In this document: piece by piece, positions 1 through 64,000 of the stretch
How the letters are laid out: each line of letters begins with the position of its first letter
How positions within the stretch are numbered: the stretch's first letter is position 1
Assembly (NCBI GenBank): GCA_903813345.2
Contig: CAIIXF020000001.1
Coordinates: forward strand, 17,050,001 to 17,114,000
DNA length: 64,000 nt
DNA from: Owenia fusiformis
Taxonomy: Eukaryota
Reading direction: 5' to 3'
Position numbers and translations under genes: made by a program
Notes under the pieces: generated by a model
Told to the model about the DNA's origin: nothing
Database searches by the model: none
Seen by the model: only the letters and a program-made list of their open reading frames with translations

Positions 1-188
1 TGGCGACGTAATTGTTAAGGTCGCTACTACGTTCCTGACACGTGATATTTAAGTCAAATGTAACGTTCTTTAAACATCTGTGCGAGTCCACACCTTCCTG
101 TACCTACAACGTTCCATATTTAACGTTGCTACAACTTGAGACATATATTCTGACGACGTTATCACAACGTAAAATTGTTAGCTGGGTA
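1..188. mobile_element. Right end of a probable MITE, truncated by the window edge
   Basis: Repeated ACAACGT/ACGTT sub-motifs ending in ...TTGTTAGCTGGGTA, which looks like a terminal inverted repeat. The partner end is outside the window. Confidence 0.35.
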
Positions 189-3100
189 CTGGGTATAATT
201 GAGCTATTGGGTATCGGCACTAATACAAACGTGTGTTAGTTTAAGCTCGACATAGATCCGAGTATTTATGAAAGAAGTCTGGGTTGCGATCTCCAGTTGT
301 CGGCAATGTTGATCTAAGTGTTCGCCCTTTAGATTCCATATGGCACCATTCCGCTAAACGCAATCCAAATGCTCTGTTTGGTAAATTAAACAACCTATCG
401 TTTCAAGACGATTCTGGCTTGGTATTTATGTGAAAAATACTTATCAGGTATCATCCACACGCATGTTAGGTTAATTTTATCACACCTATAAAGACCATTT
501 AGAAATGATATCGGCTCCCTCCTGGAAGTAAATGGAAAAACATTATGTTAACCCCTAACAGTTCCGTTCCAAATACATAACACCGGTTACATAAAACCCG
601 GTATAAACCACACAAACTTGGGCAACAGTGGGGTCTTATGCTTTTAAGAGAGTTCACCTTACTCCGTAATTATCAAATCTAATTGGACGATCCTTCCTGA
701 TGTGCCAGTGTGCGTCCTATCATCATTAGAAAGTTTTGAATTAATGGATCATTCAGAAACCAACTCGGTCCAGTGGTCACATTTTAGTCCAGCAACAGTA
801 TCCCAACGTCTGTCAACATATCATGATCGTAGTTCCCATAGAAACAGCACACATGGTGAAACCACAATAAGGGCAATAAAAGGGCACGCCCCATCTTTTA
901 TATACACGTTAGTAGACATTACCAAAAGGGTACCACCAAAAGTAAGCCATCCAATACAGAAGTGAGGCCCACCACTAGGATGTTTCGGAATGCCCCTAAT
1001 TTGTACATACTCGTCAATTTCAACTCAAATGTAAGCAGGAAGTAAATAAAAACCAAGATAACACTCCACCCCTACATATTACCCATATCAAGGCTCACTG
1101 CGTACGTGCCTTGAATCTCTGGTCACACACAACCATCTCTGAGCTCATTAAGTTGCCATTTCAAACCCAGTGGATTTTTTGTCTGTTTGTAAGTATCAAT
1201 AACCGAGATGAACACTAATCTAGTTTGTTGTTTCTATTACACCCAGGTTCTACATACCTCACACTAAGCACAACCTCGTAAGTTGACTCGATAGTTTGGT
1301 CTAAGAAAAACATTGCATTTCCCGATGACTACCAATATACTTCAAAATCACTGGATTTTGTTTAACACAGCAGTAATGTATTTAATTTGAACGAAATCTG
1401 ATCGGCTATTTACTTGTATTCCCATCGAGTTCAAAGGCATATCTTTTAAAAGCCCCTCTGAGTCGGGGGATCAGTATAATGTTTATAGAAACAAGATACA
1501 GCCTACTCGATTTGCTCCTTGCGGCGCGTGGATCTCGAGCCTCGATCCTTACAGTATAGGCCTATATAGAAAGTTGATGAAAGAAATGTTCCATTAGCCT
1601 TCTTTATAACTCTAAAACAACATGTATGGTTAGAAGAATATGGATCAAATAGCAGGTATCATACACTGTGGTATTAAACATACTTGACATGCATCACACG
1701 AAAATAATTCACATTTCAAAATACTTTTTCAAAGTAAAAGTTCTTAATTCGAATTACGTCTCCTATCTTGATATCTGAACGTAGACTATACAATTAGTGG
1801 TATAGATGTCTTTGGAACATGTTAGAAAAAGAGATTCGACACTTAAGTGAGAAACAATTTTGGTTGTTGTGTTACTTGAAGTTTGACATTTTGGAAGTGG
1901 AGCACATAAATGAATTCAAAGTTGACAACAAATTAAAAATTGTTTTGGAAAAAATAATGTCACTTTGATACTATGATTGTATTTAGTACTTTCGACCTAA
2001 TTAAAAGTCGGGAATGATTTAATTTTTATTCCATTAAAGAAGTATCTAAATTGATGGCGGAACAGTTTTAGCACCCTAACGAGACTTACTTGACATGTCA
2101 TGTAAGCGTCCGGATCCCGGTTCGCGCAATTGTTTTAACTTGAACTTCAATAAAGCACTGTCTTGTATTCATGACGTCACTAATGATCATCAAAGTAACA
2201 ACATCGTAGCCTTAGCTTGACCATACCATTACCATGTACATTTTTAATAGAATATGTCAATGTTCAAATATCAAATCGTTGTTCAATGTGAATTATTAGA
2301 TTATGTCAATACCATATTTAGTAAAAAGTTTTGATTTCATACAAAAACAGATTTCCGAAAATACTTCAATATTAAAAGGTCAATTTTCTCAAATGCAACA
2401 GGATAATCTTTGAAATATATGAGTAAAATATAAATTCCATTTTGGACTTTCATTGAATTGATTGGACCCCCGTATAGTCTTCTGTGGTCTGAATCTGTGT
2501 GGGAGAGTTTTGACATGTATGTTATCCCAAGTTGATAACACTATACTCAAATACTTATTTTACAAATTGTCAATTTTTTGAATATCCCGTTCCGCCAAGT
2601 TTGAGGATCACACAAAATCAGAACAGATCAAGTGAAAGTCGGCAAACTGTGACACTGTTTAAAATAGGAAATGCTTCAGTTCATAAGTTTTGACTATTAA
2701 GTTAACACACAAGTAATAAACACAGAAACACTATTCAGTCGGGTATATTGGGTTAAAACGTAATCAAATAAGAATACTAACGTCTGTGAATTTATTTTCA
2801 TAAAGAAACGTGAATATGTTTAACTACCTTTTCCAACTGTTTATGTGATCAAATGGTATCTCGATTCCAAAAGCGCCATGGAGAAGATAAAAAGGTTGAA
2901 AGGCCATTTCGTGAAAATGTTTATCTATACCTCCTTGTTCAATGATTTCATGCTTGCAATAGAATTTATTTATTTTTTTAAAGTAATATTTCTCAAGTTT
3001 CTTAAAAATGCATAAAACCTGGGTGATTTGGAACTTTTTAACATCATCATAAAATGTTTGCCTTTGCACTATACAGAACTAATTTTGGTTTTATAGCAAT

Positions 3101-4109
3101 ATTGAGTTATTGTGAAATTTCTGTACTGTTTATTTTACCTCTTTTAAAAGAGAACTTCATATTCATAGGGCACTTGGGTCTGACACCCCATACAAATTTG
3201 CTTTCTGATCGCAGAACTTTGCGAATCAAAACCTATTTCAATTTATCAAGCACAAAGGTGCATACATCGGTTCAAGAAAAGTATTCCGTTGACAGGAAGG
3301 CTAGGAATTGAGTCATTAAACGTATCACTTAGCGAGGCCTGCAAATAGCAGTTCCACTGTCAGCGCTCATCAAGTCAAGTGTTGTTCAACCTAATTAATG
3401 AGCAACAAGTTCGGATCACATTTCACAACATTATCGTACCCCTTAGTAGTTTAAGATAAGAAAAAATTATTAGGTGTAAAAAAGTTTAGAGGTGCTACAT
3501 TTGGTAAAGTCATGATCATAAATTACTGTCAAGTTCTATTTGATACACAGAAACTTGGTAGAATCGGCGTTTTGTTTGTGGTCATTTTTGTTTTGAGGTT
3601 AGGTTGTTTTCAATGTTGAATGTGGACAACCTATGTACGCATCTTTAGGCTCTTATGTTTCCGAGCTTTTTGGAATTTGGATTAAGTTAAAAGGCAGTAA
3701 AAATTACAAAACACCAATAATAAGAAAATTACCAGTGACAATCATAAAGAGAGCAAATAAGTATTTTTCAGTGATCTTCTAAAAACATCTGCATATAGTA
3801 AAATATATCAAGCACAAGGAATGCCTAGAGTTAACTAGCAAAAAGTTAACTTGTTAATGTTAAGTTGAATTCGTGAAAGTATTTCACTTTTATATTTTAA
3901 CTGTCTCAGTTTTAACAGTAAAATCGTCACATATTAGTTAATGTATGTCAGATGTTACATTTTGATATTTCTATAACTAATCCCAACCATCCAAATAGAT
4001 CAACAAATGAATAAATAAACAATTACTGAATCTGAAGAGAAAATGAAACTCACCCCGAAGGGAATCTGATCTAAAATGAGCCCACCCTGTATATCCATTA
4101 CAGCCCCTT

Positions 4110-4351
4110 CCGACCAATCAGGAATGCGAATGTTAATTCAGGCAACATTTTGGTAAGAAAAGTTGGGCGGGCCAACGGCTAAGTTATAACATCGGGTGAA
4201 ACATCTGAAGTAAATTTGTCCCGGGATCATTATTGAGTTGGATTTCCACTGAGATCATTACGGACGTTGCTGTAGAGAAAGAGCTAGAAAGCAGATTTAA
4301 CAAGAGCTCCTCGACTGGACCAGAGCAACAGGTTTAAGAGACGTCAAGTAG
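4110..4351 (+). promoter_or_regulatory. Putative Dmrt2 promoter and non-coding first exon
   Basis: CCAATCA (~4114) and GGGCGG (~4165), followed by a strong donor AG|GTGAGT at 4351/4352, upstream of the acceptor TACAG at 5395 that precedes the ATG at 5399. Confidence 0.5.
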
Positions 4352-5398
4352 GTGAGTGACAATAGCAGGGATAAAGGCTTTTTATAAAGTCGTTAGTTCC
4401 ATTCTTGTAGAGTGTAGCCTGTGAAAAATGAAGGATTAATAGCGTTGCTCTTTTGTAGGAATACAAATAATACAGAAATAAAAAATCGTTCACTTTGAAA
4501 ATATAATTTGGACAGCACTGTCACAGATGACCCTTGTAAATATGATACTCATAGATAAATCACAAGACCGACTGTCAATTTCAATTTTAGAATCTTTCTG
4601 GTTTTATTATACTCCATTTAAAGCTCGGCAGGATGAAAAGTCAATCTTTATTCCGAATTAATTGTAATTCTGACACTCATCACGTCTCGTTCTTACCGTG
4701 GACCTGGACATGGGATTCAAAAAGTAGAGAATACAATATTGGTAATGAATGAGTCAATGATTTCGGTGTTATTTTTTATACTAAACATTAATCTGTTTCC
4801 AAAAATTCGATGGATGTTTTTTCGAACGGAGGTTTTTAAAATTTCATGATATCAGTTCAAGATGTGTACCTCATGGTTAGGAGGATATCGTTTTTATCCA
4901 GTTGTCAGAGTGAAATGAACGATACAGTATATATAAGAAAATAGAGGTTATTTAATAGGAAGATGTCTTTATAGAGAGACACAATATAAGATTTCCCAAA
5001 GAGATCAAGCATAATATCATATTATGGAGGTATAAATTCCATAATCTCAGATCATGATATTCACTACAAGGAATATTAGACATCCCGTTTATATTATCTC
5101 TGTTATTACATAAAACATCTTAATCAATAAAACAATTTTTTAAATGTCGAAACTAAAAATGATTATTTTTACCCGAAAAATAAATTTGAGAAAAAACTAT
5201 TTTGCATATACTTTATATATTATTTTGTATATACCTGGATGAAATGGTGAATGCGAATCTTTGAAAAATATTCATTTCGGGAAGAAATTGTATCATAATA
5301 GGATACAACTTAAAATTAAAGACAGTATTATGGCAATTTTACAGTTTGTGATCAACAGTATGTTGAACAGTTTAAATTTTGCGATCGCATTACAGGAT

Positions 5399-8300
5399 AT
5401 GACAGACAGACTTACTCAAAAATCTACAAACACCACTCAAGCTTCAACATCTAACATTAAGATGGGAAAGATGTCAAGCAAACGACTTCTTCGGACCCCG
5501 AAATGCGCACGCTGTCGGAATCACGGTGTGGTGTCGTGTCTAAAAGGCCACAAGCGTCATTGCCGATGGAAAGACTGTCAGTGCACCAATTGTCTGTTGG
5601 TGGTTGAGCGACAGAGAGTTATGGCTGCACAGGTGTCCCTTCGCAGGTATGGCTTTGCATATTATATCATTATTATTGTTGTTTCGTACAACATATATCT
5701 GACAATTCAGCAGTAATATTACATACATTTAATACACTATTCGTACAGTTTGATATCCTTTTGGATATATAAAGCATTTAATTACAATAGTAGTTTGTTA
5801 TGAAATAATGCATTCAGAAAATTAGACATCTAGTCCATTTCTAAGTTGTTATGATCGAAGTAAACGGATGTCCTGTTGAATGTGATATTCCAATATTGCC
5901 TACGATGTATCAAACGTGGGTGGTTCTTCATTTACATCATTAACATGTTCAGTAAATGGTGTCAGTTCAACTTCATGATTTGTTCACGGAATGTTTCTCG
6001 CGTTGTGCCACACTGTAATTTCTTGTTTACCACTGCCTCCAAACAGCAGCAACTAATTTTTCATCATCATGTGGAATGTTCGGACAGCCGTCATACTTCA
6101 TATGGGTGGGATAAAGCTCAACCACAATATGGGATAATTTTCATATCCAACATGGCATCTTGTCACTTTGTCACGTTGTAGCAAACTGTGAGCGTTATGA
6201 TTGGTATCTGTTTTGACATCACTTGAACCACAAAATAATCTGACACTTGGCTTTTCTAGATAACAGTAGCAATGGTTTGAAAAAGATACAGTTTTGACGC
6301 TTTTTTGACGCTTTAAAAAAAAAAGTTTGTCTGTTTTTCCGTGAGCATTACAACACCTCAAAGTCTAGACAGTAATTTGTAATTTGTTTTTACGCACGCA
6401 TTGTTAAATTACTGACGCATGCATTACATCACCGTAAAGCGGAATAATAAAGGAATACTATTCAATTAATAAGAAAACATAATTGCTGCCTGGACCCTAA
6501 CATGTCACCCAGGCTCATGGTTTTTTACTTTCACTTTGTCTTTCAGGTTTAAAATTATGATATTAAATATGAGGCTAGGAGGTTGTTTTTTTATTTTATT
6601 TTTTCATGAATTATAATCTTAAAATATGAGTCTAGGAGGCATTCTATTTTAAATATCTATTTATTAAAAATATGCCGAGGAGGTGCCGTATGTGGCATTG
6701 TGGATCGGTATCTGCATTCCTTCTCAGGGAACAATATGTTTGTTCAAATTATTGTTATTTAATCAAATGTATTTCCTATAGCATCTTGTTGTGATCCTAC
6801 TGGTTGCACACGTTGATATATACCAACTTCTGCTTTAACAACAATCAATCCGAAATCTCATATTGCCGTAAAGGAACAATAACATTGGTCACTTGTTTGA
6901 ACATTTTTTCCCACTAAAAAGTAAATTTTTGAAGACATTTTGTGAGCCCCAAAAGTTATAACCTGCATTTTTGTATCAAGAATCATAATTTGTTAATTAC
7001 AATGTATATATTCAAACACAATAGAAGGGATTCGTGTGAAATCCTAATTTCACATTAACAGAATGGAAATATCTATTTTTCTGTCATACCTTGAAAATCG
7101 AACCATTATAAGTCCGAACTGTTGTACTTTTTAGAAAATAGGCATGGAGTGAATTGATGAGAACAACAAGTAATTGAAAAAGTTGTGACATTTTTTTTAA
7201 ACTTTCAACTCTTCTATCCCTCATTCTCTCATATCTGTAGCTTGTACATGTAGTCATATTTTCAATTTCAGACAGCAATCAACTGAGACGACTCCCCAAG
7301 ACCAATCAACTGCCCGAGCGAAAGTAAAGAACGCGGCCGCCATTCTGCAACAGAGAAAGGCCCTGCAACGGAACTTGCGCAACCTTCAGCAACACACCCT
7401 CTCCCGACAAATACTCCAAAGTAAGAACATAAATAGACTACGAGCGTATATCATATAGTAACATGTATTGCATTAATAAGCACTTACATAACATTGTTGA
7501 AATATTATATTATGGAAAAACTGGCACAGACAATATTGCAAATTAAGTACTGCATATCTATACTCTTTAGATAGTCATGATTATGTGTATTCATATGAAG
7601 ATATTTTAGATGCTCTAGATATCATCTGAGCATATCAATAAAGAAATAACTTAGGGCCACCGATTCTATTTCCACACGTATCCATTTTAAGATTTCAATC
7701 TCTACAAATTTTGATTTTGCACAATTGGCAACATTTAAAACTAAACAAAACAAACTTGATACCAAATCAGTGATAATTCAAATGGCCGCGTTGAATGTGT
7801 ATATTTTTGTGCCAATTGATATTTAACTGCTCTTTCATTACATTTTCACTATTTGTATTTATGATGTCTATTTCCTAACAAATCAAAAATGAATCTTATT
7901 GAAAAAACTTCATAAAGTCCAACGAATTTCCCCGACTTGTACTTTTATCAAGCACTTTTGAACCACAGGAAGAAGAGTTGTTTCATATTGTTGGATGTCA
8001 AAGAATGAAGAGGATGTTTTAATTAGCAATAATTTGTCTTTATAGACTACCAGACAAGACTGCACACACTTCCGCCCCCAGAGGCACTGCGATCCGTGCT
8101 TCCTATAATCAGCGAGAGGATGCGCAAACGACGGGCATTCGCGGACAAGGACGTAGAGAAGGCAATGATGGAACGAGAAAGACAAACTATGATAACCGAT
8201 AAAAAGTCGTCTGCACCGTCCCAGGATTCCCAGTTGTATCCAATCGTGTCGACGCTTAAAGCAATGCGATCGCGTCAAAACGAGATGGTTGGAGCGCCCA

Positions 8301-8839
8301 AGGAGTTTTTACACAAACTGTTCCCCACACATAATCCTAATGTACTGGAGCTAGTTTGGCAGGGATGTGGGGGCGATATGGAGAAAGCGATCGAACAGAT
8401 TGTTTCCACCACGCGCCAAGCAGCTGGGCAATCAAGCGTGAATATGGGAAGGCAAGGGATGCCTTATACATGCCCAAATATGGCAATTAAGCTCCAATAT
8501 CAAACGTTACACAAGAAAGACACCAATAAAACTGCATTCGACTCCCCCACACATCCAGCCTTTGGCGGCCTACCTTTACATTTAGTCTACCGCCAATACG
8601 AACTCTACATGGCGCAAATGGCAGCGTCTGTCACAGCACGTGCACGCGGCATGGCCCAAACTCAACCAATACCTACAGAACTATCTAGTCCAAAACAATC
8701 ACTAGCAGCTAAAGATATTTTATCAGAGAAATCTGCTTTCAAATCAGTTACAAAAGGACACACTTCAGATGGGAAATCACCGAAGACAAAATCCAATCCA
8801 TCCATCTCCTTTTCAGTGGATTCTATCATGAACTCATGA
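5399..8839 (+). CDS. dmrt2: Doublesex/mab-3 related transcription factor, Dmrt2/Dmrt11E type, 396 aa
   Basis: Exons 5399-5646, 7272-7420, 8046-8839 (1191 nt, frame continuous). DM domain [52 protein letters not shown]. Dmrt2-specific motif [19 protein letters not shown]-like segment and C-terminal FSVDSIM. AATAAA at ~8881 and ~8908. Confidence 0.93.
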
Positions 8840-11319
8840 CAAAAGGATTAGTAAATTGCTCTTAAAATACAGTTTGTATAAATAAATAGTTTTAACAAAA
8901 TTAATTTAATAAATTATTTTAAAAATGAATCTTTGTGGTTGATATCTATTCTCTATAAATTAGTAGACACTAGGCTTGAGGCTTTTGGTGGGTAATTTTG
9001 GCGATAACAATTTTGAATGGGAATAATTTCAATTTTGATTTTTTAAATCAATTCATTATATCCTTTCATAGTTAGTTATCCATGACATAATAAAGTCATG
9101 TGTTGAAGCGAAAAATATTAGCCAGTTTACACAGTAAAGAACAGCATGCCCAAAACCTAATCAGATTTATGTGGTGCCCACCCAGATGTACGCACGCCCA
9201 ATTAGCACAAGACTACAAGGACAATATAGGACTTTATATAGCACACGAAATTCTTCAACAGTATCATGTAATGTGTTTGGTCAAATTGGGTCAAAGGACA
9301 AGTCTCGGTTTGGAGAACAGTCTCCTGGGCCAATAATTTTTTATGAAAAATATAGAAATATCACCCAAATTAAATTATGGATATCCAAAAGAGGACATTG
9401 AAATCTGCAATATGTAAAAATATCAAAATTGCCCAAAGCAGGCGTAACGTGCAGTAGACTGATGAACTTCGTTCTCCAAATCGATACTAGTCTTTGTTTC
9501 AATAATGCCTTACCCCCGAAATTTGGAAATACCTCTGAACATAACAAAACCAAGTCTTGACATTATTAAAATCTATTTACAAGAATTCACAAGTCACAGT
9601 TACATGTAGTCAGAGATAAAATACAGCTTTAACCACAAAAACTAAAAAATAGCTAAGAATACATGTACAAGATATGGACATCAGCAACGAGGTTGTAGCG
9701 CTTACCAAATATGAAACTGCATCAACCGCATGTTCTAGTTTTAAATACCCTAAGTGATCAATGTTGTCCATTGCATAGTACATATAATATGCTGGGTCCT
9801 AGGTAAACTTGATTTTGAATTGAACTTCAGAAAGCAGAATTTAACTTTTGTGTATTTTTCATAATAATGTTTCCTTTATACAAATACAAGATCAGAACTT
9901 TTGAGCTTGCATATATCTGTACCGATAAAAGCTCAATTAAAAAAGTCGCCATTATAATAATTATATACATGCACATGAATGGCTATATAGCTACTTATAA
10001 GTGGTTATATGTGCTACTAGATTACTACTCATATATGCTGTACGCACATTACATGCTACTCTGTTTATCATTTTTATTTACAGATAATCAATATCATAAC
10101 AAAACAAATTTTAATGTCTAGAAAATCTATAATTGCTTTGATTTGATAAAGTCTATAAACTGAATGAAAATTTACATATTTTTGGCCAATAGTAATATTT
10201 TTATGTCAGCTCTCTAATTTCTAAAATTCACAATGGCGAGGCAAATGTAAATAGGTGAGGCAAATTTAGGCCAAATGAGGTATTTTATTACCTTTGGACT
10301 TTTCAATATTTCATTAAAATTTTGGTGTGGCAATGGCCTCGCGTGCCTCGTGTCTGGCTATCATACAATCTTTAACACTTCTACTTGTATTTAGCATCAT
10401 ATGATTGAAATATCTACAAAAAACTGAATAAAATATAGACGATGGCAATCATTTTGATTGTAAAATTCTGATTAATTTTAATAAGCATCAACAGTGTTGT
10501 CATTATTTTAGAATTCAGTCATACACTGCTTTCCATCAAGCTATTTTATATCAACTTTATTACAAACGGCTCAAATCGAACCACCTACTCAATACTGATA
10601 GAGGAACACGAAGCATTCAGACATTCACAAGAAAAACACAATTAACTTTTAGCAGTTTTTTTCATGATTTAACAGTGCTTGCATGTGATGATTTCATCAC
10701 ATGGCAATGATATATCCTTGTGGTGATAATCTCCTTTTTCATAATACGATCACTTCAAATATTGAGGAAATTCAATCGTGAAATGTGTCACGATTTTCTC
10801 GTTGATAATAATTGAAGTCATAATAACCTATTGGTGTTTCTTCAATAAAGTACGACTAATACCATCATAAAAGTGCACATTTTCTCAACTGAAGTTCCTT
10901 AATATAGGACCATCCAAATAAACATTACTGGTACAGTACAGTGTCATTGTGTGTGTTTTGTCCGCATAGCGGCACAACATACATGTACAATCAACGCTCA
11001 CATTAAACTGATTTGTGTGAAGCAGAGCTCAGTAACCACGTCTTCTCTGATCAAACTGTTCTTGATTAAAATACAACTTGGCATACAACTTTCCATTTAG
11101 GCAAAAACAATGAACAAAGCAAGCGATTTCTATCCAGTTTTCATGTGAATTCCATGCTTGTTCATGGGCAAACTACTCTTCCACCTTATTTTTCATTTTT
11201 AGTGATTTTTATATATTTATACTCGTACACCCCTCAACACAATCCTCAAATACTTAAAATGAACTGTAAGATCGCAAGATGACGTGAATTCCAGCACTGA
11301 TAGCCTAAAGCAGTAGTCA

Positions 11320-21742
<10,423 letters not shown>

Positions 21743-21869
21743 TTTCGGGTACACAAAATTCACAAACACTTCATTAATTTAACTTCATTTAATTCGCACT
21801 TCCATATGTTATATATGATGGGCTATTGACTCTTAAATCCACATAAAATATGCCGTTTTTGTCCCCGAA

Positions 21870-22930
21870 GTTTTTTTAGACCAGGAAGTGTTTTTGGTCA
21901 ATCAAAAATGGCGGATGTGTAGTATCACGAATTCTTAGATCTATAACTCTTTTTTTGGTGGCCTAGTTACATTGTGTTGTTTGGCAAAACAAGTTGAAAT
22001 CATGTAAGAAAATATTTCAATTGCATATATTATCATTTATGTATTGGAATACTCCATTTTATCGAAGAAACAACCACTATTATTTACTATGTGCGAAGGA
22101 ATTTCGTTCAGTACATTTACACTGGATGAAAATAAATCTCCCAAGGGATGTACTTGATGACTCACCAACCACTACTAATGAGATGAGATGAGACAGCCCA
22201 CATACTATTATCTAGCTAATAATAATAGGGTTATATGAATCAGTGTTCAGATCCCTTGTCAAAGCCGGGTACGGACACACCATGTTATGATTTTTATTTT
22301 GGGTACTACAAGTGTAACATGATCTAAATAACAGGTCTAAAGGGGGGGGGGGGCTCTAAATACTGAAATAATGCCACTAACACAACCCGGGACACAACCC
22401 AAGGCCAAACTTGGTTAATGATTACTCTGTTAAGGTTCCTTTGAGGCTTCCTGACAAGCTGACGATAGTATATATATTTATATACTACCAAGGTCAACGC
22501 CGTACATTAGTCGAAGGTCAATGTCAAATGAGAGGTCAATTCTCAATTTCGAGGTCATGTGTAATCATATGGAACCGTACTTAGGAAACATAATGTCAAT
22601 TTGCTGTACATTTCAAGTGTTGTTCAAGTTAGTTAGATTTAAACTGAGATAAAGGGGCATACATAGATATCACAGATATAGTTTCTTAGACTACATTGGG
22701 AACTTAAAGGTACCATAAGTGTATTCACTATCACAGTCAGAACAGCGGACTTATCTCTGAACAAGTGTACTTCGTTGTCAACTATATGCACATAGCCGAG
22801 TTAGTTGAATTATAGCCATTATATAGTGGTATCCATAGTTCAAAACTGTACTGACCAAGAGAAAATAAAGACTTTGCAAACCTCAGCAAATTCACGAGTA
22901 ATATAAATTTTATCCAATCAGATTAGAGTA
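21870..22930. promoter_or_regulatory. Divergent promoter region between Src42A and the GCKR-like gene
   Basis: The ATGs are 1.24 kb apart, head to head. ETS-like CAGGAAGT (~21882), YY1-like AAAATGGCGG (~21904), CCAATCA (~22914). Confidence 0.5.
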
Positions 22931-22981
22931 GGCAGCTTTGGGACCGATCATTTACAACAGAAAGGAGATTAGGAGCGAAGA

Positions 22982-25900
22982 ATGAAGTACATCACAGAAG
23001 GATCAAATAACATTACATTGGATATAGATGTTGCAGACAGCAAAAGTAGGTACCTAGAGATCATTTGCGCGGTCCTGTAACACTTATCATTGGGGGCCCC
23101 ATCATTCAATCGATCTTTGTGTCAATTACAAACAACATTGACATGAGAAACATGGCACAATATCAGAATATAGCGGTGAGATATTAGCATTCGGCTAGCC
23201 ACTGTAAGTCCTTTTTATTGCTTCTTGTCAGCCATTAATGATTATTTCAAAGTTGAAAAATGAGGCAGGATATTTGGTCATGAAATAAACGTCCATCAGC
23301 CCGGCTTGGCCAACCCCAACCTCGGAATAATCGCCAGTCGCCCGTGACACATGAAAATCTAATTGAAGCGACGGTTATGTCCGCCATTTGTGACAACGGT
23401 GGTATCTGACTTTACCGTCGCCGTTGTCAGGCTATTCCGGTGTGCGTAAAATGATATAAAATATGTTGAGCGTATAATTAGCGAGAAACCCTGACGGATA
23501 TTCACCACATCAGTCTTATTTAGGTATCGTTGGAAAGCTGGCTGCTTGCGACAATGAGATCTTTACTGGATGGGGTGACCACGGAGGACTTTTGGACAAC
23601 ATTCATATAGCTGAAACCATAGATGAAATAGCAAACAAAGCAATTGGTTTCATCTTCAAGGTATTTTTATTTGACTGTAGATTCAATAAGCGGTGCACAA
23701 GGGTGCTAAACTGCTAAATGAAAAACTCATGCCCAGTGAGTGTTATAAACGAGAGAAAAACTGTTCCAAACCATGGGTCCGCATTGCAAGAAACGACTGT
23801 ATTTGTTTGTAACGGTCGATTCCCTTTCAGTAATTATTATGTTATTTTGGGTTTCGAGGTTTTAACTGTTAGAATATAATTTGATTTTGCGTCGCTTGTT
23901 GATGAATCATGATAAAGTGTATGGTTGTGCCGCCCGAAACCAAATCATGTAATAATTCATTACACCACATTTTCTTTTTTGAAGGATCCAGAGACGAGCC
24001 TTGTTGTGATGAGTGGATGTGGGACATCTGGTCGTTTAGCCTTTATGGCTGCAGTAAGTATATTCTCAGGTCGACGAGATCTGATGTCATAAGGAGCAAC
24101 CTGTATCTCCTTTTTCCGTTTGACGTTTTAGGCCCTCTGTTTGGCGTCAATAAGTAAAAAGCCAAGATCCTCTATTTTTAGGAACATTTTTAAAATTCGC
24201 AATTATATGTTGAAAGCCCATGAGTAACTTTACGTCACTTATGGTTCCAATAGTGGCGGATCCGGGCGGGGTGGGGCATGGAGCCCGCCCCCCTTTTAGT
24301 TTCCCAGAATTCTTCAAAGGAAAAGGGCGTGACTTTGTGTCTGTTCGTTCCGAATAAATATTCTGTTTCCATAGTAATACATATTATTAATTTATTGTTT
24401 GATACATTTCTATCTCTAGAGATCTTTCAATGAAAAGCTGAGAGGAGCAGGTATAACTGATTGCTTCAGATATATCATTGCTGGAAAGGACAAGTATGTA
24501 TGTTATGTTATGTTATGTAATGTTATGATATTATGGATGTACAATTATAAATTAATTGTTTAAATGCATTCAAAATGCTAGGTTATTAAGTAGGGTATTT
24601 TCAGGGCGCTATTTACTTCCCAAGAAGCGTACGAAGATGATCCACATCATGGCATCGACGCACTGAAGGAGGTGATACACATCATTTAAAGCATGTATAT
24701 CTACTAGATTCAAAACATAAGTCAGTGTATAATAAGGGTTAAACAATTACTTGAATAATTTAAAACTGATTCCATCTGTTTAAAGGTCTGTTTTTGACAA
24801 ATATGGTTGTAATCGATTTCACTGAATCTAGGTCAAGGCCAAAATAACCATTCATCTGGTGTTGAATATAGAATGGCTGTTCTGTGTTCTGATTTGCCAG
24901 CCTAGCCAAGCATGCATTTTAACTCTCTGTGTATTAATTTACTGTTATTTTAGGTAAATTGTCCTACTTGCGTAAGCGTTACATTAAGAGTAAAATTAGA
25001 TTTTTTCTTTAGATCTGTGCTGGAAAACAGAATGTCCTGTACATTGGTATAACGTGCGGTCTATCTGCCCCCTTCGTGGCCGGACAGTTAGATTACTGCA
25101 TGGATAATCCAAATAGATTCATCCCTGTTCTAATGGGATTTAATCCTATAGAGATGGCACGGGATATTCCGATAAGAAATTGGGACAAAACATTCCTTGA
25201 TGGTAAGTGGATTTAATCCCGTAGAGATGGCACGCGATATTCCGATAAGAAATTGGGACAAAAATTATTGGATGGTAAGTTAGTCTCAGATATTGTTCAG
25301 ATAATATAATACTGTGTCGTTATTGAACAATGATAAACTCGTCCAAATTGTATCACCAGATCTATTCTGAGATTCTTAGATGTATTTGACATTTTATATT
25401 AATTCTTGAATTTGTTGGAATTTCTCAATGTTCAAATACTGTCACAGATATATTTTAGTAATTGTTTTTTTCAACATTTCTAAAATGTCCGGCAATTGAG
25501 GGAACATGGGTTCGATCCTCACTGGGTTGGACCTTTTCACATCAGCCCCTAGCAGAGGATTTAATTCTGTTTGTTTCAATACTATAGTATTCCGATTTCA
25601 TTCTTTGTTTTCATTAACTTTGAATATTTGGGGTTTATCACACAAATCTGAAGTTAGATCTTGTGTGTTACTTACAGTTGCTCGGAGATTAGAAACTCTT
25701 TCAAAAGCAGGGGACGGATACATACTCAACCCTGTAGTTGGAGTAAGTGAACTTTTTCGCAAATCTATATCAATCTCATAACAATAATGAAAAAATACTC
25801 TAGATATTTAATCAGAAGCAAGTTTTTTAAAGGTTCATGTCGTTCCAATACTGCTTTTGTATATTGAATATCAATTTTGATTGATGTTTTAGCTCACATT

Positions 25901-28900
25901 GTGCGAGCTATTATATTCATTTTCTGCTTTTTTGGCGTTCATTTATAGCCTGAACCCATTAGTGGGTCAAGTAGAATGAAGAGTGGGACCACTACGAAGA
26001 TATTATTGGAGACCATTTTTGCTCAATGCTTTTCCAAACTCATTCTGAAACAAAAGTGGTAAGTCTGAAGTTTCTCAATATCTACCAATACGATACTATG
26101 TCATTCAATGATTCGAGTAAAACACAGAAAATACTACAAACGCCTATGAAAGTATATATTTCACAAAACGAACGATGAATCGAATTGCGTGACAATACAC
26201 CATGATATATTTACGTCACATGTGGGGCAAATTGAAAGTTCACACGAATCCAATAATCACAAATGTCTATTTTGGCGGTTCATGCCTTAGCTTATGGTAC
26301 AAATCTGCTTGCTATATTTGTATAATTCATTTTTTCGTTTAAGTGTGTTTTACCTGAGACTAACATAAAATTTTATGATGGTCTCAGGTTTTACTTACTG
26401 GTATTTATTATACATCTGAAGTCATGTTTTTTATATTTTAGTTCATCTAAGTCAGTGTTGAATTGCTACGAAACCATAAGAAAAGCAACATATAAACAGT
26501 CAGAGAAAATTGGTTCCATTGTAGCTATGTCAGGAGAGGGGTAGGTTCTTTGCATTTCCTATTTATTATAGGTCTTTAGTTTCAGACGCCTTGCTTGGCA
26601 AGACAATTCTTACTTATACTATCATATAGAGAGGAGCGATGATTGCATAATATTATCAAATTGTTTGTGTTATCATTTGGTTGATTAATGTAATGAATAG
26701 TATGATTATGTTACCACGAGTCAATAATAAAGAGTTTTTTCTTCGAGGATGAGTTTTTGCGAGGCATTGTTAAACATTTCATTTGATCTTTGCTTCAGTC
26801 TCAAACATGGTGGCCATATATATTACCTTGGGATGGGGAGTCTTGGTATAGTTGGTATGATAGACGCCTCAGAATGTCCCCCGACTTTTGGTGCAAGTAG
26901 GTCCTTAATTATGTTCATATCACTAATTATCAATTATGATACTCATCATCTTGATTCATCAACCTTTTCCCAACATTTTATGTGTTTTACAATTGCAGCT
27001 TTAGACGATATCCGTGGTTTCATAAATAATGGTTTTGAAGCATTTGGAAACGAAGAAGGGGACATAACTCACATGGTAAAATGTATTATCGTGAAAATAT
27101 ATTTATTATATTAAATGTAATGTGTAATTACAATTTCCAAATTTTAACGTATTCTGTAATTGACTTTTTTAGGGCAGACATTTTAGAATATCATTCCGCA
27201 ACTTTGAGCAAGACATATCTCCTAATTTATCGAACAAGGACACAGTGATTGTTCTACAAACACAGGGTATGTTTTCGGTGCAGTGAATAATGTTTGTTCA
27301 TCAATCACTTTGTTAATGTAACTATTATAATTGAAGCATTGACCCATGGGCGTAAAAGAGGAGTATATTGATTTCGCAAGGCTGATGGGCGTTTATGTGT
27401 TTTGTGTTTTGCCTTATTTTTTAATTTTGTACACTGACAAGAACAAATCACTTTTATGGTGTCTACAGTAGTATTGTTTCTATGAATAGAAAGCACTTGG
27501 AGGAGTAACTTGGCATAGGAAAAACAAAATATTACAATCCCCGAAAAACTAAATGAAGTGTAAATCACATGTCAAAAAGTGTTTTCTTACTTACAATACT
27601 TAAAATACATTAGCTGACCATGGTTCTATATTTTCAGACAATCAAGTTCCTAACCTGAAAACAGGTAATGCCAAGACAATCCTCATAAACTACAAAGACT
27701 ATACAAAACCAAACAACACTCAGGTTTGTGATTGTTTGTCTTTCCAGCATTATCCAATAATGTTAACAATTTGAAGTGAATACCTGATCACCTTGAATGA
27801 CAAGTTTCGTTCAGATGAGTGGGTGCAATAATTAAAATGTGAAGAACATGTCCAAATAGAGCAAGACATGAGGAAAATGTATGTTTAGATATAACTTTGT
27901 TATTTAGAAAGCTTTCTGTTGAAAGTTTCTAACGAACGGTTGTATATTGTGTAGGTATCTCAACCGCATGATTGGCCCAAAGCCTCCATAACATTAAACA
28001 TGGATCTTCCATGGGATGAGTGTGAAGAGCTGATTGGTGCTGATCTGTTGTCCATGTGTTGGATGTCTCTAGTGGAGATATCCTCAAAGTGGATATGCAA
28101 CGCCATAAGCACAGGGGCTCATATCATGATTGGAAAGATATACCAGAATATCATGATAGATGTCAAGGTCAGGTAGGATGAGTTCCATTCCTGACATGAA
28201 TTCATGAATCGACATGATATATTTGAATAGTAAGTTCTGAAGATTCTTTTTTAAAGTTATTTTCAACAAAGACACGGAAAAGATAAAAAAATAAACCCCA
28301 AACATCCCAAACTGTTATCTAACTCAAGAAATATTATCACACTACCAGGAGGCAATTCATACTGAAGGCAATACAATAAATGCAATACATGTTCAAAGCC
28401 CGGGGTTCTAAGATCTCTTGACATTGTCAAACTGGTTGAATGGTTGTAGAAAGTACCATTTCTGGAAGAACATTAAGGTTTTGTTTCCAATAAATTAAAA
28501 TGTAAGACCATGTGTAGAATATTCTATGGCGAGTTGCACACAAGCCTTAAAAGCTTCTTTCCAAATATATGAAATTTTGCTTTTCAGTAACCAAAAGCTT
28601 TACCACCGTGCCATCTCGATCATTCAAAAGTTGGTAGGATCGTCAGAAACCGAAGCCGAAAATGCTCTCATTTGCTCAGTTTTTAAATGTGATGATCCTT
28701 CTGCAAGACTGAGGGACACAACTGTAGAAGAACGGATTGCTATAGCTACACCAATGGACAGGGTAAAAGTCAATATTATTGTTGAAAATCCCCCCCCAAA
28801 AAATATGTAAATATCTCTCTTTGACAGAAATAACTACTTCTTCTAAAATGATATCTAAAGCGATTGTACACACACAATAAAGTCTATATCAATTGTACTC

Positions 28901-29211
28901 GTATTGATCATATATTAGATGACAAACCACTTTAGTAACATTCGAACAATATTAAATATGTAATGATCGAGTGAGCCTGTGGCCCATCCCATAGATCTTC
29001 TCTGTATAGTTGGCCAACTAATAGCTCATTTTGGTTAGCATTGCCAGTGTTATGAAAGTGAAGTAGAATCATTGAATGTTTTTATTTTCTTCAGGTAGTA
29101 CCAGTTGCTCTATTGAAGGCAGCATTAAAGTGCTCCATCCAAGACGCAGAGAAACTGTTAGATGATAACCCAGTTGTCAGAACTGCCATAGAGAATTGCC
29201 TAATGAAATAG
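22982..29211 (+). CDS. GCKR: Glucokinase regulatory protein-like (tandem SIS domains, MurQ-related), 579 aa
   Basis: 16 exons: 22982-23045, 23524-23660, 23985-24053, 24420-24493, 24605-24671, 25013-25202, 25678-25742, 25949-26058, 26442-26540, 26799-26896, 26999-27075, 27173-27266, 27638-27723, 27955-28172, 28588-28762, 29095-29211 (1740 nt). Motifs ITEGSNNIT, SGCGTSGRLAF, GITCGLSAPFVAGQLD, GFNPIEMAR, LNPVVGPEPISGSSRMKSGTTTKILLE, KWICNAISTGAHIMIGKIYQNIMIDVKVSNQKLYHRA, in the same order as vertebrate GKRP. Confidence 0.93.
23350..23444 (-). mobile_element. Solo terminal fragment of the CAC...GTG MITE family at 33077-33598
   Basis: Near-exact reverse complement of 33077-33162, with two small insertions. 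Located in GCKR intron 1. Confidence 0.75.
25136..25280 (+). repeat. Tandem duplication (73 + 72 bp) of the 3' end of GCKR exon 6 including its splice donor
   Basis: Both copies read GGATTTAATCC...GAGATGGCACG.GATATTCCGATAAGAAATTGGGACAAAA...GATG|GTAAGT. Confidence 0.9.
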
Positions 29212-29418
29212 ATGTCGTTAGAAACTTACCTTGTCTACCAAAGTGAAATGTCCAAACTAATACTCAGAGATAGGCTGTAATACATTCATTTACACGTCCA
29301 TAGATCATTGCCTAATGACTAGTGAAATAGATGTCGTTAGAAACTTACAGTGTCGCAACAAAGTGAAATGGCCAAACTAATAATCAGAGATAGTCTACAA
29401 AACATTTATTTACACGTC
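29186..29418 (+). repeat. Tandem duplication (~112-120 bp) spanning the GCKR stop codon
   Basis: CCATAGA..ATTGCCTAATGA...GAAATAGATGTCGTTAGAAACTTAC...CAAAGTGAAATG.CCAAACTAATA.TCAGAGATAG...ATTTACACGTCC occurs twice. Confidence 0.85.
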
Positions 29419-30047
29419 CCTGGCCCCGCTTCAAATTTAGTGTAGATCCTATTATCATCAATATAAAGAAAATAATATTTTTCATATAGGCTACCACATT
29501 TTGTTATACCTTTTGTAACTTTCTTAGTCTTAAATAATACAGTACTACAGTCGTGCCAGTGTTCGTTAGCTAGAGCAGCATACAAAAACGCTATAAACTC
29601 ATAACATGCATGTTTTTGGTATTCATTTGCCAAACCCCATTCACAATTCGTTGTACATTCTATAATATATACAAAGCAAAAAAATGTATATCATTGTAGT
29701 GTTCCGTGTGATGAGGTTTCTGTTCATTTTGAAATACATTTGATATTCAATCTGAGATAAACTTGAATACAAACACATTGATCATATAACCTCTAATAAA
29801 CTCATTGAATTCCTTTGATGCATTGTTTACCTCTCAAGTTGCTATATAATATAATATATTGGTCCTCAAACGAAGGTCTTATAATCTTTTAAGTATCATT
29901 GAGTTTCATTTTATATTACATTTCTATCCTTATCTCTTCCGAACATTAAGAGCAAATGAAATGCATTTATAATTCATCAAATGCCTCTGATATTGACTTC
30001 AGTCTCTGCAAACTTTCAATGACATCAATCACAAACCGTTTGCTATT

Positions 30048-33000
30048 TTAATGGTCATGGTGAAAACTATAAGTATGACTGAAAATGTCCGCCAAACAAG
30101 CACTAGAATGAAATCTGAAGAAAATGCGCAATGGATCGGTGATATGGTCCAAGATTGCCCATGCAACGTGTCCAAACACCTCGGCCTCAGGTTCATTGAC
30201 GCCTGCCTGTTTAACTTGGATACTTTGAGTTATCCAGAGAGTTACATTGCCGATGATTAGGAATGTCACGATGCCCCGACCTGGTTTGTCTAAAAAGTGA
30301 GATTTTGTTCCTAATCTCCTTCTCAGAGCATCTGTGATGAATACTATTTGGGCTAGAGCTTGAATACTAGATAATAGCGATTCAGCCAAATGGAGGCCGT
30401 GTGCCACTGGAGCCTTATCCCAGCTAGTTATTGCTGCCATCAATCCGAAAAGATCATTCGCAACTAGACCAACAAGTCCTATCACAAGAAGGGCATTTTC
30501 GATGTCATCTGGTAATGCCATCACATAAAGTTCTTTCAACTTGTAGATGGCTAGTATAACAGCAACGAGTAGTATCGCGAGCATCCCAATCTCGGTAATA
30601 TAATATGCGTATATAGCGTTCGTATATTGTTGCTCCTCCTTTAGCAGAACCATGTACATAATCAAACCAACCACACCAAGGATGAAGATAATAAGCCCCG
30701 CAAATATTCCCTTATTAGCCTTGGTACAATCAACTGAATTTTCTACAGGATGATGATCTGCATGGTTCCTTTCTGATCCATCTGATTCTGAAGATGGCTT
30801 AACCGCCAGCCCAATATTTGTAAAGATACGGAAGCTCAACGCTGCGGCGATGATGCTATATTCTATGATGAAAGGGAAGAGATAGGGAGCGACACTATCA
30901 ACGATGGACTTTCCTCTGTCACATCCAGTCACGACGCTGCTGTGACCACCGCCACCTGCTTCCACAAACATGACAGAATCTTCAGGAGAGCTGTATAAAT
31001 GACCTAAATTGAAAATGAAAGATGGATTAGCAACTAAGGAGCAAAATGGAAGTAATATGGTGGCAAATTATTTAGACTGATCTTGATTGATCATTCAACA
31101 AGTTCCGCACTTAACAAAGTATATCCACGGATATAACCAACACGTTGAAATTAACGTACCAGATGAAGAATTATCAGAGATGTGACCGTGTTCCTCGATT
31201 GTTTCAAGAGCTTCACTAATAATAGCTCTGACCCAAACGCACATGTTAGTGGCCAGAACATGCAGAAGTCCAAATGCAACAATGTTCCTGTACTTGTAAA
31301 CGCACAGCTGTATAATAAAGGTACAAGTATCACGTTTAACAACATTTGTGTGAGATATAAAAAATCGATTTCTAGTAAAACGATCGTTTGTCTTCTGTTT
31401 CCAGAACTCATCAACAACTAGTTTCTACTATAAATTGTGAATGGATGTGTTCAGATTTGGTATATTTTATATCGTACATAAGTAGTGCTTACCCCTGAAT
31501 TTTTGAAGAGGAAGAAAGTTTGCAGGAATGTGAAAAGAAGGCCACATCCGACATCTACGGACATAACAACGTTTCTGCATTCAGGTCCAGCTAGATTAGC
31601 CAGATTCAAGCCGTTGAACAACAACTTTCCAAGACCAAAACCTAAGGAAAATACAACTAATGATTCACCATGTGTTCTGAGATAAAACCGACCCCATGAT
31701 GTCACGGATTAGTCCTGGTTCAATTTGAGTAATTAACTTTCTCGAAAAAGTTCAGAAGAAAACGTTCCAACAATATTTTACAACCATATTTAGAAAAATA
31801 CTATTTACCAATGGCGCCAACTCGTATGTAGAATCCAGCTCCATGCTTACTCTGTTCGAAAGGTATCTCTTCTTCAGATACTGTGGTAGTTATTGAGTGT
31901 CTATGTAGTGTCATTTGTGAACCAAGATCACTCGGATCTATCTCCTTGAAACTAGACTCTATGCTTCCGAGTCTAGAGGCCCTTCTAGTGGCTATTACTT
32001 CTTTCTTCTTGACTTTCTTTTCACGTAAAAGGACGAACTGTATGATTAGCATCACAATTATTGATACCACAGACATGTAAATGTTGAAGCCCTAAAAAGC
32101 ATATGATATCAAACAAATGAACTCGAAGTAGATGATAACTTTCAATAGGACTGTGAAGATACAGTTTCCAAAAATTAAGCAAAAACTTGAAACCTAAAAG
32201 GGCAACTAGAAAATGGCGATTTAGCAACACAAAATAAACCAAACAATAATATGCTGAAGTTGAGGCGTTAAGTTCTCCGAACTCTTAATTCAGGAAACAA
32301 TCAAAGGATTAGAAAGAGAATGCAAAATGTTGGAAATGATATTTTCAAAACTGTATACCAGCGTTATCTTTACAATCCTTGTTTCATTTTCTGAAAACGA
32401 ATTCAAATATCTGATCAAATATTGAAGGTATCGAAGATTATTAGTTACCAATTATTCATTAGTATAGAAAAAGGGACATTTTGTTCTTTAATCTTTTTGC
32501 CAGACAATTGTGACTTTATATCAGGATAATCCTTCGAAAATTAACAATTATCATGATGAAATCTTACAATTTTTGATAGCGCGACTTACCCCAACATAGT
32601 CTAGCTTGAGCCATTTGTTTGTGAGTGCCTCAGTGACGGGAAAGACGAGCCCGAGTAGCCCCATTAAGAGACAGTAGAATGCCGCGATGTGGTATAAGTT
32701 GTCTCTGTTCCCTCTACAAGGAGAAATACAAAAATTCTTAACCATATATATTTTGATTGAGGCCTAGAGATTCAAATACGGTTTTAGTAAATATTATGGT
32801 CATTTATATTATAATATTGTTCGCATCGACATTGATTTGTTTTACTCGTTGGTTGTTTCATGTTTATGTAATTTTGCTCTTCGAATGTGTCATAGATAAA
32901 TCACTTGGGGTTGTCCATGTTCTTGTATACAACAATAGAGCCTACATGACCGTGAACATTTTACTCAGTTCATAGTTCGTGAACTATTAAAGTATCATCC

Positions 33001-33844
33001 TCACAAACGTGGCTTTTCACAGATTAATCTGTTGGTACAAATGATATGATATCATCTAATATGTGTATATAATATTCACCCCGGATTAGCCTGACTACGG
33101 TAAAGTCAGATACCGTTGTCACAAATTGCGGACATAACCGTCGCTTCAATTAGATTTTCATGAACTGTATGTTTAATAGAGTACCTAGACTAAATTCCTT
33201 TGGAACAACAATCAATCAAAGTGTTATAATACTCATTGTACAGTTAATAATGTTCTACCATCGAAATAAAGTCTTTAATTTAACCCGATCAAAATGAGAT
33301 ACGGGACAACGGACACTGTAATTACCATATGCCGTTGTCTTTCTAAATTACTCAAATTCAGATTCCGTTGTCATTGACGATATCGAAGAGGCTATATTGT
33401 GGCGATTCACGACCCAATTTGATCGAAAATGGGATTTCATATGATACATTATCACAAGAGCTCAATGCATGCACAGAATTAACGACGATGAAATCCTATG
33501 AAATGAGGACCAAGTGATTAAACAGTTGAAGCGACGGTTATGTCCGCCATTTGTGACAACGGTATCTGACTTTACCGTAGTCAGGCTATTCCGGTGTGAT
33601 ATTGGTACGCTTGAATTTCAAAGTTCTGTAAGTAGTTAAACACGAAGAATAAATAAGTAATTCATGAAACGGTTACTCACTCCTTTTTCATTGCACTGAT
33701 TTTCTCTGGCGAGTGATGGCTAACGATAATTGAACCAGATCTGGGCAGTGGTGATGTAAAACCATTCAACTCGTCATTTCCGTTTTGGTCTCGGACTTTT
33801 GGCGCCAACGTCCAATTTTGGTTTAGACTCACTGTTCCTGACAT
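30048..33844 (-). CDS. Otop: Otopetrin-family proton channel, 607 aa
   Basis: Exons 33844-33681, 32713-32590, 32091-31809, 31641-31493, 31307-31160, 31003-30048 (1824 nt). Motifs HGAGFYIRVGAIGFGLG, FTFLQTFFLF, FGLLHVLATNMCVW, PYLFPFIIEYS, DCTKANKGIFAG, KPGRGIVTFL, PLRIFFRFHSSACL, plus many hydrophobic segments. Confidence 0.93.
33077..33598. mobile_element. 522-bp MITE with ~70-bp TIRs, CAC...GTG termini and apparent 5-bp TSD ATATT
   Basis: Left CACCCCGGATTAGCCTGACTACGGTAAAGTCAGATACCGTTGTCACAAAT is the reverse complement of the right end. ATATT at 33072-33076 and 33599-33603. Confidence 0.8.
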
Positions 33845-34396
33845 AGTTTTCGCATCGGAAACGTTTATGTATCCTAGAAGATGAGTGAGAAATAAATCCT
33901 CCAAATCATTACATTACAATCATATACGTTTTGAAAAATATTCACAAAACTTATGATTTTATATTAGAAATGGAATTTTGTTCAAAAATCGAAAATAACA
34001 TCAGTTAATTAAATAAGTTTGTAAGACCACAATTCATTTCATAACTGTGTTGTGTTTGTTTACATCTGTTTATCGATCCAGGAAGGAGTGGCTATTTGCA
34101 AAATAGATGTCTTGTAACTAAATAACTACGTATTAATAAAACTAAACATATTTATATCACGCAGAATATCACCCGTTTATGTCATTCACACTTTCCTTTG
34201 CTTTTGAGCTTGCAACAAGCATGTGTCGTAATTGGTGTTTACATAATAACATTATCTATTGCTATACATTTTACATTAAACGGATTATAATTGTCCAATT
34301 AAATTCAATTGTAAAAAGTTAAAAAAACAATACAAAATGCATTTATTACGTTTGCAATTCTATTTTGCACAGATGAATTAAAGAAAGTAGACTAAC

Positions 34397-34550
34397 CTTG
34401 ATCACCTTTCTTTGATTTCCCTTGTCCTCACACTGGCCATCAAATAGGATTTGAGATAAATACGTGCGTATACAAAGCGGGATACAAAGATGATAATGTT
34501 ATCTCTCTCTCTCTCTCTAAACTTGAAACTTTGATGGGTTATATATATGT
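34397..34550 (-). promoter_or_regulatory. Putative non-coding first exon and TATA region of the otopetrin gene
   Basis: Minus-strand donor AG|GTTAGT at 34397/34396, a (GA)n tract, and a TATATATAA-like box near 34540. Acceptor at 33874 precedes the ATG at 33844. Confidence 0.45.
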
Positions 34551-35189
34551 TAAAGATTTATAAGACAACATGTTCAAAAACTGTTTTGCTTCAAATTTTT
34601 GGTTTGTAAAATAAAAAGATTGCAGTAAATATTGTGATTATGTGAATGATACGGTGTAAGTTCAATAAAATATGAGCGTGATATAGACAATATGTTTGAG
34701 TTTAAGAAAAGGCATTATCTAGGCATATACTACAAAGATAGCATTCGAACATAATATTAGCGCTGCAATCCTATTACTCTTGTTAAACGTCATGGAGACA
34801 GTTGTGAGGGTTGTTCAATAAATATTAATACAATTGTTCTCATTTTCATGTCCATCAAGAAATCTTGTAGAAAGTATCAGTGATTGAAGATCAATAGGGC
34901 CACATATTATTTATTCATGTTAGTTTTAAAGTAATGTGACATATAAAGTAAAGGATATCGCTAAAAATTATCTAGCAGTTCAGTCCAAATCTACTTAGTG
35001 GCCATTTGTCTATTTTGTGTTGCAGTAGTGGGTGCCTGAAAAGCTTATATTAGAGATGACCTAAAGGTTTGGAAATATCAAAACAGTGAAATAATTGATA
35101 AGATAGATCCATAAAGAAGGGATATGGATTAACAAATAGCAACAATGATCAAGAGATACAATGAATAAAATGAAATACCTTTAAATCAT

Positions 35190-36075
35190 TTTTATGTCAC
35201 CACTTTTTTGGTTGGGGTGGTCTCCGTTTTTTTGACCGCGGTTGGTGGTTGGCGGTTGGCGTCTGTAACAAATTCTTACAACTTCCAATAACCAGAGACA
35301 TATAAAATGTGTTATTTGTCTCTGCAATAACTTAACAAATACTGACTTCAATTTTTTTCAAAATCATCTACAAGTTTTCAAAAGTTCAAATCTGACTAAA
35401 TACATTTAAGATTTAACCTTCAATGACCTTTTCAAGGTCAAAAAATGCAACGAATGGCAAGCAAACAAATTGGACATGACCGTCTCCTCTCGATTAATTG
35501 TCCTGCCTTAGGTCCTAACCTATCATTAACCAACCCATCGTTTCTACGGGAATCTATCCTAATTTTTTACTGAAATTTAACAATTTCGAAACAAAAATGA
35601 TTTGTTATTGTCATAGCTTACTGAGTACTGAACACGATATAATGTTACATGCGTTCTCTTATCGGGATTAAAAGTGACTTACCATTTCAGTACACCCATC
35701 GACGATGTTTGTGTGTTTAATTTATTGCGTTTCATATGAATGAACTTAATGCAATGTTACATGCGTTTTTTTCCAAAGTGACTAACCAGGATGAAATTCA
35801 TTGGTCTTCTAACAACTGAAACATCACTTAAAAATATGACATTACACACCACGACGATGTAACGTTTTCATCGTGATTTGAAATGATTAATTATACGTTT
35901 TTAAATCACGACCTAGTAAAGGTACTATAGTCATAGGATTCCCAGTTTTAGTTTTACTTCTAATTTTGCATTTTTTCATCTTTATGTAAAAGACCGTCAG
36001 CCGACCACCGACCACATGTACCCAACTGTGGAGAGTGACTGGTCGGTGATCGGTGGTCGGCGGTCGGTGTTTTTC
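35190..36075. mobile_element. Degenerate Helentron/HINE-like fragments (TGTCACCAC end motif, GGTCGGC/GGTTGGC micro-repeats)
   Basis: TTTTATGTCACCACTTTT at ~35190, then GGTTGGCGGTTGGCG; CCGACCACCGACC and GGTCGGCGGTCGG at ~36000-36070. The same motifs occur at 17870-17961 and 61572-61690. Confidence 0.4.
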
Positions 36076-36308
36076 GTAAACCCATTTGTATTCCCCCTTC
36101 ATGATATTTGAAATGTTCTGTACCAAGAATAAATTCATTGAAGTTGGCCAGTAATTAACATATAACCTCCAAAAAGTCATGTTGATTCCTAAATATAGAT
36201 TTTGGAATGAGAGCATTCGTTTCAGTTTTGATTGGACGATCCTCGTACACTTAGACAGAAGACAAATTATATAATTTTGTTTTGCTTCATATCAAATACC
36301 CGGGATCA

Positions 36309-37900
36309 TAGTCCCTGATCTGATTTCCAAAAGGCCTCTAGGAAAGGTTTTTTTTGTCCGGTACTTTCCTACATGAAATGATTGTACCGTTTGAAAAAAC
36401 AGGCTTCCCTCATAAAGAAAACACATCTTATATTGATAGAAACAGGGGCAAAAGGCACCAAAATGGGGTTAGACAAGGTGGCATTCTGAAGTCTCATTTT
36501 TTGTCATCACAATTCCAGGAAAACCACCAGATGGATTTACTTCAAATTTTCACACATGTTACACGGTAAGAAGTTCTAGAGCTGATTAACTTTTTGGAGG
36601 CCATCTTGCATTCTGGCGGCCATGTTGGATTTTTTAGATATATCTTGGCATCGCGATTCCAGAAAAAACACTTAACAGATGTACTTCATATTTTCACACA
36701 TGTTATATGGTAAAAAGTCCTAGACCTCATTAGTTTTTCGGTGGCCATCTTGCATTCTTGCGGCCATCTTGGAAGTTTTAAGATAAACCTTGTAATAACG
36801 AGATGGCCGCCGAAAAGTTAATCAGTTGAAGAACATCTTACCATGTAAAAATTTGAAGACAATCCGTTAAAGTTCCTGGAATCACGATGACAAGATTTAT
36901 GTAAAACTTCCAAGATGGCCGCCAGAATGTAAGATGGCTGCCGGAAAGTTAATCAGCTATAGAACTTCAATCTATTAACATGTGTTCAAATTTGAAATAA
37001 ATCGGTTAAGTTGTTTTCCTGGAATCGCGATGACAAGATTTATCTAAAAACTTCCTAGATGGCCACCAGAATGCAAGATGGCCGCCGAAAGAGTTAATCA
37101 GCTCTAGAACTTCTTACCATGTAACATGTGTGAAAATTTGAAGTAAATTCGTTTGGTTTTCCTGAAATCGCGATGACAAGATTTATCTTAAAACTTCCAA
37201 GATGGCCGCCATAATGCAAGATGGCCACCGGAAAACAAATGAACTCTTGGACTTCTTACCATGTAACATATGTGTGAAAATTTGAAGTAAATCTGTGAAG
37301 TTGTTTTCCTGGAATCACGATGACAATTGCCATTTATCTAAAAATTTCCTAGATGGCCACCAGAATGCAAGATGGCCGCCGAAAAGTTAATCAGCTCTAG
37401 AACTTCTTACTATGTAACATGTGTGAAAATTTGAAGTAAATTCGTCATGGTTTTCCTGAAATCGCGATGACAAGATTTATCATAAAACTTCCAAGATGGC
37501 CGCCAGAATGCAAGATGGCGACCGGAAAATGAATGAGCTCTAGGACTTCTTACCATGTAACATGTGTGAATGAAGTAAATCTGTTCAGTGGTTTTCCTGG
37601 CATCGCGATGACAAGATTTATTAAAAACCTTCAAGATGGCCGACAAAATGCAAGATGGGCGCTGAAAAGTTTTTCAGCTTAGAACTTCTTACCATGTAAC
37701 ATGCGTGAAAATTTGAAGTAAATCCGTTTGGTTTTCCTGAAATCGTGATGACAAGATTTATATTAAAACTTCCAAGATGGCCGCCAGAATGCAAAATGGC
37801 CACTGGAAAACTAATGAGCTCTAGGACTTCTTACCATGTAACATGTGTGAACATTTGAAGTGCATCTGTAAAGTGGTTTTTCTGACCAGATCAGGGACTA
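36309..37900. repeat. Satellite array of ~143-bp monomers (about 2 inverted plus 7.5 forward copies), bracketed by a 14-bp inverted motif
   Basis: The anchor TGACAA recurs at 36888, 37031, 37174, 37321, 37468, 37609 and 37749. Orientation flips near 36800. TAGTCCCTGATCTG at 36309-36322 pairs with CAGATCAGGGACTA at 37887-37900. Confidence 0.9.
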
Positions 37901-38159
37901 ATAGGTTATATTTTGTAGTCATGGTCTTGATGAATGTTTTTTTCATGGTCTTCCACTGATAGATCTTGAAAGCCCATGGTTTATTCTTGGGAAAACAAAA
38001 AAGCCGATTCTGTTTTAACATGAGCGTTCAATTCGTAGTTGAAAACCCATGGTTTTGATGATTGTTTTGATGGTAAGCTTTAAATGACGCACTGGTCAAA
38101 CTCAGCTCATGAAGTACTGTAGTGTCAATTATGGGGTTTCTCGACTTTATATATATATA

Positions 38160-39093
38160 GGGGTTATGCACTGGGAGGTTTTGGATACAGGGAATATCCC
38201 AAGCGATATTTCATGTATCCAAACCGACCGTGATAACTGGTGTATCTCATACTTGAGTGGGTTTAGGGTAGATTTATCGCATCCTACGACCCCTTTAGAT
38301 TCTAAAGTGGTCGTAGAATTCGATAAGGGTAGATATAACCTTTTCCACCTTTTTCAAATGACAAGATATTTATATTTAACATTTTCGTAATATTCTTTTG
38401 TTCAATACAATGAAATTGTAACATTTAAACTTAAAAAGATTAAATTTTAAAATTAAAAAATTAAAACTTTTGATATTTAAACTTTTTTAAACTTTTAAAA
38501 AATTCCCGGGAGCGGACTGGATATATTATATCTGCCCGCATTTGGCCTGGAGCGGGACATATACAATATATCCTGCCCGCTCCTCGGATACGATATATAT
38601 TCCCCGGTGATATCTACCCCAAACCCACTCAAGTATCAGATACATAAGGGTTATGTACTGGGAGGTTTTGGATATGGGGTTTATCCAGAGGGAGATATGC
38701 ATATCTACCTGAGGGACCGTAGGGACCGAAGGTAGATGTGCATATCTCACGAGGGAAGAACCCAATATCCAAACCGACCGTACATAACTGCTTTATCCTA
38801 TACCAAGTTTTCTAATTTTCTTTCGATTTTTTTTCAATTTTTTTTTATTTTTTCAATTTTTTTCACATTTTTCTAATTTTTAAAAAAAAATTCTATTTTT
38901 TTCAATTTTTTAATTTTTTCACATTTTTTCTTTTTTTCAATTTTTAAATTTTTTTTTCGAAGCGGGAAGATATGCCTGGAGCGGGAGATATGGCGGGAGA
39001 TATGGAGGTTCAGGATATGGAAACCTCAAAATCAGGATACAGGATATATCTTACCAACTTATCTCCCTAAAACTCGACTTGGCATAGGATAAA
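38160..39093 (+). mobile_element. Two abutting hairpin-plus-inverted-repeat elements (units 38160-38644 and 38648-39093)
   Basis: Each unit begins GGGTTATG(C/T)ACTGGGAGGTTTTGGATA with a long imperfect hairpin, followed by an inverted-repeat pair around a variable spacer. The second unit recurs at 51745-52143. Confidence 0.75.
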
Positions 39094-39399
39094 TGGTGTT
39101 ATGTCTTCTGGAAGGCCCAGATAACTAGATGACATTGGAAATTGTAACTTGTAATCCCGGGCTTGTAATTGGCTCTAAAGTTTAGATGCTGACTAAGAAA
39201 AATTAGAACAACTGAAATATACTATATGTTGCAGAATGACAGGTGCCCAACTCTAGAATTTCGTGAATGTGGTAACTGCGTCATTTGTGATCAACCACTT
39301 GAAGAAGAAGAACGACGAAAAGTTTATCGTTTGTCTCCAATTTGTTCGCTAAAACCAAAGCTAGATTAGTACATGGTGGTATAAATAACAAATACCACC

Positions 39400-42300
39400 A
39401 TGGATATCTCTAAAATAGCAAAGGTGATGGTGAAGTCAGTCTCGACAGGTCAAGTGAGTGTTTTATTTTTAAGTTTCAAAAATATTTCTGTTGCATAAGT
39501 TTTCAGTTTTTCATTCCCCGGGAATTCAGACTGACCGATGTACACGAATAAAGTATTTGCCGATCCGTAAATCAGCTGGTCTACCATTAGACTATTACTG
39601 TTAGACCTCAATGAACAGAATTTCTATCATATTATTATTAAAACTACAATTGCGGACCACAGACACGGGAACAAGAGTTCACCCCCTCCCACTTAGACTG
39701 TATCCTTCGTCTGAATAAATATTCAGACTGTAAGTCACCTATTGTAAAATGTGGTGTTGTATAAATGTTACAAATAAGTTTGTTAAATGATAAAATGATT
39801 ACCTTATAAAGTACTTACAATATTATTTTTTCGTATATTGTCCTCTTACTGAAGATATTCATAAAATGTACAGACGCTTCTTGTAGCGGAGCCATTGATT
39901 AGGTCAAGCCATTTTGGCAATGCCAATTCTCACGATAAACGAGATTTAGCCAGTGACGTCAGTCTATTTGTAAACAAATAACACGTGGAGCGGACGGAAG
40001 CGTGTTGATAAATTCCATTTGTGCGGGAATTTATTAAATCTAGTCATTTATTATCATTATCCCGATTAATTTTCTTCATTTATAGTAAATAGAGCGGAAA
40101 TATTCATGAAGAAGGCCGAGGTAATCAAGTGGTCATGTGTTGTCAAAGTTCAAAATTTGCATATCTCGTTTGGATCTCGTGAACTCAAACGTGCTTGACA
40201 TTGATTTCGCGATGTACTTATAAACACATCCTGAAGTTTTGGTGAGTCTGAACATTTCATTATTTTATATCAACTTGTACCCGCCTTATACAAATATTTT
40301 TGCTTCTAGTTTAAGGTACAGCTGGAAAGTAACATTTTGGTAAAAAATTACATGTTATTTTCTGGTACAAAATAAAGTATGAAGGCATGTGTCAATTTCC
40401 TTGCTTTTTTCAGGAAAGTATCATTACATTGTCTTCTTTTAGAATATCTGGTAGGCGTTTAATGGGAACTACAGGAAATTCTGATATTTCACACTTTCTA
40501 TTTTTCCATATTTTCTTTCAAAGTTCCCAGACAACACAGGAGCTACCATTGGCCTGTTTATAGATATTCTAAAAGAAGACAGTGTAATGATACTTTCCTG
40601 AAAAAAGCAAGGCAATACACACATGCCTTCATACTTAATTTTGTACCAGAAAATAACATGGGCAGGTATAGCAAATTTTTACCAAAATGTTACTTTCCAG
40701 CTGAACCTTAAGATGAACATCTCTTCAACATATTCACCAATTTTCAAGGTGAACATTCTTGTAATAAACGAGAAATTTATGTGCAAAAAATATCACCGAG
40801 ATTTCCACAGGAAATATATCAATCATAACAGACCGAATATTATATTCGGTCTGTTGGATACATACTACCCTCCCACTCACTATACCATGGGCTTTCCCGG
40901 GGGGCTTTCAACTATCTAATTGAAAGCCCATGGTATTACATAGAAAAAAGATAATAATTTTTTCTTTGTACATGGGGTGATTTAATTTTTCATCCTGGAC
41001 TAGTGGTGCGGACTCTTTTTCTTCAAAAATATTGATGTTTTCAAATGAATACACATCTTTGTCATGATTTTTGAGATTTGGCAGTTATACAGCGAGATAA
41101 CACCCTAAAGGATTTGGGAAAACATATTTCGTACCTCAATCTTGCTATTATGGCAAGAAAATACTGCAAATGAAAGCACTGCAAAATTTGTGAAATTATG
41201 GTCATTATCATGGTAACGGGAGTCGAGGGTATGTGGAGCAACATCACAATTTAATTTTTCTACATGTAGAAATCAAACATGGCGGAAAACAGAAATTCTA
41301 CTTCTTATAAGTAAGTGTCGAAGTTACCCCATCTCTTATGTCGACTTTGCCCCAAACGTCAATGTTACACTCCTTTGCCCTCGATATATTGTAATAATCT
41401 TCCTCTCCAATATCTAGCAATTTCATTTGAAAGATCTCTTGAAATAAGAGTATTTGTATCTTTACTCTCTAGACACCTTGTAATCCATAAAGCTTCTTCA
41501 ACATTTTCATTGGAAATTAGTTCTATAAAGGCCCATATTTAGAATAGATATGAAATAAACACCTTTGGAGGCCTACCTGGGATAATCTTAAACAGTGTGC
41601 TTCTCTTGCATTCTTGAGGTCCTGTACTTGTAACATGTATTTTAAACATCATGTTTTTACTTTCAGAGTGTAACAATGGAAAGCCTTTGGGAGAAACAAA
41701 ACTGTTTCATCACATTCCTTCGAAGGTTTGGATGACAGTTATGTCGGCTCTCTGCCAAACGAATCAGTGCTCTGAAACCTCAGCTAGATGCAAACAATGT
41801 AGGTCCTTGTCAACAATCATCTTTTCAAGCTTATCCCTTTCTTTCAAGGCTGCAAGATGCTAAATCCAAATTTTCTTGCAAGTTAACAATCTCAAGTTCA
41901 CGCATAGTGCATATGTTCTAATCAACAAGATTTACCTGCTATAAAAATTCAATCTTTCTACAGTATATGATAGATGTGAAATATGATTATTAAAAATAAT
42001 GCCAGTCTCCTTCATCTGCATGTATGTCGCCTGGAGAACAATTAATGATTACTATTAGATGGTATGAACTTAAAAGAGTTACTGTATTGCTGTATTACTA
42101 TTTATCTCTCACTTTTCTTAAAGGTACGTATGATTGCAATTGGCTTGGAGGAAGTAGGACTTGATGAGTATGTCAAGGGAGAATTCTGGGCAGGAGGTGA
42201 GCTTTATTTTAAAATTTTAGTGTAAAGCAACATGAAAACATTATCAACTTTTACTAAAGAATCTATTCAAAATACACTGTTTAATTGATATAGTTCAGTA

Positions 42301-45300
42301 ACCATATATCACATGGTATGAGAATACCTTTGTTTGCTTTGCAAGAAATATTTGGGAAATTACAGTCAACATCGACATCCAGTAAAAAAGAAGAAAAGGT
42401 CCATAGTTTGTATTCATTTCATTTCATTGCCTCCCTTTGCAATATTCAATGATGATATTTTCTGTTCCAGAGCTGTATATAGACAACAACAAGGAGTGTT
42501 ATAAAAAATTACAATTTACAAGGTAAATTATTCAGTAATTTATTTACTAGTATATTCTGTACCTTTTCTACATATGGAAACATTTTAAAGTGATTAATGT
42601 GTAATGTTTGTAGTAATCTTTGTAGTAATTTTAAAAACATGAATGACCACCAAAAGACAATTTTTCTATTGACGAGTGAGGGGATCATATTAAAAGAATC
42701 TGCTGACATGATAAAGTATCTAATGATTGGTAGAGACAGGATTCTTATATCAAAGTAACATTTTATATGTCATTTGAAGAATGTAATCCTATTTTCTTTA
42801 CTTTATTGCTATATTTACTGTTACTGAAAATTGTATATCGGATGTACGTTTGGCCCTAAAAGGGCATCAGTACTAATAAAATCCTATTATGACATACATT
42901 ATATATAATTTAGATGAAATACATTTTTTAGTTTTAAAATTTAAATTAAATTTAGTATAAATAAAAATAATCTTCTTCAGTCCTGGGCTGCTAAGCAGTA
43001 TAGGAGCAGTCTTCGGAAAACAAGGACGTACTCAATTATCAGAGGTATAGTTGAGATATTAACCACATGCATATAAATGTTGTATAATTTTATGGAATAA
43101 TTAGTGCAGTCAGAATGTGGGTTTCGGCGTGCGTTCAGAGGGATTTTATGGGACATAATTTTTCATGTTACTACTATGATTATACATATTTGTATGGATT
43201 ATTAGATCTTAGTTTTTCAGCTTTTAGATTTTGTGGCCATTTTACCCCCCATGGGCTAAAATTTGGACCCCTACTATATAATTGGGCAAGAACTCAAAAA
43301 ATCCTCAGTGGAATGTTTCCAAATTACTAAGTTATATTGGTATAGGCTAATTGAATATATGATAAAAATTTCATGTCACATGGTTAACTGGTTGCCATGG
43401 AAATGGATAAAACATGCCCTTCGGGTGTCAATTTTCAGGCCAATTTTTCAGGACTGACAGAGTCATTTCATGCATATTTTGTCACCAATGTGCTAGGAAG
43501 GGTTAAAATGTCAATAGAAAACTTCTATAATATATAAGCAACAATTGTATGTAAAGATCAGTCCACAAAACCTCAGATTTTGGCCTTGTATTGGTCCATG
43601 ACTTATACAGGGGTCTATTTCATAGACTCGAGCTCCCACATTGGATGGATGCTATAACTTTTGAAATAATGGAGATACAGGTCTCATTTTTTCAGATCTT
43701 CTTAAATGGTTAGTTTTAAGTATTCTATTTTACTTTGGGAGCTGACATGTGATTGGTTGCCATGGTAACCAGGGTTTTAGGGAAATTCCGACCCCCACAT
43801 TGGATGGATGCTATAACTTTTGAAATAAGGGAGATACATGTCTCATTATTTCAGATCTTAGACAATGATTGATTATAAATATTAAATTAGACTTTGGGGG
43901 CTGAAATTTGATTGGTTACCATGGTAACTAGAGTTTTATTGAAATTTGGACCTCCTCAATTGATAAATGCTTTAATGTTTGAATTCAAGCAGATACAGAT
44001 ATCATCATTTCAGATCTAAAAAATTAATTAGATTTGTGTATTGAATTAGACTTTGTAGCTTAGCATTTACTTGATTGCCATGGTAACCATGTTTCGTCGT
44101 CATGGTACCCCTAATTTTTTATTTCAGTCTTACCTTCATTTGAGAATGGTCAATTCACAACATGTTATACCAAAATGCTCAAAATTATCATTTTGCTCTT
44201 TATTTCAGCAATTTATCCTGTATGTCTGACAGTATAGCCTCATTCCATTCTACTAGTTCTCACACATATTCAGACTCCCAACTTGTTTTTACTCATCATT
44301 ATCGTTTTCATCTTCCACAATTGCCTCTTAATTAAAAATATCAACAATTTCTATTGGAAAGAAGGATTCTTTTGACCATTCTTGTGTTAAAGATTCGTCA
44401 GGGAATTCACAGTTCATTCATGCAGTGTTGGGCATAATGGTAGAGCTGGGTTTAGGCTGGTGGGAATGTGTCCATACATAGGTTGGATAATTTACCCTCT
44501 TCAAACGTGAAAGAAAATGTCAACACCGTCATAAGTGAGGGCAGCACTGTTCTGTTTTTTCTGTATCTCATGGGAAACAGCTCATCTCGTAATCTATTAG
44601 TGGCAGTTATTTTTCTATTTCTGCTGTTTTGTTGTATTTCTGCACTGGAGGAATCTGATCCAGTAAACGCATTGAAGGCTAATATAGCTTCACACAGGAC
44701 TTGGTCCTAGGTTTGCAGCTACAGGGGTTGGGTTGAGCTTCTGACATCTAATGGGACAGAGTTCATATCAGTTGAGGTTCTTAAGGTTATTTTCTTCATA
44801 ATAGGAATCAATATAGAAATTCCTGACACAATAAAATCCAAAGTTGAATTGTTCACCAGTAAAAGTACAGCAGATTAACAAAAATATATTTGTAACTTAC
44901 ATCAATAGATAACAATATGAGCTGTTTCACATAAGATATTCTCCAAAACAGAACAGTCCTGCCCTCACTTATGGAGGTGTTGACATTTCAACTCTTCCCA
45001 TCTTTCAAGATTGGTCCTTGACTGCTTTTATAGCAGCTAATATAATGCAATGAATTAAATGATGAACTCTTCCATCTTGTAATGATTGCTCATTGTAACA
45101 TTTGAAGAGGATGGATGATAAAACTTATATTTGGAAGTGGAAACATTACCCCCCGTTTCCCAGAAGTTCACTGTATATAAACCTTGAGGGGATCCTCAGC
45201 TCAGGTGGGTTACTTTTGACATTTGATATGGCAATGGACCCAAATTTTAGGATCTGGTATGAGAATGCTCTCCAAATTATGACTTGAGAGGTATAGCAAT

Positions 45301-48300
45301 GGTCGGATTTGGGAATGGTTGTGAAAAATATGTTGCCCCTCACTTGTTGCACATGTATGGCATTGATCTAGTATATCCTTAATGTGAGGTTGTTTTTGGT
45401 TGTTTTCCTCAATGACATGTCTTCTTCTCGAGGCATTAGAAATTTTGAATGGCCATGTTTTCATATCTGGATATTTGGTATGGCACTGGTCATATATTTG
45501 GGCATTTGGTATGGCTTTTGGGCATTATTTTGGTTGATATCAGAACACATTCAAATTTGACAGATTGGATGGGAACATATTGATATCTGAGGGTTCAGCC
45601 TTGGACCCCAGCCAATTTTATATACAGTGAAACCACAGGGACCAGTCTTAACCCATTCTGCCAAGTCCAATACTGCATGAATGGACTATATCCCCTGAGG
45701 ATCCTTATCTCCAGAATGGTCAAAACAATCCTTCATTCCAACAGAAATTGATGTTAAAGAGGAAATTGTGCTAAATGAAAACAGTAATGATGAGTTCAAA
45801 TGAACAAATTAGGAGTCAGAACTTTTGTAAGAACTAGTCATATGGAATAAGGCAATATTGTCAGACATACATGTATTGTTTACTATTCTAGTATTTGATA
45901 TTTTATGAGCCAAACAATGTTTGCATCTCTAGTATTATTGAGTCATGAGCATGTAAATCATATAAAATAGAAAAAAAACAAAATTAAGAATAAAATGGTA
46001 ACTTTGAGCAATTTGGTATTTTATGTCATGTATTGACCTATCTAGAATAAAGGTGAATCTGAAAACGAAAACAGCAGTTACCATGACAATGAAACATGGT
46101 TACCATGGCAGACAAATAAATCCTAGCTTCCAAAGTCTAATACAATACACACATATTATTATTATCTTACATCTGAAAAGATTATCTTATCTGGCTGTAT
46201 TTAAGAGTTATAGTGTTCATCAGTTGTGGAGGTCTGAATTTCAACAAAACCCTGATTTCCATGGTAACCAATCAAATTTCAGCTCCCAAAGTCTAAATCA
46301 ATACTTTAAATCAATCATTGTCAAAAATCTGAAAAAATGAGACATGAATCTCCCTTATTTCAAAAGTTATAACATCCATCCAATGTTGGGGTCAGGATTT
46401 CCTTAAAACCCTGGTTACCATGGCAACCAATCATATACAAGCTCCAAATGTATATTAAAATACTGAAAACCAACCATTTATGAAGATCTGAAGAAATGAG
46501 ACCTGTATCTCCCTTATTTCAAAAGTTATAGCATCCATCCAATGTGGGGGTCGGAATTTCCCTAAAACCCTGGTTACCATGGCAACCAATCACATGTCAG
46601 CTCCCAAAGTAAAATAAAATACTTAACACTAACCATTTATGAAGATCTGAAAAAATGAGACCTGTATCTCCCTTATTTCAAAAGTTATACCATCCATCCA
46701 ATGTGGGAGCTCGAGTCTATGAAATAGACCCCTGTATAAGTCATGGACCAATACAAGGCCAAAATCTGAGGTTTTGTGGACTGATCTTTACATACAATTG
46801 TTGCTTATATATTATAGAAGTTTTCTATTGACATTTTAACCCTTCCTAACACATTGGTGACAAAATATGCATGAAATGACTCTGTCAGTCCTGAAAAATT
46901 GGCCTGAAAATTGACACCCGACGGGCATGTTTTATCCATTTCCATGGCAACCAGTTAACCATGTGACATGAAATTTTTATCATATATTCAATTAGCCTAT
47001 ACCAATGCAACTTAGTAATTTGGAAACATTCCACTGAGTATTTTTTAAGTTCTTGCCCAATTATATAGTAGGGGTCCAAATTTTAGCCCATGGGGGGTAA
47101 AATGGCCACAAAATCTAAAAGCTGAAAAACTAAGATCTAATAATCCATACAAATATGTATAATCATAGTAGTAACATGAAAAATTATGCCCCATAAAATC
47201 CCTCTGAACGCACGCCGAAACCCACATTCTGACTGCACTAAATGATATACAGTAATTATATAATACAAAAATAGTTGTGTGGAATTTTGAGATATTCATA
47301 TCTTGTATTTGTATACATAACACATGCACATTATAAAATATTTACATATTGTATATTATTTTGCATTGTGTTCATTGTATTTCTACAATCTTTTAGGCAA
47401 ATAAAGAAAAGGTGACTGGAAATTTCAAAGGAGATAGCTACCAGAATGGAGGAGCTTTGGTTGTGAAAGCAGGTATATAATGCAATAACAAATATACTTA
47501 TATAGAGACATAAGAATATCCTTCAAATGAGAGCCAATTTTTTTATGTGCCATGACCATCTGCTATTATTTCTCTATTGTATATTACGGTATATGTTGAA
47601 ATAATATAGTAATAACTAAACAATAGAAAAATGTAAATGGATTGATGCAAAGCCTTTGTAATTCAAAATGTCATCACTATTGAGAAATTACTTGCGCAAA
47701 ATGTGTTGATTCTGTTAATTGATAACATGTTGATTCTATTGCATAATGTGATACCCTATCTGTCTGGAAGTATTGCTTGAAAGGAATTTATGTTGTTTTG
47801 TTTTGATGTGTTACCCCAAAAATAAAATAAATTGGTGTGGTCAGAGGTCAGATCAATGAATCAACATATGTCAAAAACATAATTAAAGTTTGGTTTGTTT
47901 GCGTCTCCACTGACTCTTCTAAAACAAAACCCTTTATTTATTGAGTATAAACCAAAGGAATACAACAGACCCAGACTGTAGACTGTCACAGTATAAAGTT
48001 TTCTTTTCCCCCTTAACGATTGCTTCCAGGCCCATAGCCAGGGGGTTCGAAGGGTTTGGAACCCCCCCCTGGCCGAAAATTCTTTCAAAATCATGCAGTT
48101 TTTCACCATTTTGAACACTTCTCAAGTGATTTTAGCCATATTTGGGCCAAAACTGTCAAATGTGAACCCCCCTGGAAATTAATGAAAACTGAACCCCACT
48201 TGGCAAATCCTGGCTACCGGCCTGGCTTCAAAGGTATTGACATAAAGCAATGTTTTGACCTGACAAATTTCCCATTCTTCCTTGACAGGCGGGGATGTTC

Positions 48301-48443
48301 TACTGGATTTCAAGCAGAAGACCGCAACAGACCAAGTTTCTTTGGCTGATGTTCTAATGGCACTTGGGATTGAGGGGGAACCACCAGTAGAACAAGCAGC
48401 ACCTACAATGGTTTGTGATGACACTGCATGCAAACTTGAGTAG
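39400..48443 (+). CDS. PRXL2B: Peroxiredoxin-like 2B / prostamide-prostaglandin F synthase homolog (SelU3 family), predicted selenoprotein, 201 aa with Sec at codon 41
   Basis: Exons 39400-39453, 41667-41798, 42124-42196, 42471-42522, 42981-43044, 47397-47472, 48289-48443 (606 nt). Protein MDISKIAKVMVKSVSTGQSVTMESLWEKQNCFITFLRRFG-U-QLCRLSAKRISALKPQLDANNVRMIAIGLEEVGLDEYVKGEFWAGELYIDNNKECYKKLQF...GNFKGDSYQNGGALVVKAGGDVLLDFKQ...VCDDTACKLE. In-frame TGA at 41733-41735. Confidence 0.9.
40315..40707. mobile_element. 393-bp MITE with ~135-bp TIRs and TTAA TSD (Kolobok-like GG...CC termini)
   Basis: TTAA|GGTACAGCTGGAAAGTAACATTTTGGTAAAAA...TTTTTACCAAAATGTTACTTTCCAGCTGAACC|TTAA. Located in intron 1 of the PRXL2B-like gene. 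Confidence 0.85.
43102..47240. mobile_element. 4.14-kb non-autonomous DNA transposon with very long TIRs, TAG...CTA termini and 3-bp TSD AAT (Academ-like)
   Basis: AAT|TAGTGCAGTCAGAATGTGGG...CCCACATTCTGACTGCACTA|AAT. The outer ~550 bp are nearly identical, followed by ~160-bp sub-repeats and diverged inverted similarity to ~44380/45715. No intact transposase ORF. Confidence 0.85.
48027..48224. mobile_element. 198-bp MITE with 16-bp imperfect TIRs (CAGGCC...GGCCTG) and apparent 5-bp TSD GCTTC
   Basis: GCTTC|CAGGCCCATAGCCAGG...CCTGGCTACCGGCCTG|GCTTC. Located in the last intron of the PRXL2B-like gene. Confidence 0.8.
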
Positions 48444-48994
48444 AATCAGAAAGACAGTAACAATGGACAATGAACTATTTCTAGTAATATGCTTTTGAGG
48501 TGGATCGGGGCATTCTCAAAATATTTCTAAATGCAAAATAATTATTGGCTCATATTTATTATATTTTCATATTAATACCGTTATATTCCGAACATAGTCA
48601 TAAACACTCTGTTTGATATGTGTTTCCTATAGTAGTAAGTAATAGTTCGATGATTGGATCATAGATTATTCTATATTTTTATTAATTTTATACAGAAGCC
48701 ATTTGATCAAAGCATTATATTTATAGCAATTAATTCTTAATGCATAGCTAGTTTATATCTTGTCTTGAATGACATTGCGTTCAGCTGTATTTGCTTCTTG
48801 TGAATTTACACAATCATGTCTTGGTGTATTATTTTGTATCAAAAGCCTTTAATGTGAAGTTAGTAACTTGAATGGTCAGTAACTTAATGATCAGTGATCA
48901 GTGCAATTGATTGTTCAATGACTTTATTGATCAATATTTTAACTGACTAGAACCTATGTACATGTCGTATAATGTATTTTCAACCTTAGTGAGA

Positions 48995-49072
48995 GATTTC
49001 TTATTCAACAGAATGTATGACGTTGTTTTCCGGAAACCATGTATGGCTAGAGAATAACTGAAAGGAGAAATC
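48995..49072 (+). promoter_or_regulatory. SECIS element (type 2) in the 3' UTR of the PRXL2B-like gene
   Basis: Core AUGAC (49017) and UGAA (49059). Helix II GUUGUUUUCCGG pairs with CUAGAGAAUAAC at 11 of 12 positions. Unpaired AAA at 49034-49036, mini-helix CCAU/AUGG, helix I GAUUUCUU/GAGAAAUC. AATAAA at 49088-49093. Confidence 0.85.
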
Positions 49073-49999
49073 CTAGTATGTTGGAATAATAAAACTCGAT
49101 TTGAAGTTGTACTATGCTCTTAGTTGTGTTATTGATATTTCATCGCAGATATTGCTTTATATATCTTAAAAAGATGGCGGTAGTATAATGATGAGCCTGG
49201 TTCAAAAGGAAAATTTGCCACTCCGATTTACTTATCTGCGGTCATAATAGAAATGAAGATAAGCAAAAGAGATCGAGTACTTGGGCAAGGCTACGATTTC
49301 TTAGCTATGACAATGTTCACTGGCATGTAGCGATTATAGCGGTCCTGTCTTGGCTTATTGAATTGTTACGAAGTTACGTATGCGGTGCGGAAGTTAGAGA
49401 GCAAATGACTATCATTTCAATGTAATAGTTTATGCAGGAAAATTGAGATTAGGCCATTGGAATATTTCTTTCATGCATTTGTAAAACATTACCCACTCAT
49501 AGGTCATACTTATCGTTAAACCAATAACTCAAATATATGCCCTTGTACACCGATCACCTGTTGAAATTAATACAGGCCGATTTCAACAAATGTAAAGGGC
49601 GATATATTTAAAATCGTATTCAAGCATGACCACGTCCCAACTTCTTTTGTTTTCTTTACAACTAAGCTATGACTGCAGTCTATTCAGTGTTGCGTATCGA
49701 ACCTTGTTTATTATAAAAATAGTGCAACAACAAGCAGAATTCACACATTTACCTTATACTTATTCTCAACTGAAGACATTGAATTTATCTCTTAGGTTTT
49801 ACATTATAAATATCTTAACATGCAGAATACGAAAATAGAGGCTTAGGCCCAACTTTGTATGAATTTTATGAGAATAATCTGATTTTAGAGAAATGAAAAG
49901 AAAAATGTCCACACCCTACACAAAATATTTATGGTTCCCCGGGAATACGTATGTGCTGCTTGTATATTAGGATCGTATTCCAGTTACAGAAAGAAGTAC

Positions 50000-52143
50000 A
50001 TATCATGCTAAACTATATACAACAGTTATGCACTTGGAGGTTTTGGATACAGGGAATATCCCGAGGGATATATAATTCATCTTCCCTTGGTCCCTTCGGT
50101 CCCTCGGGAAGATATATTGTATATCCCTCGGGATATTCCCTGTATCCAAAACCTCCAATTGCATAACCCCTATATATTGGCCAAGGGATAATCCCAATAT
50201 CCTGAACCGCGACTATAGGATAATATGTTTATCCCATACCAATCTTGGTCATCTGGTTCACATTGTTAAATCGTGGAAACATTTTAGAATATTCATGTCC
50301 AGTTTTGTTTTCTTGGCCGTGGGCGGATTTTCATGTTCTCTCAAATATTCCCATATTTATTTTCTCGAATTTTTTATTGATTAAGTGGATGCTCTTTCCC
50401 CCTTTTTAACTATCAAACAGACCCTGATTGTCTGTGTTTTCTCCATTGCTGTTTACAGTCATTCCGCGAACGTTACAAATTATGAACAAACATGCAGGCG
50501 GCGATTATGACGTAGCGGGCAGATATACTATATCTGCCCGCTTGGAGCGGGACGTAAAGCTTTATCCCATGGTTGCAAGGAGGATATAGATCGAATATCA
50601 CATGATGATATATTTGATATGTGGATCAAGATATCATATTTTAGCAAACAATTTACAAACCATCGAATATCACTTTTAAACTATCGAATATCACATCTTA
50701 AATAGAGGATATCCTATGATTTATGAGTGATATGATTTTTATCCACGAATGGATATGATATCTGCACGAGTGAGCGTAGCGAGAGAGTGCAGATATCAGC
50801 ATCCATAAGTGGATTAAAATCATATCACGAGTAAATCATAGGATGTTCTTTATATTCCATAGTTAAATTCATCATCAGAATCGTCGGGAATTAAGTGATT
50901 TAAAACGAATTTTCCAAACGATACGGCGATATTGAAACTTAGCCTCGTTTTGAGTCTGAAGTAGCAAAAATCCATAAACCATGGCATACGGCGCCGTATG
51001 TCATGGCTAAAAGCCCCCCCCCCCCCTAAAACACCGTATGCTATGGTTAAGTGAAAATTTGCCAAAAATATCATATTTTACCACTGATTTCAAAAATACC
51101 GTTTTTATTTTGACATGTTATCCTATGGATATCATGCTAAATATGGAATAATATAGGAATATCCTATGGCTCTGAAAAAATATCACTTATATCCATGAGT
51201 GGATATTGATATCTTCGCCAGTGAGCGCAGCGAATGAGTGAAGATACTGATATCCATGAGTGGATATAAGTGATATTTTTGAAAAAACATAGGATTGCCC
51301 GTTTATCCCATTGGGAATTATTATCCAGCGAACATTGAATAGTCAGATAAATTGCAATGGAAATTCCATTTGGTCTGACATTTTGATTGCGATAATTCAA
51401 CGAACGTCATATACGTGACGTAACAGAGTGGTTTGTATTTAATGCGAACGCCGTAAAAACAAGATCCCAAAAAATAAAAATATATAATAAATATATAAAC
51501 AATCGTTTTGCTGAATTAATAAAAAAAATTGAAAAAATCAAAACCATCGAATATCACTTTTGAAATCATCGAATATCACTTTTGAAACCATCGAATATCA
51601 CCTTTCAAAAAGTGACATTCGATGGTTTCAAAAGTGATATTCGATGATTTGGGAATTGTTTGCTAAAATATGATCTTCATCCACGTATCAATTATATCTT
51701 CACGTGATATTCGATCTATATCCTTGTAACCATGGGATAAATAAGGGTTATGTACTGGGGGGTTTTGGATATGGGGTTTTTCCAGAGGGAGATATGCATA
51801 TCTACCTGAGGGACCGTAGGGACAGAAAGTAGATGTGCATATCTCACGAGGGATGAACCCAATATCCAAACCGACCGTACATAACTGCTTTATCCTATAC
51901 CAAGTAGAGTTTTCAGTAGTACAAGGTGTAAAAAATAAACAAATCATTCATATGCAAAGTCATTTTATTGCATTTCCACTTTTTTTGGAAGCGGGAAGAT
52001 ACGCCCCGAAGCGGGAAGATATGCACCGAAGCGGGAGATATGACGGGAGATATGGAGGTTCTTGATATGGAAACCTCAAAATCAGGATACGGGATATATC
52101 TTACCAACTTATCTCCCTAAAACCCTACTTGGCATAGGATAAA
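50000..52143. mobile_element. Cluster of stacked hairpin-plus-inverted-repeat elements, same architecture as 38160-39093
   Basis: Long hairpins at 50022-50170, 50703-50850, 51153-51300 and 51745-51888. Inverted pair at 50560-50700 / 51600-51741. Unit 51745-52143 shares both ends with 38648-39093. Confidence 0.75.
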
Positions 52144-53142
52144 TCAAGATAATTTCTACTCGCATCTAGTCTATTCCACATATTTGGGAAAAGTGTACAG
52201 GAAAATCTCCATGTTCAATTGATGTATGATCAATATATACGAATCGAATGTATTCTCGTGTGCATTACAATATCCACATTGAAACATTTTTGGCCTGCAA
52301 TGGACGTATAATAAATTAGAATATGAGGCCGTGTTATCATTCCAATGTAAAGTCATGGTATTTACTGTGGTATTGGGTTGCAAGCTAATATCAGATTCAA
52401 TGCAAATTAATCATCTAATATCAGATGCGCGATCAGTCCAATAATCTAATTTCAGGTCATCAGTTCGATATCTAGCACTTGTTCTAACGACACGGTATTA
52501 CTAGGCTATCATATTATAAATACACACACATATAAAACAATCAAACTGGTACACGATATAAGCACGACTGCTCTTTCAATTGAGTATAAATGTTGATAAA
52601 CTTACCCGGAAGCCAAGACATACACGTTTAGACGATGCTATTTTCAGTTCAGTGTAAGAGTAAATGCCCGGATATCGAGGCTTTTTCGTGTAAAGTTTTA
52701 ACCAAGCATCTAAAATCGGGTTATATTGCGTGTAGAATTTATCGATATCAGGGCCGCTACATGCCAGTGAATGTTAAAAGGACAGTTTTTTCATGGATAT
52801 CCAAAAATCAGTTGACATTGCCCATTGAGTGGAATAGGATTTCTGTTATTTGACTACTAAAAAGTTAGGACATATACAGTCTCTAACCTTTTTGTGCGTA
52901 GTGTTGGCCCGACGTTGGGTTTCTGTTATAATTGTCACATTTACGATATGATGTATTCTTCAACATTTTGAATGATACAATCGTTAGCCTACCTTGGCAA
53001 CAGAATCTGAAAATTAAAATACTTCTACAATTCATTACACATAATAATTACTAAAGAAGTTTATGTTCAGTTTGACTTAAAATTCATACATGAATGATAA
53101 TTACCAATGAAAGTTTAATTGACTTCAAATGTATACCTGATA

Positions 53143-53577
53143 CTTATCCCATCTAACGAAGTTGGGGGAATAGAGAACACCGTCCTTCTGTCCGGGCAAT
53201 AATTAAGATACCATTGATCCAATATGCCGTTTATAGTTTATACGCATATATGCCCTATGTAAGTTAAATTTGAAAATGGCCGCCGATTTCAAAATGGTTG
53301 ACATTTTACTGTCGATTTTGCAATATTTCAGATACAAAACAATATTATTGAATACTCGGAAGCATGGCACTCTGTCTTACGACACCTCGGCTAGTAGGCG
53401 GCCATTTCGAAAAATCGTGGCCATTTTACACGTGATATATACCTTTTTGCTATAACCATGAAAAACTAATGAAGCGAGTTGGTTGAAGATATCTTTTTTG
53501 TTTGATATATTTTTGCTGTACATCTAAGGTCGCCATTTCATGTTCGATGAGGTTTGCTACGCCTTGGCATTGCTGTT
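53143..53577 (+). mobile_element. Helentron/HINE-like interspersed element
   Basis: 5' short hairpin (CCCATCTAACGAAGTTGGGGG), CCGTCC-type micro-repeat, AAAATGGCCGCC core motifs, and a 3' GC-rich short palindromic segment. Confidence 0.45.
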
Positions 53578-53639
53578 ATCTAGTTACTAGTCAGTTTGAC
53601 TTCAAATTCATACATTATGATAATTTCTAAAGAAATTCT

Positions 53640-54110
53640 GTTCATGGAGTATTCACCCAGCGGCTTATCACCGTAATCGGCTGTAGGAGTGTTACGAATA
53701 TCCTTAGTTGTTGGTATTATTGGTGACCATAGCATTGAAGGCTGTTCAGAGATTGTAGTTGAAGTTGTGCAAAATAAACACACAACGTGCTTTGAAAAAG
53801 ATGTCGTGTCGTTTGCAGACCGCATGTTAATTTGGACCAGATGCATTTTCTGTCAGCGAGAAGCACGGACCTCTGCCAGGTTACCTCTTCTTCAGTGGTG
53901 TCTAGGCTCAATAAATATACTCATTTATCCTTTGAGCCTACTACCAATAGATCTGGCTCCGGATATGTGGCGAGAAGCAGAAGAAATATGTGATATTCGA
54001 CCAAGACAGTCTCCTCCCTCATTCCCACTAACGGGGTCTTTATACCTTTATATCATTGCTTCTGGAAGAAGGCCTACAGTAAATCCAGTTTATGATCCAG
54101 ATCTTTTTGT
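53640..54110 (-). pseudogene. Possible decayed SGNH-hydrolase-like ORF of a DIRS/Ngaro-type retroelement
   Basis: Broken minus-strand frames give, in order, KKIWII..W, FLLLLATYPEPDLLVV and SMLWSPIIP, separated by stops and frameshifts. Motif resemblance only. Confidence 0.3.
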
Positions 54111-56705
54111 GTTGTTGTTGTTATTTTAACACAAAACTGCCTGTTCCTGAATGGTCATGAATTGATGACATAATATGCAGTTGATCGAGTTGCCTTGGTA
54201 TGATCAGCAGTATCACGTAGAACACTGTTATATAATAGAGATTTTTCTTTATAGTATCAACCTTAAACCTATACGTTTTATTTCCAGACGATAATTCCAT
54301 GATTTGTGGATGGGTTTAGGGGAGGTTGGTGGGTAAACATTTATATTTAGCAAAAATACGGCAAAGCTGTCTTCCAAACTATGAATAATGGTAGTTAAGT
54401 GAAGCCCTTCTGCTCTTACGCGCTGAAGTTAGGCTGTAAACAGGTAAAGCTTCTCGTATTAAAACAATATGGCGTCTCCAAAAGAGTCTACTACTTTTTG
54501 GCGTTGCTGTCGTTTATATATAACAATTTATTCATTGGTTTATGGAAAGAAAGGAGGGGGCATTGTGATACTCATCTGTTTTCAAATCATCAATGTGATG
54601 GGATTCTTCAAAGGAACTGAACTCTGCGATCTCTCACGATATATGGGTACCTGGGATTTTGTTATTCTCTTCCGTTGAAATCTCCTCGGCTCAAAATTCT
54701 CCTCTAATTAAAAATTAATAAACAGAAAATATTTGTTGTATTCATTATATTTTTATATTTATTTCTGTTTATTCATCATATCTTCTTATTTTACATCTTG
54801 TACAATTGACCTTTGTAAGATAATTACCAATGCATATATATATATAGAATCAAGAGCTTTGACTTTGCCAAAAATCTGTTCAAATTTATCAATCTGTTTT
54901 TAAGTTTGACAATAATATATATAGCAAAGAAAAAAGTATACAAAAGTCATAACTTAGCACCTTTATTTCAACATAATATACAATTATAAATAAATAATAT
55001 TATATACAGATATATAATTGGTCTCTGACCATGCTGCCGTTTAGAGTCAAGTATTTACAAAAGTATTTACAAAATGATGTACATATGGTTAAGTTTGTGC
55101 TATCAAATGATGCCCTTTGTGGTTTCTGATCATAGTTCCAATTTTGTTTACAACTTATTGTTTCATCCATTTATTCAAACTAAAACGTTAAAATGATAAG
55201 TTGTTCCCAAAATGGTCTCAAGATAAGTGTCATCATAACACGACTATTATTTATATAAGGATACTAAACATTGTAATATAAAACGAGCAAACAATTGTAA
55301 CATGCGTTCTGACCTCTATGTCTATGTTGTAACTTCATTTGTGAATGCATGTGCAAATATCAAGTGCACATCGGAAATGTCTGCCAAGAAAATCAGTTAT
55401 CCTTGATTACAATAGTATACCTATTTTATTTTGCAAAAATATAAACAAGTTACAAAAACGTTATACTTATAGTATATCTTTTTATTGCAAGAGCACCTTG
55501 GTTTGAAGTTGGAGTTTGGAGTAGAAGGACCTTAGTCTAGATAATTTCTGGCAGTCTGCCACAATTGATATTTTGCAATATAGAGGTTAAGTTGGCATAT
55601 GTGACTTGGTCTGTTCAAATTTTGTTTATCCAGACATTATTTTTGAGAAGATGCACGTGGTATGTCTATTGTGAAGGTAAAAAGTCACTGCTAACAATGA
55701 GGTCATGATTTGCATTGTATACAATTGAGTTTACATACAAAAACAAGTGTAATATAAGCATTCTGATTGTAGTTGACACCTAGTACAAAAGACTGGTTTT
55801 TTGGTACAAATGTCCCTTAGCTGCTGCCTTTAAGAAGATGTATATACATATTTACAACATTCCCTTACATATCAATATCTACATTAACCAGGGACATTAA
55901 CTTACTATTTGGTTCTTGGAATGCAAGTTTTAATGATTATTGATATTTATAATTACGAGTACAAATGAGCAAAGAATTGTTCGCAAAAAGGAGCGGTAAC
56001 AGACATATAAGTAAAACACTGTAAGGATAATCTCACCTAATATAACCTTTACTTCATTCATTGTTCACGATGTTGCACGCGGATCATATGTCTAACCATG
56101 ATCCGGATCTATACATAGACGTAAACAAGGTCAAACACATATACACTGTATCATGGTATAAAAAAAGCTCTGCATTTTAGTAGAAGAAAATACAAGTAAG
56201 TCGTTTGAATTAAATGGCAATGACCAAAAAAGTAAATGGAATCTTCCACATCGAAATACATTCCCTAAAGCATGTCATGATTGTTGTCACGTAAGCTAAC
56301 TTTAGACTGTTGATTTAAAAGTACTTAAACTATGATAAGAAAATAACTTAAAGTAATATTGATAACCAATCATGATGACTTTTCAATTTTCATAGGTCAA
56401 ATTTAGAAAGTGATACTATTTTTATATGTGATAAATATCTATACCACACGTGTACATAGTCATGGTTATTTTCGGATGCTCCAAATTCAACTTTGTCTGT
56501 CTGCGTGTTTCATTCTCCTCGTTTAGTACCCTAAGCATCATTACCACATCATTACTGTGATTTTAACCTTCAATGTTCACTGTCTGTCTTAATGCTTCAT
56601 GTCCCTGACTGGGCGGGTATTCGCACATCTTTCACGTTACTGCCTGAACTTTCAGTCCAAAGCATCTTTGGCACATCTTGGATACCTATAGTATCAATCA
56701 GCTTA

Positions 56706-58755
56706 TCAATAATCTTTGGCAACTAACTTTGCAGCCATCTTACCAAGAAATATTGATGCATCGTCACTTTGGAGACGGGATTCACACAAGGCGAAAATGT
56801 ACATTGATTTTGACTTGCTGATGATATAGTATTTGGACCCATTGAAGGCAACGATTTGGCTCGTGCTTGCAGACTTGATTACGTATGTCTTTCCTCCAAC
56901 AACAACCTTCTCGAATTTGTCGGAATGTTCGAATATTGCTTTGATTTTCTGAAAACACAGAAACAAATACATTTTTATTTTACAGTTAAACCTACAGATT
57001 AAACATCTTTTTGACACGTGTTCTGTCTATGGATCCTTTAAGTGTTGGCCCTAATAAGGAAATCACTATTATCCAATTATTATCCAAGTTTTTATCAGAT
57101 GGCCGTTTGTCTTGAGTGTTTTGTTGCCTTTATTGAAAACAATTACCAGACGAGGTTATACTTTGACACTATTAACTGATTAATTAGACAGCATGAGTGA
57201 CACTCGACCATCGTATCTTATTTATATTCATAGTGCAGAATTGATAAATGGCAGACAGTGGGGAAGGTAAAATGATCCTTTTGACAACAAAAACATGAAA
57301 TGCATGGAATTCGTTGAATTAACGTACATAATGGAAGTATAATTACTGTTACATTTGTATTGTTTAGAGGAAAAGATATTCATGTGCAAATAAGTTCATA
57401 TCATAATTTTGGTGCAAATAATAACATCATCACCCACTCAATAAGGGTTGACGGAGTTGTAATCTCGGGGCCCCTGATAATAGCACTGATAGTATTATCT
57501 AACCCAAACATATAAGACGTCGGGATACATCCCTAATGATTGATTATTAATATCTTATCAATCAACGTAAACTCGTGTTCAACACAAAGCCGACCAGTCA
57601 AAATTGCAACGTGAGCAGTGATAATGGCAACGACCAACACGATAACTCGTCACTGCTTCAGTGTAATGAGTCTAGCTATATCTAAATTTGTAAACCAAAG
57701 GGGTATTAGAAACTTACTGGAAGAGCACATCATGAGAGGTATGACCTTCTACTAGTTCCTTTTTTTTGTTGAACAGAAACATAAAAGGCGTGATGAGTAT
57801 TAGAATGGAGAGAGCACAAAATGTAACATTTGAGAAATGAATAAGCTCATATTAAATATGTAATCTACAAGTATACAAGTAAAGTGTAATGTGTGATTGG
57901 CATACTACAAAATCCCCAGTTTGTTTACTTATTATCATATAAGTTGTATAATTATAACATATTAAATCTAAATCTAAATGCGCAACAATATGCTATGTAT
58001 TGGAAAACCATGCTGACTGGGAATTCCAGAAAACTTGGATGACTTCCAAACTGGCATCATGCCAAATCAATTTTGCATAGATCGATAAGAGTAATAAATC
58101 GTCTGCATATTATGCAAATAAGACATTCACTGCAAGAAGTTTCATTCATTTATTTGCCAATGGTGTATGAACTATTTTTTAAATCAACAAATATGTCAAG
58201 GACAAAAACCCTTCACAAGAACATCAGAGTTGTTAATAGTTCATAGCTTGGTGAATGGTGATCATGACATTGTCGAAAGGTCCCAAAGTACAAAGAATTA
58301 AAAGTCAGTCTGTCCTATAAGAGAGTTGTCTGTGGAGTCTTAAAGCAATTTAAGATATCGTGTTGTAAAACTTGAGATAGGCTTTATAGCATTTGCCATT
58401 TATAACTGGTTATGACAACTTGTCAAAAAGCTTGGTATTTACGAATGTGAATTATTTGGAAAAGCCTAGTCTTCAATTTTATCTGCAAATACACTTTTTG
58501 TACACAGTGTGTAATGTGGAGATGAATATTGATGTGAGGCCTATAGGGTCGACCTTCTATAGATATGTTGCTTACCTGGAAATCTTGAGCTGACAATGAA
58601 AACCCTGAGGTTCCAGATGCAATTGCCCCTGTGTTATAGACCATGGCACACTTCTTTAGTTTCAGCTCTTGTTTACGCTTCATTATGTAGTCGACCCAGA
58701 CCTTCCAGGTATTTGGGGCCCCGGGGATAGTATTTGGAAGAAGCATACCCAACAT
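56706..58755 (-). CDS. Divergent profilin-like protein, 140 aa
   Basis: Exons 58755-58576 and 56948-56706 (423 nt), with a probable non-coding exon ending at donor 59739. Profilin-like pattern: TWKVWVDYI, AMVYNTGAIASGTSGFSLSAQDF, VVVGGKTYVI, IISKSKSMYIFAL, C-terminal helix ending KLVAKDY. Confidence 0.7.
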
Positions 58756-61174
58756 ATTGATTCTGAAACACAAATTGTCAATTAGTACACTAAACGAAAT
58801 GCAAGTGCAAGGAGTAGGATTGCATGTGCTATTAATGTATTAATAGTAGCATTATTTTGATTGATGTTAGATGTGAACAGCAGGCCTGTACCAACAAAAA
58901 TAGTTATATAGTTCAGGGAACGTTGTCTGGCTGCAACAGCCAATAAGAGCAAACAAACCCATATGCCTACTATTCTTGTAACTGTATTTATCTAAAAAAG
59001 GTGTGTCTGTAGTAACCAAATAGCAAGAGTTCATAATGAATATTATTAATGACTTGACCATAAATAATTTTTTAAGATAAGACGAAGAGCACCACTTATG
59101 AGCAACTGAGCTACATGTGGATGCAAGTTAAGATGGGGTACAAGTTCTAATAATTTCAACTTTATTATTTATTGAGAAGGAAGTGCGCATATGTTTTTAA
59201 AACCAGGCAATTTGCCATGCATCTGATACAACTCTTCCTTTTATAATCACGACTCTAAATATATGACCCTTGGTGCCACATGTACAATGACTATATTAGA
59301 TCCCTCAGGTCCCTAATACTGAATAAATAGCATTTAATAACTGCCCATACGATGGAATCTACTATTATTGTATCTTGCAAGGTTAAACTATGCACAACCT
59401 CATTAATATGTAGTGATTGGCTTCCCGCCGCCACGTATCCTTTCGATCGATACAATTTTGATGTTTGTATACACATCGTGACTAATCAACGTTTACTAAC
59501 AAACCCACTCATTTACACATTACTGGTAGACCATTGTTGAAAATACATATTAAATGTTCTTCTTCCCCCTGTCAATCTACATGTGATGTATCTTAGCTAC
59601 GACCCCATAGAACCCATGAGACCTGAACGACCGGCGTTAAACATAGCACATGGTAACGACAATTTGACCAACTTTTCTGACATCAATGTACAATTAATAA
59701 ATCAAATGACTATATAAAGGTATAAAGGAGTCACTTACCTGTATGTAGTACGGTATCTAAGTTCTAAATACAAGCAAAATGTGTTTTAACAGATATATTC
59801 TCCTGCTAGACGGCTTAGAGCTCGTGTAACTTGTAAAGGTTTCAATTAACTGACTGTCTGGTATGTAAATCGAAAGCCTTTTATGTCCACTGGAATTTTC
59901 CACACAGCTTACTAGCTTACTAATATGTGTGCTCACGTGATCGATTTTCAAGAATTATCATAATGATGTGACCAATCAAATGTAAATGTCTAGCCTCGTT
60001 CTGATATGATTCATTGATAGAAGTATGAGCATATACGAGGTATCGAGCGCGGGAATATAAATTATTGATCAATATTTTTGGTATAATAAGTCAGTGTAAA
60101 AATCACGTTTGTTACTTTTAAAAGATAAAACAACAGAAATCGTTATGCCCAGACAGCAGTTAATCATTCAAGAGATTCATTGGACCACTGGACAAGGGAC
60201 GAATATAAATATGATTGTAGCTTTTATCCTATCCATGTCCATATCGGGGTCCGTATAAGTATATTTCATCGTATAACTTCACGAATAATCCCTAAATATG
60301 ATGAAATTAATTGTAACATTTTTGTGTTGTGGATACCATCTCATCGCCATGTGATGTCTGAGGATCTAGGATGAAGACATTTCTTCATCTTAGTGAGGAT
60401 GTAGGTCCATGGGCATAGGCTGATAGATATATTCTGTTTTCTATCCCTATAGAGTAGAAAACAAGGAGTAAAATATTTCCTGTTAATATGGTTTTTCATC
60501 CTTCCTCAAAGGACTTCATTTATGCCTAAATTAATATATACTTGTAAAATACCCGTGCAGCAAGGATGATGGTTTTTACCCTCTAAGCGTTCTCATCATC
60601 TTTTCGCGACATGTTTTGATAACCAAAGGCAGACTGTTCTCGTCCCGGGGTCTCGTAGTCCTTTCTGCAATGTCATCGTGCACCGGCTGCACATTATGGA
60701 ATGTACGTGACGCCCAGTAGGCCTATAGAGAGAAATACCCCGGTGGGTATATTCCTGTGACTGCGGAAAAAATCACTTCTCATTTTGGACATGGGCAGTA
60801 CTTTTTAAGATTGCGATGGACAAGGTACCGATTTAGATAAAAAATGCCATGACCAGTATATTATTGAAAAGATAGACTAAAGAATGAACTCTTGAATGAC
60901 TGCACCAAAGTGACCGCCTGAGATAGTTCATATGTCTGATTAGACACTTACTAATTAAATTATGATATTAAGTTTTAGTATGAAGTTTAGGAAAATATTT
61001 TGAACTAATCTAAGACTTGACTGCCCGGCTTTGTGCAACATGTAGATTAATATTTCGAACGGGGAGTAATTGATTTTTTATCCAGATTCCATTTTGTTTA
61101 AACAAATTGGATTAGGTGTTGAACTTTTTCTTTAACAGACACTTAAGTTTTGACCCTTCCCCTTATATTAATGG

Positions 61175-61247
61175 TGAAACAGAAAGACACCCATAAAGGT
61201 AATTGAGTTCTGAAACAGAAAGACACCCATAACGATAATTGAGTTCA
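61175..61247. repeat. Tandem duplication of ~36 bp
   Basis: TGAAACAGAAAGACACCCATAA.G.TAATTGAGTTC occurs twice. Confidence 0.85.
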
Positions 61248-61571
61248 TTTTTGAATCAACATTGACAATTCATAATCATCTATTGTTATTTTACTGATGC
61301 AATAAGTGCGCAACCCTGAATGACAACTGCCCTTTCATTCATAATCGAATTATCACTTTGGCGAGTATAAGCGTTATCATTATAAAGTAAATAATTGATT
61401 ATTTTAAGTATACTCGAGCGATAACCTTTCGTGTAAGGAGTAATATTTCATGTTATATTTGCTTCCGGTCAAAAAAATAAATGATTGCCAAAATTGTAAA
61501 CATGAGTGCCACTCCCCCTACATAAGTCACTACGTTTCACGAAAAATAGTAAGTTCGACAAGTAATAACAA

Positions 61572-61690
61572 AATGTCACCACTTGCCATTTGTTACATAC
61601 GCCAACCGCCGAACATCAACCGCCAAACACCATCCACAACAAAAATTGGAGACTACAAAAATTTCACCACTTCTGATGGTGACACAAAAA
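61572..61690 (+). mobile_element. Short Helentron/HINE-like fragment ending in a hairpin and A-run; related copy at 17870-17961
   Basis: CCGCCAA micro-repeats then TCACCACTTCTGATGGTGACACAAAAA. Compare TGTCACCACTTTTGGTGGTGACATAAAAA at ~17933. Confidence 0.5.
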
Positions 61691-61864
61691 TCAAATATAC
61701 GCGCTTCTCTTGTTTGTCTAAGACAATCACTCTTACCAAGTTATCCACTGTGTATAGCCCTTACGATATACGACCTCGCCAAGTCTGACTTAAAAATCAA
61801 AATGTATATCTTAGTGGAGCTTGTTTCTTTGTGCGCCAGAATATTGTTTGGTATACAAGGGGGG

Positions 61865-62130
61865 GGACAATACTGTCAAACGATTGGATGTAGTCGTGCT
61901 TGCTTCAAAGACCTTGAACCCCCATGTACTTCGCCTTCCCAGCACAATACAATGGGGAGGAAAGTACACGGGGAGGGGGCGGAGGCAGTCTTGAGGCAAG
62001 ACAATAATGTCAAACTATAGTGTAGTCTTGCTTCAAAGACTGTGAACCCCCATGTACGTCACTTCCCAACACAATACAATGGGAAGGAGAAATACATGGG
62101 GGGGGGGGGGCAGTCTCGAGGCAAGACAAT
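61865..62130. repeat. Two tandem copies of a ~110-130 bp palindromic element
   Basis: Each copy reads CTTGCTTCAAAGAC...CCCCCATGTAC...TTCCCA.CACAATACAATGGG...TACA.GGGG...GTCT.GAGGCAAGAC. Confidence 0.8.
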
Positions 62131-63775
62131 ATCGGACGTTGTTTTCTACGCTTCTTTTTATAATATTTTCATACTTCTTTGCCTTAACCCTGTCGAGACG
62201 GCTGCTTACATATTTATGGCTTTTGGATTATCTTATACAACAGTGTCGAGGTTATGTCACTTGAATTAATGAATACGAAAATAGTTTTGTTTCGCAATTG
62301 TACATCAGTCTTGGCAATATGACAAGTTTGATTCTCTTTTATGAGACTCTAAACTCAGTATATATGATATATAGCCTCGTGGAATCTTTTAAACTAAACA
62401 CTCGAAATTCAAAAATGTTACGTACTCGGAGTAGAGGGATTTGGATAATTGCCACAAAATGGCGAAAATTGGGGCCCAAAAATTGGTTGTTTCTAGGATG
62501 AAGAAATGAATCTCTTCATCTTAGCTAGGATGATGGACTTTTCTTCTTCCTAGATCTTAGGTTGTTTACTTTTCAATTTCTCTCCGTGGTTTAATGTCAA
62601 GTCACAGGGATAAACAACAATAAATTACATAAAATTGTGTCCATAACAACAAAATATGAATGTACCCTAGACACTATTTGCTTGTTGTTGTATTTACTGG
62701 TAAAAAGGATGGATGTAGACCAGACATAAAATGAATCTAAATGATGTGGAAACCACAAATATGTTTTCACAGGGTCGTGGTTGGTTTGAACATGTCCTTA
62801 AAAGTCACATGCCAATGTTTGTAAACACAACACTCCTAAAATAGCTCTTATGTCACATACCGCACGGTGAAGATATGGTTAGATTTGATAACAATTTACT
62901 TGAACGGGATTTGAACAACGATAAAAGTGCTATTTATCTGAAGAAATGTCATACTTCAAGATGTTCATAGAGACAATCGAACTTAAAGGGGACTAGATAC
63001 ATTGATGTTGAGTGCGTAATAACTAAATTCTGATAAGACACGTTGCATCGGACACTCCTCTAAAACGAAACTACTTTAGTTGTGTTTATTTACATTTTAT
63101 TTGGCATTGATTCAATTCAACCTACCATGTGATTCCATAGAATCAATTAAACTAGATTGGAGTATCAGTTTCACATTCATTCTGAACTAACCAGTAACCA
63201 CTTGACAAACTGTTTTTTAATTAGCCAATGAAACACCATCAACAATCCTGAATTAAAAGAATGATGGAAATTTACACTGGAATACTATGACTGTCATCAC
63301 CGTCACTTTACCATGAATCATAGTGACGTTAGGACCAGGAAACTTGAATGTTCTGATTTTTAAATTTATATATACAATCATTAATGAATCAATATTTAAA
63401 TCTTCTTATCATTGTAAAAGATGATTAAAATGTTATCGTTAAAGCTCTACCGCCCTGGCACCTGACCAATGTTTGGTATGGTTACAATATAACATGAGAA
63501 AAGTTTAGGTGTTCCTTAGATGCTAAACCATATTAACAAACCAACGTAGTTGCCATCTTCAAATTCCAAGGTGTTTATAGCACAAGTTGGAGTTGGAGTG
63601 GAGCAACCATGGGCATTCAATAAACCTTGTGAATCAAGATGCGTAGTTGCATGATTACGTATCAATTGTGTTGGAGAGCTTGGTGGGAAATTAACAAAAA
63701 CTAAAACACACCTAAAAATCACATGACTAATAGAAAACAAAATTATAGATATGAAAAAGTATGATTCTAAATACG

Positions 63776-63880
63776 TTAGACCTTATTTTGGTGACCAAAT
63801 GGTGACTCAAAGTGGTGTTAGACCTTATTTTGGTGTCTCAAAGTGGTGTTAGACCTTATTTTGGTGACTCAAAGTAGTGG
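63776..63880. repeat. Tandem repeat, 31-bp unit (GTTAGACCTTATTTTGGTGACTCAAAGTGGT), ~3.3 copies
   Basis: Visible directly in the sequence. Confidence 0.9.
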
Positions 63881-64000
63881 AACGCATGTACACATCAGAT
63901 CCATCAAATACACGCTAGAGCAGTCACCTCGTGGGATTACATCGAGAGATCACGACGACATCTATTTATCAAACTATTCTGTTTGTATTCATTTGTAATG

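Follow-up and report, generated by a model that had tools for sequence, protein, structure and literature searches.

Exchange of selenocysteine (Sec) and cysteine has been documented in the SelU superfamily of proteins (PMC3316567, PMC13134290). Within this superfamily, Sec-containing forms of SelU3 were published from invertebrates in 2012 (Jiang et al., PMC3473315), and in the same account the annelid Capitella teleta possesses 34 selenoproteins, one of which is a SelU. According to the naming in PMC13134290, prostamide/prostaglandin F synthase, abbreviated PM/PGFS, is the same protein as SELENOU3, or PRXL2B. In the human prostaglandin F (PGF) synthase, as described in PMC12938796, the attack on the PGH2 endoperoxide is made by Cys44, and the resolving residue is Cys47.

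Here, we analyzed a stretch of 64 kb from the genome of Owenia fusiformis, which is referred to below as the window and to which all positions refer. The window contains an expressed gene for a thioredoxin-fold enzyme, the UGA-encoded catalytic residue of which is almost certainly Sec. We assign a probability of about 0.92 to the reading that this is an annelid SELENOU3/PRXL2B gene in which the UGA at codon 41 is read as Sec by means of a type II SECIS element. The locus resembles the invertebrate Sec-SelU3 genes described in PMC3473315 in its subfamily, as judged from the nearest named relatives, in its SECIS-like element of the AUGA_AA type and in having been misannotated in a genome project for the same cause, while it differs from them in species. 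The SELENOU1 (PRXL2A) proteins of fish and birds, as presented in PMC3316567 and PMC13134290, also belong to the SelU superfamily and share the UxxC logic; however, they represent a different paralog, and every one of the window protein's nearest named relatives is a PM/PGFS and not PRXL2A. This is a genuine selenoprotein gene of an already known kind, and it reveals no new mechanism or family. The original prediction, which was made from the DNA alone, had likewise stated that the protein family is not new.

Structure of the gene

Joining the exons from the window sequence gave a gene of seven exons on the + strand (39400-48443), in which every intron has the form GT..AG. The joined coding sequence is 606 nt in length and comprises 201 codons and the stop codon TAG. 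Its sole internal stop is codon 41 (TGA, 41733-41735), which lies within FLRRFG-TGA-QLCR; the 160 codons behind it remain open. Seven GT-AG exons, 201 codons and a single internal TGA had been predicted, and this structure was reproduced exactly. The features are as follows:

39300-39399, + strand, partial 5' UTR (stranded RNA depth of 71 in bin 39300-39426)
39400-39453, + strand, exon 1, coding part (18 codons from the ATG)
41667-41798, + strand, exon 2 (44 codons; holds the UxxC active site)
41733-41735, + strand, in-frame TGA, proposed selenocysteine codon 41
42124-42196, + strand, exon 3 (contains Met65, the start of the public 137-aa annotation)
42471-42522, + strand, exon 4 (predicted, with RNA joints)
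42981-43044, + strand, exon 5 (predicted, with an RNA joint)
47397-47472, + strand, exon 6 (GDSYQNGG motif of AhpC-TSA_2)
48289-48443, + strand, exon 7, coding part (stop TAG at 48441-48443; C-terminal C-x5-C tail)
48444-49110, + strand, 3' UTR, inferred extent (ends past the sole AATAAA)
49088-49093, + strand, polyadenylation signal AATAAA

The transcript starts upstream of 39300, and RNA reads cross the left edge of the mapped stretch. The start ATG has the context ACCATGG and is preceded by an in-frame TAA at 39382-39384. At the 3' end, the AATAAA at 49088 is the only AATAAA or ATTAAA within 48444-49700, and its last base is position 49093, where the original prediction had ended the gene. 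Intron 5 carries a 955-nt inverted repeat.

Expression and splicing

Raw stranded RNA reads (X22), contigs (X2 and X12) and a DNA contig (X1) were mapped on 39300-43090. The X22 reads were one-directional in the bins that contain exons, with the first mate mapping to the minus strand in 25-124 reads and to the plus strand in 0. The joint between exons 1 and 2 (39453>41667, GT..AG) was crossed by 68 X22 reads and one X2 contig, and that between exons 2 and 3 (41798>42124) was crossed by 110 reads. For exons 3 and 4 (42196>42471; listed as 42194>42469, cut +2) there were 137 reads, and for exons 4 and 5 (42522>42981; listed as 42520>42979, cut +2) there were 194. Exon 5 is linked to exon 6 by loose ends at 43045, whose continuation in 162 reads matches the beginning of exon 6. 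Further downstream, the sequencing runs contain 0.48-0.88 of the words sampled from 48289-49093; among the indexed runs, none with such words is catalogued as RNA.

All four data sets (X22, X2, X12 and X1) span the TGA, and no letters other than TGA were listed in them at 41733-41735. X2 record 16 spans exon 2, and X12 record 12 spans it from 41676 onward, with no other letters in either. The TGA-bearing exon 2 is present and unedited in the mature mRNA. An RNA-seq check of this exon had been proposed at the outset, with TGT or TGC at 41733 and transcripts that skip or splice around the TGA named as observations that would speak against selenocysteine; the joints on both sides of the exon were recovered, and no TGT or TGC was listed at this codon.

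These results also bear on a further explanation, namely that the TGA arose through an error of assembly or sequencing or that the locus is a pseudogene in decay; we found no point in its favor. Against it stand the occurrence of the TGA in raw RNA reads, in contigs of two sets and in the DNA contig alike, the fact that the gene is spliced and expressed, two variants in exon 1 (39405 T>C, 39408 C>T) that are both synonymous, and a frame showing no further stop or frameshift in 201 codons. Within the reach of these data this explanation is refuted, and it has next to no chance of being correct.

Identity of the protein and conservation of the TGA

Among 11 close representatives of the family, 8 are named prostamide/prostaglandin F synthase, one is entered as 'unnamed protein product' and 2 are nameless, and the only PDB matches with an E value below 0.01 were PM/PGFS. 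The nearest named relatives, the domain and the motif support an assignment of the locus to SELENOU3/PRXL2B at the level of sequence comparison, and the PRXL2B/SelU3-type identity proposed earlier holds in view of these relatives. The residues from Met65 onward matched 9us9/9usa with an E value of 3.4e-22, and P0093 (residues 65-201 of the window protein) scored 61.3 bits with the Pfam domain AhpC-TSA_2 (PF13911), for which the cutoff is 27; the part behind the TGA is thus homologous as well as open, as had been predicted. The translation of exon 7 is identical to the C terminus of P0093, and a word-based search with the C-terminal part of the window protein returned only the protein itself and one other.

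Exon 2 aligned with residues 23-63 of PDB 9us9 (E 4.1e-6), and the TGA codon falls on the catalytic Cys44 of the human prostamide/PGF synthase (PDB 9US9). In 150 family representatives, this position is occupied by C in 82, by W in 22 (compared with DNA at one locus only, the query's own, L001), by S in 2 and by a gap in 2; the remaining 42 do not cover the site, and 13 of these start 2-5 residues past it. The motif RRFG-[C/U]-x-x-C-R is common to most of the 108 representatives covering the site. Moreover, TGA is present at the same codon in 7 of 7 homologous loci that cover it (L001-L004, L005, L006 and L011), and their frames remain conserved past the TGA. The original prediction had placed the TGA at the site of the CxxC motif of mammalian PRXL2B/FAM213B and had suggested a comparison of this codon among orthologs; both the Cys in the 82 representatives and the TGA kept in the seven loci bear this out.

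The likeness to human PRXL2B (9US9/9USA; PMC12938796) includes the AhpC-TSA_2 thioredoxin fold with its GDxxQxGG motif, the RRFG-CxxC-R motif, in which the predicted U lies on Cys44 and the downstream Cys on Cys47, and a length of about 200 aa. In contrast to the human enzyme, the window protein has the proposed Sec for Cys44, a QL dipeptide for VV and a C-x5-C tail, and the sequence identity is moderate.

The public protein CAH1773387.1 (Owenia fusiformis, 137 aa) is 100% identical to the window protein from Met65 on and, because it equals only this part, we regard it as a truncated annotation. The failure of annotation that had been predicted is therefore real, the public protein being a fragment that begins at Met65. 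The placement of its start at Met65 also agrees with a different scenario, in which the UGA is a true stop and either initiation at Met65 yields the 137-aa protein as the functional product or nonsense-mediated decay acts on the mRNA. However, a 137-aa product would lose both the active-site motif RRFG-CxxC-R and the strand-helix unit with which the fold begins. In addition, exons 1 and 2 are conserved in frame, exon 2 being 63% identical to P0001 across the TGA, the flanks of the TGA are conserved along with it in the seven loci, and the RNA depth is alike upstream and downstream of the TGA.

A SECIS-like element in the predicted 3' UTR

A pattern scan combined with folding revealed a candidate type II SECIS-like element with the following parts:

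49004-49085, + strand, type II SECIS-like element (pattern scan and fold)
49004-49010 paired with 49079-49085, + strand, SECIS-like helix I
49017-49020, + strand, SECIS-like AUGA
49022-49033 paired with 49047-49058, + strand, SECIS-like helix II
49034-49036, + strand, SECIS-like AAA
49037-49046, + strand, SECIS-like mini-stem and loop
49059-49062, + strand, SECIS-like 3' UGAA

The core hairpin (49017-49062) sits 27 nt upstream of the sole AATAAA. A strict SECIS scan of both strands of the window (128 kb) gave a single match, at 49017-49061 on the + strand, whereas 20 shuffles together gave 7 matches, or 0.35 per 128 kb; as a positive control, the same scan recovered elements downstream of homologs in 8 loci. 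The element is the minimum-free-energy structure of its fold, with a z-score of only -1.28, and 20 of 200 shuffles fold equally well. Between the core and helix I, the 3' side of this structure forms an additional small hairpin, an unusual feature in a SECIS. The Rfam model SECIS_1 (cmscan, E up to 10) did not match anywhere within 36000-56000, nor within 48400-49700 or 48970-49110 searched separately, and the homolog L001 matches this model at 27.5 bits. Structure and pattern scan, but not Rfam SECIS_1, thus identify the element, and we treat it as a SECIS-like candidate. When the SECIS candidates of six homologs were aligned with MAFFT, L002 and L003 were misaligned, and therefore no covariance model was built from this alignment.

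A second candidate at 49189-49297, found with a looser ViennaRNA-based scan, was rejected because of its inner part of about 100 nt, a non-canonical forced end pair and its position downstream of the polyadenylation signal. Matches to miRNA families at 50047-50145 and 51556-51657 were also discarded; they occurred on both strands, far under the gathering thresholds, in palindromic repeats.

The missing Rfam match is a second point in favor of a true stop, and the presence of a SECIS-like element stands against it together with the conservation described above. Overall, we consider it very unlikely that translation simply ends at this UGA. Another possibility is that a near-cognate tRNA (for Trp, Cys or Arg) allows readthrough of the UGA with no selenium involved, the hairpin at 49017-49062 being incidental. 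A UGA followed by C is a leaky termination context, and TGAC is present in the window and in L001-L004. However, the TGA sits at the catalytic Cys position, the closest homolog, L001, has a SECIS that Rfam detects, and a SECIS-like match in a 650-nt UTR is expected by chance only about 0.002 times, as estimated from shuffles. Sec forms are moreover known in the SelU3 family, as reported in PMC3473315. Readthrough without selenium is accordingly given hardly any weight. The reading of the TGA as Sec in a UxxC protein, which was the core of the original prediction, is supported by the Cys/TGA homology, the unedited mRNA and the SECIS-like element.

Proposed mechanism

We infer the insertion of Sec, the substrate and the reductant of the window protein as follows. 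The type II SECIS, which lies close to where the predicted 3' UTR ends, would serve to recruit SBP2, eEFSec and Sec-tRNA, and the UGA at codon 41 would be decoded as Sec. The resulting oxidoreductase of 201 residues would have a thioredoxin fold and the active site U-Q-L-C. In analogy to Cys44 of human PGFS, the selenolate may attack the O-O bond of a peroxide or an endoperoxide; a selenenylsulfide would form between Sec and the downstream Cys and would be re-reduced by a thiol system. Judging from its likeness to human PRXL2B, the window protein possibly possesses PGF synthase activity.

A C-x(2-5)-C pair was found at the C terminus in 27 family members out of 72 examined, among them forms with Cys as well as forms that are truncated after Sec. 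It is conceivable, but in our estimate rather unlikely, that this pair serves as a mobile second redox centre that resolves the selenenylsulfide or disulfide of the active site and shuttles electrons, in a manner resembling that of the redox centres at the C terminus of thioredoxin reductases. If this were true, invertebrate PRXL2B enzymes would be mechanistically unlike the human enzyme; the same idea takes the SECIS of the window as a variant missed by the Rfam model.

Significance for Owenia and the family

Our literature search found no paper dealing with both Owenia fusiformis and a selenoprotein. Owenia fusiformis belongs to an early-branching annelid lineage. The present analysis corrects the public gene model, in which the deposited 137-aa fragment is catalytically headless compared with the proposed selenoenzyme of 201 residues. 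In addition, Owenia fusiformis now contributes a Sec-form SELENOU3 with RNA support, which is useful for dating Sec-to-Cys conversions within the family. The gene is relevant to studies of redox defence or of signalling by prostaglandin-like compounds in this species, which is a developmental model.

Gene structure and protein identity

P0001, a 187-aa relative found with exon 2, was aligned to the window by tblastn and gave six collinear pieces on the + strand. A seventh exon (exon 5) was located separately. The exons, joined from the window sequence, are as follows.

39400-39453, + strand: exon 1
41667-41798, + strand: exon 2, with AG acceptor and GT donor, carrying the TGA at 41733-41735
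42124-42196, + strand: exon 3
42471-42522, + strand: exon 4
42981-43044, + strand: exon 5, recognised on visual inspection of the ORF list and verified in the sequence
47397-47472, + strand: exon 6
48289-48443, + strand: exon 7

All introns are GT..AG, and the coding parts sum to 606 nt, or 201 codons plus a TAG stop. The sole internal stop is codon 41, a TGA in the context FLRRFG-U-QLCR, and the 160 codons beyond it are intact; the seven-exon, 201-codon frame of the original prediction was thus recovered in full. The start codon lies in the context ACCATGG, with an in-frame TAA 15 nt 5' of the ATG. The predicted gene end, 49093, is the final base of an AATAAA, the only AATAAA/ATTAAA in 48444-49700.

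The residues from Met65 matched Pfam AhpC-TSA_2 (61.3 bits) and the structure solved for the prostamide/prostaglandin F synthase of humans (PM/PGFS; PDB 9us9/9usa; E 3.4e-22). Exon 2 aligned with 9us9 residues 23-63 (E 4.1e-6), placing U (the TGA codon) on Cys44 and the downstream cysteine on Cys47, with the window RR as the counterpart of Arg40 and Arg41. As described for the human enzyme, the two cysteines of the CXXC motif are Cys44 and Cys47, and the Cys44 thiolate is positioned for attack on the PGH2 endoperoxide, with Arg40 and Arg41 nearby (PMC12938796). Among 11 close representatives, 8 are named prostamide/prostaglandin F synthase(-like), 1 is unnamed in its source and 2 are nameless. 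The nearest named relatives are therefore PM/PGFS, in agreement with the PRXL2B/SelU3-type identity first proposed; SELENOU3 is PRXL2B (PMC13134290).

The protein also carries a C-terminal cysteine pair, C-x5-C (48402-48422). Of 72 family members inspected, 27 (P0002, P0007, P0011 and P0012 among them) have a C-x(2-5)-C pair, and these include both Cys forms and forms truncated after Sec. The pair may act as a second site of redox chemistry or metal binding.

Transcription and the reality of the TGA

Mapping over 39300-43090 drew on four sequencing runs: X22 (stranded RNA, raw reads), X2 and X12 (both stored as contigs) and X1 (DNA). In X22, the bins containing exons held reads in a single direction (25-124 vs 0 in the opposite one), and repeat-free introns held none. 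The splice joints 39453>41667, 41798>42124, 42196>42471 and 42522>42981 were spanned by 68, 110, 137 and 194 X22 reads, respectively, and 162 loose read ends at 43045 continued with the opening bases of exon 6. In addition, a 599-nt X2 contig spans the exon 1-2 joint and shows no other letters in exon 2. All four runs cover 41733-41735, and none has an alternative letter there; the X1 contig over 41383-41874 differs in the intron only. The directional reads, the joints and the unvaried TGA therefore exclude an assembly error, RNA editing of the TGA (the RNA runs list no other letter) and, among the joints listed, skipping of exon 2 as the main form, since joints were found on both of its sides; minor isoforms may exist, with 23 further joints outside that listing. 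Inclusion of exon 2 and the letter at 41733 were among the points on which the original prediction had asked to be checked, and both bore it out. The gene is thus expressed, and its spliced mRNA has UGA where the catalytic residue is encoded.

Two synonymous coding variants were found in exon 1, 39405 T>C (33/97 X22 reads) and 39408 C>T (only in X1). Two insertion variants occur in the 5' UTR, at 39334 and 39349 (CAC in 10/56 reads, TAAAG in 18/66).

The TGA codon across homologs

A metagenome scan gave 12 homologous loci, of which 7 span the TGA site and the other five match the C-terminal part only. The homologous codon, whose comparison had been proposed with the gene, is TGA in all seven (L001-L004, L005, L006 and L011), with conserved sequence on either side; the seven loci fall into roughly four separate lineages (L001/L005/L006, L002, L003/L004 and L011). 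An exhaustive profile-free search with P0001 returned 1057 proteins at E <= 0.001. At the site, the best 150 have Cys (82), "W" (22), Ser (2) or a gap (2), and 42 representatives do not cover it, 13 of which start 2-5 residues past it. P0001 has W where the L001 contig, with 99% identity to P0001, carries TGA; the W forms are thus most simply explained as gene calls reading TGA as Trp, this being the one case compared with DNA.

A candidate SECIS element

Rfam SECIS_1 (RF00031) gave no match in the searched window segments; on the homologs it gave a sub-threshold 27.5 bits in L001 and nothing in L002-L004. We also applied a strict scan, which called for AUGA plus one nucleotide, then a helix with 10 or more pairs and no more than 1 defect, an unpaired AA at a distance of 10-15 nt, a 7-40 nt loop and a 3'-side GA. 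On both strands of the 64-kb window, the single match was 49017-49061 (+ strand), 574 nt past the stop codon and 27 nt 5' of the AATAAA. In 20 block shuffles the scan matched 7 times in total (0.35 per 128 kb), which by arithmetic amounts to a chance expectation of about 0.002 per 650-nt UTR on one strand. At an 8-pair threshold, an element was found downstream of the gene in 8/12 homologous loci, with one further match on the opposite strand of L010. Those found by the custom scan include the following.

L002, 864-912: SECIS-like element
L005, 3438-3481: SECIS-like element
L007-L010: SECIS-like elements

Of these, the one put to Rfam was the L002 element, and it went unreported, an example of how RF00031 has limited sensitivity to SECIS elements in this gene family.

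When 48990-49095 is folded, the minimum-free-energy structure includes the SECIS-like hairpin, which lies in the presumed 3' UTR.

49004-49010 with 49079-49085, + strand: helix I
+ strand: AUGA in an internal loop, AAA in an internal loop, and 3' UGAA
+ strand: helix II, 9+2 pairs

Because the mini-stem has 3 bp and a 4-nt loop, the element was assigned to type II. One weak point is the fold z-score of -1.28, though that of the L001 SECIS region is similar (-1.32); another is a small extra hairpin that separates the core from helix I on the 3' side. The presumed 3' UTR also holds a 15-nt tandem repeat (2.2 copies, 48862-48895).

Repeats and neighbouring features

Intron 5 holds a foldback element whose inverted-repeat arms (43101-44055 and 46287-47241; 955 nt, 92% complementary) lie 2231 nt apart, each comprising about 3 tandem units of 159 nt.

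43635-44055: 159-nt tandem units
46225-46707: 159-nt tandem units

High-copy repeats occupy introns 1 (39680-40950) and 4 (42600-42980), with a summed DNA contig depth of 10^4-10^5, vs about 45-90 in unique sequence, and RNA reads in both directions. A MITE-like inverted repeat pairs 40329-40449 with 40562-40682. Near-perfect palindromic hairpins at 50047-50145 and 51556-51657 match several unrelated Rfam miRNA families, on either strand and with scores well under the gathering thresholds; they look more like MITE-type repeats than miRNA genes. A chance tblastn row of P0001 marked an exon at 11326-11436 (- strand), whose translation (CWKK..ERPTF..L) we take to resemble the C-lobe of a Src-type tyrosine kinase, which suggests that a kinase gene, unrelated to this one, lies upstream on the other strand.

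Interpretation

The Cys44 alignment, the TGA in 7/7 loci and the SECIS-like hairpin support the reading of the TGA as selenocysteine in a UxxC thioredoxin-fold protein, and we consider this a genuine selenoprotein gene with a probability of about 0.92. By analogy with eukaryotic Sec decoding, SBP2 would bind the kink-turn core of the SECIS and eEFSec would bring Sec-tRNA to UGA-41. If the protein acts as the human enzyme does (PMC12938796), the selenolate would attack an O-O bond, form a selenenylsulfide with the cysteine three positions further along, and be re-reduced by a thiol system. For the annelid protein, a peroxidase-like role and prostaglandin synthesis seem equally likely.

Invertebrate SelU3 (PM/PGFS-like) proteins that contain Sec were described by Jiang et al. 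2012, who list 34 selenoproteins, including one Sec-SelU, in the annelid Capitella teleta (PMC3473315). Since this kind was already known, the gene in the window is an expected ortholog in a further species. The SelU3 Cys forms seen in that study were deuterostome in every case (PMC3473315); our inspected family sample also holds protostome Cys forms (one spider, two insects and one flatworm). Our literature search found no paper naming both "Owenia fusiformis" and "selenoprotein". Such genes are described as routinely misannotated (PMC3473315), and the truncation foreseen for this one has occurred: the deposited protein CAH1773387.1 (P0093; "unnamed protein product", Owenia fusiformis, 137 aa) matches residues 65-201 of the 201-residue product with 100% identity, and therefore begins at the first Met past the UGA, without the active site. 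The finding is mainly of value for correcting this annotation and as one more case for the study of Sec/Cys evolution in SELENOU3.
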